This document shows positions 1-64,000 of a stretch of 64,000 nucleotides of DNA, one piece after another. Positions within the stretch are counted from its first letter, which is position 1; each line of letters opens with the position of its first letter. Made by a program: the position numbers and the translations under genes. Location: NCBI GenBank assembly GCA_963695545.1, contig OY968796.1:1312001-1376000 (forward strand). Reading direction: 5' to 3'. The notes below the pieces were generated by a model. The model did no database searches. It worked only from the letters and a program-made list of their open reading frames with translations, and had not been told where the DNA came from. This DNA is from Terriglobia bacterium (GTDB lineage: Bacteria > Acidobacteriota > Terriglobia > Acidiferrales > UBA7541).

Positions 1-870
1 ACCTTCATATAAAGAGGGCACCGGTGGCCCGATGGACACCAGGGCCCCGGTGGCAGCGTCGATCGTGTACACGGACACGTAGCCAGCAGCACCGCCATCG
101 CAGCCTGAATTCGCCACATAGGCGAATTTTCCGGCGGGGTCCACAGCGATTGACTGCGGATCAACAGCTTCTGGCATTGTGTTGAAGGTCAGTGAGTTCG
201 AGCTACCGCCGCCGGGTGCCGGATTGAGGACAGTGACTGCGGCTGTCCCGGCTGCGGCGATATCACTCGCCGAAATCTGAGCAGTGAGGGCTGTACCATC
301 AACAAATGTCGTCGGCCGGTCGGCACCGTTCCAGCGCACGACTGAATTCGTCTCAAAATTTAGGCCACCCACCTCCATCTGATTGTCTGCTGAATCAACG
401 AGCTGTTCTCCTGCGGGAGCGCAGCTCGGATAGAGAAGATTGACCGTGGGTATGGGGCTCGTGCTGGTGATGGAGAAGCTCATACCAACCGAGGTGCCGC
501 CGCCGGGCGAGGGGTTGGTCACTGTCACGGCCGGCGTGCCGACTGAGGCGACGCTGGCGGCAGGGATGGTCGCAGTCAACAGCGCGGAGTCGCCGAACGT
601 AGTGGCGATCGCCGATCCGCCGAAGTTGACTATCGAACCTGCTACGAAATCAGTCCCATTGATCGTAAGAGTGAACGCCCCTCCACCGACGACGGTGGTG
701 TTCGGCGAGATTGTGGTGATCGTTGGAGTCGGATTAAGGGCCTGAGGGGCGGGATTAGCGAACTGATTGTTCACTGACTGGGACGAGCCGCCCCCACATC
801 CTGCGAGGAACACGAGACTCGCAATTCCAGAGATCACAAGTCCTGTTTTTGCCAAAAATCCGCACATCAT
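1..870 (-). CDS. Lipoprotein with two IPT/TIG-like Ig domains followed by a lactonase-type beta-propeller (3' end outside window)
   Basis: Manual translation (not in ORF track because no stop in window): MMCGFLAKTGLVISGIASLVFLAGC (lipobox), NPTPTITTISP...FTLTINGTDF...VTVTNPSPGGG, VRWNG...VTVLNPAPGGG, then PQSIAVDPAGKFAYVAN...VSVYTIDAATGAL; frame open to position 1. Confidence 0.8.
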   Translation of the reverse strand, partial: MMCGFLAKTGLVISGIASLVFLAGCGGGSSQSVNNQFANPAPQALNPTPTITTISPNTTVVGGGAFTLTINGTDFVAGSIVNFGGSAIATTFGDSALLTATIPAASVASVGTPAVTVTNPSPGGGTSVGMSFSITSTSPIPTVNLLYPSCAPAGEQLVDSADNQMEVGGLNFETNSVVRWNGADRPTTFVDGTALTAQISASDIAAAGTAAVTVLNPAPGGGSSNSLTFNTMPEAVDPQSIAVDPAGKFAYVANSGCDGGAAGYVSVYTIDAATGALVSIGPPVPSLYEG

Positions 871-945
871 CACACCCCCGCGTTTCTGAGTGTCTATGCT
901 GATCATTACTCCGTAGCACTCTTTCATTCCTAACAACATGCCGGT

Positions 946-1071
946 TTATCCCGGCGCAACAATGTTGGGCAGTGGGGTAATGGTTCCATTGCTCCCGCAC
1001 CCCGAAAGCTGAAAAAGGCTCGCGATTGCCAAAATCAGCGTCCCAAACGTGGAACCCGTCCTGCGGCACAT
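946..1071 (-). CDS. 41-aa small lipoprotein (or truncated lipoprotein remnant)
   Basis: AGGAGG SD upstream of ATG; MCRRTGSTFGTLILAIASLFQLSGCGSNGTITPLPNIVAPG* with lipobox LSGC. Confidence 0.5.
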   Translation of the reverse strand: MCRRTGSTFGTLILAIASLFQLSGCGSNGTITPLPNIVAPG

Positions 1072-1181
1072 AAACCCTCCTATTTTCATTCCTTCATCGC
1101 GCGCGACGACCGCCCATCGGCAGTTGTAGACGGCAAGTCCCTTGCCAGCAATAACCTTTTAGGATATTTTCGGGGCAATAT

Positions 1182-2147
1182 ATGGAAGCGTCCTTTTCCT
1201 GGCGAAAGACTCGACCTAACGACCTCCCGGAATGCCTGAAGTTGCATCCCGCCAAGAACGGCGCCGAGATCGTCGGACACACCCGCGCTCTCAAGGCATG
1301 GCTGCAAATCCTGCAAATGGCCCACGCGACGAGGACCGCCGTTGCCGAAATGCACGCCAACGGCCGCACCGAGATCGTAGGCTTCGGGTTCGGGTCGTTT
1401 GTTAAAAAGAGCTTTGCCGAGGCAGAAATCCACAATCCACGCCCCGGTTTAAATGCCAGGATCGTCGAAAGCGTTGCAACCGGCAATTCCGTGATTGCAA
1501 CGCACACCGAGGTTCGCGATGCGAACACACGGGGCGACCTGCAGCACGCGGTGATGCAAAACAGTTGGAAGGCGTCTCTCATACCATCCCAGGTGGCTGA
1601 GGTGATTGCTCTCTTGGGCGCTGCCTTCGCGGATCTCGTCGCAGGCTACCGCTTTTCGAGGATCTTTATGGAGTTCGTGGATGAAATTGACGCATCACTG
1701 CGCGAGCGCGTCCTCGACGAATTTCGCGTGGTGGATCGATTCGAAGATTTTCGACGTCAAAACCCGAAGACCAAGTGGAACTCCGGGCGAATGCTCCTCG
1801 AAGTAACCCAGGAGAGTATTCACGCCTACCCTACCTCAATCGGGGCCATGCTCTTCATGCATCGCACTCCGCAATTTGGCTTCACGCAGGGAGAACAAGA
1901 ACTGCTGGAGCTGGCCTTGGAAGGTGCGGATGATACGGCGATGGCCAAGTCTCTATTTGTGGGCGTACCGGCGATCAAGCGCCGCTGGGCGACGATTTTT
2001 GAGCGCGTTGGCAGAATCCGGCCGGATCTTTGCCCTTTGGACGCAGAAGGCACAAGGGGAGTACAAAAACGCCAGCGTGTACTTACGTACGTCCGGAGCC
2101 ATCCCGAGGAGCTTCGGCCATTCGATGCTAAACAACTTAAAGTATAG
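1182..2147 (+). CDS. Putative transcriptional regulator with C-terminal LuxR-like HTH and uncharacterised N-terminal domain
   Basis: C-terminal FTQGEQELLELALEGADDTAMAKSLFVGVPAIKRRWATIFERV resembles a LuxR/GerE HTH; divergent from the lipoprotein genes. Confidence 0.65.
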   Translation: MEASFSWRKTRPNDLPECLKLHPAKNGAEIVGHTRALKAWLQILQMAHATRTAVAEMHANGRTEIVGFGFGSFVKKSFAEAEIHNPRPGLNARIVESVATGNSVIATHTEVRDANTRGDLQHAVMQNSWKASLIPSQVAEVIALLGAAFADLVAGYRFSRIFMEFVDEIDASLRERVLDEFRVVDRFEDFRRQNPKTKWNSGRMLLEVTQESIHAYPTSIGAMLFMHRTPQFGFTQGEQELLELALEGADDTAMAKSLFVGVPAIKRRWATIFERVGRIRPDLCPLDAEGTRGVQKRQRVLTYVRSHPEELRPFDAKQLKV

Positions 2148-2239
2148 AAATCGGGCAGCCTTGACGAGATATGTTCCAAACCGGGGAACCGGGGACAGAC
2201 CGGACGTTTTCTGATCTTGCACGCCGAGTCTCACAAGTG

Positions 2240-2316
2240 TGGTAGGCCCGTGGGGACTCGAACCCCAGACCTCTACCGTGTCAAGGTAGCGCTCTAACCA
2301 ACTGAGCTACGGGCCT
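2240..2316 (-). tRNA. tRNA-Val (GAC)
   Basis: Reverse complement AGGCCCGTAGCTCAGTTGGTTAGAGCGCTACCTTGACACGGTAGAGGTCTGGGGTTCGAGTCCCCACGGGCCTACCA: cloverleaf, GAC anticodon, TTCGA T-loop, encoded CCA. Confidence 0.97.
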
Positions 2317-2485
2317 AGCGTTGCAGAATAAATTCGTTCGTACGCTTCGATAGTATAGCAGCCCTGGGTCGGCGCACAATTTGGCGCGCAGCGTGTAGAA
2401 ACCTGAAGTCGTAATGGCCACGATGCTTGGCACCGCACTTCCGCGCGGATAATCATGGTTTACAGGGGAAACACCGAAACCTTCG

Positions 2486-4237
2486 CTAGCGAACGTAGGC
2501 TTTTATCGTGGCGCATTCGGTGCCCTGCGCCTCGCCGTGCGGACGAATTGTGAAATGGCCGACGGCGGCGGGAACGATCATTGTTTCGGCATAATGAAGT
2601 ATGAAGGGTTCGAACGCTGCGCCAGGGCTTTCAACGATCACTTCCTCGCCCTGCACCAGATTGAGGACGTTAACGCCGCCGGCTGTGTCGTGGGGCACTT
2701 TTTCGCGGAACCAGTGGCGACGGGTTTCGATGAATTCCAATTCATGCAAGCCGGTGCGTTCTTCGCGCCAGCCGGGGCCGCTGGCGAGAGGCTCGACGCG
2801 ATGAATCAGATTCTCGCGGACCCAGTCAGTTGTTCGGCTCCAATCGATGTTCGCGATTCCGTGATCCAGATGAATCGGCCGTGGCTTGCCATCGAGCCCC
2901 GGGCGGCCCCAGTCCCACAGCTTAAATGTGAAAATGTAGGGAGTGGCGCTGATCTCCAGCACCATGCTATTTCGACCGGAGCAGTGAATCGTTCCGGCGG
3001 GAATCAAGAAGTGATCGTGCTTCTTGGCGGGCCAACGGTTGACATATTTGTCCGCCGGGAAAGCAAAGTCGCCGGCTTGGGCGGAACGAAGATCGTGCAC
3101 CATTTCGTAGCGCGAGATCCCCTGTTTTAATCCAAGGAAGACCGCTCCGTCATCTGCAGCGTCAAGGAGGTAATAGCTTTCATCCTGGGTGTAGGAAATA
3201 CCGAAGTGTTCCCTAATGTATCGCGTCGTGGGATGCACCTGAAGGGAAAGATTTCCGCCACCCATGGTGTCAAGGAAATCGAAGCGTATGGGAAATTCGG
3301 CGCCGAAGCGAGCGTAGACGGAGTCGCCTAGAAGTTCGCGCGGATGCCGGAACACCAGATCGATCGCAGGAATCGCGACGCGGTGGGAACCGAAACCAAG
3401 CAGCAGACTATTTTCTTCCGGGACGCAATCGAAACACCAGGCGTAGTTGGGCACGTTGCGGGGCAAATCGCAAACCTCTTCCATCCAGTGGCCACCCCAA
3501 GGACCGGGGTCGAAATAGGGCACGACTCGAAAGGGGCGTCGGGCCGCGAGCGCGAGAGCCGAACGAAACGCCTCGCCGGAAATCATCCGGGGCGTTTGGC
3601 GTTCACTCGTGTCCAACAGGAAATCGAGCTTGTCGAGCAATCCTTTTTTCCAGCGATCCGCGACACGCCAATCGACGAAGAATCCTCTTTTGTATTTCGC
3701 GGCCGGGGATTCGGAGATGTTCGCGACGCCCCAATTCCCGATTTCGCCGCGACGCTGCCGAAGCTCGATCTCCCAGCGACCTAAGTCCGCATAAATCAGC
3801 AGATCGTGCTGTGGCGCGACGAATGCAGCTCCTGTGCCAAGAATAAGTACCGTGCCGGGCGCGTGTTCGATGGCGGTCCGGGCGCTCGAAAGTTTGGAGG
3901 CATCGAAGAAATCAGGAAGATTGAGAGAGGTCAAGCGCCCAAAGACGGGATCGTCGTGGTCTAGAAATGGCTGGGTCAAGCGCTCGATTTCAGAAGATGC
4001 CTTGAGTGAGTTTTCAGCGCGAATAATAATCGCCGGACGGAGAGCCGCCTTGAGCGCGCACTCGATGTCCTCTAGAAAAACTCCTGGATAACACTCGACG
4101 CAAACCACGCGACGCGACGCGCCAATGACCGCTTGCAAACGCGCGGCGATCTCGGTCCATCCGGCCGCGCATTCCCGTTCATCCGCCGATGCCTGCACGA
4201 ACGGACGCTTATCGTAATTTGACCGGCGCGACGTCAA
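2486..4237 (-). CDS. Class I mannose-6-phosphate isomerase-like cupin protein with N-terminal extension (~583 aa)
   Basis: PWGG, FPIRFDFLDT, LSLQVHP, QDESYY, IPAGTIH PMI motifs; TTG start at 4237 overlaps the ROK gene stop (TTGA). Confidence 0.85.
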   Translation of the reverse strand: MTSRRSNYDKRPFVQASADERECAAGWTEIAARLQAVIGASRRVVCVECYPGVFLEDIECALKAALRPAIIIRAENSLKASSEIERLTQPFLDHDDPVFGRLTSLNLPDFFDASKLSSARTAIEHAPGTVLILGTGAAFVAPQHDLLIYADLGRWEIELRQRRGEIGNWGVANISESPAAKYKRGFFVDWRVADRWKKGLLDKLDFLLDTSERQTPRMISGEAFRSALALAARRPFRVVPYFDPGPWGGHWMEEVCDLPRNVPNYAWCFDCVPEENSLLLGFGSHRVAIPAIDLVFRHPRELLGDSVYARFGAEFPIRFDFLDTMGGGNLSLQVHPTTRYIREHFGISYTQDESYYLLDAADDGAVFLGLKQGISRYEMVHDLRSAQAGDFAFPADKYVNRWPAKKHDHFLIPAGTIHCSGRNSMVLEISATPYIFTFKLWDWGRPGLDGKPRPIHLDHGIANIDWSRTTDWVRENLIHRVEPLASGPGWREERTGLHELEFIETRRHWFREKVPHDTAGGVNVLNLVQGEEVIVESPGAAFEPFILHYAETMIVPAAVGHFTIRPHGEAQGTECATIKAYVR

Positions 4238-5187
4238 CGCGGTTCCGACAGCAGAGGTATCGCTCCGAGAAGTCCCGCGCTTGTTCCGAGCTTCGCCGGC
4301 CGGACCTCCACTTTGCCCCAAGGCGTCCATGCGTGGCGCGAGACGTGCTGCTGCACGAAGGGCACGACAATCTCGGCGCTATTCATGACCCCGCCGCCGA
4401 TGATCAGTATTTCGGGGTCGAACGAATGAATCAAGCCGACGGCGTCAGCCGCCCAAACCTGAAGACACCGTGTTTGCACTTCCTGGGCAACGCGGTCGCC
4501 CGCGGCTGCTGCGCTGAAAAGCACTTCGAAATCCATATGTCCGTTCTTGGAGAGCGCACTCTGATTGAATCCGGGCCATTCTCTAATAATTTCAGGGAGC
4601 GACCAGCCGGCCGCTTCGGCTTCAGCGCAACCGAGATTTCCGCAGGTGCAGGGCCGGCCCTGAATCTGCACGGGAATGTGTCCGCCCAAACAGCCGGCCT
4701 GCGAATGCTTGCCGCGCAGCAAGCGTCCAGAGATCATGGCGGCGCCGCCAATGCCGGTTCCTAACGTCATTGTTACGATGTCGGAGAATCCTTGGGCAGC
4801 GCCAGCATACCACTCGCCAAGCAGCGCCATTCGAGCGTCGTTCTCGATGCGAAGCGGCAAACCGAAAGCTTGATCGCTCCAGGCTAAAATGTCGATCGAG
4901 GGCGCGTCGTCGTACTTCAGATTCGTCGAAAGCAACCGGCCGGACCTGAAGTCCACCAAACCGCAAAACCCGAAAGCGAGTCCAACGCAATCGCGCGTGG
5001 AAATCCCCGTAGTCCGCAGCAGAGTTTTCAACGTGCTCTCCAGGCGGGGAAGAAGTATGCGGAGGCCCTGTTCTGGGTCAGCGTGCAGAGTTTCTTGTGC
5101 GATGATCGTCTTGTCTTCCACGATCGCGCAGTTCGCGTGCGTTCCTCCCAGATCGATTGCCAGCGCCCTTTTTTCGGAGAAGATCAT
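4234..5187 (-). CDS. ROK-family sugar kinase
   Basis: IDLGGT, ENDA, TLGTGIGG, CxCGNxGCxE motifs; ATG at 5187 overlaps upstream stop (ATGA); no HTH. Confidence 0.9.
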   Translation of the reverse strand: MIFSEKRALAIDLGGTHANCAIVEDKTIIAQETLHADPEQGLRILLPRLESTLKTLLRTTGISTRDCVGLAFGFCGLVDFRSGRLLSTNLKYDDAPSIDILAWSDQAFGLPLRIENDARMALLGEWYAGAAQGFSDIVTMTLGTGIGGAAMISGRLLRGKHSQAGCLGGHIPVQIQGRPCTCGNLGCAEAEAAGWSLPEIIREWPGFNQSALSKNGHMDFEVLFSAAAAGDRVAQEVQTRCLQVWAADAVGLIHSFDPEILIIGGGVMNSAEIVVPFVQQHVSRHAWTPWGKVEVRPAKLGTSAGLLGAIPLLSEPR

Positions 5188-6947
5188 GGCCGGGCCGACT
5201 TTCGAGCCGAACCGCTTCTCCGGCCACAATCGAGGCCGATACACTTTGCGGCATGCGGCAGCGCTTCCGAGGTCACAGGAGCCTCGGTCGAATTCACGTC
5301 CTGCCCGGTGTGACTGCGCCAGCCGCCGAGACTGCGGTCCGCCAGCCCCGGCACGTTGAAGAGCGCAGAATTGTTCGGGGCGTACCAATCGTTGTGGTTG
5401 GAGAGCAGCGTAGTTGTGAACGGGCTAATCGTACTCAAGGAGGTCCCAATCAGACTCGAGCCGGAGGCAGTGTCAGGTCCCGCGGCAATATTGACGCCAT
5501 CGAGCACCCAGTTTTGGGTCACAAGATGGTACTCAAGGCCCGGCGTCTGCCAGTTGGAAGTTTCGCGGGCGGTCGGGCTGCCACCGACGAAGAGCGCGTC
5601 GCCGCCGTTGTCAAAGACGGTGCTTTGACGAACCGTGATGCCGGTGGAATTGGCGGCTTGCAACCCGTGGCCCATATTCTTGTAGAAGACGCTCCGATAA
5701 ACAAACGCGGGGCCCTGGGTGGCCTCGAAAAATAGTCCATTCGTCGCGTTTTCGTTGAATGAGTCGCCGGTCATGCAGAGCTTTGCATTGTCGGTGTCAA
5801 ACCAAAGACCACCGGCAAGGTTGTGGCCGAAAGAAGAGTTGTCCACTTCCATCAAATGCGCCTTGACGACTTTCATCCCGTCGGCATCCCAGCCTTCGAG
5901 GCCGCCCTGAGCGCCTCTCCAGTTGTTGTAGGTCACAGCGTTGCCGGTGAAAAGTAAATTCAGCGGGCGATAAATCTCTACGCCGTTTTCACCGTTCCAA
6001 CTGAACGTAGAGTTCCGAACTGTGGCGTTGAAATTCGCGGAGAGATCAAGTCCCTGCCAGTTGTTAAAACGAGCCGTCACAGCATCCAGCAGGATGTTGG
6101 CGCCCCGACTGTTCGCGTCGTCGCCGGAAATGTGGATCGCGGCGAAGCCGGAAATGTTGGCGCCGTTGTTGTCATGCTGAAAAACCAGACCCTTTAACTC
6201 CAGGTTTTGCGCGCCAGCCGGAGAGGTCGTAAACAGGTTGCTGCGCACTGCGATTTCCACGTCGGCAGCGGACATGTCGGTGCCGGGAGGCGGGAAGACC
6301 GAAATCACGCGAGATTTCCCGGTGAGTGTTGGGCAAAGGTCTCCGGGATTTGGATCGCTCTGCGCGTCAACAACAAAGAAAGTTCCAGCCTGTGTCAGCG
6401 GGCCTTGCAGAACCTGCACGAGTTGGATGCCATTTATGAACACCATCTCGCGGCGCAGCCCCAGACATTTCAGCGCAGGCCCGCCCGCGGGCGTAAACGG
6501 CTGCGCCGCGTATCCCCAGGAGTATGGCCACGGCAGGGAATATGTGCGGTCGCCGTTGGGCACCCAGCCCGACCACTGATCCGCGCCATCGACGATCGCG
6601 GTTCCGGTTTGGGCGGCTTCAATCACAATCGTGCTCGAGCTGCCCTCCCCAAATTGGCTGGGCAAGGAAAGCGCCTCGCGATATGTGCCCGGGTTCACAA
6701 TAATCTCGACGACGTCGTGGCCGATAGCTTGGCTAAGTGCTTGCGTGATGGTCATGCACGGACGCGCGCGATCGCCACAACGGATCGAATCCGAGCCATT
6801 GGCTCGATCCGCGTAAATTGCCGTCGCCCCGGCATGGTTGATCCTGGCTCCCGTTGAAGGGGTGGCGCACTGCTGTCCGAAAATCCCACCTTGCATTAGA
6901 ACACCGCCCACCAGGACACGAACTGCAACCCAGATACATCGTCGCAT
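5184..6947 (-). CDS. Secreted right-handed parallel beta-helix protein (pectin-lyase-like fold; possible polysaccharide lyase/hydrolase)
   Basis: Signal peptide; IYADRANGSD...PCMTITQAL...PGTYRE N-terminal motif; repeated N-x-x-x-G-[ILV] beta-helix rungs (NNWQG, NGENG, NLAGGLWFD, NATNGLFFE). Confidence 0.8.
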   Translation of the reverse strand: MRRCIWVAVRVLVGGVLMQGGIFGQQCATPSTGARINHAGATAIYADRANGSDSIRCGDRARPCMTITQALSQAIGHDVVEIIVNPGTYREALSLPSQFGEGSSSTIVIEAAQTGTAIVDGADQWSGWVPNGDRTYSLPWPYSWGYAAQPFTPAGGPALKCLGLRREMVFINGIQLVQVLQGPLTQAGTFFVVDAQSDPNPGDLCPTLTGKSRVISVFPPPGTDMSAADVEIAVRSNLFTTSPAGAQNLELKGLVFQHDNNGANISGFAAIHISGDDANSRGANILLDAVTARFNNWQGLDLSANFNATVRNSTFSWNGENGVEIYRPLNLLFTGNAVTYNNWRGAQGGLEGWDADGMKVVKAHLMEVDNSSFGHNLAGGLWFDTDNAKLCMTGDSFNENATNGLFFEATQGPAFVYRSVFYKNMGHGLQAANSTGITVRQSTVFDNGGDALFVGGSPTARETSNWQTPGLEYHLVTQNWVLDGVNIAAGPDTASGSSLIGTSLSTISPFTTTLLSNHNDWYAPNNSALFNVPGLADRSLGGWRSHTGQDVNSTEAPVTSEALPHAAKCIGLDCGRRSGSARKSARP

Positions 6948-7089
6948 GCCAGCTCTTTCCTCGTTTCGCTGCTCGATCGACTTGAGAGCGCCGGAGTCCG
7001 GCGATCGCCATTCGGGGGGCAGATCGCCGGCTCCGGCCCGGGCGCGCTCTGTCGCGCCGCGTCCGGATGGCTCCGTTCGGCCGTCGGAC

Positions 7090-10000
7090 TCAAAAACTCA
7101 GGACCAGTCCGAACTGGACTTGCCGAGCGGGATTGTTGTTGGGGTTGGAATAAGCCAAGGCCGTGATGGTACCCGTGGCTGCCGAGCCAAACGTGGCGTT
7201 GGGCTGCGCAAAATTCGGGTGGTTGAAAATATTGAAGAAATCCGCGCGAAACTGCAAATGCGTGCGGTCGCCGGAACCGATTGGAATGTGAAATTGTTTG
7301 GCCACCGAGAAATCCAAATCCCAAAATCCCGGTCCCCGGACCATATCTTTGCTCGAATCACCAAACACGGGCGTGGTCGTCGACGACGGCGTATACGGAT
7401 TCGAAAATGCGCCCACATTGAACCATTCGGCGATCGTCGGATTCGCCAGGGTTGGATTGCCGGAGACGTTCGCAAACTCACTGCCAGTGAGCGCCGGATT
7501 CACAGCGGTGCCGCCTGCGAGAACCGTGAATGGAAATCCGGTATTGGCCGAAAACGCTTCGGACATCGTCCACCCGCCCAAGAACCCGTCAGCGACGCCA
7601 CCCTGAGTCATGTGAGCGCGGCCCACGCCAAAGGGAAGATCGTAAACGCCCGAGATGACCACGCGATGCGTCTGATCGAACTGCGAAGGCGAGTAGGTTG
7701 CTCTCGGGGTATCCGCATCTTGGTATTCGCACCCGCTTGTCGTGGTCAGATCCAATGAGCAATTGTCCATCGACTTCGAGTAGGTGTAGTTCGCGAGCAC
7801 GGTAAGACCTGAGGAGAATCGGCGCGTCAGAGACAACTGAAGCGCGTTGTAGTTTGAAAACGCGTCGTTGAAGTACGTGGTGATCGTCTGGTATTGCGGA
7901 AACGGACGGAACGATTGTAGTGCGCCGGGAGCGAAATCGGCCTCCGGTACCTGGTTGGAATCTCGCGGATCCAATAGATGGGTCCCCTTGCTTCCGACGT
8001 ACGCGACTTCTGCTACCCACGCCGTGCCGAACTGTTTCTGGATTCCGAGCTGCCATTCCTGCATGTACGGTTGGTGCGCGGTCGGCGGAAAGTAGCTGAT
8101 GGATTGTCCGTTCGAGATCGCCGGGGTGCGATTCGCCGCGGTTGGAGTGGTGTATGCCGGCGCTCCCGTATCAAGCTCCATGAATGGCATTGGGTTCGAT
8201 GGATTCGCCACGACCTGCGAGTACGAGATTGCGTATCCGGGAGGCGTGGAACTGAAATTCTGCTGCGCGCTGATCGGCACGTAGTAGATGCCATAGGCCG
8301 CCCGCGCGACCCAGGACGGTTTCGGGTTCCACGCGATGCCGATGCGCGGCGCGAAAAGTCCGAAATGATTGTTCTGAAGGAGATTGTCGCTCGGCGTGGC
8401 ATACAGGATCGCGCCGGGAGTGTTGGTCACAGGATTGGCGAGCGTCGGATCAAAGTTGGAAAGGCGGTTGAATGGTTCGCTGAAGCCACCTTCACCTTGA
8501 TAACGCAGACCGACGTTCACAGTAACGGTACGCGAGATGTGATAGTCATCTTGGCCGAAAAACGCGAACGCGGTGCGACGCGCGCCGATCGTGTTTGGCT
8601 GCGCGCTAAGAGAGTAGGCGGATGGCAACCCCAACTCGAAGTCGGCAAGTCCAAGGCCGGTGAAGTCGCCGTTGAAGGTAAACGTGCCGGAGCTCAACGA
8701 CGCCAGCACGTCATAATCGTACTTGTCCAATTCTCCCCCGAATTTCAGTGTGTGTTTTCCGCGCACCCACGTGACCGAATCTCCGGCCGTATAGACGTTT
8801 TGAGCTCCCCCGGAATGTTGGCCCGGACCGATCGAGGTTGGAACTGCCCCGGTAATGCTGAACAGCGGAAAGAAATTCTCCGGAACTCCTGTGAGCCCCA
8901 ACGTCGACGGGAAGTTCATATTCTCATTGGGAGTGAGCTGATAGAAATATTGGCGCGTGAAATTAAAGCGAGCCTCATTGATTGTCGTTGGGTTGAGCGT
9001 CCAATGGTCGGTGAGAGTCCATTGCTGACTGTGAGACGTCTGGATACCGCAGCGCTCCGTGCCGTTGTAGCAGGCAGGCGGCGGGATCGCACCGGTGTGG
9101 TCGTTCGTAAGCAGGTAGACGTGGCCGGCGCCGGTAAGCACGTTGTTGGTCGTGAAGTGATAATCCACGCGGCCGTCATAGATTGGAGTTTTGAGATCCT
9201 GGCGGCCATTGTTGATGTAATTGTTCGTGTTACCCGTCCCGGGCAACGGCAACGGCCAGTAAGTGAGGACGGCTGCGGCTACCTTGTCGATCGTGGGTAT
9301 CGTGTCGTTTGCGTACGGCAAGCCGGTCGATGGATTCTTGATCGTCGCAACACCCGTAAAATTTCCGTCTCGCTCGGCCATTGTTGGCACCGTGTCGATC
9401 GACGTGGTGGTGGAAGGGTTTATCGTGTCTTGAAAACTGAAGAAGAAGAAAAGCTTGTTCTTCAGGATCGGTCCGCCGATCGTGCCTCCCGGTTGGTTGT
9501 AAAGCAGCGGCGTCCGGCTCTTGGAAAAGAAATTTCGAGCGTTCAGCACGGTGTTTTGAAAATATTCAAAGAGCGAACCGTGGAAGTCGTTCCCACCGCC
9601 CTTCGTAATAATATTCAAGACCGAGGTTCCGGTTCCGTATTCCGCGTCGAAGTTGTCTTCGAGCACATTGAATTCGCTGACAGCGCTTAAGGCCGGAACT
9701 AATGTCACGAAATTGTCGCTGTCCGGGAGGACGCCCGAGCCCCCATTGACGCTCGCAACCATGCCGAAGGATCGACTGCCGTTGACGCTGCGGCGGCCCG
9801 GGTCAACGCCTTGCACGTTGCTCTGCGCCGTTGACGTTCCCGGTGCCAGGAGCGCAAAGTAAGAGGGATCGCGGCCGACCGTGGGCAGCGCTCCAATCAT
9901 CTCGGTGTTGAAATTCGTTCCTCTTTGTGAATCCTCTGTGTTCAGCAGCGGCGCGTTGGCCGTAACCGTCACAGTCTGCGTCGAGGCTCCGATCTTCAAT

Positions 10001-10344
10001 TGGCCGTCGACGCGCGCGGTCTGGTCTAGCTGAATATCTATGCCCTGCCGCAAGAGCGTCTCAAATCCCGACGCTTGAAACTGGACGGAATACGGGCCTG
10101 GGTCGAGATAGGGCGCGTCGAAATCGCCGTCCCGATTGGATTTCACATCGACGCTCGCGCCGGTCTTGGTGTTTGTAATCGTCACGGTCGCGTTGGGCAC
10201 GGTGGCTCCCGCCGGATCCGTCACAGTGCCGACGATCTCCGCCGTGCTTCGATTCTGCGCTCTGGCAATGCCCAACGGCATAATCAGGCCAACCAAGAAC
10301 AGGCCTCCGATCCATGTGGACCAGTGCTTCGCTGTCGCTTTCAT
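7090..10344 (-). CDS. TonB-dependent receptor (Oar-like, N-terminal carboxypeptidase regulatory-like domain)
   Basis: AAGGAGG SD before MKATAKH; IVGTVTDPAGA..., KGGGNDFHGSLFEY, PRIGIAW, QFRADFFNIFNHPNF, C-terminal RQVQFGLVLSF. Confidence 0.92.
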   Translation of the reverse strand: MKATAKHWSTWIGGLFLVGLIMPLGIARAQNRSTAEIVGTVTDPAGATVPNATVTITNTKTGASVDVKSNRDGDFDAPYLDPGPYSVQFQASGFETLLRQGIDIQLDQTARVDGQLKIGASTQTVTVTANAPLLNTEDSQRGTNFNTEMIGALPTVGRDPSYFALLAPGTSTAQSNVQGVDPGRRSVNGSRSFGMVASVNGGSGVLPDSDNFVTLVPALSAVSEFNVLEDNFDAEYGTGTSVLNIITKGGGNDFHGSLFEYFQNTVLNARNFFSKSRTPLLYNQPGGTIGGPILKNKLFFFFSFQDTINPSTTTSIDTVPTMAERDGNFTGVATIKNPSTGLPYANDTIPTIDKVAAAVLTYWPLPLPGTGNTNNYINNGRQDLKTPIYDGRVDYHFTTNNVLTGAGHVYLLTNDHTGAIPPPACYNGTERCGIQTSHSQQWTLTDHWTLNPTTINEARFNFTRQYFYQLTPNENMNFPSTLGLTGVPENFFPLFSITGAVPTSIGPGQHSGGAQNVYTAGDSVTWVRGKHTLKFGGELDKYDYDVLASLSSGTFTFNGDFTGLGLADFELGLPSAYSLSAQPNTIGARRTAFAFFGQDDYHISRTVTVNVGLRYQGEGGFSEPFNRLSNFDPTLANPVTNTPGAILYATPSDNLLQNNHFGLFAPRIGIAWNPKPSWVARAAYGIYYVPISAQQNFSSTPPGYAISYSQVVANPSNPMPFMELDTGAPAYTTPTAANRTPAISNGQSISYFPPTAHQPYMQEWQLGIQKQFGTAWVAEVAYVGSKGTHLLDPRDSNQVPEADFAPGALQSFRPFPQYQTITTYFNDAFSNYNALQLSLTRRFSSGLTVLANYTYSKSMDNCSLDLTTTSGCEYQDADTPRATYSPSQFDQTHRVVISGVYDLPFGVGRAHMTQGGVADGFLGGWTMSEAFSANTGFPFTVLAGGTAVNPALTGSEFANVSGNPTLANPTIAEWFNVGAFSNPYTPSSTTTPVFGDSSKDMVRGPGFWDLDFSVAKQFHIPIGSGDRTHLQFRADFFNIFNHPNFAQPNATFGSAATGTITALAYSNPNNNPARQVQFGLVLSF

Positions 10345-10408
10345 TTGTTGCCTCCTTATGGAGTTCTTCGAATTTCCGCCGACACACCCCGGGTGTGCCG
10401 ACTTCGGG

Positions 10409-11599
10409 CTACTTCTCGCGTTCAGGAGCAAATGCCGGAAGAGCCGGAGTTGCGCTGATCAATGCCGCCGTATCCGGGCTGTATCGATAATCTTCTGGGG
10501 GATTGGAATTGACCCAGACCTGCAATTCACCAAGTTCGGTGTTGTCCAGAGCACGAACGTGGGCGTCGGCGGCGCCGTCGCAATGAACGGTCACACCCGC
10601 GGCGAATCCGATTCTTGAAGCGCTCTCTGCCGGGCTCAACCGGCATGCCGCTGGCTTCGTTCCCGGCCGCTCGATCAGCAACGTGCCGTCGTGTTCGACG
10701 GTTGTCCGGTAAACTTCTTGTCCCAGGTAATCCATCGCCGGAAACGGAGTCCCGTCCGGCACCGTCGTTTTGCCGATGTCTGGAAGGCCATCTACGGTAA
10801 CAACGGTGCCGCGCAGCAATCCGGCGCTTGTCAGATAGAGGTGAGGCGCTTGAGAGCCCGCAAAATGCGGCCAGCGAAGAATAATATGAATATGCGGGGG
10901 AGAATCCTCGTGCCCCAGGGGATAATTCGTATCAAACCCCATCAGGTGAATTGTTCCAAGTCCCTGGGAATAAACTTCCTGGTCGAGTCCCAGAAAACGG
11001 ATCGCTTCCCGCAGGCCGAACTCGAGATTCAGGGCCGCTTGGCGTTCCGTGCCAGGCCAAGGACCCTTCGCATACGGGCCGGCTCTGCGATCTTTATAGG
11101 CGTGCTCGATTCTCACCGTGAGGCCGGGCCATTCGAGCATCGTTTGGAGTTCGAGAGTCGATGATCGCTCGCGCGGATTGACCGGCAATTCAAAATCTAT
11201 GAAATTGCCGTGCTGCGAAAACGGAATTGAATCCTTTTCGACGATCACGGCGCGAACGGCAACGCCGCCGGGGTCCACTCGTATGCCCGAAATCGATTTT
11301 TCGGATGTGGGGACGCGTAGATAAAAGAACACCTCCCACGCGTTCTGACCCTCATAGAAAGGTCCGTGCAGCACACTGCATTGCGGACAATCCGCCGGCA
11401 CGTCAATCGTCGCGTGGGTTGCGGGCGCGCCGCGCTGGGACTTCATGAGCTTTATGCCGACGATGGTTGTATCGGGGTTCGCGTTCTGCGCGAAAAGCTC
11501 CTGAGAACAACACATCGAGCAAGTCGCAACGGACAGACAAACCCACAATCCGATGGAGATGACAAACCTTCGCTGATTTTCTTTCGGCATCAGACTCAT
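10409..11599 (-). CDS. Secreted hypothetical protein, first gene of the TonB-receptor operon
   Basis: 396-aa ORF with N-terminal signal; His cluster GFDTNYPLGHEDSPPHIHIIL; co-oriented with the receptor, downstream of a sigma70 promoter. Confidence 0.7.
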   Translation of the reverse strand: MSLMPKENQRRFVISIGLWVCLSVATCSMCCSQELFAQNANPDTTIVGIKLMKSQRGAPATHATIDVPADCPQCSVLHGPFYEGQNAWEVFFYLRVPTSEKSISGIRVDPGGVAVRAVIVEKDSIPFSQHGNFIDFELPVNPRERSSTLELQTMLEWPGLTVRIEHAYKDRRAGPYAKGPWPGTERQAALNLEFGLREAIRFLGLDQEVYSQGLGTIHLMGFDTNYPLGHEDSPPHIHIILRWPHFAGSQAPHLYLTSAGLLRGTVVTVDGLPDIGKTTVPDGTPFPAMDYLGQEVYRTTVEHDGTLLIERPGTKPAACRLSPAESASRIGFAAGVTVHCDGAADAHVRALDNTELGELQVWVNSNPPEDYRYSPDTAALISATPALPAFAPEREK

Positions 11600-11663
11600 A
11601 TGCGTGGATTCCTCGCGCCAGCGCGGAAGTCAATGTCGCAGTCATTTGGCAGCGTCGGCGGGC

Positions 11664-11718
11664 ACAATAGGACCGATCCTGGAGGTTGTCAAGACTTATT
11701 TAACGCCGTTATAGAAGT
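11664..11718 (-). promoter_or_regulatory. Sigma70 promoter (TTGACA-17-TATTGT) with adjacent 25-bp palindromic operator
   Basis: -35 at 11687-11692 and -10 at 11664-11669 on minus strand; ACTTATTTAACGCCGTTATAGAAGT at 11694-11718. Confidence 0.7.
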
Positions 11719-11944
11719 TTCACTGGAATGTAACATGTGGGCAATGTGCGGGTGGAACGATGAAGCGTGTGGCTCAATTATTAGTTTGCCGCGGGTCTGA
11801 GAGGGGCTCGCAGAAGGGCGAATCCGCTGCGTACGGATAACTCCGCTCGCGTCACGGCCAAACCGCGGCGGAAACGGAACTTCATCAATGGCGTGAGATT
11901 ATCGCCACAAAGCGATCCAATTTAGCGGACCACGGGTCGCGGCT

Positions 11945-13141
11945 CTAAGTGTGTCTTGTACCGCGCAGAACGTTCAGCAAGGCCAGCGGGATGGCGCCGA
12001 AAAGCGTAGGTCGTTCCACGCTCGCGGGACGCATGACGGGAATCGATACGCCGGGAATAAAATAGCGGCTGTGCATAGCCGCCTTCAGGAGCGGCTCGAT
12101 GAGCGGCCACGCCGCGGTGATTTCTCCCCCGATGACGATAGCTTCCGGCGCAAGCCCCTGCGCGAGTCCTCGGATGCCTTTGCCGAGCATCTCGGCCGTG
12201 TAGAGCAGTTCGCGTCGGGCGTCCGGATCACCAACCTGCGCGAGCCCCACCAGGTCTTGCATGGATCGGACTTCATGGCTGCGCGCGGGCTTGGCTTTTC
12301 GGAATCGGGCGAGCGTGGCTTCGTCGGAAGCAATGGCCTCCCAACAGCCCACATTGCCACAGGAGCAGCGCGGTCCACGGGGGTCCATGTGCATGTGACC
12401 GAATCCACCGATCCCGAAGCGCGTGCCGAGATACAACTCGTCGCCAAGCACCAGGCCAGTACCGATGCCCTCGACGACCAGCACGAACAAAATGCTTTGG
12501 TTCCCCGAAGCTGGAAGCGGGCCGTACCAGAGCTCCGCAAGCGCCGCCGCATTCGCGTCGTTTTCGACGTAGACCGGCAAATGTAGCTTCTTTTCTAGGA
12601 TTTGCCGGATAGGTACGTCTTCCCAACCCAGTTTCGGAGACAGTATTAGGCGCCCCTCCGGATGGTTTATCAATCCGGGGATCGCGACTCCAATGGCGGC
12701 GAACCTTGCATGTGGATATACCGTCTCGAGATGAGCGTGAATTTCTTTTGCGAGATCCTGGAGAAATGTTGTCGCGTTCTTTTCCGTAGGTTTCACGCGC
12801 TGACTGAGCACTCGACCGTTAAAGTCACTGATTGCGTAGGCCGTCTGCCGGACGCCGATGCTTAACGCGACGGCGTAAGCTTTCTCCGCATTCATCTGAA
12901 TGTATTTTGCGCGCCGGCCGCCGCTGGATGGCGCCGCTTCGCCTTCGGAAAGAAAGCCGGCGGCGAGAAGGCGATTGACGACGATCGAGACGGTGCCCGG
13001 CCCCAATCCTGTCGCGCGAGCCAGTTCGATTCGGGAAATGGGCTGGCGATTGCGAATCAAATGCAACATGCGGCCTTCGTTCGTATTGCGAAGGTCTTCG
13101 ACGCCCAGCATTTTTAGTTTGTTGGAAAAGGCGGCTCTCAT
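11945..13141 (-). CDS. ROK-family transcriptional repressor (XylR/NagC-like)
   Basis: N-terminal HTH (PISRIELARATGLGPGTVSIVVNRL, SSGGRR) plus ROK domain (VENDANAAALAE, GHM...CSCGNVGCWE); start at 13141 chosen, 13186 possible. Confidence 0.9.
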   Translation of the reverse strand: MRAAFSNKLKMLGVEDLRNTNEGRMLHLIRNRQPISRIELARATGLGPGTVSIVVNRLLAAGFLSEGEAAPSSGGRRAKYIQMNAEKAYAVALSIGVRQTAYAISDFNGRVLSQRVKPTEKNATTFLQDLAKEIHAHLETVYPHARFAAIGVAIPGLINHPEGRLILSPKLGWEDVPIRQILEKKLHLPVYVENDANAAALAELWYGPLPASGNQSILFVLVVEGIGTGLVLGDELYLGTRFGIGGFGHMHMDPRGPRCSCGNVGCWEAIASDEATLARFRKAKPARSHEVRSMQDLVGLAQVGDPDARRELLYTAEMLGKGIRGLAQGLAPEAIVIGGEITAAWPLIEPLLKAAMHSRYFIPGVSIPVMRPASVERPTLFGAIPLALLNVLRGTRHT

Positions 13142-13233
13142 CAGAATGGCACACAGTATAGCTCCGAAGAAGCGTCGGGTTCGCATAATTCCAAATCTTG
13201 CCACGGAGTGTTCGGCAAAACGACGGCGACGGT

Positions 13234-13297
13234 ACTTCTGCAACGCCTCGAAGTAAGTTAATAAAACATTGACACGGATCGAAGAGGTTCCTATGAT
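13234..13297 (+). promoter_or_regulatory. 25-bp operator plus sigma70 promoter (TTGACA-17-TATGAT) for the GH38-like gene
   Basis: ACTTCTGCAACGCCTCGAAGTAAGT at 13234-13258; TTGACA 13269-13274; TATGAT 13292-13297. Confidence 0.7.
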
Positions 13298-13364
13298 CCG
13301 CTCGATTAGCGATCTCTTGACCCTTCCATGCCGATCGCCGCATTGACGGTGCAAGGACGACTGC

Positions 13365-15932
13365 ATGCCTTCTGACAAACACGCGTGTCTGCGTCGCGCC
13401 TCCAGCAGATGTCATTCCCGATGGCTCACCAAGCTCGCCGTTCTGGCGGGATTTGCGGCGATGACCTCTCCGATGGGATTCGCGCAAGATCCATCGCCGA
13501 TCAAGGAAATCTTGCTCGTACACTTCGCTCACACGGATTTTGGATACACCGATCAGCCCGAAGTCGTGCGCGAATTGCATCGCCACTACGTCGACATCGC
13601 CTTAGATGCGGCGTGGGCGACACGGCAAAGACCCGAGGGGGAGCGCTTCTGCTGGACAATTGAATCCCAATACACCTTTGCAGATTGGTGGAAAACGGCC
13701 ACGCCCAGCCGTCGCGCCGAATTCGTCGCAATGTTTCGCGCCGGACAACTCGACGTTTCAGCGCTGGCCGTTGACGCCACGCCGTATATGGATAGCCAGG
13801 AATGGCGGTTAATGACTCACTGGGTTCCGGACGATATCTGGAATCGGCTGGGCATCGAATCCGGCATGCAGGACGACGTAAACGGCCTGCCTCGCGCTGG
13901 CGCGATTTCGCTGCTCAACCACGGTATCGTGCGCTTATGGACCGGCATAAACGTTGATCTCGGTGGCGCCCCTCAAAAAACTCCATCCGCTTTCTGGTGG
14001 AAAATGCCGGATCAGCGGCGCCTATTCGTTTGGCTGGGTGTCCCGTACTCCGAGGGCTATCACTTCTTCGCGCCTCACAATTGGCGGCACGGCCCGCTAC
14101 CCGCAGCTGCCGATCCGCTTTACCGGCCGCCCGCGCCGGAAGAAATCTTCAAGACCGATGCGCCTTCTCTGCAAGCCGAACATGAGCGCTTGATGCAGCA
14201 GCTTCAGCCGTACGTGGCGGGCGGCTACCGCTATCCGGTTTTCGTGCTGCCGTTCACGAATCAATGGCGTATCGACAACGATCCGCCGTATCCCTCGATT
14301 GTCGATTTCGTCGCGGCGTGGAATCGTGCTGGGCTGAGTCCGCGGATTCGTCTTGTCACGGTTACGACAGCGTTGCAGCAAATGGAAAAGATCGCGGGGT
14401 CGGATAGTCCGGAATTCACGGGCGAGTTTCCAGATTGGTGGGCCAACGGCACGATGTCGGCGCCGCAAGCTGTTTCCGCCTCGCGATTGGCCAAGAACTA
14501 CCTTGCTGAAGCCGCCTCCCCGGTGTTCGGTCCTTCGAGCGCTTCGTTTCTCGGCGAAGTGGACGGCGTGAATCGAGACCTGGTGCTTTTCGACGAGCAC
14601 ACATTCGGTTCGGGATCAAGCGTGGCTTTTCCTTATGCCCTGGCGACGCTGGGACAATTCGCGGAAAAAAGCCTGCTTGCTTATGCGCCGATGGCTCAAG
14701 CGCAGTGGCTGCTGGGGAAACGAGCGCGCACTGCATTTGACGAAAAAGGCGAGGGATTCTTCGAGATCAACGCGACTCCGGCGCCGTGGTCGGGTTGGGC
14801 GAAATTCAACGTGTCCGCTTTGCGGGAAAATGATCTCGCGGCGGTGGACCCGGAGACCGGTTCCTGTTCTCCCCTCGAATTCACAAACGGCCTCAAGAGT
14901 TTCACGGCGCCTCTCAATGCCAGCGAGATTACACCCCAGAATTCCTCGATGGTGTTCGCCGACAATCTGCCTGGGCAAGCAGTCGCGGTTTGGGTGGATT
15001 CGCTTCCCGCGAATTCAACTAGACATCTTCTGCTCTCACCGAAGCCGTGTACTGCCACAACTGCCGCAGCCAGCGAAAATCCCAAAATTGAAGTGAATGA
15101 TCAAGGCTGGCCGGTTGCAATAACTTGGCCTGGGATGCCGGCCTCTCTGATCGCTTCCGGATTCGGCGATCTCGTTGCCGTCACGGTCGCGGGCTTCGCG
15201 CCCCGGGCGAAAATTCATGAAATCTCCGATATGACGGATCCCGCAGAGCGACAGACTGCTCGCGCGAAATTCCTGACCGAAACCGCAGCGTCGGAATCCG
15301 GCGCGGCGGTTCGCACTGAAAATCCCCACACGGTGGTGTACACGCAGTCGCTTTCCGAGCCGTCGCTGGGCTGGGTCACGCGTCGTCTGGAGATCTGGCG
15401 CGATGAACCCCGCGTGCGGGTTGAGCTTAAGCTCTTCCGCCTGTCTTCGGATCTTCCGGAGGCGATCTTCGCGTCGTTTCCGCTTCCGGTCGCAGACGCT
15501 GCTCCGAAGACGAGCAACGCCGGAATGCCCTTTTTCCCCTACACCGATCAGATTCCGGGCAGTTGTCGCGACTACTTCGCGATCGACGGCTGGGTACACT
15601 ACGCCAGCCCCGAAGGACATTGGGTGTGGGTAAGCCGCGACGCGCCTTTGATCACATTTGGCGAGACGAACGTACTGGCAAGACGAACTGACGCGCCCAG
15701 CCACACGAATCGAATTCTCGCGATGTTGTTCAATAATTTTTGGTACACGAACTTTGTGGCGGACAGCATGGGGGAAATGGACTATCAGTTCGACCTCGTT
15801 TGGAGAAAGGATTTTCCCTCGACGTTCACCGAAGGAAATCTTGCGGCCACCTTGTCGAGCGATCCGGTTCTACTCATCAATCCCAAAGGGCGGACGGACA
15901 AACTTTACCTTAAGTGGCTTTTTCAGCCTTGA
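13365..15932 (+). CDS. Secreted glycoside hydrolase with GH38-like N-terminal domain (alpha-mannosidase-like)
   Basis: HFAHTDFGYTD, WTIES, QDDVNG, FWWKMPD, DNDPP, GEFPDWWANG, FDEHTFG, C-terminal NNFWYTNF motifs; signal peptide. Confidence 0.75.
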   Translation: MPSDKHACLRRASSRCHSRWLTKLAVLAGFAAMTSPMGFAQDPSPIKEILLVHFAHTDFGYTDQPEVVRELHRHYVDIALDAAWATRQRPEGERFCWTIESQYTFADWWKTATPSRRAEFVAMFRAGQLDVSALAVDATPYMDSQEWRLMTHWVPDDIWNRLGIESGMQDDVNGLPRAGAISLLNHGIVRLWTGINVDLGGAPQKTPSAFWWKMPDQRRLFVWLGVPYSEGYHFFAPHNWRHGPLPAAADPLYRPPAPEEIFKTDAPSLQAEHERLMQQLQPYVAGGYRYPVFVLPFTNQWRIDNDPPYPSIVDFVAAWNRAGLSPRIRLVTVTTALQQMEKIAGSDSPEFTGEFPDWWANGTMSAPQAVSASRLAKNYLAEAASPVFGPSSASFLGEVDGVNRDLVLFDEHTFGSGSSVAFPYALATLGQFAEKSLLAYAPMAQAQWLLGKRARTAFDEKGEGFFEINATPAPWSGWAKFNVSALRENDLAAVDPETGSCSPLEFTNGLKSFTAPLNASEITPQNSSMVFADNLPGQAVAVWVDSLPANSTRHLLLSPKPCTATTAAASENPKIEVNDQGWPVAITWPGMPASLIASGFGDLVAVTVAGFAPRAKIHEISDMTDPAERQTARAKFLTETAASESGAAVRTENPHTVVYTQSLSEPSLGWVTRRLEIWRDEPRVRVELKLFRLSSDLPEAIFASFPLPVADAAPKTSNAGMPFFPYTDQIPGSCRDYFAIDGWVHYASPEGHWVWVSRDAPLITFGETNVLARRTDAPSHTNRILAMLFNNFWYTNFVADSMGEMDYQFDLVWRKDFPSTFTEGNLAATLSSDPVLLINPKGRTDKLYLKWLFQP

Positions 15933-16009
15933 GCACTCGCAGGTCATGGATTTAAAAGTGTGCGCGTCGCCGAATCCTCAATTTCAGAGCTTCTAATGGA
16001 CATACTTCG

Positions 16010-17353
16010 GTGGTGCTGAACCGGTACGTTCTCAGGAGCACGCTCGTCGGAGCGCTCGGCGGCCTGCTTTTCGGTTTCGACACCGCGGTGATTTCCGGGA
16101 CGACCTCTGCGCTTGCTCACGCGTATCACCTCACACCCGCGCAATTGGGATTTACCGTTTCCATCGCTCTTTGGGGGACCGTGATTGGCTCGATTGGCGC
16201 TGGCTCGTTCGGGCAACGACACGGCTCGCGCGAAATGCTTCGATGGATGGCCATCTTTTATCTCGTTTCGTCTTTGGGGTGCGCGTTTGCGTGGAGTTGG
16301 CATGCGTTTCTAGCTGCGCGATTTCTCGGCGGCCTGGGCATTGGCGGCTCCTCGGTCTTGGGCCCCGTGTATATCGCGGAGCTCGCGCCCGCACACTTGC
16401 GCGGACGGCTCGTCGGCACCTTTCAGATCAACATCGTGGTTGGAATACTGCTGGCCTATTTTTCCAACTACTTGATCAGTCTCGCGCATCTCGGGAGTGT
16501 CGAGTGGCGATGGCAATTGGGCGTGGCGGCATTACCTTCCCTGCTGTTTTTTCTTCTATTGTTCAGCATCCCGCGTAGCTCGCGATGGCTCGCTACCCAG
16601 GGCCGCGTGGCGGAAGCGCTCGCCGTGCTTGAACTCATGGGCTCGCCCGACGCTGGCGAGGAGCTGGCACAAATTCGCGAATCGATCGAGATGGAACGCG
16701 CGAGCCGAAGCGAGCCTCTTTTCCGCCGTGTTGCCGGAAGATTGAAGTACGGCACGCCGATCTTCCTGGCCATCGCCATCGGCGTCCTCAATCAATTGAG
16801 CGGGATCAACGCGATCCTGTATTACCTGAACGACATTTTTGCGGCCGCCGGTTTCAGCCGCGTCTCCAGCAGCTTGCAGGCGGTGGCCGTGGGCGCGATG
16901 AATTTATTCGCCACGCTTTTTGCCATGACACTGATTGATCGCGTCGGCCGCAAGCGCCTTCTGCTCGTCGGGTCAGTCGGCACGGCCGCATGCCTCGGCG
17001 GGGTCTCGGCTGTATTCTTCACGCACCGCCACGCGCAATTCTTGGTGTGGCTGCTGGTGACTTACATCGCTTTTTTCGCCGTATCGCAAGGCGCCGTGAT
17101 CTGGGTTTACATCAGCGAGATTTTCCCGACACGCGTGCGCGGAAAAGGGCAAAGCCTTGGCTGCAGCACGCTTTGGGTAATGAATGCGCTTCTTGCGCTG
17201 GGATTCCCCGTTGTTGCCCAGCGCTCCGGCGCATACCCATTTGTGTTTTTTGCCGCGATGATGGTGGTGCAATTCTTCGTGGTGCTGTTCTTGTTCCCCG
17301 AGACCAAGCAAGCTTCGCTCGAACAGTTGCAGGAGCGCATGGGGATTGCGTGA
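16010..17353 (+). CDS. Sugar porter family MFS transporter
   Basis: ALGGLLFGFDTAVISG, YIAELAPAHLRG, QLSGINAILYY, IDRVGRK, SEIFP, PETK motifs; 12-TM pattern. Confidence 0.95.
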   Translation: MVLNRYVLRSTLVGALGGLLFGFDTAVISGTTSALAHAYHLTPAQLGFTVSIALWGTVIGSIGAGSFGQRHGSREMLRWMAIFYLVSSLGCAFAWSWHAFLAARFLGGLGIGGSSVLGPVYIAELAPAHLRGRLVGTFQINIVVGILLAYFSNYLISLAHLGSVEWRWQLGVAALPSLLFFLLLFSIPRSSRWLATQGRVAEALAVLELMGSPDAGEELAQIRESIEMERASRSEPLFRRVAGRLKYGTPIFLAIAIGVLNQLSGINAILYYLNDIFAAAGFSRVSSSLQAVAVGAMNLFATLFAMTLIDRVGRKRLLLVGSVGTAACLGGVSAVFFTHRHAQFLVWLLVTYIAFFAVSQGAVIWVYISEIFPTRVRGKGQSLGCSTLWVMNALLALGFPVVAQRSGAYPFVFFAAMMVVQFFVVLFLFPETKQASLEQLQERMGIA

Positions 17354-17362
17354 AAACGTGAC

Positions 17363-18925
17363 CTACTGATTGGCGGGAGCCGCCGGGGTGGCGGCAGGCG
17401 CGGCAGCCTGCGAGGCAGAGCGTCCGGCGCGCACATCTTGTTCAGTCGGCAATTGCGAGGCGTCCCATCCGCCGCCGAGCGCTTCGATCAGCTGAACGCT
17501 GTCGGTCATTTGCTCCATGCGAAGATCGAGCGCCGTGCGTTCGTTACCGAGCAGCGTGGTCTGCGCGGTGATTACGTTGAGATAGGGATCGACGCCGACT
17601 TTGTAGCGGTCCGTCGCCAGCGCCAGATTCGCGCGCGCTGAATCGACCGCGGCGTCTTCCTTCTGCAATTCGCCGACGAGAATGCGCAGCGCGGCGAGAT
17701 TGTCTTCGACCTGCACGAAACCCGAGAGCACCGTCTGCCGATAGACCGCGATCGTCTGGTCGTAGGAAGCCTGCGCCTGTTGCAGGGCTCCTCTTCGGGC
17801 CCCGGCGTCGAACAGAGTTTCGGCGAGCCCGGGACCGATCGACCAGAAGCGGCTGGGCCATGTGAACCAAGTCGCGGCAGACACGCTTTCAAATCCGCCG
17901 GCCGCGCTGAGCGTCACCGTTGGGTAATACGCGGCCTTGGCCACGCCGATTTCGGCGTTGGCTTGGGCCATGCTGCGCTCGGCCGCGGCGACGTCCGGAC
18001 GGCGCTCGAGAAGTTCCGACGGCATTGCGGCGGGAATTGCCGGCGGACTTGCCTCAAGCACTTGCGCCGGCAATGAAAATTCGGCGGGCGGCTTGCCCAC
18101 CAGCAGCGCGATGGCGTGTTCGTACTGAGCGCGCAGAATACCGATGTCCGCGGCTTGCGCTTGCACGGTCTCCAGTTGCGTTTCGGCTTGCTTCACGTCC
18201 TCGTTCGAGCTGAGGCCGGCGTCGAAACGTTCCTTCTCAATGTCGTACGAATCCTGGTAGGCCTTCACGGTATCGTTAAGAAGCGCCTGCTGCGCGTCTT
18301 GCGTGCGGATCGAGAAGTAATCCACGGCGACTTCCGCTTGCGCCGTCAGGCGGACACTTTCCAGGTCAGCAGCGGAGGCTTGAAAGGCAAACACGCTGGC
18401 CTTCACGCCGTTCCGGATGCGCCCCCATAGATCCAAAGTCCACGAGGCATCGAACGGCAACTCATATTCGGCGAATGTACCGCTCTCGAAAAGATTGCTG
18501 GAGCTGCTGGTTCCCCCGCTACCGGAACTGCTTGGCGCGCCAACCACGAAGGGTTGGTGCGTGTAGGTGATCGAAGGTTGCGTGGCCGCGCTCGGAAATA
18601 ATTGCGCTCGCGCCTGCTTCACCAGGGCGCGCGCGGAAAGAAAATTCGCGGCGGCCGCGGCGATGTTCTGGTTCGAGACGTTCACCTGCTCCTCGAGCGC
18701 GTTCAATTGCGGATCGCCGAAAGTTTCCCACCATTTGCCGCGCGCCGCCGCGTCCTGCGGCTGCGCAACTTTCCAGTCTCCCGCTTCCTTGTAAGCCGGC
18801 GGAGTTTCGACCGGCGCTTTCTGATATTTCGGGCCGACGTTGCAGCCGCTCAGGCAGACAAACGCGCAAGCGATGGAAATAGCGCGCGCGGATGATCGCC
18901 GAGTTGAATTCATGGCCCTAATCAT
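17363..18925 (-). CDS. RND efflux outer-membrane lipoprotein (NodT/OprM family)
   Basis: Lipobox LSGC, WWETFGDPQL, LDLWG, PSELLERRPDVAAAER, ALGGGW; start 18925 or 18913. Confidence 0.92.
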   Translation of the reverse strand: MIRAMNSTRRSSARAISIACAFVCLSGCNVGPKYQKAPVETPPAYKEAGDWKVAQPQDAAARGKWWETFGDPQLNALEEQVNVSNQNIAAAAANFLSARALVKQARAQLFPSAATQPSITYTHQPFVVGAPSSSGSGGTSSSSNLFESGTFAEYELPFDASWTLDLWGRIRNGVKASVFAFQASAADLESVRLTAQAEVAVDYFSIRTQDAQQALLNDTVKAYQDSYDIEKERFDAGLSSNEDVKQAETQLETVQAQAADIGILRAQYEHAIALLVGKPPAEFSLPAQVLEASPPAIPAAMPSELLERRPDVAAAERSMAQANAEIGVAKAAYYPTVTLSAAGGFESVSAATWFTWPSRFWSIGPGLAETLFDAGARRGALQQAQASYDQTIAVYRQTVLSGFVQVEDNLAALRILVGELQKEDAAVDSARANLALATDRYKVGVDPYLNVITAQTTLLGNERTALDLRMEQMTDSVQLIEALGGGWDASQLPTEQDVRAGRSASQAAAPAATPAAPANQ

Positions 18926-21900
18926 TGGAGCCGTGCCCACCGGCAAGGCCAGGCTCTTGCGCGGGTTGCGAAGCACGAACGCGGGTCGAGCGGAAGAAAT
19001 TCGTGCGGTCCAGCACCTTCTCTTGAAATTCTTCGAGGTACAGATAAATGGCCGGCGTCACGTAGAGCGTGATGAACTGGGAAACGATCAATCCCCCGGC
19101 GACCACAAGGCCGAGCGGGCGGCGCGAAGCGCCGTCGGCGCCGAAGCCCGCCGCGATCGGAGCTACGCCCATGAGCGCCGCGAGCGTGGTCATCATGATG
19201 GGCCGGAATCGTTCCATGCTGGCTTCGTGAATCGCCTGATCGTCGGCGATGCCCTGCGCCACGCGCTGCTGCGCGAAGTCCACGATCAGGATTCCGTTTT
19301 TCTTCACGATGCCCATGAGCATGAACATGCCGATGAAGGCGTAGAGCGACGCTTCGGCGTTGAAAATCCACAGCGTCAGTAAGCCGCCGACCAGCGCCAC
19401 CGGCAGCGACGACAGCACCGTGATCGGATGCAAGTAATTCTCATAGAGAATCGCCAGAATTACGTACATCACGAACACGGCCAGGAACATCAGGATCGTC
19501 AGGTCGCGCACGGTATTCTGAAACGTCAGCGCCTCGCCTTGCAGCGAGCCGCGCACGCCTGGGGGCAAGGTCTGCTTGGCGGTATCCTCGACGTACTGCG
19601 TGGCTTGGCCGATGGTGTATCCGGGCTTCAAATTGAAAAATAGAGTTACCGCCGGAAACTGATCGATGTGATTTACGGCTTGCGGGCCCAGCGAAGTGTG
19701 CCAGGAGGTCACGGCGCTCAGCGGAATCAAGCGCTGCCCGTCGTCGCTTTTGATGTAGAGCAGTTGCAGATTCTGCGGGTCGGAGCGGCCGTTGTCCTCG
19801 ACTTCCACGATCACCTGATATTGGTTGGTGGGCTTCTTGATCAGGTAAACGTAGTTTTGCGAGTAGGCCTCGTGGATCAGGTTGAGGATTCGCGTCTCGG
19901 AAACACCATACTCTTTAGCCTGCTCGCGCAGCACATCCACCTGCAAATTTGGCGTATGGTCGAACAGATCGGAATTGACGAATAGAAATCCCGGGTACTG
20001 CATCATCTTTTGCTCGAATTGGCCGGCCACAGCGTACAACTGGTCCTGATCGAATCCCGAAAGTGCGTAGGCGAATTGCCCCTGCGTGTTGGCGGTTGCG
20101 CCGGTGGAGATTTCAAGCACTGGGTTCGGCTGGAGGAAGGTGATCACGCCGGGCACGCTCATTGCCACCTGCCCCATGAGCTGCCCAGCCACCACGTCGA
20201 TCGGCGGACGCTGGCCCGGGGGTTTTAGCAGGGCAAAAACGAAGCCTTGGTTCGACGCGAGAAATCCGGTGGCGCCGCTTACCGAGACGCTCATCTGCAC
20301 GGCGGGATTCGACTCCAGCGCGTGGTCCACTTGTGCCTGATAGGCGTGCATTTGGTCGGGCGAGGAACCTTCCTGCGCGATCATCACGCCGCGGACAAAC
20401 GAGCTGTCTCCGACCGGAAGAAACGATTTGGGGACGACGTCGAACAGATACACGGTGCCGGCCAGGCAGATCACCCAGATCAGCGCGGATATCCAGCGAT
20501 TGCGAAGGAAAAACCACAGCGTACGCCCGTAGAAATCGAGCACGCGGTGTTCGATGCGTCCGCTGGTGCGCTCCATCCAGGTTTTCTTGGCTCCCTCGCC
20601 GCGCGCCGCCAGCAGGCGCGAGCACATCAGCGGCGTGAGCGTCAGCGACACCAGGCCGCTGGCGAAGATCGAAACGATGATGGTGATGGAGAACTCGCGA
20701 AAGATGCGGCCCACCAGGCCCGACATGAACGCCAGCGGAAGGAACACAGCGGCGAGCGAAATGGTCATGGCCACGATCGTGAAGCTGATTTCCTTGGCGG
20801 ATGCGATCGTAGCGTCGAGCGCGCTCAGGCCGGTCTCCATCAGCCGCACGGTGTTCTCCAAAAACACGATGGCGTCGTCCACCAGAAATCCGATCGCCAG
20901 CGTCAGCGCCATCAACGAAAGATTGTCGAGGCTGTAGCCCAGAATCTCCATGACCACGAACGTCAGCAAAATCGAGAGCGGGAGCGCGACCGCCGGAATC
21001 AGCGTGTCCCGAACGCGGCCCAAGAACGCGAAAATCACCAGCACGACCAGAACGAATGCCAGGGCCAGCGTGTTCTCGACGTCCTGAACGCTGTGGACGA
21101 TGGTCAGCGAGCGATCGTAGATGGGCACGATTTCGACCGAGCTCGGCAGTTGCGCCTGAACTCCGGGCAGGAGCGCGCGTACAGCCTTGGAGACTTCCAC
21201 CGCGTTCGAGCCTGCCCGGCGATACACGGCGACGACCACGGTCGCGGAAGGCACGCGCAGGCCGCGCGCCCAAAAATGCAAGTTGATGCGCTCGTCCACC
21301 ACGCTTTCCTGCGCCGACGCCACGTCCTTCAGATAAATCGGCGCGCCATTGACTTGGCCGACGATCAGCTGGTTGTACTGGCTCGCTTCGGTCAGCTGGC
21401 CCTGCGTCTCGAGCAAAAACGTCTGGTGCGCGCCGTCGAATTGCCCGGCTCCGGTGTAGCTTGTGCCGCCGCGCACGGCGCCGACCAAATCGTCCAGCGT
21501 GAGATTGCGCGCCGCCATGGCCGAAGGATCGGCCTTGATGCGTATGGCGGATTGCGCGCCGTAGACGGCGATCTGGCTCACGCCGGGCAAAATGCTGATG
21601 CGTTCGCCGACTTGCGTGCTGGCGTAATCCCACAGTTGCCCTTCGGTCACGCTGTCGCTGCCGAGTCCGATATAAATCAGCGGCTGGTCGTTGGGATTCG
21701 TCTTCGTAAACGTCGGGGGCGCTGGCAGGTCCACGGGCAATTCCGATTCCGCCCGCGAGATCGCGGCCTGCACGTCCGTCGCGGCTGCGTCCACGTTCTT
21801 TGAAAGCGCGAATTGCAGGACGAAACTGGTGAAGCCCTGGCCACTGCTCGAAGTAACCAGTTCAAGGCCGGGAATCTGCATGAACTGCCGCTCGAGCGGT

Positions 21901-22094
21901 GTAGCCACGTTGTTGGCCATGGTTTCCGGCGTAGCGCCCGGATAGCCCACGCTGACTTGAATGACGGGATAGTCCACGGCAGGGAGGTCGTTCACCGGCA
22001 GGCCTAAATACGCCAGCACGCCAAACAGAATGATCGATGCGGTCAGAACGACCGTCATCACCGGGCGGCGAATAAATGGTTCGGAGAAATTCAA
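18918..22094 (-). CDS. RND efflux permease (MdtB/MdtC-like AcrB family)
   Basis: FIRRPV, DLPAVDYP, GFLVDDAIVFLEN, GIVKKNGIL, RFRPIMMTT motifs; 1058 aa. Confidence 0.95.
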   Translation of the reverse strand: MNFSEPFIRRPVMTVVLTASIILFGVLAYLGLPVNDLPAVDYPVIQVSVGYPGATPETMANNVATPLERQFMQIPGLELVTSSSGQGFTSFVLQFALSKNVDAAATDVQAAISRAESELPVDLPAPPTFTKTNPNDQPLIYIGLGSDSVTEGQLWDYASTQVGERISILPGVSQIAVYGAQSAIRIKADPSAMAARNLTLDDLVGAVRGGTSYTGAGQFDGAHQTFLLETQGQLTEASQYNQLIVGQVNGAPIYLKDVASAQESVVDERINLHFWARGLRVPSATVVVAVYRRAGSNAVEVSKAVRALLPGVQAQLPSSVEIVPIYDRSLTIVHSVQDVENTLALAFVLVVLVIFAFLGRVRDTLIPAVALPLSILLTFVVMEILGYSLDNLSLMALTLAIGFLVDDAIVFLENTVRLMETGLSALDATIASAKEISFTIVAMTISLAAVFLPLAFMSGLVGRIFREFSITIIVSIFASGLVSLTLTPLMCSRLLAARGEGAKKTWMERTSGRIEHRVLDFYGRTLWFFLRNRWISALIWVICLAGTVYLFDVVPKSFLPVGDSSFVRGVMIAQEGSSPDQMHAYQAQVDHALESNPAVQMSVSVSGATGFLASNQGFVFALLKPPGQRPPIDVVAGQLMGQVAMSVPGVITFLQPNPVLEISTGATANTQGQFAYALSGFDQDQLYAVAGQFEQKMMQYPGFLFVNSDLFDHTPNLQVDVLREQAKEYGVSETRILNLIHEAYSQNYVYLIKKPTNQYQVIVEVEDNGRSDPQNLQLLYIKSDDGQRLIPLSAVTSWHTSLGPQAVNHIDQFPAVTLFFNLKPGYTIGQATQYVEDTAKQTLPPGVRGSLQGEALTFQNTVRDLTILMFLAVFVMYVILAILYENYLHPITVLSSLPVALVGGLLTLWIFNAEASLYAFIGMFMLMGIVKKNGILIVDFAQQRVAQGIADDQAIHEASMERFRPIMMTTLAALMGVAPIAAGFGADGASRRPLGLVVAGGLIVSQFITLYVTPAIYLYLEEFQEKVLDRTNFFRSTRVRASQPAQEPGLAGGHGSND

Positions 22095-22111
22095 GGCTAG
22101 TGGCCTTCCAC

Positions 22112-23260
22112 CTATCCGCCGCCCGCGGCTGCTGATGTTGGGGCTGCGCCAGGCGGCGCGACGATCACTTTGCCGCCGGGGACTATTGTCAATTGCCCGG
22201 TGAGCACGACGCGCTCACCGGCCGCAACGCCGCTGGATACCACAACGTCATCGCCCTGCCGCTGGCCGAGCGTGACCGGCCGCAATTCAGCGGTGTTGTC
22301 GTCGTGAACCACGTAGACGAACGGCCCCTTCTGACTGATCTGCGTGGCCTCATTCGGAATCAGCACGGCATTCGCTTCGGTCGCCAGAACCAGCCTGACG
22401 TTCACAAACTCGCCGGGCCAAAAATGATGATCCGCATTCGCAATGGTGGCGCGCAGGTTGATCGTGCCCGTCGCGTTTTGCACTGCGTTATCGAGAAAAG
22501 TGAGCGCACCCGCGCGCGCGGTTTCTATGCTGTCCGACGGCAGCCGGACGAGCGTCTTGAGCGCACCGCGGGACATCTGCTGGCTCACGCCGGGCAAATC
22601 CTGTTCGGCGATCGTGAAATCGGCGTAGATCGGGTCGAGCCGCTGGATGGAGAGCAGCGCGGTCGTGTTGGCTTGCACGATGTTGCCCGCGTCCACCAGG
22701 CGCGCCCCGGCGCGGCCATCGATCGGCGAGCGGATCGTGCAGTAATCGAGGCTGAGCTTGGCGTTCTCCACGGCGGCCTCGGCCGCCTGCACCTGCGCCT
22801 GGCCCACTTCGACGGCGTTCTTTCTCGTCACGTAGTCCATTTGCGAAACGGCGCGGGGATCGGTCAGCGATTGGTACATTTTGAATTGCGAATCGGCCAG
22901 GTCGAGCGCGGCTTTGCTCTGCGCCAGTTGCGCGACCGCGGCATCCAGTTGCGCCTGGAAAGGCCGTGGATCGATCACGAATAGTATCTGGCCTTTTTTC
23001 AGATCGGCGCCGTCCGCAAAATCGCGCTCGGTGATCTTTCCGGCCACTTGCGGCATCAGAGTGACGGTTTCAAACGCTCCGGTTCTGCCGATTTCGTCCA
23101 GATACAGTGGCACGGTTGCCGCTTTTGCCGTGACCACCGTGACCAGCGTCGGCGGTAATTGCAGCCCGCCGCCCGCGCCCTGCTGCTTGCTGCAGCCTGC
23201 CCCGGCGAAAAGCGCGGCGGCGAATAAAATTCCAATCGAGACTCGGCTATTCATTCTCAC
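22112..23260 (-). CDS. RND periplasmic adaptor (MdtA-like)
   Basis: Lipoprotein signal (GAGC), IDPRPF, IRSPIDG, DNAVQNATGTI, WPGEFV. Confidence 0.92.
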   Translation of the reverse strand: MRMNSRVSIGILFAAALFAGAGCSKQQGAGGGLQLPPTLVTVVTAKAATVPLYLDEIGRTGAFETVTLMPQVAGKITERDFADGADLKKGQILFVIDPRPFQAQLDAAVAQLAQSKAALDLADSQFKMYQSLTDPRAVSQMDYVTRKNAVEVGQAQVQAAEAAVENAKLSLDYCTIRSPIDGRAGARLVDAGNIVQANTTALLSIQRLDPIYADFTIAEQDLPGVSQQMSRGALKTLVRLPSDSIETARAGALTFLDNAVQNATGTINLRATIANADHHFWPGEFVNVRLVLATEANAVLIPNEATQISQKGPFVYVVHDDNTAELRPVTLGQRQGDDVVVSSGVAAGERVVLTGQLTIVPGGKVIVAPPGAAPTSAAAGGG

Positions 23261-23412
23261 GATTTCTCCGGTGCCACGGATCCGCTGCCCTCGTAAGACC
23301 TTTTGGATGATTCGATCGCGCGACTTGATTCAGCCATTAGCCCTGGACTTCCTGAACTGCACGGACCGCGCTGCGTGGATGGTCGATTGACGGTCTCCGA
23401 CGCGGCGCCGCT

Positions 23413-25470
23413 CTACCAGATGCGACAACGTTCCGTTTCGGGGCGCGCCATTACGTCGCCCGCTTGGCATCCATAGGCAGATGCGAATTCCGAAAGGTTC
23501 GACATCGGTCCGTTGACGCGGAAACGCGCCAACGGATGTGGATCGGTGTTGGTCTGAAGTCGCTCGACTTCCGGCCGATCATTCTCCGCCCAGATGCGCG
23601 CCCATGCCAGATAGAATCGCTGGTCGGGCGTCAGGCCGTCAATCGGAACCGTGGGCTTTCCAGCTTCGGCGGTCTCGAAGGCCATATGAGAAATCGTCAG
23701 GCCTCCCAAGTCGGCGATGCTTTCTCCTTCGACCAGCTTGCCGTTTTCGTGCAGGTCGCCTTGTACAACGTAGGCGTCAAATTGCTTGGCGATGCAATCG
23801 GCGCGCGCCTCGAAGCTCTTGTGATCTTCCGGCGTCCACCAGTCACGTAGGTTTCCCTGCGCGTCGAATTGGCTGCCTTCGTCGTCGAAACCATGGGTCA
23901 TTTCGTGCCCAATAACGGCGCCCATGCCACCGTAATTGAGCGCGTCGTCCGCTTTGGGATCGAAGAACGGAGGCTGCAATATGCCCGCGGGAAAAACGAT
24001 CTCGTTCATCGTCGGATTGTAATAGGCGTCGACGGCCGGCGGCGTCATGCCCCATTCGGTCCGATCAACAGGCTTGCCGATCTGCGCCATCTCTCGCCGG
24101 AACTCGAACGTCTCGCCGCGAAACGCGTTTTCGGCGTAGGAACCGCGCGTGACTTCGTAGGTCGAATAGTCGCGCCATTTGTCGGGATAGCCGATCTTCA
24201 GCGCCATCGCGTCGAGTTTCGCTTCGGCCTGTTTGCGCGTCTCCGGCCCCATCCACGCGAGAGTCTCCATGTCCGCGCGCAGCGCGGCCATCAGGTTGTG
24301 CACCATTTGTAGCGCCGCAACTTTGGCCTGCGGCGGAAACGCCTTTTCGACGTATTTCTGGCCCAGCGCCTCGCCCAAATCGTGATCGGTTGCGGTGACG
24401 CATCGTTTCCAACGCGGCTGAATCTCGGTGGTGCCTTCGAGCGTCCGGTCGTAAAAATCGAAATTCTCTTTCACGAATTTTGAAGATAACAAAGAAGCGG
24501 CGCCGCGAACCAGCTGCCAGCGCAAGTACGTCTTCCAGTCGGCGAGCGGCACCGATTGGAACATCTGGTCGAGCCGCTGGAAGAACTTCGGTTGTTCGAG
24601 ATTGATGGCCGCGATATTGGGGAAGCCAACTTCGCGAAAATAGTCTGCCCAAACGAAATGTGCGGTCAGAGCCTGCAGTTCCGCCGGCGTCATGCGATGG
24701 TAGTTCGCCGCGGGATCGCGCAACTCGACGGAGGTCGAGGAAGCCTCCGCCAGCTGAGTTTCGATGGTCATCACGGTCTTGGCTTCGGCCGCCGCCGCAT
24801 CCGGGGCGTCGCCGAGCAAAACAAACATGCGCGCAACGTGCGCGACGTATTGGTCGCGCAATTTCTTGGACGCATCATCCGGCCGAAAGTAATAATCGCG
24901 ATCGGGCATCCCCAGACCGCCTTGCTCGGCATCGCCGATCATCCGCGTGCTGTCTTTAAAATCCGGCTCGGATCCAAACCCGAACATCGCGTCCACGCCG
25001 ATGGTTTGCAACCGCGTCGCCTCGGCTTCCAGGTCCTGCTCGCTTGCGATCCTGGAGATGCGGTCCAGCTCAGGCTGAAGCGGCGTGGCTCCGGCGGCCT
25101 CGATGCGCGCTTGGTCCATGCAGCTTCCGTAGAAATCGCCGATTTTCTGTTCGATTGAACCGGGCGCGGCGTGCCGGTCTTGGGCGGCGTGCTCAAGGAT
25201 CTGGCGCAGAACTTGCTGGTTCCTGTCGCCCAGCAGGTTGAACTGCCCCCAAGACGAATAGGCAGGCGGAATGGGATTGTGCGCACGCCAGCCGCCGGTC
25301 GCGTACTGATAGAAGTCGGCGCAAGGCTTGCAGGTCGTGTCCAGATCAGACATGTCGAATCCACGGCTCATCGTGCCGCTCGAGCGGACCGCTAGTCCCG
25401 CCACAGCGCTGCCCAAGAAGACCCACGCGACTGCATAGAATGCGACGGCCAGAGGCCGCTGGGAACGCAT
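23413..25470 (-). CDS. M13 family zinc metallopeptidase (neprilysin/PepO-like)
   Basis: PCADFYQYATGGW, AYYNP..NEIVFPAGILQPP, GHEMTHGFDD (HExxH), GESIADLGG, DPH; signal peptide. Confidence 0.95.
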   Translation of the reverse strand: MRSQRPLAVAFYAVAWVFLGSAVAGLAVRSSGTMSRGFDMSDLDTTCKPCADFYQYATGGWRAHNPIPPAYSSWGQFNLLGDRNQQVLRQILEHAAQDRHAAPGSIEQKIGDFYGSCMDQARIEAAGATPLQPELDRISRIASEQDLEAEATRLQTIGVDAMFGFGSEPDFKDSTRMIGDAEQGGLGMPDRDYYFRPDDASKKLRDQYVAHVARMFVLLGDAPDAAAAEAKTVMTIETQLAEASSTSVELRDPAANYHRMTPAELQALTAHFVWADYFREVGFPNIAAINLEQPKFFQRLDQMFQSVPLADWKTYLRWQLVRGAASLLSSKFVKENFDFYDRTLEGTTEIQPRWKRCVTATDHDLGEALGQKYVEKAFPPQAKVAALQMVHNLMAALRADMETLAWMGPETRKQAEAKLDAMALKIGYPDKWRDYSTYEVTRGSYAENAFRGETFEFRREMAQIGKPVDRTEWGMTPPAVDAYYNPTMNEIVFPAGILQPPFFDPKADDALNYGGMGAVIGHEMTHGFDDEGSQFDAQGNLRDWWTPEDHKSFEARADCIAKQFDAYVVQGDLHENGKLVEGESIADLGGLTISHMAFETAEAGKPTVPIDGLTPDQRFYLAWARIWAENDRPEVERLQTNTDPHPLARFRVNGPMSNLSEFASAYGCQAGDVMARPETERCRIW

Positions 25471-25582
25471 GTGCAAGGGCTCCTGTGGAGTGAGGAATTT
25501 ACCCGGACCGCCCAGCATACCGGCGCGCTTCGCCGCCTGTCAAACAACGCCGGAAACGGGTAGTGGGCTGTTTTGAATCGAT

Positions 25583-25786
25583 TCACTTGAGGGTCGTACA
25601 ATTCGGAAAATCACCCAAAGGTTCTGATTTTGGGAGAAGTGCGCAAATTTGCCCTGTTTTAGTATCCAGCGCCGTGAGGTTTGCCGCATTGTAAATCACA
25701 AATCGCTGTGCTCCTGACGTTCGTAATGACAGCCAAAGAGCTATGCAGGCGATTGTCAAAGCCACCCAAGATACAATTCTTTGCAT
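25583..25786 (-). CDS. Small membrane/secreted hypothetical protein (IS passenger)
   Basis: 67 aa; hydrophobic N-terminus, LDTKTGQIC...NC; ends just inside left IR. Confidence 0.5.
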   Translation of the reverse strand: MQRIVSWVALTIACIALWLSLRTSGAQRFVIYNAANLTALDTKTGQICALLPKSEPLGDFPNCTTLK

Positions 25787-25830
25787 TGTTTCCCCCTGCG
25801 GATGATCGTCGTTTGTGGCATAATCCTATC

Positions 25831-26094
25831 ATGCATGGCCGTTCAAGCAAGAGAGATACAGCGCAAAACGCGCTCCGAATTGTTGAGGAAGCCACTGGCG
25901 GTCCCCTGAAAGAGGAACGAAAGCCGATACTGTTTCCAGTGAAGCCAAAAAAGAAAAATCCTGCCGCTGTCGCACTGGGTAAACTTGGCGGGATAAAAGG
26001 CGGGAAAGCACGGGCCGCTAAACTGTCTCCTGAGCGAAGAAAAGCAATAGCCCAACGTGCCGCGCAAGCACGCTGGGCTAAAGGTGAGAGTTAA
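25831..26094 (+). CDS. Small basic KGG-motif protein typical of IS1/IS1595-like elements
   Basis: RDTAQNALRIVEEATG...KNPAAVALGKLGGIKGGKARAAKLSPERRKAIAQRAAQARW; extended -10 TGGCATAAT ends 6 nt before ATG. Confidence 0.8.
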   Translation: MHGRSSKRDTAQNALRIVEEATGGPLKEERKPILFPVKPKKKNPAAVALGKLGGIKGGKARAAKLSPERRKAIAQRAAQARWAKGES

Positions 26095-26123
26095 TCGGTA
26101 AATCGGTGTTGTTGTTCCACCAC

Positions 26124-26176
26124 GCCCCAAGTCATTTCGTCCGGCCAAAGGCTAGATGACTTGGGGCTTCGTGTTT
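26124..26176. terminator. Stem-loop between convergent passenger genes
   Basis: 12-bp inverted repeat GCCCCAAGTCAT...ATGACTTGGGGC followed by T-rich tract. Confidence 0.5.
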
Positions 26177-26274
26177 TCGCTCCTCGGCACGGTGGGTGCG
26201 TGGCCGTGAGCTATCGGTATTATTTTTCGCATCTTTGACCTCGCGTTCGAACGCCCGTTCTGCCAGCGAGCGTT

Positions 26275-27096
26275 TTACTTAGCAGAATTTTTCTCAACGA
26301 CAACCTTAAGCGATCCTCGGCTGTCGTCGGAATCTTTGTAAATCACATTGAAGATCGTAGACGCCATTTCCAGCCACTTCTTGCGATCTTCGGTTGTCCA
26401 TTCCGCTTGTGGTTCGGGTAGCTCCTTGAGTAGTCCCTCGATCAAAGGATGCCGTTTTGTCTCCGGCTGTTCGTGCTTTCGTTTTGGCTCTTTTGGCTCC
26501 TCTTCCTCCTCGTCCCGTTCCTCCAAAACCTCTGTCCTGCTGCTGGCCTTGATACTCGGAGCCACAAGGCGAGAATTGCCAAACTCAAAGAACCCGGCTT
26601 GTTTTGCGGACCTCTGAAATACTTGACGTGCTTTTTCTTTTACCTTTGGACCAACTCCCAAAGTGACCATTGCGCCCACTAGTCCAGAAGTCGGTGGCAG
26701 GGTTGCGCCCTTGAATTGCTCATAGAGCGCCTTGTAAAGCGGAACGGTTAGGAATGAATCGACTCGGGCAGCTTTTTCTTGGTCTGGATCACAAATGCGC
26801 GTACCTAGTTGTGTGAGGGTGACGGTTCCGCGATCATAGGTTAGCAATCCGTACATTTTTGCTGTCAGAGCGCGAAGCCTAAATCCACCGCCGTTCGCCG
26901 CTTGCTGGAAATGTCCAGCCAGTTGATCCCATTGGCACGATGAACCGCCGACAGTGTGTACGCCCTTGGCGAACGTCACTGCATCGTCAAGGTCAAGATA
27001 TGGAAAGCCGATTGTGGATCGTTCTCGACTCCCCTCGCTCTCTTGGGCTTCAGCAACCACTTGTGGTTCTTCTTTCAGCGCTTCCTTTGGTGACAT
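26275..27096 (-). CDS. Hypothetical winged-helix-like protein (IS passenger)
   Basis: 273 aa; AGGAGG SD; FPYLDLDDA...AKMYGLL...TLTQLG...FLTVPLY helical/wHTH-like pattern, charged linker, C-terminal HPLIEGLLKELP...W...KWL domain. Confidence 0.75.
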   Translation of the reverse strand: MSPKEALKEEPQVVAEAQESEGSRERSTIGFPYLDLDDAVTFAKGVHTVGGSSCQWDQLAGHFQQAANGGGFRLRALTAKMYGLLTYDRGTVTLTQLGTRICDPDQEKAARVDSFLTVPLYKALYEQFKGATLPPTSGLVGAMVTLGVGPKVKEKARQVFQRSAKQAGFFEFGNSRLVAPSIKASSRTEVLEERDEEEEEPKEPKRKHEQPETKRHPLIEGLLKELPEPQAEWTTEDRKKWLEMASTIFNVIYKDSDDSRGSLKVVVEKNSAK

Positions 27097-27271
27097 ATCA
27101 GAGCCTCCTTTCGGGCTAGTGACACTCTAATGCCTCCATCGGGATAAAGTCAATGCTTGTTTTCCTATTTAGGAAAGTAAAATACCAAGTTTTCCACAGC
27201 CTGTATAATAAAGGATGGATCAGCACTATTTACTTGACAGCTTGCGCGCTCAAGGATACAATGTGCGCATT

Positions 27272-28120
27272 ATGAATCGCTTAACATTAAACAAAAGAGC
27301 GCAAGTGGTGAATGCCTTGGTTGAAGGAAACAGCATCCGGGCAACGGTAAGGCTAACCGGAGTCTGTAAGGATGCCGTTATCAAGCTGATTCGTGACTTC
27401 GGCAAGACCTGTGCGGACCACCACAATCGTGCCGTTCGTAACGTACATTCGCGCCGCGTGCAGTGCGATGAGGCATGGTCGTTCTGCTACGCGAAGGCTA
27501 AGAACGTTCCAGAAGAAAAGCTAGGAACGGGAGCCGGGGACGTGTGGACGTGGACCGCGATTGATGCCGATTCGAAATTGGTCCTGTCATACCTGTGCGG
27601 CGGACGGAGTGCGGAATGGGGTTATAAGTTCATGGAGGATTTAGCATCGCGAGTGTCCAGTCGCATCCAAATCACGACTGACGGTCATCGTGTCTACGCG
27701 GAGGCCGTCGAAGGTGCTTTTGGAATGGACGTGGACTACGCGATGCTCATAAAAGTCTACGGGAACGATGCTGCGCCAGATACGCGCTACAGCCCAGCCG
27801 AGTGTATTGGCATTCGCACCGCTGTCCTTGCGGGACGCCCGGACCCACGGCATATTTCTACGAGCTACGCGGAGAGGTTGAATCTCAATCTGAGAATGGG
27901 TATGCGAAGATTCACGCGCTTGACGAATGCCTTCTCCAAGAAATTCGAGAATCACTGTCACATGGTCGCAATCTATTTCGCGTACTACAATTTCTGCCGC
28001 ATCCACCAGACACTCAGGGTTACGCCAGCGATGGAGGCCGGATTAGCAGACCACGTTTGGAGTCTTGAAGAGTTGGTTGGTCTGTTGGAGGCCGAAGAGA
28101 AGATAGAAAGGGCGGCATGA
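27272..28120 (+). CDS. IS1-family DDE transposase
   Basis: N-terminal HTH (LVEGNSIRATVRLTGV), QCDEAWSF, VWTWTAID, TTDG, ERLNLNLR...RRFTR, YNFCRIH, TPAMEAG; TTGACA-17-TACAAT promoter immediately upstream. Confidence 0.9.
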   Translation: MNRLTLNKRAQVVNALVEGNSIRATVRLTGVCKDAVIKLIRDFGKTCADHHNRAVRNVHSRRVQCDEAWSFCYAKAKNVPEEKLGTGAGDVWTWTAIDADSKLVLSYLCGGRSAEWGYKFMEDLASRVSSRIQITTDGHRVYAEAVEGAFGMDVDYAMLIKVYGNDAAPDTRYSPAECIGIRTAVLAGRPDPRHISTSYAERLNLNLRMGMRRFTRLTNAFSKKFENHCHMVAIYFAYYNFCRIHQTLRVTPAMEAGLADHVWSLEELVGLLEAEEKIERAA

Positions 28121-28121
28121 A

Positions 28122-28367
28122 ATGAAAAACACGGTCGAAGTTGGAATGCTCATACTTGCGGTGATCGGCGCAGTTGGTGGAATATGGAATCGACTAAAGC
28201 TGAACAAAGGGATCGGCATTCGGTTTATTCAGTATCTAGGACTTACAGTGCTTGTCCCGCTTGTTGTGCTTTTGTCGCTAGAGGACAGAATCAGCCAGGA
28301 GATGACTGGAGCCATTGTTGCAACAGCCGTGGGGGCTGTCTTGGCCGGAATCGGAAAAGAAGAATGA
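28122..28367 (+). CDS. Small multi-TM membrane protein (IS passenger)
   Basis: 81 aa with three hydrophobic segments; starts 1 nt after transposase stop; stop touches right IR. Confidence 0.65.
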   Translation: MKNTVEVGMLILAVIGAVGGIWNRLKLNKGIGIRFIQYLGLTVLVPLVVLLSLEDRISQEMTGAIVATAVGAVLAGIGKEE

Positions 28368-28392
28368 AAACAGCCCACTACCCGGAAACGGT

Positions 28393-31023
28393 TCAGCCGC
28401 CCATTGCGTCGCTCTTCTGGTCGGAGGGTGTGCTGACAGGCGGACCGCCCCTGTTGTCACGCGGCCCGAGCGCGGCCACGGCGTCTTCGATTTTCTTCGC
28501 AATCTCGTGCGGCTCGCCTGGTTCCGGGAAATAGATGGGCTTGCCGACGTAAACCTGCACGCGGCCCGGCCGGTTCCATCGCGTGCCGGCCAGGCGAATC
28601 GCATAAAGCCCTTCGACGCGCATCGGCAGCACCGGCAAACGCAGATCATTCACGAGTAAACCGATGCCGGGACGAAATGTCTTCATCGTGCCATCCGGCG
28701 TTTCATCGCCTTCCGGAAAAATCAGGATACTGTAGCCCCGCTCAGCCAGGCTGGCCGCAAATCGAAAGCTATCGCGAAACAGCGCCGATTTCGGCAGCGG
28801 AAAAACGTTGAAGAGCGCGTACATCAGGTAGTACCCGATCTGCCAGAGCCAGCGCCTGAAGAAAAACCACTCCTTCGGCGGATGCCGCTGCTTCACCAGC
28901 CGCTCGCCCCACATCGCGGTGGCCATGCGGTAGCGCAGCCGCGGCGTCAGCGCCGCGAGCACGAAGCCCACGTCGTAGTCCATCTGGTGATTCGCGACGA
29001 TCAGCAGCGGCCCGCGCACGCCGCGCAGATTTTCCCGGCCGTAGACGCGCGGGTGCGCCATCAAGTGCGTGGCGGGCCAGGTCAGCATGCAATAAATCGC
29101 GGCGCGTATCCAGGTGATCGGCCAGCGCTGCGGCCAGCGTGAATAAACGAATTGGGGTTTCTCTCCCGCCGGCTTTGCTTCGCCGATTAATTTCTGTAAG
29201 TCCCCAACCGTGCGCGCTTCGGCAAATTTCGTTTGGTCCAGCTCCACCTGGTAGCGATCTTCGAGCGCGCCGAGTAATTCCACGCGGCCCAGCGAATCAA
29301 GGCCGAGAGCTTTCGCATCCGTGCCGTCAGGTCTCGCGGGTTCTGGCGCCGGAGCCGCGGTCGCGGTGCGCGCCCGGCCGACGATCTCACTCAAAATCGC
29401 TTCGGTCGCCTGACCGCTCACCCGTTGCTGCTTGCCGCTGATCGCGGCTTCGGCGGCACGGCGAATGGTGGCCGCCTGCGGCTTGCCAGTTCCGGTGCGC
29501 GGGAAATCGTTGTCGGGCCAAACCCACCATCGGCGGATGTGCTGAAATTCCGCGAGAGTCGCGTTGGCGCGTTCGACGACGGCCGCGGCATCCGCGGAAG
29601 AAGCACGCAGCAAGAGCACGGCAAACGGTTCGGCGTTTCCGCCATCTTCGAGGCCGAAGACCAGGCAATCCACCACTTCCGGCTGATGGCGCAGCGCGGC
29701 CTCCAGATCTGCGGGATAAACGTTCATTCCCGCCGGCGTAACGATCACGTCCTTGCTTCGCCCGCGAAAATACAGGCTGCCCTCGGCGTCCATCGAACCC
29801 AAATCCCCGGTGTGGTACCAACCCTCGTCGCCATCTGCCAGTGGATGCAGACCGGTCGCGTCCCAATATCCGGCAGCCACACTTTTCCCACGCACCAAAA
29901 TCTCGCCCTTCTCGTCCAATTTCACTTCGCGCCCATCCAAGATTTTCCCGATCGAGCCGCGCCCGATCTTGAACGGATGATTCACGCTCACAAGCGAAGT
30001 GGTCTCCGTCAATCCGTAGCCTTGAATCACGGCAAAGCCCAGGCGGTTCCAGAACTCCTCGGTTTCGGCGGGCAGCGCGGCTCCGCCCGAAAGAAACGCC
30101 CAGAATTTCCAGCCGAATCGCCGGTGAATTTTTCGGAATCGCCACATGTGCCAGATGAAGCGCTCCTTCGCTGCTTCGGCGTATTCGTGGCGGAATTTTT
30201 CGATCTGGCCGCCGGCCTCGATGTCGCGCTCGATCTTCGTCGCCAGACTTTCGATCACCCGCGGCACGGCGATCAGCAGGCTCACGCGCTCGTCATGGAT
30301 CGTGCGCAGGATTTCGGCCGGATTCAGCGAATCTCCGAAAACCACCGTGGCGCTGATCGACGAAGGAACGAACACGCCCATGAACTGGCCGAACACATGA
30401 CTCAGGGGCACGACGTTGAGGAATCGCAGCGGGTGGAAATAGCGCTCGTACTTCTTGTATTTCAGGATTTGGATTTCCAGCGGTTCGAGGTTCGCCAGAA
30501 TATTGCCGTGAGAGATCGCCACGCCCTTCGGCTCCGACGTCGTGCCGGAGGTAAACAAGATCTCCGCGATGGCCTCGCGATTGAGAGGCGGCGCGGGATA
30601 CGCCTGGCCCGAATGCCGCGCGAGGAGCGTCGTTAGATTTTCAAGCTCCAGGACATGCATCGCCGCGCTCGGCGGCAGAGACCGCTCATTCGAGATCACC
30701 GCAAGTCGCGCCTGCACCTGGCTTGCGACACGCGCGGCGAAATCCGGCGCGGCTGAAAAATCCATCGGCACCGCGACGGCGCCGCGCAGCAGGCATCCGG
30801 TGAACGCCGCCACCCATTCCGCCGAGTTCGGGCCCCAGAGGAAAACTCGGTCGCCCGCGCCGATGCCGCGCTCTTCGAGCTCCCGCGCAAATCGCGCCGC
30901 AGTCTCCCCAAGCTGCGCGTAGGTCCACCGGACGCGCCGGTATCCCTGTCGCTGGACGTATGCGATTTCGTTGCCGCGAGCGGCAAAACCGCCCACAAAT
31001 TCCGCAAGTGATTGGCGAGTCAT
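28393..31023 (-). CDS. Fusion: long-chain acyl-CoA-synthetase-like adenylation domain - ACP - PlsC-type acyltransferase
   Basis: FTSGTTSEPKG, QGYGLTET, TGDLG (adenylation); LGLDSLGRVELL (phosphopantetheine Ser); NHQMDYD (HxxxxD) and FPEG (acyltransferase). Confidence 0.88.
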   Translation of the reverse strand: MTRQSLAEFVGGFAARGNEIAYVQRQGYRRVRWTYAQLGETAARFARELEERGIGAGDRVFLWGPNSAEWVAAFTGCLLRGAVAVPMDFSAAPDFAARVASQVQARLAVISNERSLPPSAAMHVLELENLTTLLARHSGQAYPAPPLNREAIAEILFTSGTTSEPKGVAISHGNILANLEPLEIQILKYKKYERYFHPLRFLNVVPLSHVFGQFMGVFVPSSISATVVFGDSLNPAEILRTIHDERVSLLIAVPRVIESLATKIERDIEAGGQIEKFRHEYAEAAKERFIWHMWRFRKIHRRFGWKFWAFLSGGAALPAETEEFWNRLGFAVIQGYGLTETTSLVSVNHPFKIGRGSIGKILDGREVKLDEKGEILVRGKSVAAGYWDATGLHPLADGDEGWYHTGDLGSMDAEGSLYFRGRSKDVIVTPAGMNVYPADLEAALRHQPEVVDCLVFGLEDGGNAEPFAVLLLRASSADAAAVVERANATLAEFQHIRRWWVWPDNDFPRTGTGKPQAATIRRAAEAAISGKQQRVSGQATEAILSEIVGRARTATAAPAPEPARPDGTDAKALGLDSLGRVELLGALEDRYQVELDQTKFAEARTVGDLQKLIGEAKPAGEKPQFVYSRWPQRWPITWIRAAIYCMLTWPATHLMAHPRVYGRENLRGVRGPLLIVANHQMDYDVGFVLAALTPRLRYRMATAMWGERLVKQRHPPKEWFFFRRWLWQIGYYLMYALFNVFPLPKSALFRDSFRFAASLAERGYSILIFPEGDETPDGTMKTFRPGIGLLVNDLRLPVLPMRVEGLYAIRLAGTRWNRPGRVQVYVGKPIYFPEPGEPHEIAKKIEDAVAALGPRDNRGGPPVSTPSDQKSDAMGG

Positions 31024-31228
31024 CTTCTTCCCGGCGTGTTCGGTGCCTACGTTTACACAGATGTAGCGCAGAAAACAAATCTTCTGCCCGTCTCAATCCG
31101 GATAACGCATGGCAAAATCGCACGCGCTCGTGGGTGGCCGCGACGGAATGCCTGTATCATGTTTATTATCAGCCGATTACGGCGTGGCCATAGTTTCGCG
31201 CGCGACCAACAAACCGGTATTCACGGCG

Positions 31229-31257
31229 TAGACTTCAGCACCCAATCGTGCTACAAT
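31229..31257 (+). promoter_or_regulatory. Putative sigma70 promoter (TAGACT-17-TACAAT, extended TG)
   Basis: TAGACT 31229-31234; TGCTACAAT ending at 31257. Confidence 0.5.
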
Positions 31258-31487
31258 TACTCGTCGTTTATTTCTCTTGTGTATATTTTACCCGTTCACC
31301 GCGTTGCACGCCCAAAGGGTAGTGCTCGATATCAGCAAGTACCCTAAGGGCTTACAGACCGGGAACGCTGCGAGCCTCTAGTTGAATGGAAGCGATTCCG
31401 GCGGACAGCCGGGCGCGCTTCTCCCAAGATAAGCCTTGCCGCTCTTTCGGTGCCATCCAGGCAGGCGCCGCCACCAAGGAGGTAGTT

Positions 31488-31715
31488 GTGCAGGTTCTAA
31501 TTACAGGACAGTGCATCAAGCACGAAATCTACGGCCTCGGCGTCATTACTGACTCCGATTCCGAACGCACCACCATCGACTTCGACGCGCACGGCACCAA
31601 GAAGTTCGTCACCACGCTGATGACCGCTGAGCTGGTCGGCGATGCGCCCACCAAGCCCGTGCGGCCCAAGCGCCGCTCTCGCCGCGCAGTTGCCGCGGTC
31701 GCCGCGAAAAGCTAA
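31488..31715 (+). CDS. Small stand-alone Tudor-like protein resembling the UvrD/PcrA C-terminal domain, with basic tail
   Basis: AAGGAGG SD then GTG; GQCIKHEIYGLGVI...TIDFDAHGTKKF pattern; tail KPVRPKRRSRR. Confidence 0.65.
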   Translation: MQVLITGQCIKHEIYGLGVITDSDSERTTIDFDAHGTKKFVTTLMTAELVGDAPTKPVRPKRRSRRAVAAVAAKS

Positions 31716-31797
31716 CACCGCTCGCCCCTGTGATTTTTCTCGACGCCGTCTTCACGGGGGACGGGTGTGTTTAGATTCTGCGGCCCGCCTCCAGACC

Positions 31798-34734
31798 TCA
31801 TTTCGCGGGCGCTCCAGCGCTCTTCGCGGGAGTTGGCGGCGTGGCGGGGGGAGCGGCGGACTTCGCAGGCGCTGCTGCGGCTTTCTGCATCTGTTCGAGC
31901 GTCTGCGCGACGCTGTCCATTCCCGGCGCCACCATGTTCATTGAGCGGAATTGTTTGAAATCGCCTAGCGCGGTTTGAGCGAGCGTCTCGCCGGTGTCGC
32001 CGATTTGACGGTTGGGCTTGTCGAAGTAAATGTTCTCCGCGAGTTGCAACTGGTTTGTGAACAAATACGCGTGCGCCAAATTCACTTCCATCCAATCCTG
32101 CGTCGAATCCATTTTGAGCGAGGTCTGCGCGTCAGCCAGCGCTTGCGCATATTGCTTGGTCAAAAGCTCCGACCAGGCCAGATTCCCGTAGGTCTCCGCT
32201 TCTTGCGCTTTCAATTTGGTCGTCGCAGCGTCGCCGGTTGCTTTCCCAAGATCTGTCTCCAGAACTTTTAGCTCGTCGAGATAGGTCTGGCGCGCGCCTG
32301 TGTAATCGGCGCCCTTCCCGTCCTGCTCGCTGGCCAGCGTCTCGTACGCCAACCAGAGGTTGTCGTCATACTGCGGATCGTCAGCTGCTTTTAGGGCGGC
32401 GGCCAGCGCTTGCCGATCGTACTGCAAGGCCTTCTGCGGTTGATTTTCGTCGTCGGCAAGGCCGGCGATGTGACGCTCCACGATCGCAAGGTGGTCTTCG
32501 GATTTGGGATTGTCATGCGCGTGGATCAGGTCTTGCGCGGCCTGCTCGCAATGCAGAAAGGCGTCGGTCGCTTTTGCGTAGTTCTTTTCGCCTTCGTACA
32601 CCAGGGCGATCTCATCGTACGCTGCCCACGGATCGTCGTCGTACTGCGCATCGCTCGCCGCACTCTGTGCGGCCGCGAGTTCGGCCTGAAAATCCTGCAT
32701 GGCTTGCGGCAGATGATTCTCGCCGTCGTCGAGAATGCCGATTTGCTGCTCCACCGTCGCAAGATGGTCCTCGGATTTTGCGTTGTCGTGCGCTTTGATC
32801 AGGTTTTGGGCCGCCTGCAGGCACTGCTGAAACGCTTTGGTCGCATTCGCGGTGTCGTTTTGATCCTGGTACAACAGCGCGATCTCATCGTACGCCGTCC
32901 ACGGATCGTCGTCGTCCTGCGCATCGCCAGCCGCAGCCTTTTGGGCGGCCACAAGTTCGGCCTGAAAGTCCTGCATGGCTTGCTGCGGCTGATTCATGTC
33001 GTTCGCGATGACGCCCATATTCAAGTCCGCGGTCGCAAGATCGTCCTCCGATACGGCGTTGTCGTGCAGTTGGATCAGTGCTTTCGCCGCCTGCTGCGTT
33101 TGGAGGAAGGCGGCGGCCGCGTTCGCATCGTCCTTTCGGTTCTCGTACAACACACCGAGCTCGTCGTTGAGTATCCACAGGAGCACGTCCACTCGATTGC
33201 TCTTCGCGTCTTGCGCTCTGGCTGCCTGCGCGAATTTCAAGCCCGCTTGATAGTTGGTGAGCGCGGTTCCCTCCGCCTTCCCGTCCTTCTTAGCTTGCAG
33301 AGAGGCTGCGTAGCCACTCATCATGTGGCTCAAAGCCTGCGCCACATTCACCTGCTCGGCGTTTCCGAGTTCGCCGGCCATGTGCTCAAAGAAAACGTTG
33401 TTTTGATTCCAGAATGGTCCGAGCTTTGCCGTCATGTCCGAGTCGCTGCTGGTTTGCTGGTAGAGCTCGATGTCGGAATCGAGCACTTGATTTACCGCCG
33501 TCGTCGCGATGTTCTTCGCGCGGCGCGCTTCGTGCACGGCATAAATCGTCAGGCCCAGCAGGACCAGGCACGCCGGCGCGGCCACGCGCGCCACGCGGAT
33601 CACGCCGCTCCGATAAGCGGCCTTCTGGCGCGCCACTTCGTCGAGCGGCAGGTTCGCGCGCACCCATTCGCGATCGAACACGCGGAAATAAATACGATTG
33701 CGAACGAACAAAAAGCCTTCGCGAACGCGGATGATTCCCGAAAGCCGCAGGATGGAGATCAGTGGGTGCGCGGGATCGTCGCGCAAGCGATCGTGCCTGC
33801 GAACGCGATCGTAGAGCATCAGCAGCGCGGTGTGGTCGCTCTCGCTGCGCAGGATGCGGTCGCGCACGAACAGCAGGTTGTCGTCGCGCTCGCGCGCTCG
33901 CGCGGAAAGGAACAGATCCTCGCAGATGCGGTCCACGCCGGCGACGCTGTCGACCTCCGGATCGTCCGCGACCGCCAGGCACAGTCGCTGCGTCATGTAC
34001 GGATGTCCGCCGGTCCAGTACAAAATCCGCTGCAGCAGCAGCCGCCCGATTTTTTCCGGCCGCCCGAGCCCGGGCAGAAGCGTTTCCGCTTCAGCCTCGG
34101 TGAAATCAGCCAGGTCGATGCGCACGCCCACGTTGAACGGCGTGGTGCGGGCGTCCTGAATCAAGTCCGAAGGAGTGGCCACGCCAATCAGACAGAAAGT
34201 CAGTCGCTGAAGTTCCGGATCTTCCGCGCGGCGATTGTAGAGTTCGCGAATCGACGCAAAAAACTCGTCGGTTACAAATGGCACGCTGCGCGTGGCGTCG
34301 ATTTCGTCGACGAATATAACGACTCGCTCGCGCACCCTCTCGAGCACGACCTCCCGCAGCGCGCGCGTCCAGCGCTCAAGAGGAGAAAGCTCCGCGTGCG
34401 CGGCCCAGAATTCCTCCACTTCCTTTTTCAGCCCAAATTGCTGCGCCGCCCGCGACGCGAGGCCTCGGTACCACTGCTCCGGCGTCAGATTCTGGCCCAG
34501 CGCGGTCAGATCGAGCACCGCCACGCGCGTATCGCCTTGCGCGCGCAATGCCACTGCCGCGCGCACCATCAGCGACGATTTGCCCATCTGGCGCGACGTC
34601 AGAACGTAGCAGAATTGGCCCGCGCGCAGCGCCGTCAGCAACTCTTCATCCGCCTGCCGGCGCACGTAGCTCGCGGCGTCGCGCCCGAGTGTACCTCCCA
34701 CGACAAAGAATTCGCTTCCAGTCGTTTCGGTCAC
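31798..34734 (-). CDS. AAA_35-type STAND-like ATPase - single TM helix - TPR-like repeats
   Basis: FFVVGGTL...SYVRRQAD, Walker A SRQMGKSS, Walker [45 protein letters not shown]; tandem 91-92-aa helical repeats. Confidence 0.85.
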
Positions 34735-34801
34735 AGGACCCTCCTTTCAAGCCGCTGTCTCACGGTTTTCCCGGAGCCACTTGGCAGATTTGCGTCCGGC
34801 G

Positions 34802-36853
34802 CTAAGTCAAATGACGCAGTAGGAATTTCCGGTACAGCTCGCAGCGCGGCGTCACTTCATTCGACGACGCGCCCGTCATCACGCCCGCGCTCCGCAGGCG
34901 CACAAAGTCGTCCATGGAGATGGATGCCTTGGCCCCCGCCGCTCCGATCACCTGGCGGACCGCTACGGTCAACGCGGGATTTTTCGCCAGGGTGACCAGG
35001 ATCCTGCGCAGATGGTCGCCGAACGGCCCTTCGTCCTGGTCCGCTATGCTCTCGAACGCCTCAAGCGACCCGCCGTTTGCCGCTGCGCCTGAGCCCGCGG
35101 CCAGCGCCGTCAACTCCTGCAAACCGCGCCGCACAAGATAAGGACTGCCGCCGACGAGCGCGAAAAACCGTTGGATCTCCGCGGGGGATTTGAGCGGCAT
35201 CCCGTAGCGCCGATTGAGTTCGGCCACTTCCTCGATTCCGAAATCGCGCAACTCGATTTTGGTGCCGACGTTGAATGGCGATTGGTTGATGTCCTTGATG
35301 AACAGATAAGCTTCCGTCGCGTAGACAATCACCATGCTGAGCCGCGTCCACGGACCATCGGGATTGAGCATGCGATCGTTGTGCCACGAGCGGAAAAGCC
35401 CGAAGACTTCGCTGGCGAATTCGCTCGTGAACAAGCGGTCCACTTCGTCCATGCCCCACACCAGCGAATGAGGAACGCCCTCGAGAACAGTTTCGATAAA
35501 CGCCGCGAAATTGTCGTTCGCGGAATCACCGGCGCGCCATGTCTCATCGAGCGATATTTTCAGTCCCAGCCGCTTGATCATCTGCTTCATCAGCGCGCGG
35601 TAGAACTTATCGATGCTCGAAAGATCGTCGGTGTTGAGCGTCTGAAAATCCGTGGTCACCACGGTGGCGCCGGCCGCGCGCGCTTGTTGCAGCCCGCGCG
35701 CCAGAAGCGAAGTCTTTCCCATTTGCCGCGCGCCCTTCACCAACACCACGCATGTTCGCCGGTCGACGGCTTTGCGAAATTCCGCATCCGTGGGCCGCTC
35801 GATGTAATACTCGGAATCGAGCGGCACCGCTCCCCCGGCTGGCTCCGGTTCTTTGAGCACCGGCGCGGGTCCCCGCAGCGACGCCGCAAGTTCGGTCGCC
35901 ACACGCGCGTTGTCTTGCGCGTCCCTCCACGCAAACTGCGGCGCCGCGTTCAGAATGCCGCCCAGAGGTTCCGCGAGCGCCTCTCCATAAGCTAGGCGCA
36001 CGGGCAGCAAACGCGGCTTCCCTTTCTGCTGGTCGGCCGCGCCGTGCGCCGTTTCCACTTCCCATTCCATCATCTCGCTTGACGCCGACGCCGCTGAAAT
36101 CAACGGAATCACGGCGTCGGAGGCGCGTATCTGCTTCTCGATCTCCAGCAGCCATTCGGTGCCCTTTTGTGTGTGCCGATCGACAAATACCTGATGGCCC
36201 TGAGCGTTCAATTGATCCTCGAGCCACTGCGTCAGTGTTTCGTCCGGCTGGGCGTTTCTCTTATACAAAATCGCCAAGTGCAGTCCGCTCGGAGCAACCG
36301 CCGCGCCCGCGGCGCTCGGAGTAGTCGTAGCGCTCGGCACGCCTGGGGTGTTCGCGGTGACTTCGCTCACGCGAGCCGCACCCGGCAAGATTTCGATATC
36401 CGGCGCCAGGCCGCCCGCACGCAGGCCTGCAATGATTCGCGGCAACGCCGCCGCTGCCCCTCCGGCCCCGATCGAGACCGCGCTCGCCGCGGCCATGATC
36501 TGTCCCCATTCACGAATCTGGTCGGAGGTGCGTTGGCGCGCCTCGAATTCGTCGTGCGTCATTTGATAAAGAACGGGGATTTTTTTCTTGCGCGATTTGT
36601 AGGCACGCACCGCTTCGGCCGTGATTTCATCGGGGCCGTCGCAGGAGTGCGGCGAGATCAGCAGCAAAAACGCGTCGCAGCGCTCGATTGCCTTGCTGAT
36701 CTCCACCAAATAGGAACCGCCCGAAGGACAATCGCGCTGGTAGTACCACGTGCTGTAGCCCGCGGCTTCAAGACCGCGGGCCAATTCCTGCGCGACGCTC
36801 CCGTCCTCTTCGACGTAGCTGACGAAAACTTTCCGCTCGACAGGCAATTCCAT
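34802..36853 (-). CDS. TIR - TIR - AAA_35-type STAND-like ATPase
   Basis: TIR1 VFVSY...AIERCDAFLLLISP...EITAE; TIR2 VFVD...IRASDAVIPLIS...EWEVE; GGAVPLDSEYYIER, Walker A GARQMGKTS, Walker B WGMDEVD, SPFNVG, VGGSPY, RCELYR; start MELPVERK at 36853. Confidence 0.88.
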   Translation of the reverse strand: MELPVERKVFVSYVEEDGSVAQELARGLEAAGYSTWYYQRDCPSGGSYLVEISKAIERCDAFLLLISPHSCDGPDEITAEAVRAYKSRKKKIPVLYQMTHDEFEARQRTSDQIREWGQIMAAASAVSIGAGGAAAALPRIIAGLRAGGLAPDIEILPGAARVSEVTANTPGVPSATTTPSAAGAAVAPSGLHLAILYKRNAQPDETLTQWLEDQLNAQGHQVFVDRHTQKGTEWLLEIEKQIRASDAVIPLISAASASSEMMEWEVETAHGAADQQKGKPRLLPVRLAYGEALAEPLGGILNAAPQFAWRDAQDNARVATELAASLRGPAPVLKEPEPAGGAVPLDSEYYIERPTDAEFRKAVDRRTCVVLVKGARQMGKTSLLARGLQQARAAGATVVTTDFQTLNTDDLSSIDKFYRALMKQMIKRLGLKISLDETWRAGDSANDNFAAFIETVLEGVPHSLVWGMDEVDRLFTSEFASEVFGLFRSWHNDRMLNPDGPWTRLSMVIVYATEAYLFIKDINQSPFNVGTKIELRDFGIEEVAELNRRYGMPLKSPAEIQRFFALVGGSPYLVRRGLQELTALAAGSGAAANGGSLEAFESIADQDEGPFGDHLRRILVTLAKNPALTVAVRQVIGAAGAKASISMDDFVRLRSAGVMTGASSNEVTPRCELYRKFLLRHLT

Positions 36854-36963
36854 TTTCGTTTGGGCCCAGCAATCAGGCTCGAGGCCCGATTGTGAATGGT
36901 ATTTTCCAGCAATCCCCGCGCGTCTGCAAATAGCGCGACAGTGCGCGAGCCAGCAGCCCGCCG

Positions 36964-37512
36964 CTATTTCGCGGGCGCGGGTTGCGCGGTGGGCGGCAGG
37001 ATGCCGTTTAATCGCAAATAGCCCGCCTGCGTGCTGTAGTGATCGGCCCAATCGTTGGTGATCGAAATCATCGCGCCTGCGATGGTATTCGGGCGATTGC
37101 CGAACAACATAATCGGCTGGCCGAGCTTGGAATCATCCACGGCCGCAAGCGCCGTCGTGCAGTAATCGAACGAAGCTTTTAAGCCCGCCACCAGTTGGTC
37201 CTTCGGGTCCGTGTCGGCCAGCTTCAAATCGGGCGCCGGAGTGCCGGAGATTTTCGAGCAAAGAAACGTGTTGGACGTCGCGATGTGCGCCGTCAGGTGG
37301 GCGAACGTCATCTGTTGCGGCGTCGGAGAGTAATTGAATTTGTCGGCGGGCATGGAGTCGGCCGCTGCGACCATGATTTTGCTGTAGCGCGCGAGTTGCT
37401 GCTTGATGTTCGTGCTCACCGGATTGGCTACCGGCTGGTTATTTTCATCCTGCGCGCGGCCCGCCGCGGGAACCAGCAGCAGAGCCAGCGCGATCCATGC
37501 CAGGCGTTTCAT
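36964..37512 (-). CDS. Secreted DinB-family protein
   Basis: AGGAGG SD; signal peptide; AADSMPADKFNYSP...TFAHLTAH...DHYSTQAGYLRLNGILPP. Confidence 0.85.
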   Translation of the reverse strand: MKRLAWIALALLLVPAAGRAQDENNQPVANPVSTNIKQQLARYSKIMVAAADSMPADKFNYSPTPQQMTFAHLTAHIATSNTFLCSKISGTPAPDLKLADTDPKDQLVAGLKASFDYCTTALAAVDDSKLGQPIMLFGNRPNTIAGAMISITNDWADHYSTQAGYLRLNGILPPTAQPAPAK

Positions 37513-37791
37513 ATCGACTTCCTCCTTCTTGCGTGGGTTCTTGGGAGAACGCGGCACAGCATAGTCCCGGGCCCGGTCGTTCACAAGCGGGGCGCGCGGC
37601 GCCGCGCAGCGTTCGTTGGGATCGATCTCGCGCTGCCGGATCGCTCTCCGGTCAATGAAGCGGCAACAAACCCACTATCCATGGTGGCTTTTTTCTTGAC
37701 ACCACAAGCGCGCAGTCCCACAATCCCACCGGCGTTCTCGCCCGCTCCGGGTTGCGGTGGCCAGCTCGGGCGGATCGCCTGGAGGCGCGCC

Positions 37792-37998
37792 GTGCAATAC
37801 CTTCCGGGTTGGACCGTTCAATGCATCAATCCTGATTGCTTGGCCCGCGGCCACTGGCTGCGCGTCAATTCTCCCGGCCCCGATTCGTGCAGCAATTGCG
37901 GAGCGCCGCTGCACAATGTGCCCCCGCCGCTCGGCCCGCGCCTGCGGCTGCGTCCGCGTTCGCTGGGCAGCTATCGACCGGCGCGTCGGCCGAGTTAA
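37792..37998 (+). CDS. Small putative zinc-ribbon protein (68 aa)
   Basis: GGAGG SD then GTG; CINPDC...CSNCG and Arg-rich tail; TTGACA-17-CACAAT at 37696-37724. Confidence 0.55.
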   Translation: MQYLPGWTVQCINPDCLARGHWLRVNSPGPDSCSNCGAPLHNVPPPLGPRLRLRPRSLGSYRPARRPS

Positions 37999-38097
37999 TC
38001 CGCGCCGCGCTCCACAAACCAGCGGCGCGCCGCTGCGGTTGAACCTCCGCAGGCGTCGTGTTAGCCTCTGCGACTGACCCCGCCGTTTTTCTTAGCC

Positions 38098-41034
38098 TTG
38101 GGTGTCGGAATCTCTGTGGCCACGTCGACCACAAAACTCGATCCGCGCGCCGTCCAAGAACAATTGCTCGACGTCGTGCGCGGCTTGCTCGGCGAGCTGG
38201 GCAATTCGCGCGCGGAGCAAACCGCCAACATCGGATCGCATCTCGAGCGCGACCTCGGTCTCGGCAGCCTCGAGCGCGTTGAACTGCTCGTGCGCCTCGA
38301 ACGCGCGCTGGCTGTGCGCCTGCCAGATAGCGTGATGGCGCAGGCGGAGACGCTCTCTGACGTCGCCGCAGCTCTCGTTTCCGCCGACTTCGCCGCGGCT
38401 CTCGGCACCCACCGCGCGGCGCCCGTCTTCACATCAACTCCAGCGCCAACAGGCTCGACGATCGCCGCGGACACCTCGGCATTTGAAACCCTGCAACAAG
38501 TCCTCGCGCACCGCGGGCGCGCCGACTCGGCGCGCGCGCATCTAGTTTTTTGGAGCGACACCTCCGTCGAATCTTCAGGCGCGCCCAGCACAACGCTTAC
38601 GTTCGGCGACCTCTACGAAGGCGCGCACCGTTTCGCAGTGGAACTCGCGCATCGCGGAGTCTCCCCGGGCGATGTCGTTTCGCTGATGCTTCCGACGTCT
38701 CCCGAATTTTTCTTCGCCTTTGCCGGTACTCTTCTTGCCGGTGCCGTCCCCGCGCCGATTTATCCACCCATTCGCGCCGACCGCATCGAAGAATACGCCG
38801 AGCGCCAAGCCGCGATTCTCTCGAACGCTCAGGCCAAGCTCCTCGTTACTTTCCGCGAAGCCGCAGGCGTGGCTCGTCTGCTTCGCCCGCGCGTTCCTTC
38901 CCTTGATGGCGTAGTCACCGCCGCTCGTCTTCTCGCAGAGCGCCACTCCGATCTGCCTCTGCCAGGTCTCGGTCACGGCGACGACGTGGCGCTGCTGCAA
39001 TACACTTCGGGCTCGACGGGCGATCCCAAAGGCGTGACGCTTAGCCACAGCAATCTTCTCGCGAACATCCGCGCCGCCGGCGAAGCTCTCAACGTTCGCC
39101 CAGACGACGTCGGCGTCAGTTGGCTCCCGCTATATCACGATATGGGTTTGATCGGCGCGTGGCTCGGACCGATGTGCTTCGGCATACCGCTGATCGTAAT
39201 GTCGCCGCTCGAATTTCTCACGCGGCCTGAGCGCTGGCTCTGGGCCATCCATCGCCATCGCGGCACGCTGAGCGCCGCGCCGAATTTCGCCTACGAGTTA
39301 TGCCTGCGCAAAACGCACGAGCGCGATCTCGAAGGATTGGACTTGAGTTCGTGGCGCGCCGCGCTCAACGGCGCCGAACCCGTGCTGCCCGAAACGCTCG
39401 ATCGTTTTGCCGAACGTTTCGCGCGATACGGTTTCCGCCGCGAAGCACTGACGCCGGTCTACGGTTTGGCGGAAGCCTCGCTCGCCGTCACATTCCCGCC
39501 GCCGGGGCGCGGACCGCGTGTGGACCGCGTCGATCGCGCAAGTCTCGCGGAAAATGGCCGCGCAGTTCCCGCCGCATCGCCTGCCGCTGAAGGCGGCGTT
39601 GAAGATGATTGCGCGAGTGTTTCGTTCGTATCCGTCGGAAAGCCGATTTTGGATTGCGAAGTCCGCATCGTTGCGGAAGGTGACGGTGGGCGCGCCGGGG
39701 AACCGGGCCGCGAAGCCGAAGAGCGGTGCGAAGGACAACTCTGGTTCCGCGGCGCTTCGTCCACGCGCGGTTACTACCGAAATCCCGAGGCCACCGCGCG
39801 CCTATTTCCGCTTGGGCCCGCTGCCGGCTGGATTAATTCTGGCGATCGCGCCTATCGCGTGGATGGCGAGTACTACATCACGGGCCGCACCAAAGACATC
39901 ATCGTGAAGGCCGGCCGGAATCTCTATCCGCACGAAATCGAAGACGCCGTCGCGCGCGTCGCCGGCGTGAGGCGCGGATGCGTTGTGGCCTTCGGCACAG
40001 CCGACGCGTCGAGCGGCACCGAACGCCTGGCGGTCGTTGCGGAAACGCGCGAGCGATCGGTCGAGGCGCGAGAAAAACTTGCCGCGGCCATCACCGCGGA
40101 GGTCGCACGCTCCGTCGGCGTGCCACCGGATGCCGTGCTGACCGTGCCGCCGCACAGCATTCCGAAAACTTCGAGCGGAAAATTGCGCCGCGATCGCACC
40201 AAACAACTCTACCAAGCCGGAGCGTGCGGCGCGCCGACGCGCCCGCCGTGGCTGCAGGTAACGCGCCTCGCTCTCAAGGGTCTCGCGCGCTCCGTCTGGC
40301 GTGTCGCGCGGATTGTGCCCGAAAAACTTTACGGCGTGTATGCCGACTTAGTGCTCACCGTGCTCATGGTTCCCGCATGGGCGATCGTACTTCCTGTGCG
40401 CAACCGCAAGTTCGTGGCGCGCGTGGCCGTCGGCGGCCTGCGCGCTTGCTTCCTGCTCATGGGCAGCCCGATCCGCGTTTCCGGGCGCGAGCATCTCACC
40501 GCTCACGGCGCGTGCGTCCTGGTGAGCAATCACGCAAGCTACATGGACGTGCTTGTGCTCATGGCCGGCCTCGGCACGGACTTCCACATCGTCTCCAAGG
40601 GCGAAGTCCGCAAAATGCCCGTCATCGGAACGTTCCTTCACAAGCTCGGCCACTTCTGGTTCGACCGCGCCGATCCCCAAGCGCGCCTGCGCCAGGCCGA
40701 GCAGATCGAACAATCTCTGCGCCACGGCGAATCCGTCTACGTCTTCCCCGAAGGAACGTTCACGCCACAAGTGGGCGTCCGGCCGTTTCAATTGGGCGCG
40801 TTTCAAGCGGCTGCACGCGCAGGTCGCCCTATCGTGCCCATCGCGCTTCGCGGCACGCGCCACTTTTTGCGCGACGACACTTATTTGCCGCGCCCCTCGC
40901 GCCTCGAGATTCACGTTGGCCCGCCCATCGAACCCCGCCCCACCGAAGCGAATCTCTCCTGGCAGGAAATCGTTCGCCTGCGCGACGTCTCCCGCGACTG
41001 GATCGCCCGCGAAGCTGAGGAGCCTGTGCTTTAA
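38098..41034 (+). CDS. Fusion: ACP - fatty acyl-AMP ligase (FAAL-like) - PlsC-type acyltransferase
   Basis: DLGLGSLERVELL (ACP); QYTSGSTGDPKG, VSWLPLYHDMGLIG, APNFAYELC, NGAEP, YGLAEA, PKTSSGK (FAAL-type); NHASYMD, FPEGT; exact start uncertain. Confidence 0.88.
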   Translation: MGVGISVATSTTKLDPRAVQEQLLDVVRGLLGELGNSRAEQTANIGSHLERDLGLGSLERVELLVRLERALAVRLPDSVMAQAETLSDVAAALVSADFAAALGTHRAAPVFTSTPAPTGSTIAADTSAFETLQQVLAHRGRADSARAHLVFWSDTSVESSGAPSTTLTFGDLYEGAHRFAVELAHRGVSPGDVVSLMLPTSPEFFFAFAGTLLAGAVPAPIYPPIRADRIEEYAERQAAILSNAQAKLLVTFREAAGVARLLRPRVPSLDGVVTAARLLAERHSDLPLPGLGHGDDVALLQYTSGSTGDPKGVTLSHSNLLANIRAAGEALNVRPDDVGVSWLPLYHDMGLIGAWLGPMCFGIPLIVMSPLEFLTRPERWLWAIHRHRGTLSAAPNFAYELCLRKTHERDLEGLDLSSWRAALNGAEPVLPETLDRFAERFARYGFRREALTPVYGLAEASLAVTFPPPGRGPRVDRVDRASLAENGRAVPAASPAAEGGVEDDCASVSFVSVGKPILDCEVRIVAEGDGGRAGEPGREAEERCEGQLWFRGASSTRGYYRNPEATARLFPLGPAAGWINSGDRAYRVDGEYYITGRTKDIIVKAGRNLYPHEIEDAVARVAGVRRGCVVAFGTADASSGTERLAVVAETRERSVEAREKLAAAITAEVARSVGVPPDAVLTVPPHSIPKTSSGKLRRDRTKQLYQAGACGAPTRPPWLQVTRLALKGLARSVWRVARIVPEKLYGVYADLVLTVLMVPAWAIVLPVRNRKFVARVAVGGLRACFLLMGSPIRVSGREHLTAHGACVLVSNHASYMDVLVLMAGLGTDFHIVSKGEVRKMPVIGTFLHKLGHFWFDRADPQARLRQAEQIEQSLRHGESVYVFPEGTFTPQVGVRPFQLGAFQAAARAGRPIVPIALRGTRHFLRDDTYLPRPSRLEIHVGPPIEPRPTEANLSWQEIVRLRDVSRDWIAREAEEPVL

Positions 41035-41178
41035 TTCGCCGGCACCCTATCGGCCCACTTCGGCCACCTATCCGGTTAACGGAGATTTCATACAAGTTCT
41101 GGTATCCCCGTGCCACCTCCGAGCATCTTAAGTTCTGTAAAAGTTCCCTCAGGTCAGGGGCGAGGGGGTTGCAAGGTC

Positions 41179-41493
41179 ATGAATCGCAATCATTTAGAGG
41201 TCGTAGGGGTTCGTTACACCGGCTGGGCGGCGCTTAACCGTGATCCGCAAGAGGATGTGGTCGAATTTATGTGCCCTCAGTGCGGCCAGCACGGAGAGAA
41301 GCCGGCCCGGCGAGCTCGCGCACTCTACCATTTCACCGACGGGTTCCTGCAGGACGTGCAAGGAGAATTGACCACCTGCCGCGGCTGCAAACAGGCGCTG
41401 CATGTGACTCCGGTCGTGATGGTGCACGATCAAGAGGAAAAGCGCCGCTTTGAGGCCGTTTTCGCCGACGATTTGGCGGCCGTCGCCGGCTAA
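41179..41493 (+). CDS. Small CxxC...CxxC zinc-ribbon protein
   Basis: 104 aa; CPQCG and CRGC motifs; GAGGGGG upstream; terminator downstream. Confidence 0.65.
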   Translation: MNRNHLEVVGVRYTGWAALNRDPQEDVVEFMCPQCGQHGEKPARRARALYHFTDGFLQDVQGELTTCRGCKQALHVTPVVMVHDQEEKRRFEAVFADDLAAVAG

Positions 41494-41549
41494 TTTTCCC
41501 TCGATTTGTGTTGGTCGGTCATCTTGCCGGAAAAATCTCGCGCACACAC

Positions 41550-41587
41550 AAAAGCGGGCCGATCCCGTGAGGATCGGCCCGCTTTTT
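41550..41587. terminator. Bidirectional intrinsic terminator
   Basis: AAAAGCGGGCCGATCC-CGTGA-GGATCGGCCCGCTTTT between convergent genes. Confidence 0.85.
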
Positions 41588-41635
41588 CTCTTCTGTTAAT
41601 TGCGCCCCGTCAGAGCAGCGACCTCGGACTTCGCT

Positions 41636-41875
41636 CTACCACGGACGCACGTTGCAACTGATCTGTGCCTTGGCTAGCTCGTTGCGCTCGTGCCGGGCTT
41701 CCCAGCTATAGGGCCCATGGCGCTCAATAGCTTGCTGGAGCTTCCATTCCCGCGTTTGTATCTTGTGATAACAATCGTCCGCGCGGGCGGTGGTTGCTGC
41801 ACCGGCAAGCGCCACAAGTCCCGCGAGTAGCGCGCCGGCGAATACAGTCTTCCGGAAGAGTTTTTTTGCTAACAT
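41636..41875 (-). CDS. Small secreted hypothetical protein
   Basis: GAGGAGG SD; signal peptide ending ARA; short mature helical part with two Cys. Confidence 0.7.
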   Translation of the reverse strand: MLAKKLFRKTVFAGALLAGLVALAGAATTARADDCYHKIQTREWKLQQAIERHGPYSWEARHERNELAKAQISCNVRPW

Positions 41876-42039
41876 GAAGCACCTCCTCAGCAGTTGCCTG
41901 GACTACGGCAGCGGCCCGGGGCTCGTGCAATCCTGGGTCGGGCTTCGCTGATAAATAGGGATGGTGCGAGCGCGCTTCGGGTTGCCACCCACAATTGCGG
42001 CGCGTGTCGATTTCGGGCAACCGAAATCCGGGCGCCGCG

Positions 42040-42891
42040 CTACTCGCTCAGCAGCGAATCCGGCGTCATGTGGTACATCTCAAGGCCCTGGCGGATTCGG
42101 TCGAAGGCCTGGTCTACTGTGTCCGCAAACTCGAGCAGATGAAATTCCTTCTCGTTGATGGTGCCGCTGCGCAACATATGTTTCCAGTTCAGGACCTTGT
42201 CCCAATAACTCCGCCCGTAAATCAGAATAATGTTGCGCCGCTGGAGCTTTCCTGTCTGCATCAGCGTGAGCATCTCCCAGAGTTCGTCCATCGTGCCGAA
42301 CCCTCCGGGAAAAACGATCAGCGCCTTCGCCAGTTGCGCAAACCACAATTTGCGCATGAAAAAATAATGGAACATGAAGCTGAGCTCGGGACTGATGTAA
42401 CCGTTGGGCCACTGCTCATGCGGCAGCTCGATGCTCAGGCCAATGGATTTTCCTCCGGCCTCGGCGGCGCCGCGGTTGGCTGCCTCCATGATGCCGGGAC
42501 CTCCGCCCGAGCAGATCACGAAGCGCCGCGGCCGTTCGCCCAGCGTGAGCGACCAGGTCGTCAGTCGATGCGCCAGCTCTCTTGCTTCTTCGTAGTAGCG
42601 CGACATCTTGAGCGCCGCGTGCGCCCGGCCCAGCGCCGCGCGATGCTCGGCCGAACGGCCGCCCGCGCGCACTCGCTTCAGGCGCTGCAAATCCCGCAGT
42701 GCGCGTTCGCGTGGCTGGATCCGCGCGGAACCAAAAATCACGATCGTGTCGCCCACGCCTTCGCGGCGCAGCCGCGCCAGCGGATCGAGATATTCCGAAA
42801 CGATGCGCACGGGCCGCGCTGGCACACTGTCAAGAAAGGCTTGATCCCGAAACGGCGCCTGGGGCACGGCGCCGTGGCGTTTGGTCGGCAT
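42040..42891 (-). CDS. LOG-family (Rossmann-fold, TIGR00730-like) nucleotide phosphoribohydrolase
   Basis: IFGSAR, CSGGGPGIMEAANRGA, HYFFMRK, PGGFGTMDE; GGAGG SD before MPTKRH. Confidence 0.9.
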   Translation of the reverse strand: MPTKRHGAVPQAPFRDQAFLDSVPARPVRIVSEYLDPLARLRREGVGDTIVIFGSARIQPRERALRDLQRLKRVRAGGRSAEHRAALGRAHAALKMSRYYEEARELAHRLTTWSLTLGERPRRFVICSGGGPGIMEAANRGAAEAGGKSIGLSIELPHEQWPNGYISPELSFMFHYFFMRKLWFAQLAKALIVFPGGFGTMDELWEMLTLMQTGKLQRRNIILIYGRSYWDKVLNWKHMLRSGTINEKEFHLLEFADTVDQAFDRIRQGLEMYHMTPDSLLSE

Positions 42892-43024
42892 GAATCCTCC
42901 CGAATGGCGGTGCGCGCTGACCCGCCGGGCAATCAGCCATTCTACCCGCGCGCTCGCAACTGGCCAACGTCGCCGATCAACGTTGGAGCGCCAGAAAGCA
43001 TCAAATCCGGTAGACTTGGGGCCT

Positions 43025-44176
43025 ATGAGACACCTCGCGAAATTCGCCTTTGCGCTCGGCGGCCTCTCGCTTGCGGCCGCGCTGGCCTTTGCACAATCCA
43101 CTTCCGGACCCGCGAGTCCCGCGCCCTCCGCGCCAAAGCCGAAAGCACCGGCTATTCCCGCGCAGGAGGCTCCCGCGAAGATCGTCGTGCAGACGCAAGA
43201 AGTAACCACGCCGGTCACCGTGAAAGATTCGCGGGGCGAGCTTGTGTTGGATCTGACCGCGAAGAATTTTCGCGTCTTCGACAACAAGGTCGAGCAAACG
43301 GACATCACCGTCGATCAAGGCGGCGATCCAGTCTCGGCCGTGCTGGTCTTTGAGACAAGCTCCCGCATCACGCCCCTGTTCCCCGCCATTCAGAAAACCG
43401 GAATTCTATTCACCCAGGACGTGATCGGCTCCACGGGCGATGCCGCCGTCCTCGGTTACAACGATACAGTGGACCATCTGTTGGGTTTCACAAGCGATGC
43501 CGATCAAATTGAGAAGACCGTAAAAGATCTCGCCCCCGGAACTTCCGGCGTGAAGCTCTACGACGCGCTGGCCACGGCGTTGCACATGCTGCTCGGCAGG
43601 CCCGATACCCGGCGCCGCGTCATCATCCTGCTCGGCGAAGCGTCAGACTCGGGAAGCGAAGCCAAGCTCGGCCAAGTGCTGCGCGACGCCCAGGCGGCCG
43701 ACATCACCATCTTCACCGTGGGCCTTTCTTCCACTTCCGCAACCACGCGCTCGGCATCGAAATCCGGCGCCCCGCCGTCGGACACGCCGCCGGGCATCAT
43801 CGGCGGCCCGACAATACCGGGCGAAGCTCCCACTCCGGATATGCAACAAGCTGGCGCGAACCCCAGCAGCGGCGACGCAAACCTGATGAATGTAGTCAGC
43901 TGGGCGGTGACGCACGCCGTGGCCACCGTGAAGGAACGTCCGCTCGAGGTCGCGACCGCCGCCACCGGCGGACTCTATCAATCCACTTTCCGCGACCACT
44001 CGATCGAAGATGCCATCGATCAGATCGGCGCCGAACTGCATGGGCAATACATTTTGGCCTACCGGCCCTCCGGCACCGCGCAATATGGCTATCACGAAAT
44101 TGAAGTTCGGGTGAACCGTCCGAATCTGAATGTGCGCGCCCGGCCCGGTTACTACCTAACGGCGCCAGGCGGCTGA
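43025..44176 (+). CDS. Secreted VWA-domain protein (Acidobacterial type)
   Basis: Signal peptide; PVTVKDSRGELVLDLTAKNFRVFDN, LYDAL, RRVIILL, ATGG, ELHGQYILAYRP, RARPGYY. Confidence 0.85.
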   Translation: MRHLAKFAFALGGLSLAAALAFAQSTSGPASPAPSAPKPKAPAIPAQEAPAKIVVQTQEVTTPVTVKDSRGELVLDLTAKNFRVFDNKVEQTDITVDQGGDPVSAVLVFETSSRITPLFPAIQKTGILFTQDVIGSTGDAAVLGYNDTVDHLLGFTSDADQIEKTVKDLAPGTSGVKLYDALATALHMLLGRPDTRRRVIILLGEASDSGSEAKLGQVLRDAQAADITIFTVGLSSTSATTRSASKSGAPPSDTPPGIIGGPTIPGEAPTPDMQQAGANPSSGDANLMNVVSWAVTHAVATVKERPLEVATAATGGLYQSTFRDHSIEDAIDQIGAELHGQYILAYRPSGTAQYGYHEIEVRVNRPNLNVRARPGYYLTAPGG

Positions 44177-44256
44177 TTTCTGGATCCAGCCCCTCGCGCG
44201 CTCCGCGCGGCTGGCCTTACGAGGATTTGACAGCGCAGATCTTCCGTCGCGGTCGC

Positions 44257-46803
44257 TCAGGTCTTGCCGTTTTCTTTCTCCGCAGCCTCTTCTTCAAGTA
44301 ACACTGCGGCCGCGGCGATCTTGTCGCCCGCGTCAAGGCGCAGCAGCCGCACGCCCTGCGTCGAGCGACCGGCCTCGCGGATTTCGTTCGCGTGCACGCG
44401 AATCACTTTCCCCACCGAGGTGATGATCATCACGTCGGATTCTTCGGTCACCTGCAGCGCCGCCACCACCGGCCCGTTGCGCTCGGTCGATTTCAAATTG
44501 ATCACGCCTTTGCCGCCGCGCGACGTGATGCGATATTCCGCCAGCGGCGTCCGCTTGCCGAATCCTTTTTCCGCCACCGTCAGCATAAGCGAAGTCAGTG
44601 AGTCGCGAATTTCGTCCGCCTCCAACTCGTCCAGTTTATCGGCGGACTTCTTGGTTTCCTTGCGCAAAATCTCCGGGTCCGGCGTCACCGCTTCCATGCT
44701 CACCAAGTAATCGTTCTTCCCCAGGTCCATTCCGTTCACGCCGCCGGCCGCGCGCCCCATCGAGCGCACGTCGGTTTCGCGAAACACGATGGCTTGCCCC
44801 TCGCGGCTCGCGAGGAAAATCATCTGCTTGCCGTCGGTCAGCTTCGCGCCGATCAATTCGTCCTTGGCCTCCAGGTTGATGGCGATGATTCCGCTCGAGC
44901 GCGGGTTCGAGAATTCCGCGAGCGTGGTTTTCTTCACTGTGCCGTTGCGCGTGGCGAAAAAGACGTAACGGCCTTCTTCTTCCAGATTGTGCGCCACCAC
45001 CACCGCGGTCATGTGCTCGTCTTCCTGAAATTTCACGAGGCTGGTGATCGCCTTGCCGCGCGTGGCCGCCGCCGCTTCGGGAATTTCGTAAACTTTCAGC
45101 CAATACACGCGCCCTTTTGAGGTGAACAGCAGAATGTAACTGTGCGCCGAAGCGATGAACAGGTGCTCGACGAAATCCTCTTCCTTCGTTCGCGCGCCGA
45201 TGCGCCCCTTGCCTCCGCGCGATTGGTGGCGATAGAGCTCCACCGGCGTGCGCTTCACATATCCTGCGTGGCTCACGGTGATGGCCATGTCCGTGTCCGC
45301 GATCAGGTCTTCGAGTTCGATCTCCTCGACCTTGTCGACGATCTGCGTGCGGCGCTCATCGCCAAAAAGTTTCTGCACCTCGCGCAGCTCGGTGACGATC
45401 ACGCCCTTGAGTTTCTTTTCGCTCGCCAGAATCGCCCGCAGTTCGGCGATCAACGCCTGAATTTCCTTCAATTCCTGCAGAATCTTTTCGCGCTCCATTT
45501 GCGTCAGACGGTGCAACTGGAGATCGAGAATGGCTTGCGCCTGGCGCTCGGAGAATTCCCAGCGCTCGATCAATCCCGCCTTGGCTTCGGTCGGCGATTT
45601 CGATTTGCGGATCAGCTTAATGATGTCGTCCAGGTGATCGAGCGCTTTCTTGAATCCCAGCAGGATGTGCTCGCGCTCTTCGGCCTTGCGCAAATCGAAT
45701 TGCGTTCGCCGGCGAACGACTTCCACGCGGTGCTCGATGAACAGGCGCAGCATGTCCATCATCGGCAGTTCGCGCGGCTGACCCTTCACAATGCTCAGCA
45801 GAATCACGCCAAACGATTCCTGCATCTGCGTGAGTTTGAAAAGGTGATTCAGGATGAGCTGGCTTTCCTCGCCGCGTTTGATTTCGACCACCACGCGCAT
45901 GCCCTGGCGGTCGGATTCATCGCGCACGTCGGAGATGCCTTCGATTTTCTTGGTTTGCACAAGCTCGGCGATGCGCTCGATTAGGCGCGCCTTATTCACC
46001 TGAAACGGAATTTCGGTGATCACGATGCTTTCGCGGTCTTTCGCGCCCTGCTCGATGGCTGCCTTGGCGCGCATCGTAAACGTGCCGCGCCCTGTCTTGT
46101 ACGCGTCCAGGATGCCGTCCTTGCCCGCGATGTAACCGCCTGTGGGGAAGTCCGGGCCCGGCATCACCTTCATGATTTCTTTCAACGTCACGTTCGGATC
46201 TTCGATCAGCATCACCGTGGCTTCCACCACCTCGCGCATATTGTGCGGAGGAATATTCGTGGCCATGCCCACGGCGATTCCCGAAGCTCCATTCACAAGA
46301 AGATTCGGAGTTTTCGCGGGAAGGACGGAAGGCTCTTCGCGTGTCTGATCGAAATTCGGAACGAAATCGACGGTCTCTTTTTCCAGATCGGCCAGCAGTT
46401 CTTCGGAAACTCGCGTCAATCGCGCTTCCGTGTATCGCATGGCCGCCGGCGGATCGCCGTCCACCGAGCCAAAATTTCCCTGACCATCCACCAGCATGTA
46501 GCGCATGTTGAAGCCCTGCGCCAGACGCACCAGAGTGGGATAAATAATCGCTTCACCGTGCGGATGATAGTTGCCGGAAGTGTCTCCGCAGATTTTGGCG
46601 CACTTGCGGAAGCCGCGATTCGAGGCGAGGCCCAGATCGTTCATGGCGATCAGAATGCGGCGCTGCACCGGCTTCAAGCCGTCGCGCACATCCGGGATGG
46701 CGCGCGCCACGATCACGCTCATGGCGTAATCGAGATACGACCGCTTCATTTCCGCTTCGATGTCGATCGGTACGATCTGCGCCTGAAGAACTTCGTCAGC
46801 CAT
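44257..46803 (-). CDS. gyrA: DNA gyrase subunit A
   Basis: SYLDYAMSVIV, RDGLKPVQRR, YHPHG, AAMRYTE, GyrA-box QSRGGKG, beta-pinwheel CTD repeats. Confidence 0.98.
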   Translation of the reverse strand: MADEVLQAQIVPIDIEAEMKRSYLDYAMSVIVARAIPDVRDGLKPVQRRILIAMNDLGLASNRGFRKCAKICGDTSGNYHPHGEAIIYPTLVRLAQGFNMRYMLVDGQGNFGSVDGDPPAAMRYTEARLTRVSEELLADLEKETVDFVPNFDQTREEPSVLPAKTPNLLVNGASGIAVGMATNIPPHNMREVVEATVMLIEDPNVTLKEIMKVMPGPDFPTGGYIAGKDGILDAYKTGRGTFTMRAKAAIEQGAKDRESIVITEIPFQVNKARLIERIAELVQTKKIEGISDVRDESDRQGMRVVVEIKRGEESQLILNHLFKLTQMQESFGVILLSIVKGQPRELPMMDMLRLFIEHRVEVVRRRTQFDLRKAEEREHILLGFKKALDHLDDIIKLIRKSKSPTEAKAGLIERWEFSERQAQAILDLQLHRLTQMEREKILQELKEIQALIAELRAILASEKKLKGVIVTELREVQKLFGDERRTQIVDKVEEIELEDLIADTDMAITVSHAGYVKRTPVELYRHQSRGGKGRIGARTKEEDFVEHLFIASAHSYILLFTSKGRVYWLKVYEIPEAAAATRGKAITSLVKFQEDEHMTAVVVAHNLEEEGRYVFFATRNGTVKKTTLAEFSNPRSSGIIAINLEAKDELIGAKLTDGKQMIFLASREGQAIVFRETDVRSMGRAAGGVNGMDLGKNDYLVSMEAVTPDPEILRKETKKSADKLDELEADEIRDSLTSLMLTVAEKGFGKRTPLAEYRITSRGGKGVINLKSTERNGPVVAALQVTEESDVMIITSVGKVIRVHANEIREAGRSTQGVRLLRLDAGDKIAAAAVLLEEEAAEKENGKT

Positions 46804-46817
46804 CTATCTCTTCTCCC

Positions 46818-47048
46818 CTAATCGTTCTCGAGCTGCGCGGCGCGCTCTACGATGTACGCCTTGACCGTGTCGAAGGCGTCCGACGCGCTCATGAAGCGGC
46901 GCGCGGCGAATGCCCGTTCGAGGTCGGCCAGGAACTCTTCGCGCCCGGAGTCGCCTGCTATTCGAATCGCTACGCCACGCTCGTTATCCGGACTGGCCGT
47001 CGGAGTCGCGCGAAATTCGTTGCAACCGAGTCCCCGCAGCCCCGGCAA
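46818..47048 (-). CDS. Possible small hypothetical protein between gyrB and gyrA
   Basis: Open frame fills the 280-bp gap, with an amphipathic helical C-terminus; start (TTG 47048) uncertain. Confidence 0.35.
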   Translation of the reverse strand: MPGLRGLGCNEFRATPTASPDNERGVAIRIAGDSGREEFLADLERAFAARRFMSASDAFDTVKAYIVERAAQLEND

Positions 47049-47083
47049 TGTTGTCCAACTCACCTGGTAGTACACGCGCGCTC

Positions 47084-49531
<2,448 letters not shown>

Positions 49532-49836
49532 TCAGTGACGAAAACCATCGCACTCTCAACAGCGATTGCACGGAAAGGTAGGCCGCAAAATCGAGTGGCC
49601 GACACTTGATTACCCTGTGGCCCGGCGATTTTTTTCGCCCGGACTCGAAGGGTTCTTTCCGCTCCATCCCGTCCTGTATTCCGCTTGCGCGGAAGTGGAC
49701 GCGGCGAAGACTACGTTCTTCCAGGCTCCGCGAATCCCGCTTGTTCTGGCGCGAACAAGCCAACCGATCGAGGGTGCCGCGGCCCTGGCCAACGTGCCGT
49801 TTTAGAGGAAGCCAAAACTACTCCAAACAGACTTCT

Positions 49837-49865
49837 ATTGTAGCTCGGAACGTGCCACGCCTCAA
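49837..49865 (-). promoter_or_regulatory. Putative gyrB promoter (TTGAGG-17-TACAAT)
   Basis: Minus-strand -35 at 49860-49865 and -10 at 49837-49842. Confidence 0.5.
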
Positions 49866-49990
49866 GGCCCAGTTCCTGATGCAAAACACGTCAAATCTTT
49901 TATTTGGAATGGCTTGCGGCGCTTACGACCGGCGCCAAGAGGGCCTTCTTAACGAGGTTTCTGAAGGTGGTTTTTCGTGTCCCTGAACCG

Positions 49991-51103
49991 TCAGATTCGC
50001 ATTGGCATAATCACGTAACGGTACTCGTATGACTCATCCGCCAGCGGCCGCAATTGCCCCGCCGATTGCTCGTCTTTCAACTCCAGGCTGATCGGCCCGT
50101 CCGGCGCGGCCGCCAAAAAATCCAGCAGATATTGGGCGTTGAAACCGATTGAAAGCGGCTCGCCCTTATATTCTTTTTCGATCGTCTCCCGCGCCTCTCC
50201 GTATTCCGGGCTCGACGCCGAAATTTCGACGCCTTCTTTTGAAATCGAAAACTTCACGGCGCGCGAACGCTGATCGGCCAATTGCGAAACGCGCCGCACG
50301 GCGTCGTTCAATTCGCCGCGCTCGAGCACGATTTTCTTGTTGTTCTCGCGCGGCAGCACGGCTTCATAGTTCGGGAATTGCCCCGTGAGCATGCGGCTGA
50401 TCAGCAATCGCTCGCCGGCCTTGAAAAATAAATGGCTGTCGTCGCGCGCAAATTCGATTTCTTCTTTCTCCTGGGCCTCCGCGGCCAGCCGCTGAATTTC
50501 AACCAGCGCTTTTTTCGGCACCAGCGTACGGACTTCGCTCGATAGCCCGGCAATCGCGTGCTTGGTTTCCGCCTGCGCCAGGCGATGACCGTCGGTCGCC
50601 ACCATTCCAATCGAATCGGGCTTCAGAATCAGCAGCGCTCCATTCAGCGTGTAGCGCGATTCCTCCGCCGAGATGGCAAAGTGCGTCCTGGCAATCAGCG
50701 AAGCAAGAATCGCCGCCGGCAATTTTGCCAGCGGATGCGGAAACGCCGGTATCGCGGGGAAATTACCCTTTTCCATGCCGATCATCTTGTATGTCTTGCG
50801 GTCGGCGACGATTTGCACCCAGTGATTTTCGAGCAGCTTGAATCGCAGATCCCCTTCGGGCAGTAATCGCACGAGCTCCAGTAGTTTCTTCGCTGGAACG
50901 GTTCCTGCGCCCTCGGTTTTGACCTTGGCTTCACAGCTCGATCGGATCGAAAGCTCAAGATCCGTCGCCGTCAGCGTCAGGCGGTTGCCTTTCGCTTCAA
51001 AAAGGAGATTCGAGAGGATGGGGATGGTGGTCTTCCGTTCGACCACCCCTTGCGTCAGATTCAATTCGCCGAGCAGGTCAAATTTCTTGATGCTGAATTC
51101 CAT
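49991..51103 (-). CDS. dnaN: DNA polymerase III beta sliding clamp
   Basis: TTIPILSN, ATDLE, RYTLNG, VATDGHRLA, GQFPNY, FNAQYLLD, C-terminal VIMPMRI. Confidence 0.98.
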   Translation of the reverse strand: MEFSIKKFDLLGELNLTQGVVERKTTIPILSNLLFEAKGNRLTLTATDLELSIRSSCEAKVKTEGAGTVPAKKLLELVRLLPEGDLRFKLLENHWVQIVADRKTYKMIGMEKGNFPAIPAFPHPLAKLPAAILASLIARTHFAISAEESRYTLNGALLILKPDSIGMVATDGHRLAQAETKHAIAGLSSEVRTLVPKKALVEIQRLAAEAQEKEEIEFARDDSHLFFKAGERLLISRMLTGQFPNYEAVLPRENNKKIVLERGELNDAVRRVSQLADQRSRAVKFSISKEGVEISASSPEYGEARETIEKEYKGEPLSIGFNAQYLLDFLAAAPDGPISLELKDEQSAGQLRPLADESYEYRYVIMPMRI

Positions 51104-51503
51104 CCGGATTTCCTCCGCCGGGGGCGCACCGCGGGCACAAACCGTAAGACGGCTACTCTATCCTGTTTCATGATAGGGATAAAGACCGTAGTAGTAGCCG
51201 TGCCTGTGGAAACGAGGAAAACTCCCGGGGCGCAGCCAGCAGCACGACTTGCGCCGCGCACCACGTATGAACGCGCCTGTGCACGCTGTGGAAGAAAGCG
51301 GCCGCAGTAACGATGCGCCTCGAGCAACCTCGAAACGCTGCACAGGCATGCGCACAGCGCCCACAGGAACCGCAGCGGTTTTCAACAGCGCCCGCGCGGC
51401 GATACGCAGCACCGCGGCCGCGACGACATCTGCGGCCACACGCAGAATCCATGGAAAGAGACGCCGACAGAAATTTTAAGAGGGGAAACTTCGAGCCGGA
51501 ATT
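51104..51503. other. oriC, dnaA-dnaN portion with DnaA-trios and DnaA boxes (unwinding site)
   Basis: TAGTAGTAG (51189-51197), GC spacer CCGTGCC, DnaA box TGTGGAAAC (51205-51213), TGTGGAAGA (51287-51295), several CACAG half-boxes. Confidence 0.8.
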
Positions 51504-52829
51504 TTACGCGAATGAATCCATCAAGCGGTTGATCGTGCGGTTTAAATCTTTGTCGTTGCGGCGCAGTGCATCGATCTTGTGAATGGAGTGCAACACCGTC
51601 GTGTGGTGCTTCCCGCCAAAATGCCGGCCAATCTCCGGCAGCGACGCCGTCGTCAACTGCTTCACCAAATACATCGCCACCTGCCGCGGAAACGCAATGG
51701 CCTTGGCGTTCGAGCGAATCTTGAGCTCATGCTCGCGCAAACCGAATTGCTCGCCGACTTTTTTCTGAATCAGCTCGATCGTGACCTTTTTCTCCTGCGT
51801 GGTGATGATGTTGCTCAGCACCTGTTGCGCCATGGCCAGGCTCACGGCCGTGCCCGTTAGCGCGGTATAAGCCATCAGCCGCGTCAGCGCGCCTTCGAGC
51901 TCGCGCACGTTCGATTTGATCGAGCGCGCGATGTATTCGGCAACCTCATCGGCCAGCATGAAGTGCTCGGCTTCCGCGCGTTTCTGCAGAATGGCGATCT
52001 TGGTTTCAAGATCCGGCGGCTGTATGTCGGCGATCAGCCCCCACTCAAAGCGCGAGCGCAACCGCTCCTCGATTGCCGAAATCTCCTTCGGCAGGCAGTC
52101 AGAGGAAACCACGATCTGCCGCTGCAGTTCGTACAGCGCGTTAAAGGTGTGGAAGAATTCCTCCTGCGTGCGCTCCTTGCCGGCAATGAACTGAATATCG
52201 TCCACCAACAGCACGTCCACCGAGCGGAACCTCTCGCGAAAACTCAGCATGCGGTCGAAGCGCAGCGAATTGATCACTTCGTTCGTGAATTTCTCCGCGC
52301 TGATGTACGTCAGCCGCACGGCCGGATTGCGTTTCTTGATCAGATGGCCAACGGCCTGCATCAAGTGCGTCTTCCCCATCCCCACTCCGCCGTACAAAAA
52401 CAGTGGGTTGTACGCGCGCGATGGATCCTCCGCCACGGCCAGCGCCGCGGCGTGAGCAAATTGGTTTGAGGCTCCCACGATGAACGTCTCGAACAAATAG
52501 CGCGGATTCAGCTGATGCTCGACGGAATCAAAATCCAGGCGCGCTTGCCGCGGCGCCGTGCCCGGCTGATTGGTTACGGCGGGTGTGGCCTCGGTGGCAG
52601 GACACAGAAAATCGATTTGCGTGTCGGCCATATTCAGTTCGGCCAGCACGGCTTGCAGATATTGCCCGTAGGTTTCCGTCAGCCGCTTCTTAAACAGCTT
52701 CGAGGGAACCCGCACCACGATCGTACCGTTCTCAGCGCCCTCCTGCCGCGTGGGACGAAACCACGTGGAGAAGCTGTGCGGATTCACCCGCCTCTCCATG
52801 CGTTCCAGTATCTTGTCCCAAGCAGTCAT
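51504..52829 (-). CDS. dnaA: Chromosomal replication initiator DnaA
   Basis: FSTWF, LNPRYLFETFIVGASNQFAHAA, YNPLFLYGGVGMGKTHL, DDIQF...TQEEFFHTFN, RLRSRFEWGL, NVRELEG, PRQVAMYL, HTTVLH. Confidence 0.99.
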   Translation of the reverse strand: MTAWDKILERMERRVNPHSFSTWFRPTRQEGAENGTIVVRVPSKLFKKRLTETYGQYLQAVLAELNMADTQIDFLCPATEATPAVTNQPGTAPRQARLDFDSVEHQLNPRYLFETFIVGASNQFAHAAALAVAEDPSRAYNPLFLYGGVGMGKTHLMQAVGHLIKKRNPAVRLTYISAEKFTNEVINSLRFDRMLSFRERFRSVDVLLVDDIQFIAGKERTQEEFFHTFNALYELQRQIVVSSDCLPKEISAIEERLRSRFEWGLIADIQPPDLETKIAILQKRAEAEHFMLADEVAEYIARSIKSNVRELEGALTRLMAYTALTGTAVSLAMAQQVLSNIITTQEKKVTIELIQKKVGEQFGLREHELKIRSNAKAIAFPRQVAMYLVKQLTTASLPEIGRHFGGKHHTTVLHSIHKIDALRRNDKDLNRTINRLMDSFA

Positions 52830-52874
52830 GCCGGCGAAAATCCCCCAAAAGAGAGGCGAGCAAGGCGAGTGGCT

Positions 52875-53146
52875 ATTTCCACAGATGTGGAAATCCTGTG
52901 GATATTAAGCCTTCGGCTTCCGCGCCAAGCCAGTCCCGAAGCAGTATTGCCGTCGTACGCGAAGCACCCGGGGGTAATCACTCAACAAACGGCTTCTCAA
53001 AAAAATTCATCCAACCAGAACGCCGATTTGTTCGCTCCGCCGTACAACCGGTGAGCCGGGATTCTCTCCGATGCCGGGAATTGCCACAAGCGAAAATTCT
53101 ACGAAGACCGGGCGGGGACACACAGGTCTTTCACAGCTTTTCCACA
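52875..53146. promoter_or_regulatory. DnaA-box cluster upstream of dnaA (second part of oriC / autoregulatory site)
   Basis: ATTTCCACA 52875-52883, TGTGGAAAT 52886-52894, TGTGGATAT 52897-52905, TTTTCCACA 53138-53146. Confidence 0.75.
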
Positions 53147-53252
53147 CACGCTCAAACCACTGAAGCCATGCGTGTTATTGACACGCGAAGAAAGTTTTCA
53201 ACCGAAATACGCGCGCGCGCGTGTTTGAAATCGACGAAGCGAAAAAAATTTT

Positions 53253-54308
53253 TCAGTGCGCGGTCTTGTCTGGCCGCGCGAATTCATACAGACCGAACGG
53301 ATCGGTACCGAGCAACAACCGATCGGCTTCGACCAGAATCGTCGTCGATTCCAACCGCCCGCCGTCGGGAGTATACGTTCGGTAACTAGCCACTCGATTC
53401 CCTTCCTTGTCGAAATGCAGCAGCAGCGTGCCGGCGGAAACCCACAGATCCTGGCTTTCCGGATCGACCCCCATCCCGGTGATCACCCGGTGCAGTGCCA
53501 CCGATCCGCCGCCTTCTATCCGCGCAATCTCGTCCTTTTCGGCCTGCGCCGCTGAGGGAGTTTTGGGCCCGAGTTCGGGGATGTTCGAGGAAATTTCGGC
53601 CAAAGCATAGCCCACGCGGTCGTACTTGAGCACTTCGGCATCGGGAAGATAATCGAAGGCGAAGTAAACGTCGGACGCCGCGTCGGTCGCAATCACGCCC
53701 GCGCTCGCCTGATGAACCGGCACTGGTTCGTTGACGACGTCGTTTGGGTCGCCAAATTCGCGCACCAGCGTCCCCGAAAGATCAAAGACGGTAACCAAGT
53801 GCACGCCGGAAAGACTGGCCACGGCGATCTCGCTGGCATCGCTGCCTTCCAGAAACGCCACCGATTCCGGCGACACCACGCGAATGAACGTCAGAAGCGA
53901 TCCATCCGTCGCGTACACCTTCACTCCGCCAGCGCCGCGATCGGCCACAGCCACGCGGCCCGCCGAGTCCACGGCCAAACTCTCGCCGTAGACGATGGCC
54001 GCTTGGCCGACCGGATGTTCCGGTACTTGCCCAATTTTTTTCCCTGCCGCGTCGTAGATCATGACTGCGGCGCCGGGAGCGTTGAGCACAAAATAATTTC
54101 CGCCCGGCCCGCGGCACACGCCACGCAATCCCGGCCCCACGTCGGGCAGCACGCGCCGCGCTGCTAGCAATTCCGTTAAAATTGGAACGTCAGTCTGCGC
54201 ACGCGCGCGTGGTACACAGGCCACCACCAGTAGCGGCGTAAGCAACGAAAACAGCGCGCGCCCCAACACTCGCCTGCGTGTCGTCCGAACTCGATCGGCA
54301 TCCGTCAT
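53253..54308 (-). CDS. Secreted beta-propeller (NHL-like) hypothetical protein
   Basis: Signal-like N-terminus; blade repeats (LAVDSAGRVAVADRG, VKVYATDG, VFDLSG, LKYDRVG, LHFDKEG). Confidence 0.7.
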   Translation of the reverse strand: MTDADRVRTTRRRVLGRALFSLLTPLLVVACVPRARAQTDVPILTELLAARRVLPDVGPGLRGVCRGPGGNYFVLNAPGAAVMIYDAAGKKIGQVPEHPVGQAAIVYGESLAVDSAGRVAVADRGAGGVKVYATDGSLLTFIRVVSPESVAFLEGSDASEIAVASLSGVHLVTVFDLSGTLVREFGDPNDVVNEPVPVHQASAGVIATDAASDVYFAFDYLPDAEVLKYDRVGYALAEISSNIPELGPKTPSAAQAEKDEIARIEGGGSVALHRVITGMGVDPESQDLWVSAGTLLLHFDKEGNRVASYRTYTPDGGRLESTTILVEADRLLLGTDPFGLYEFARPDKTAH

Positions 54309-54312
54309 GGTG

Positions 54313-55098
54313 TCAGGAGTCGCCACGATAGCGGCGCCGCTCGATCGAAATCGCGCGCCCTGTCGAAGAATCCACATCGATCCAAGCGCAATTCATCTGC
54401 GTGTTACCCGTAGCCACTTCAAATCGTGCCGGCATCCCGTCAAGAAATCGGCGCAGAACCGCCGCGCGATCCATCCCGATCACGCCGTCATGCGGACCGG
54501 TCATGCCCACGTCGGTCAAGTAAGCCGTCCCGCCGGGCAGAATGCGTTCATCGGCCGTTGCCACGTGCGTGTGCGTTCCGAGCACGACGGAGACGCGCCC
54601 ATCGAGATACCATCCCATCGCCTGCTTCTCGCTCGTGGTTTCGGCGTGAAAATCCACCACGATCACTTTCACGTCCGCGCCCAGCGCGCCCAGCACGCGG
54701 TCGGCCGCGCGAAATGGATCGTCGATCGAACCCATGAACACGCGCCCTTGCAGATTGATCACCGCGTAGCGCACGCCGTTGCGCGCCGTGCCCACGTAGA
54801 CGCCCCAGCCCGGCGTGCCCTCCGGAAAATTTGCCGGCCGCAGCAAGCGAGGCTCGCCCGGAATGTATTCGAGCAACTCTTTGCGATCCCAAATGTGATT
54901 GCCGCCGGTGAGCACATCGATGCCTTGCGCGAGCAGCTCCTCGGCCAGCCGCGGCGTGATGCCGAAGCCCGCGGCCGCGTTCTCGCCGTTGGCTATAACC
55001 AGGTCCGCGCCCTCCTGCGCCACGATGTCGGCCAGGTGGTCGGCCACGAGCTGTCGGCCCGGCGAGCCGACGATGTCGCCGATAAATAGGATCTTCAT
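54313..55098 (-). CDS. ymdB: YmdB/TIGR00282-family metallophosphoesterase
   Basis: MKILFIGDIVG, NGENAA, TGGNH, RPANFP, DFHAETTSEK, GTHTHV, TDVGMTG. Confidence 0.93.
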   Translation of the reverse strand: MKILFIGDIVGSPGRQLVADHLADIVAQEGADLVIANGENAAAGFGITPRLAEELLAQGIDVLTGGNHIWDRKELLEYIPGEPRLLRPANFPEGTPGWGVYVGTARNGVRYAVINLQGRVFMGSIDDPFRAADRVLGALGADVKVIVVDFHAETTSEKQAMGWYLDGRVSVVLGTHTHVATADERILPGGTAYLTDVGMTGPHDGVIGMDRAAVLRRFLDGMPARFEVATGNTQMNCAWIDVDSSTGRAISIERRRYRGDS

Positions 55099-55286
55099 AT
55101 CTTCATTAAGGCTGAACCCGGCGGACAATTCCGCCTGGGTGCGTTCGGGAAGCGGCTAGTTCGCAAAGCGAAAGTCCCGGACCAGAGGAGTTTTCGCGTT
55201 AAACAACAAAGATGCGCGCCAAAGAAGCAGCGATGCCTGCACATGCGGATTGCCCGCCAACCCCGTCCGCGCGGAAATCGCAGTAA

Positions 55287-55488
55287 GAGAGGGTCCACTT
55301 CGCCGTGTGGAGCTAGATCCTGAACCTCCCGTTTAAGGTGGGCGTCCTGCGCCGGCCTTAAGGCTTGCCCGATGGCGGGTTTTGGCCCGCCGCGGGCCAT
55401 GCGCAACGGCCGTCTGACTCGGACACCCAGAGATTCAGTGTTGGTTCAAAAGATCGTCGCGCCGTCACCTGCGTCGCAGGCCCACTCC
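55287..55488 (-). ncRNA. ssrS: 6S RNA
   Basis: Upstream of ymdB (common synteny); TACAAT -10 at 55495-55500; long self-complementary rod with TTGAACC/GGTTCAG pairing and CCCACC motif; ends approximate. Confidence 0.75.
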
Positions 55489-55598
55489 GCGACTATTGTA
55501 GCCCGTCCCGTCCGCCGGGCAAAACACGCCCGCGGACGGCGCGGGCTCCGTTCGGAGCCCGCCGGAACCGAAAATCATCAAGATAATTCGGCGCGCGT

Positions 55599-58454
55599 TT
55601 AGAAGTGGAAACCCAATTCCGCCGTCTCCGTCCGCGCCGAGACGTAGTGCGTCCCGCTGAACGTTGATAAGAAGTTGTACAGCGCCACTTTGTTCGTCAG
55701 ATTGATCACCGTGAAGCGCAAGCTCCACTGGTAACGATCCCTGTGAAACAAATTGTCGTCGCCAACCGACAGGTCAAACAAGTTCCGCGGCGCGATGCGC
55801 GGAGGGTTGTGGTCGTCGTTCTCCGTTCCCGCCGCCGGTATCGAGAGCAGCGGCGAGCCGTATTCCGACGCCGGGCACAGGTTAGCGCCAAGGCTCGAAC
55901 TTATGGGGGTAGTGGGTGTCGCGTGCACGCTCCCGCAGTAAAGGCCGGCCTGGAACTGCTGATCCGGCGACAGCGCGGACACGTCCACCACAGTATCCGT
56001 GCCATTCGGTCCGTTCGCGCAATCCTCGCCGCCGGCGCACGGCACCGGTCCAGCTACAAGCCCGCTGTCATAGCGCCAGTTGAACCCAATCCACGGCCCG
56101 CGTTTCCACGGCTGATATTGGATGTGCGTCGTTTGGTTGAAATTTTCGTCGTGATCGATGCGGAAAACTTCGTTGCCCGTCGGTGCCGCGCCGATGCCGC
56201 TCACTTGCGGCTCAAAGAAGCGCGCCGCCACGTGCGACATCACCACATACGCCGTGAAGCCGTGCACGTTCGGCACCGTGCCGCGCACCGCAAACCCCGG
56301 GATTTTCGAGTGGTCCCACTCGATCGGAAACGTGATCGGCGAATCGCCCAGCACGCTGAAGTCGTATGCCTTGTGCGTGTACTTCCAGATGTACTCGCCG
56401 TTTAAGACGAAGTAACGCCCGAATGCCTGCTGCAAACCGGCGTGAAATTCGTTGCGCCAGCCCGGACTGAGCGGCGTTGTTGTCACGCACGGACTTATCG
56501 TCGAGGCCATGATCGCGCTGATCACCGCGTCATTGCACCCGAGGCTTGCCAGAACCAAGTTTTCGTTAAACGGCGTTTCCAGCGTGCGCGCATAGGAAAT
56601 CTGCAGGACGGTGTTGCTCGGCTTGATGTGGTACGCGATGCCCAGCCGAGGCTCCAGTTGCTGCCCACTCGATATGCCACGGTACAGATCGCCGCGCAGT
56701 CCAAGGTTGAACGTCCAATTCCTCTCCGTAAGCGTGTCCTGCACGTATAAGGCCGCCTCTTTGATGTCCGCGTTTCCACCGTAGGTGTACTCACCGCTCG
56801 TTGAATTGGGACAATCGTCCGATCCCGGCAACGCCGCCGTCCGCGTCAAGTCGTAGCACGCAAGCAGCGGGTTAAACGCTGGCAGTCCACCGCCGTTCAC
56901 CCCCACTCCCTGCCCCGTGTTTGCCACGAGCCCAGATGCTTCGCACGCGCTCGGGTTGGTCAGCAAAGGATTGGTATCCGCCAGTAAGGTATCGCCATAC
57001 AAACAAACGGCGTTGGCGGTCGGATCGACGATTCCCAAACTGTCAGCTTCGTTGAGAAGCGTCGACTCATAATCCCCTCCAATTTGCAGGTTATTGGCGC
57101 CTTTCACGTGCGAATAATTCGCGCGCACGCCGACATTTGTCAGGCTGCGATTCTGACCAATGGTCTGAAGTTGCAGATCGGGCGTGAGGTCTGCGAAAGG
57201 ATCGGCGCTCGGATAATAATTGTATTGATCCCGCCGCACAAAGACGCCCAGCGTGAAAATGGCGTTCGTGTTGATAATGTGCGTCCATGAAGGTGCGATG
57301 TTGAAGGTTCCGATCTTCGATCGCTGATCCTGGATGCCTACGGCCAAGCCGGCCGGCCCCAGGCCGCCGCAGTTGCCGATTTGTCCCTCGGGGCACGTCG
57401 CCGGAACGACCAGACCATTCCACGCCGTCGCATCTTCGGCGTCATACGAATTGGGCGTCTGGAACCACGAACGCGAATAGCCCAAATTCACGCTGATCGT
57501 GTCTTTCGAGCCGAGCTTGAAGTCCACCCGGTCGAAAAGATTCTCCTCGTTGCCGTGGTCGTGCATCACCACGAGCTCCGGCCCATCGAGAAACCGGCCG
57601 GTGTCCAGTCCGCTTGCCGAAATAAAATTGCCCCAGGAATTTCCGCCGTACGAAAGATTGAAGTCGGTGCTCGGCGAGCCAAAACTTCCGTATGACGTCG
57701 TGACGCTCCCGTGCGGCTGGGTCACGCCCAACCCAGACCGCGTGGTCACGGCGATAATCACGCTGGTTTTGTCGCCGTATTGCGCCGGAGGCGCGCCCTC
57801 GATCACCTCCAGCGACTGAATGGAATCCTCGGGAATCTGATTCGAGAAAACCTTGCTTTGCTGATCGCTGATCGGCTGGCCGTCGATCGAGAACGAATTC
57901 GACGCATGATCCCCCAGCCCATGAAACAGCCCGTTCGAGTCCGCAGCGATTCCCGGCGTGGCTAGCGTCACAAGCGAACTCACCGACGAGGATTGGCTCT
58001 CCAGCGGCAACTTGTCGAACAAGTCGCGGTCCACGTCGGTATGCGTCACCGGGTCGTTTTCCACCAAATCCCCGGCTTCGGTGGAGACGATCACGCTGGT
58101 CGATGCCGTACCGATTTTCAAACTCACGTTCGCGCTCACCGGAACTGCCGAACGAACGTCCACGTCCTGAACGTAGGATTGAAACCCCGGCGCCATTACA
58201 GTCATGTGATAAGGATTCAAAGGCACGTTGGAAAACGAGAAATGCCCGTCTGAACCCGAAACGGCCGTGCGATCGAAACCGCTCACCGGATTTTGAATCT
58301 CAACCGTGGCCCCCGCCACGGCCGCTGTGGAGGGATCCGTAACCACGCCCTGCACCGATCCGTAATTCCCCGACTGCGCGTGAAGCGGACTGCCCATGCC
58401 CAAAACGAAGACACACGTCAACATCACTCCGTAGGTCACACATCGCTGAATCAT
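55599..58454 (-). CDS. TonB-dependent receptor with Cys-paired extracellular loops
   Basis: Signal peptide, VQGVVTDP carboxypeptidase-regulatory-like domain, plug (IDGQPISD...AQYGD), LYVQD, EPRLG, VINLTN, C-terminal Phe. Confidence 0.9.
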   Translation of the reverse strand: MIQRCVTYGVMLTCVFVLGMGSPLHAQSGNYGSVQGVVTDPSTAAVAGATVEIQNPVSGFDRTAVSGSDGHFSFSNVPLNPYHMTVMAPGFQSYVQDVDVRSAVPVSANVSLKIGTASTSVIVSTEAGDLVENDPVTHTDVDRDLFDKLPLESQSSSVSSLVTLATPGIAADSNGLFHGLGDHASNSFSIDGQPISDQQSKVFSNQIPEDSIQSLEVIEGAPPAQYGDKTSVIIAVTTRSGLGVTQPHGSVTTSYGSFGSPSTDFNLSYGGNSWGNFISASGLDTGRFLDGPELVVMHDHGNEENLFDRVDFKLGSKDTISVNLGYSRSWFQTPNSYDAEDATAWNGLVVPATCPEGQIGNCGGLGPAGLAVGIQDQRSKIGTFNIAPSWTHIINTNAIFTLGVFVRRDQYNYYPSADPFADLTPDLQLQTIGQNRSLTNVGVRANYSHVKGANNLQIGGDYESTLLNEADSLGIVDPTANAVCLYGDTLLADTNPLLTNPSACEASGLVANTGQGVGVNGGGLPAFNPLLACYDLTRTAALPGSDDCPNSTSGEYTYGGNADIKEAALYVQDTLTERNWTFNLGLRGDLYRGISSGQQLEPRLGIAYHIKPSNTVLQISYARTLETPFNENLVLASLGCNDAVISAIMASTISPCVTTTPLSPGWRNEFHAGLQQAFGRYFVLNGEYIWKYTHKAYDFSVLGDSPITFPIEWDHSKIPGFAVRGTVPNVHGFTAYVVMSHVAARFFEPQVSGIGAAPTGNEVFRIDHDENFNQTTHIQYQPWKRGPWIGFNWRYDSGLVAGPVPCAGGEDCANGPNGTDTVVDVSALSPDQQFQAGLYCGSVHATPTTPISSSLGANLCPASEYGSPLLSIPAAGTENDDHNPPRIAPRNLFDLSVGDDNLFHRDRYQWSLRFTVINLTNKVALYNFLSTFSGTHYVSARTETAELGFHF

Positions 58455-58595
58455 CCTAGCTCCTTATGGGGCGCCATCTTCGAGTGAAGTGGTCCCTCGC
58501 TGGGCCTCCTGCGGAGGCCGTGGACGAAGGCCGCGCGCTCCCTCTCTAGAAATCGGGAGCGGCGACGTGGCCAGGCGCTTCTTGAGTGTTCGGAG

Positions 58596-58892
58596 CTAGG
58601 CTATCGGGGGTGCGCGAGAGGAAGTTGGAAAAAGCCCCGGTGCAGAGTAGAGATTCGCTTCAGCTTGCGGCGCAAGCGCCACAACGGTGCGCACGATGAT
58701 CAACGAGGGCTGCGCCACCGGCCCCGTGATCGGCATGTGCGCAACTTGGCAGATCGGGCAAGCCGCTTCAGTGTTCGGATCGTGGTGGTGCCACAAGCCG
58801 CCAGCGGCCAGGAAGCAAACGAGCGCAGCGAACGCCGCAGCAAGCAGCACACGCTGTCGAATTCCGCGGATCGAGTTGTCGCGACGCATCAT
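58596..58892 (-). CDS. DUF2946/CruR-like leader peptide with His/CxxC metal motif and C-terminal RAPP arrest motif
   Basis: Hydrophobic N-terminus, WHHHD, CPICQVAH, ends SSRAPPIA*; directly upstream of the TonB receptor. Confidence 0.82.
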   Translation of the reverse strand: MMRRDNSIRGIRQRVLLAAAFAALVCFLAAGGLWHHHDPNTEAACPICQVAHMPITGPVAQPSLIIVRTVVALAPQAEANLYSAPGLFPTSSRAPPIA

Positions 58893-59054
58893 CGAATCTG
58901 CTGGAACAAAAGCCCCGCACCGACAGAAAAGACGAATGTTATTCTACACTAGATGGTAGCAATCGCGTCGGGGTTGCGCGCCCCGCCTGACGTTTGGTGC
59001 CCAGCGCGCCACGGGCTAGGCCGCGCAGCGCATGGGCGGACGCATGCCCGCTCC

Positions 59055-59675
59055 TCAGACCTCATGGCAGCACGGCTTTCCCTTCATTGCCTCCCGTCCC
59101 TCGCGGACAATCAGAGGCAGCAGCGCCAAGGCAGCGGCGGGGTCTGCCCAACGTACTCCCCAAACCGCGTGGACGAGGAGTCCCGCCAACGCAATCAACG
59201 CCAGATAGCCACACATCGCGGACTCGGCAGCATCGGCCCGCAATGCGGCACTGGCAGTGGACGCTGAAAGTTGGCGCTTTTGCTTTGCCAGCCAAGGCAT
59301 GATCACTGCCGCGAGGATGAGCACCGCGATTCCGATGAGGCTGGGCCGGGCTTCGATGCGTCCCAGCAGCCCCAGTATCGAAACAAAGGCAACAAATGCC
59401 GCGAGAAAAAAGAGCAAGCCGCCTGCAATTCTTGCCGCTCGCTGTTCCGCGCCGTCTCCGCGAGACGGCCGACGGAAACGCCAGAGCACAACAGCCGCGG
59501 AGAGAAGCTCGACCGCGCTGTCGCCGCCGAATCCGAGAAGCGCCGGGCTGCGGCCCATCCATGCCGCGCCCAATGACGCCAGCGCTTCCACGCTCATCCA
59601 TGCGAGCGTAAGAGTCTGAATCTGCACGATGCGGCGCGTAGTCTCAAGCGCGAGCGATCTTGGCGTTGCAACCAC
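59055..59675 (-). CDS. Cation-efflux (CDF-like) membrane transporter lacking cytosolic CTD
   Basis: SPALLGFGGDSAVE, VVLWRF, ALRADA, WADPAAAL...EGREA, C-terminal CCH. Confidence 0.8.
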   Translation of the reverse strand: MVATPRSLALETTRRIVQIQTLTLAWMSVEALASLGAAWMGRSPALLGFGGDSAVELLSAAVVLWRFRRPSRGDGAEQRAARIAGGLLFFLAAFVAFVSILGLLGRIEARPSLIGIAVLILAAVIMPWLAKQKRQLSASTASAALRADAAESAMCGYLALIALAGLLVHAVWGVRWADPAAALALLPLIVREGREAMKGKPCCHEV

Positions 59676-59702
59676 CGGAGCCCAACCCCCAAATCGTGAG
59701 AA

Positions 59703-62700
59703 TTAAACCTGCAGAACGTCGCCGTCCCGCGCGACCATTTCATACAGCACCGGGTTCACAAAAAATCCCAGAAACAGCCGCGAAAGCAGCCCGGCCACGA
59801 TCACGATCGCAAATGGCTTCTGCGTATCGGATCCAATGCCGGTCGAAAGCGCGGCGGGCAGCAATCCCAAACACGCCACCAGCGCCGTCATCATGATCGG
59901 GCGCAACCGCAGCAGCGAAGCCTCGCGCGTTGCCGTGCGAATATCCTTGCCCTCGATTCGCAGTTTGTTGATGAACGACACTAGGATCACGGCCGTCTCC
60001 ACGGACACGCCCAGCAACGCCAGCAAACCCAGCGCCGAGGAAACGCTGAACGGTGTGTGCGTCAATTTGAGCGCGATCAGCGCGCCCACCGGCTCCGTCA
60101 TCACCACGCCCAGCGCGATCGTCACTGGAAATTTGAAGTTGCCGTACAGCGCGAACAGAATCATGAAAATCAGCAGCAGCGCCAGCGGCCCGATGATCAA
60201 CATCTGGTGTTCGGCTTCCAGAAATTCGCTGTATTCGCCGCCCCACGCCAAAGTGTAGCCGGGCGGCAGCGATTTCGTCACGTCCGCGATGGCGCGCTGG
60301 CCATCCCTCACAGCGCCCTCCAAATCCCGCCCCTCGATGCTGTACTGCACGCCGATGTAACGCGAATTGCTCTCGCGATAAATGAACGAAGCGCCGCTGG
60401 CCTCGTGGATGTTCGCAAGCTCGCTCAGCGGAATCTGCTGGCCAGACGGCGTGCCGACGAGCAGGTCGCCGATCGCCTGCGCGCCTTCGCGGAACTGCGG
60501 CTTCATGCGCACCACCAGGTCAAACAGCTTCTCTCCCTGAACCACCTGCGTGGCCGCTTGGCCGCCCACGGCCGTTTGCACCACGGTCTCCACGTCCGCC
60601 ACGTTGATTCCGTAGCGCGCGATTTTGTCCCGGTCAATGTCGATCAATAAACTCGGCTGCCCCAACTCGCGCACCACGGTTAATTCCGTGAATCCCGGCA
60701 CGTCCTGAAGCCGCCGCTTGATCTCGAGCGCGGTCTGCTGCAGCACATTTAAGTCCGGGCCGTACACTTTCACCGCCAGCGCGCTCTTCAAGCCCGTCAA
60801 CGCTTCGTCCACCGCGTCTTCCGCCGGTTGCGTGAAGTTGAAAATGACTCCCGGAAACGCATCGAACTTCTTCTGCAGATCGGCCGTCAATTCAGCCTTG
60901 TCGTGAATCGAGCTCACTGACCACGAGGCATCGCCATAAGGTTTCAGGCCCACGTAAAATTCATCGTTGAAGAACCCGGTCGAATCCGTTCCGTCGTCCG
61001 GCCGCCCCAGTTCCGAACCAACGTCGGTCACCATCGGATACTGCATCAGAATGTCGCGCACCTGCGGACTGAACTTCGCCGCTTCTTCATAGGAAATCGT
61101 GTACGGCATCGTGGCGCGCACCCAGATCGCGCCCTCGTCCAGATGCGGCATGAATTCCCCGCCGATGAACGGAACCAGCAGCAGCGTCGCGCCGAAAATC
61201 AGCGTCGCCCCGATCATCGTCGTCTTCGGCCGGTCCAGACACCAGTCCAGCTGCCCCGCATACGTCTTCTTGATCCACTCGAATGGTTTGTTCCGGTATT
61301 CGTGCACGCCCTTGCGGAACCACGCCGAGCACATCACCGGCACGAACGTCAGCGTCAGGATCAGCGCCCCCACCAGCGCGATCGACATGGTGTCCGCCAT
61401 CGGATGAAACAATTTGCCCGACGGCCCGGTCAGCGCGTAAACCGGGATGTAACCGGCGATGATCACCGCCACGGAATAAAAAATCGGCCGATCCACGTCC
61501 TTGGCCGCGCGCAAAATCACGTCGTAGAGGTTGTATTCGGTTCCTTCGCGCAGCCCCAGCTCGCGGTAAATGTTTTCGACCATCACCAGCGTGCCGTCGA
61601 TGATGATCCCGAAATCGATCGCCCCGATCGAAAGCAGATTCGCCGCCACCCCGCTCGCGTGCAGAAAAATAAATGAGAACAGCAGCGCCAGCGGAATCGT
61701 CAGCGCCACAATCACGGCCGCGCGCCAGCTCACCAGAAAAAAAATCAGCACGATCAGGACCAGCGCCATCCCGCGCAGCAGGTTCCCCTCGACCGTGTCC
61801 GTCGTCAGCCGCACCAGATCGCTGCGGTCGTAGTACGGCACCACTTTCACGTCCGGCGGAAGCACATGCTCGTTCAGCTCGTTGGTCTCCGCCTCCACGC
61901 CCCTCAGCACGTTTTGCGCTTGCTCGCCGGTCAGCATCAGGATCACGCCTTCCACGGCGTCATCGGTCTTGTTGAATCCGAATTCCCCCAGTCGCGGCGC
62001 GTTACCGATCACCACGTCGCCGATGTCGCGCACGCGCACCGGCACGCCGTTCGCGTTCCCCACGATCACGTTTCCGATGTCGGCCTCGTCCTTCAGCAGC
62101 CCGAGCCCGCGCACGTAATAAAACTGTCCTCCCTGCGAATAAAATCCGCCGCCGGTGTTCGCGTTGTTCACCGCCAGTTGATTCATCACCTGCGGCACGG
62201 TGATGTGATACCCGTACAATTTCGCTGGATCGAGCAGCACCTGGTATTGCATCACCGTGCCGCCGAATCCCGAGTCGTCCGCCACGCCGGGCACTTGCTT
62301 GAATCCGCGCTCGATCACCCAGTCTTCGTAGGTCTTCAGTTCCTGCGCCGTGCGGTCCGGGCTCTTAAGCACGTAGCGGTAGATCAGTCCCGACGGGCTC
62401 GACAGTGGCGCAAGCGTCGGCGTCACTCCGCTCGGATAGTTGACCTCGCTCAGCCTCTCAAACACGATCTGTCGCGCGAAATAATTGTCCGTATCTTCGT
62501 CGAACGTCAGAATGATGTCCGAAAGTCCATACAGCGAAATCGACCTCTGGATCACCATCTTCGGCACGCCGTTCATTTCCACTTCGGTCGGCAGCGTCAC
62601 CAACCGCTCGATTTCCTCCGCCGCGTGCCCCGGCCACTGCGTGATGATCTCCACCATCGGCGGCGAAAGGTCCGGATACGCGTCCACCGGCATGCGTTGA

Positions 62701-62792
62701 AACGAAATGATCCCCGCCACCGCGATGAGCACGGTGAACATCATCACCACAAACCGGTTTTTCAGCGAAAACTGTACGATCCGATGAATCAT
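59703..62792 (-). CDS. czcA: CusA/CzcA-family heavy-metal efflux RND permease
   Basis: PVDAYPD, ANLLSIGAIDFGIIIDGTLVMVEN, GGEFMPHLDEG, RLRPIMMTALVA; 1029 aa. Confidence 0.92.
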   Translation of the reverse strand: MIHRIVQFSLKNRFVVMMFTVLIAVAGIISFQRMPVDAYPDLSPPMVEIITQWPGHAAEEIERLVTLPTEVEMNGVPKMVIQRSISLYGLSDIILTFDEDTDNYFARQIVFERLSEVNYPSGVTPTLAPLSSPSGLIYRYVLKSPDRTAQELKTYEDWVIERGFKQVPGVADDSGFGGTVMQYQVLLDPAKLYGYHITVPQVMNQLAVNNANTGGGFYSQGGQFYYVRGLGLLKDEADIGNVIVGNANGVPVRVRDIGDVVIGNAPRLGEFGFNKTDDAVEGVILMLTGEQAQNVLRGVEAETNELNEHVLPPDVKVVPYYDRSDLVRLTTDTVEGNLLRGMALVLIVLIFFLVSWRAAVIVALTIPLALLFSFIFLHASGVAANLLSIGAIDFGIIIDGTLVMVENIYRELGLREGTEYNLYDVILRAAKDVDRPIFYSVAVIIAGYIPVYALTGPSGKLFHPMADTMSIALVGALILTLTFVPVMCSAWFRKGVHEYRNKPFEWIKKTYAGQLDWCLDRPKTTMIGATLIFGATLLLVPFIGGEFMPHLDEGAIWVRATMPYTISYEEAAKFSPQVRDILMQYPMVTDVGSELGRPDDGTDSTGFFNDEFYVGLKPYGDASWSVSSIHDKAELTADLQKKFDAFPGVIFNFTQPAEDAVDEALTGLKSALAVKVYGPDLNVLQQTALEIKRRLQDVPGFTELTVVRELGQPSLLIDIDRDKIARYGINVADVETVVQTAVGGQAATQVVQGEKLFDLVVRMKPQFREGAQAIGDLLVGTPSGQQIPLSELANIHEASGASFIYRESNSRYIGVQYSIEGRDLEGAVRDGQRAIADVTKSLPPGYTLAWGGEYSEFLEAEHQMLIIGPLALLLIFMILFALYGNFKFPVTIALGVVMTEPVGALIALKLTHTPFSVSSALGLLALLGVSVETAVILVSFINKLRIEGKDIRTATREASLLRLRPIMMTALVACLGLLPAALSTGIGSDTQKPFAIVIVAGLLSRLFLGFFVNPVLYEMVARDGDVLQV

Positions 62793-62822
62793 GAAAACTC
62801 GCCGCCCCAGTGTTGAACCGAA

Positions 62823-64000
62823 CTAGTGTTGAATCGAATTCGCGAATTGCAGGAACAGGCTGCCGTCTCCCACCACGTTCTCTCCGGCCGAAAGCCCGCT
62901 GGTTATTTGTGTCTGCCCGCCCTGGCTTTCTCCGATCTCAACCGACCGCCGGCCGAACTGATTTATCCCGCTCTCCACGTACACAAACGGATGATTCTCG
63001 TCGTCGCGCAGCACCGCCGCGTCCGGCACGGCGATCGCATTATCGATCGACCCCGCCGCGACCGTCGCCACGCAGTACATGTTGTTTTTCAGCTTCTCGC
63101 CCGCGTTATCGACCACGATCCGCGCTTGCAGCGTTCGCGTCGTCGGATCGACGGCCGTGGAATTAAACGCGATCCTTCCCCGAAAAATATCGGGATACGA
63201 ATCCGTGGTAACCGAAACCGCGTCGCCCACCTTCACGTCCGCCAGATCCGATTCGTAAACGTTCGCCAGAATCCACACCGTGCTCATATCCGAAATCACG
63301 AATGCCTGCGTCGTCCCCGGCGTCAGCAATTGGCCCGGCGAAACGTCCCGCTCCACCACTTCTCCCGTGATCGGCGCCAGCAGCGGAATCTCCGGCGTAG
63401 ATTTCATCTTCTCCAGATCGGCCGGATTCGTGATGCCCAGAATTTTCAGGCCCTCTTCGGCCGCGTTCAGGTCCGCTTGCGCTTGCGTGCGATCGGACTC
63501 CGCCTGCAACAAATCGCGCTGCGCGATTGCGTTGTGCGAATAAAGATCCTGCGCCCGCGCGTAGTTCAGATCCGCCACGCGAAACGTGTCCCGCGCTTTC
63601 AAATACGTCGCGCGCAACAGCGAATAGTCCGGACTGCTGATCATCAGCAGCGGCTGGCCCTCACGCACGTGATCGCCCGGCACCACCAGGATCCGGCTCA
63701 CCGGCCCGCCCACCTGCGTGATCACCGAAGTCGTGTGAAACGCGTTGTAGGCCACCGCGCCCGTCAGCCGCAGCGTGCGCGCAATCTTCTGCGGCTTGAT
63801 CGTCACCACCTGCACGTGCGCCATCTGATCCTGCGGAATTGTAAAAAGTTCCGGCGTCTCCGATTTCGTGGCGTTGGCGGAAAAAGAAGTCATGTTGCTC
63901 GCATTTTCGCCAGAGCCGCATCCGCCCAGCGCGAATGCAAGCGCCGTCGCGCCCAGCGCGAACCCGAGCGCGATCGCCGCGCCCGCGTCCCACTTCCGTC
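62823..64000 (-). CDS. CzcB-like RND periplasmic adaptor (5' end outside window)
   Basis: Frame open to window end with lipobox LGGC; APITGEVVER, VWILANVYE, VDPTTRT, GLSAGENVVGDGSL. Confidence 0.88.
   Translation of the reverse strand, partial: RKWDAGAAIALGFALGATALAFALGGCGSGENASNMTSFSANATKSETPELFTIPQDQMAHVQVVTIKPQKIARTLRLTGAVAYNAFHTTSVITQVGGPVSRILVVPGDHVREGQPLLMISSPDYSLLRATYLKARDTFRVADLNYARAQDLYSHNAIAQRDLLQAESDRTQAQADLNAAEEGLKILGITNPADLEKMKSTPEIPLLAPITGEVVERDVSPGQLLTPGTTQAFVISDMSTVWILANVYESDLADVKVGDAVSVTTDSYPDIFRGRIAFNSTAVDPTTRTLQARIVVDNAGEKLKNNMYCVATVAAGSIDNAIAVPDAAVLRDDENHPFVYVESGINQFGRRSVEIGESQGGQTQITSGLSAGENVVGDGSLFLQFANSIQH

Follow-up and report, generated by a model that had tools for sequence, protein, structure and literature searches.

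A tandem pair of genes for paralogous STAND ATPases, one with two TIR domains, as a candidate split transmembrane receptor in a soil Acidobacterium

Closest described STAND and TIR systems

In STAND NTPases, a P-loop domain that carries the Walker A and B motifs precedes a helical domain with a GxP motif, and a winged-helix-like domain comes last. In NAIP-NLRC4 and in the paired and helper NLRs of plants, a sensor STAND and an effector STAND share the labour, and sensing is intracellular, with no transmembrane step. The bacterial STAND immune receptors in the literature that we compared work as single chains, with sensing inside the cell. Among them, Avs and bNACHT are described as tripartite chains with a STAND ATPase, a TPR or WD40 sensor and TIR effectors (PMC13581612; 10.1101/2022.07.19.500537). 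Those Avs families that have been tested react to phage proteins when these are expressed inside the cell, and their sensors are mostly TPR-like; the STAND tree in the same source has 589 clades (PMC13581612). The Npun2340/2341 family of the MNS clade is fused to effector and FGS domains and is described as single tripartite proteins and not as a pair of an effector-ATPase and an ATPase-TM-sensor protein (PMC8195603). In Thoeris, the TIR product is bound by SLOG in type I, and type VII consists of TIR and SLATT (10.64898/2025.12.03.692087).

The two genes studied here, A and B, are from a soil Acidobacterium and lie in the window, i.e., the whole stretch of 64,000 nucleotides that was analysed. 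They share the STAND ATPase, the type of sensor and the TIR effectors with Avs and bNACHT, but effector and sensor are on separate genes and on two paralogous ATPases, and in B a membrane helix precedes the sensor. As in sensor/helper NLR pairs, a sensor STAND and an effector STAND are genetically linked; however, A and B appear to belong to a different STAND clade and include a predicted transmembrane step. The likeness to Thoeris types I and VII lies in a sister TIR-TIR branch, eight loci of which have an adjacent candidate signal-responsive effector gene whose product is SLOG-like at its N-terminus and has two SLATT-like 2TM units, whereas the window locus has no such gene and its TIRs share a chain with a STAND ATPase that would be under a membrane receptor. 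The term "ATPase" does not occur in the main text of the Thoeris preprint (10.64898/2025.12.03.692087). Searches of PADLOC and NCBIfam gave only TIR- or Walker A-local matches for A and nothing relevant for B, with no full-length match. Sequence searches of solved structures with the full-length proteins produced only weak TIR matches for A (best E 0.023) and a single weak WDR19 match for B. A literature search found no description or experimental study of the pair, although Leipe et al. 2004 may mention tandem genes, and the view in the initial annotation that this architecture had no known characterisation held.

Architecture of the two genes

Gene A (34802..36853, minus strand) encodes a putative cytoplasmic transducer of 683 aa, with its ATG at 36853. 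The protein comprises TIR1 (residues ~8-145), a low-complexity linker, TIR2 (~192-330) and an A-type AAA_35 STAND ATPase (337-683). In Pfam scans, two stretches of A matched TIR_2 (E 3.6e-37) and residues 341-678 matched AAA_35 (E 9e-77); the Walker motifs are RQMGKTS at 376 and DEVD at 469. The C-terminus coincides with the end of the ATPase module, without a sensor or TM helix, so that the scan and motifs confirmed the initial description of two tandem TIRs and an ATPase lacking a sensor. TIR1 (36404..36853, minus strand) occupies an N-terminal slot whose content varies and is a kinase or cyclase in most relatives, and its Glu80 was invariant in the aligned TIR-TIR proteins (8/8). TIR2 (35846..36295, minus strand) is the ATPase-proximal TIR, which is present in 64 of 80 A homologues, 63 of these 64 retaining Glu265. 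Based on the TIR consensus, we take Glu80 and Glu265 to be the catalytic position, and in this respect the TIRs of A resemble those of Thoeris.

Gene B (31798..34734, minus strand) encodes a predicted membrane receptor of 978 aa starting from a GTG, in which a B-type AAA_35 STAND ATPase (1-375) is followed by a basic helix, a TM helix, a TPR solenoid and a Pro/Ala tail. The Pfam scan matched AAA_35 at 15-250 (E 1.8e-28), and the Walker motifs are RQMGKSS at 48 and DEID at 143. The single predicted TM helix (aa 382-400; 33535..33591, minus strand) is a hydrophobic 19-mer with a Kyte-Doolittle value of 1.86 (next best 1.26), and an acidic repeat region follows it. Its hydrophobicity is at the weak end compared with the median of 2.33 in homologues. 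A helix with a value of at least 1.6 was present at the same place in 59/60 B proteins, 56/60 were more basic before the helix than after it, and no second such helix was found downstream in any of the 60. Among the best 150 representatives, the helix was missing in 8 of the 134 with a single module. PEGA or CarboxypepD_reg domains form the C-terminus of B in 15/59 homologues, PEGA being counted among peptidoglycan-associating domains (PMC7159879), and a caspase-like domain follows the helix in one homologue. By the positive-inside rule the helix would be N-in/C-out, and together the helix and charges favour a topology with the sensor outside and the ATPase inside; with the PEGA/CarboxypepD_reg termini, they speak for the extracytoplasmic TPR region proposed at the outset.

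The predicted extracytoplasmic TPR sensor (aa 405-951; 31882..33522, minus strand) has three repeat units of 91-92 aa with 44-58% mutual identity, and relatives have one, two or three units. Its TPR Pfam matches were under the curated cut-offs. The AF2 model of residues 405-951 was an all-helical solenoid (pLDDT 90.8), to which Foldseek matched many TPR proteins, e.g., OGT, SPINDLY, LGN/Pins and consensus TPR. The earlier outline of gene 2 as an ATPase, one TM helix and acidic TPR-like repeats was therefore upheld by the 19-mer and the TPR-like model.

Both ATPases have the Walker motifs and GGxP of STANDs. The scores to Pfam AAA_35 (PF14516) were 258.5 bits for A and 99.8 bits for B against a curated cut-off of 27, and neither protein had a NACHT or NB-ARC Pfam match at E<=0.1. 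The model of the B ATPase (pLDDT 91.6) had whole-length fold matches that included SSO1545, PAB2304, resistosomes and CED-4. The closest were the archaeal PAB2304 (2qen) and SSO1545 (2fna), which also came top in Foldseek; the two best matches had Z 20.3 (rmsd 4.3, 311 aligned) and Z 19.9 (rmsd 4.4, 309 aligned), with the next at 16.6, at only 15-17% identity to the B ATPase. Resistosome and NLRC4 chains were matched at Z 12-17. Searching solved structures with the ATPase profiles returned nothing, or a Walker A-local match to KaiC. On this model, the ATPase fold appears closest to archaeal MNS-type STANDs, not to NACHT/NB-ARC. AAA_35 may correspond to the family that Leipe et al. 2004 called Npun2340/2341. 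Since the ATPase appears MNS-type rather than NACHT/NB-ARC, the likeness to NAIP-NLRC4 is one of analogy.

Linkage, neighbourhood and divergence of the pair

Both genes are on the minus strand and are separated by 67 bp (34735-34801). Their ATPases share 32% identity over 244 aa (E 1e-22) and are the only AAA_35 matches in the genome, in agreement with the initial report of adjacent, co-oriented genes that each carry an AAA_35 ATPase with intact Walker motifs. A frameshifted single gene was rejected, as contigs from runs X1, X4 and X6 spanned the junction with 0 differences, indicating that the stop and gap are real; X1 may be the source sample, and X6 belongs to another study. Scans for promoters and terminators gave about as many matches as chance would (1 vs 1.0; 10 vs 7.9).

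The tandem arrangement, which had been said to occur in other genomes, was common. Of 79 genome loci, 57 had B directly downstream of A, 6 had it at another place in the locus, 9 lacked it and 7 ended too soon; the corresponding numbers for 79 metagenome loci, a partly overlapping set, were 67, 1, 2 and 9. Thus B immediately followed A in 57/72 and 67/70 informative loci, respectively, and A was without B in 11/142. In an even sample of 300 genomes of the phylum, AAA_35 occurred in 10, with B directly downstream of 12/15 A-type genes, and the adjacency was seen in several phyla despite the 32% identity. The identities of A and B partners were correlated (r 0.84, 55 pairs, beside a quick tree without bootstrap), but this is expected from shared ancestry alone and was not taken as proof of co-evolution.

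A hetero-interaction, part of the initial proposal, was also predicted. The modelled 1:1 complex of the A and B ATPases scored 0.75 compared with 0.00 for the best of three controls. The score mark, roughly valid with the alignments used, was reached by 116/157 solved complexes and 2/215 mismatched pairs. At least 95% of contacts agreed between model runs, and the partners had pLDDT of at least 84. The modelled interface takes in the Walker A (48-49, 53-54) and Walker B (143-144) residues of B. On the A side, its conservation did not exceed that of the remainder of A (0.74 vs 0.74), and only the pocket faces had raised values (0.84 and 0.81 vs 0.73-0.74). The pass may stem from a resemblance to AAA+ oligomers of known structure, e.g., ORC. 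The initial reading of a sensor/helper pair was partly supported: linkage, the predicted hetero-interface and the favoured topology were compatible with it and none of its computable checks refuted it, though the ATPases had no NACHT/NB-ARC match.

A DinB_2-family gene (36964..37512, minus strand), with a signal-peptide-like N-terminus by eye, lies 110 bp upstream of A in the same orientation. It is within the same 6 kb presence/absence block as the pair and is not a general partner of the family. The pair's other neighbours are acyl-AMP ligase/acyltransferase genes. Family-wide, we surveyed 127 nearest neighbours, taken as the nearest ORF on each side under a crude ORF filter, cut to 450 aa and without a background set. 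PADLOC matches at 1e-15 were found in 7 and were specific in 4; most neighbours were metabolic, transport or envelope genes, with outer-membrane barrels in 8/127. One family locus was among viral contigs. Neighbours were seldom defence genes (7/127).

The SLOG-like/SLATT gene of the sister branch lies right after B in its eight loci; it is not beside the pair in the window genome or its closest relatives. In the Atlas, its N-terminus matched YspA/SLOG clusters at 0.85-0.88 and the whole protein matched SLATT_1/SLATT_3/DUF4231-bearing clusters at 0.95-0.97. No SLOG match was found in Pfam SLOG, PADLOC or PDB, and we treat the putative SLOG identity as a lead only. A SLOG-like/2x2TM relative adjoins a patatin-type phospholipase gene 1.4 Mb from the window pair. 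Full-length relatives of this kind were found in three genomes with the pair (G000, G003, G004) and in two in which the pair was not found (G015, G016); none was found in G026, an unpublished genome, though the pair is present there. A link in trans was therefore unsupported beyond close kin.

The pair was found in 4/61 related genomes (G026 included) and was absent at the same site in 3/5 genomes of the genus. Sensor identity was 53-62%, compared with 82-94% in the TIRs and ATPases. The TIR glutamates are retained under dN/dS of 0.05-0.13. The sensor had dN/dS of 0.18-0.38, with repeat number changing between relatives; values below 1 fit relaxed constraint as much as an arms race. Based on both retained TIR glutamates, the fast sensor with its repeat changes and the sister-branch gene, the TIR-TIR branch leans immune.

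Proposed mechanism and competing readings

We propose, at a probability of roughly 0.5, that A and B form one receptor split across two paralogous STAND ATPases that turns a ligand outside into a TIR NADase response. Architecture, linkage, motifs, the helix with its charge bias, fold, the modelled interface and fast sensor evolution were computed, and from them we infer the topology, ligand, oligomer, NADase activity and purpose. B would be an inner-membrane protein whose TPR solenoid faces outwards and whose ATPase faces the cytoplasm, and cytoplasmic A would dock head to tail through the ATPases, with the back face of A on the nucleotide-binding face of B. The ligand, on the envelope side and most probably a protein that is foreign or damage-associated, would cluster or re-orient B, and a nucleotide-dependent A/B oligomer would gather the TIR domains of A. 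Once gathered, these may cleave NAD+ and so either make an ADP-ribose-type signal or drain the NAD+ pool in response to threat or stress. That the pair is a split transmembrane receptor is probable; given such a receptor, we somewhat favour an immune or cell-death output for the TIR-TIR branch.

The same split receptor could instead serve ordinary signalling from the environment or envelope, in the manner of a two-component system built of STANDs, with the TIRs as regulated messengers or scaffolds and not as a death switch. We regard this as the less likely output, while recognising that the slot of A holds a Ser/Thr kinase in 48 of the 80 homologues, a cyclase and TIR without kinase in 9 and a winged-helix or BTAD head in 8, that few neighbours are defence genes and most serve metabolism, transport or the envelope, and that one locus is on a viral contig. 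Here, however, both slots are TIRs with the catalytic-position glutamate, the sister branch is coupled to the SLOG-like/SLATT membrane gene, and the sensor diverges fast in a patchily distributed pair. B might also be a guard or inhibitor that holds A inactive until damage, proteolysis or phage action frees A to self-oligomerise and fire its TIRs. A has no sensor of its own for auto-inhibition, some A genes lack B, and the tight 1:1 model would suit sequestration as much as activation. This nevertheless seems unlikely to us: the Walker A and B motifs are invariant in B proteins, and 16 of the best 150 representatives have two or three such ATPases per chain (15 B-type tandems and one B-A), which suggests an active, oligomerising role for B; moreover, the lone A genes show that A on its own is not necessarily toxic.

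Should the helix not cross the membrane, the pair would be a cytoplasmic, Avs-like split of sensor and effector that detects phage proteins inside the cell, as Avs do with their mostly TPR-like sensors (PMC13581612). The modest hydrophobicity of the window helix and the one caspase-like domain after it agree with such a location, which we consider quite improbable against the helix in 59/60, the charge bias in 56/60 and the PEGA/CarboxypepD_reg domains after the helix in 15/59. Hardly credible is that A and B are tandem paralogues that work separately and are linked by shared history only. Gene order is shared by kin, 11 informative loci lack B and the partner correlation is expected from ancestry, but the two ATPases are adjacent in several phyla at only 32% identity, their parts are complementary and a complex was modelled.

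Across the family, A heads include kinases, cyclases and DNA-binding domains, and B sensors are TPR, WD40 or PEGA domains, which points to a general transmembrane signalling module. The whole A/B family is not a TIR-only immune system. It is conceivable, if doubtful, that it represents a widespread kind of receptor on the bacterial surface, with two paralogous STAND ATPases in place of the kinase and regulator of two-component systems and with a Toll-like, SLOG-SLATT-read TIR-TIR branch. There, a diversifying TPR ectodomain would read an outside ligand, the signal would cross via the A/B oligomer, and the TIRs would make a nucleotide signal for a SLOG-SLATT membrane effector, which would act in cis in the sister branch and might act in trans in the window genome. 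If true, a heteromeric, envelope-reading STAND pair would be a distinct transmembrane route in soil bacteria to TIR, kinase, cyclase and DNA-binding outputs, and A/B would be a simple two-gene model of sensor/helper NLR cooperation. The TIR-TIR branch lends itself best to experiment, since its activity could be read out directly as NAD+ turnover, cADPR-type products and SLATT-dependent toxicity. Representatives matching the B ATPase at E<=1e-30, clustered at 50% and with A- and B-types pooled, numbered 4,496.

Gene structure and modelled interaction of A and B

Analyses of the two genes bore out the layout proposed in the initial annotation. Gene A (36853-34802, minus strand; 683 aa) encodes tandem TIR domains, detected as two TIR_2 stretches, and AAA_35 at residues 341-678. 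Gene B (34734-31798, minus strand; 978 aa) encodes AAA_35 at 15-250, the single annotated membrane segment as one hydrophobic helix (382-400), and an acidic repeat region. The 67-bp gap, intact Walker A and Walker B motifs in both proteins, and the relatedness of their ATPases (32% identity) were also confirmed. Contigs of three public runs, one of which may be the source sample, spanned the A/B junction with 0 differences. The nearest named relatives are Candidatus Acidiferrales MAGs (93% and 89%).

Modelled by AF2 (pLDDT 91.6), B 1-375 best matched the archaeal ATPases PAB2304 (Z 20.3) and SSO1545 (Z 19.9), with rmsd 4.3-4.4 over ~310 aligned residues, and next plant resistosomes, ORC/Cdc6 and CED-4. 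Judged by this model, the B ATPase is a STAND module closest to MNS-type proteins. The region after the helix, annotated as TPR-like, was modelled as an all-helical solenoid (pLDDT 90.8; 15-sequence alignment) that matched TPR proteins.

Co-modelling of the ATPase modules predicted the proposed hetero-interaction, with a score of 0.75 vs 0.00 for the best of three controls. The pass mark is reached by 116/157 solved complexes and 2/215 mismatched pairs, rates that are only roughly valid given our own alignments, and the score covers the A-B heteromer only. At least 95% of contacts agreed between runs, partner pLDDT was at least 84, and B's Walker A/B face was contacted by A's post-Walker B helix and NQSPFNVG loop. 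Such head-to-tail packing is the usual AAA+ arrangement, and this likeness may by itself yield the model's pass. Interface conservation was 0.84 vs 0.73 for the rest on the B side, and 0.74 vs 0.74, i.e., without excess, on the A side.

Linkage, distribution and sensor divergence

Co-occurrence of A and B was found in genome, metagenome and evenly drawn phylum samples. A genome scan with A's ATPase, in which the best 80 of 292 confirmed stretches were kept, gave 79 loci, chiefly from Acidobacteriota with some from Armatimonadota and Verrucomicrobiota. B directly followed A in 57/79; in 4 it lay at another place on A's strand, in 2 it was upstream in divergent orientation, and in 9 it was absent. 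Contigs ended too early to judge in 7. The 79 metagenome loci kept of 205 confirmed, which partly overlap the genome set, had B adjacent in 67, convergent in 1 and absent in 2, with 9 too short. Among 300 genomes drawn evenly across the phylum (AAA_35 cut-off E<=1e-15; up to six candidates scored per genome), AAA_35 occurred in 10. Fifteen A-type genes, typed by match span, were found there: 12 had B directly downstream, one had B 5.4 kb upstream, and two had none among the matches listed (at most six candidates per genome).

Among 61 relatives, four, including the window's genome and one unpublished (G026), carry the pair, always as both genes. In a same-genus genome without it (G001), ~110 bp separates the flanks of the B-A-DinB block (6 kb), and two others, G002 and G005 (92% and 66% complete), lack the block at the same site. 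One edge of the block is marked by a small conserved ORF (31386-31715) weakly like a UvrD C-terminal domain (E 0.006). Within a low-GC patch (~52%) at 25681-28367 lie a 273 aa ORF without annotation (26275-27096) and a gene for an IS1-like transposase (27215-28120). The single locus found in viral contigs, L172, is an IMG/VR contig with a TIR-A and B pair, its viral origin being taken from the database listing.

Comparison with three close relatives gave 82-94% identity for the TIRs and ATPases (dN/dS 0.03-0.13) and 53-62% for the sensor (dN/dS 0.18-0.38); for flanking genes, compared in two relatives, identity was 77-95%. The window's sensor has three 91-92 aa units, and B lengths of ~978, 875 or 800 aa in relatives correspond to three, two or one. 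Only 13 proteins among 7,999 candidates scored matched the sensor. This divergence pattern would be expected of a ligand-diversifying receptor, but dN/dS values <1 do not point to positive selection on the sensor.

Predicted membrane topology and probable function

The annotation placed the sensor outside the cytoplasm. The helix (KD at least 1.6) was present in 59/60 B proteins, the pre-helix side was more basic in 56/60, and no second such helix lay downstream in any of the 60; as a hydropathy-based estimate, this favours an inside ATPase and an outside sensor. For B's ATPase, 4,496 representatives matched at E<=1e-30. Sixteen of the top 150, of which 15 are B-type tandems and one is B-A, had two or three ATPase modules per chain; the helix was present in 126 of the remaining 134. 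These multi-AAA_35 chains (P0004-P0009, P0015, P0022, P0026, P0031-P0034, P0061, P0066, P0110) include several with many TM helices.

The A/B pair is a real, conserved two-gene predicted STAND receptor. Its architecture, linkage, motifs, fold and modelled interface were computed; we infer the topology, ligand, oligomer, activity and purpose. Most likely (probability about 0.5), it is a split transmembrane receptor with clustered NAD+-cleaving TIRs and an immune or death-type output. B would be a single-pass membrane receptor and A its cytoplasmic partner; binding of an outside ligand would yield an A/B ATPase oligomer, clustering the TIRs for NAD+ cleavage. The annotated split sensor/helper pair agrees with the architecture, linkage and modelled interface; by Pfam the ATPase modules are neither NACHT nor NB-ARC, and by fold the B ATPase model is nearest MNS-type proteins.

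The plain defence reading is counted against by several observations. PADLOC and NCBIfam gave no full-length system match for A or B. The 127 nearest neighbours included 7 PADLOC matches, 4 apparently specific (no background set), the majority being metabolic, transport or envelope genes, and the window's block sits between two acyl-AMP ligase/acyltransferase genes. That the same machine serves ordinary signalling is a real, if rather unlikely, alternative. It is improbable that B is a guard, and still more so that the sensor is cytoplasmic, given the helix and charge data. Independent paralogy of A and B seems very improbable. The flanking AMP-binding/carrier/acyltransferase genes (28393-31023 and 38098-41034) are paralogues on opposite strands.

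Membrane-crossing STANDs have a predicted precedent in one NACHT protein, for which PMC10907252 predicts a periplasmic lectin domain. The pair is not described in the accessible parts of that paper, PMC7159879, 10.1101/2022.07.19.500537, 10.64898/2026.10.19.760177 or PMC13581612. A literature search, with most subscription journals outside its reach, found no publication on the pair. Npun2340/2341 (Leipe 2004), which we take to be a possible family name for AAA_35 proteins, suggests two neighbouring genes, so the tandem arrangement may already have been noted computationally there.

Modularity and the TIR-TIR branch

The 80 A proteins (best of 292) comprised kinase+TIR 41, cyclase+TIR 9, TIR-TIR 7, TIR only 7, kinase only 7, winged-helix or BTAD 8 and no hit 1. 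B C-termini (n=59) were TPR/Sel1 (19), WD40 (19), PEGA/CarboxypepD_reg (15), caspase-like (1) or without hit (5). In a Pyrinomonadaceae-rich kinase-TIR subfamily, a conserved third gene of 540-590 aa without Pfam hit follows B (L010, L012 with a shorter ORF, L014, L017, L022, L027, L068, L078, L079, L080), and in 5 loci the next gene is PBP-like (170-184 aa). Genes for large outer-membrane barrels (OMP_b-brl_4 + CarboxypepD_reg) flank L018, L021, L024, L032, L036, L037, L040 and L073, which are kinase-TIR loci with mostly PEGA-type B; the barrels may be partners or merely frequent in such genomes.

The ATPase-proximal TIR was present in 64 of these 80 A proteins, with Glu265 kept in 63/64, and TIR1 Glu80 was kept in 8/8 TIR-TIR proteins; from the general TIR consensus, we assume both positions to be catalytic. 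A quick tree placed all eight TIR-TIR proteins together (SH-aLRT 98), in a group of 10 rows whose other two are a kinase-TIR row and a truncated one. In one half of the group, B is followed by a third gene with a SLOG-like N-terminus and two TM-helix pairs weakly matching SLATT_3/DUF4231. It occurred in 4/79 genome loci, all TIR-TIR, and 4/79 metagenome loci (three TIR-TIR, one cut upstream). These eight loci are kin, so a single event may account for them.

According to 10.64898/2025.12.03.692087, the TIR product is bound by SLOG in type I Thoeris and the type VII effector is SLATT, which PMC7159879 describes as a predicted nucleotide-responsive pore. The sister-half loci resemble Thoeris in that their adjacent gene has SLOG-like and SLATT-like parts, the kinds that read the TIR signal there; in the half with the window's pair, this gene is missing in cis. 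The three-gene loci, TIR-TIR-ATPase / ATPase-TM-TPR / SLOG-like-2xSLATT (L025:10075-11829, L020, L053, L054, L098, L102, L154, L163), are the family's best target for experiment.

A 30%-identical relative of the third gene lies elsewhere in the window's genome (G000:C1:2778590-2780092), and its presence followed that of the pair among close kin only. In that stretch (L091:7501-10093; G000:C1:2777500-2780092, minus), no TIR or cyclase was found among the ORFs listed. The gene, SLOG-like with two 2TM units, comes after two related genes whose N-termini are hydrophobic and is followed by a patatin-type phospholipase gene (PADLOC 'Effector, Phospholipase', E 1.6e-44).
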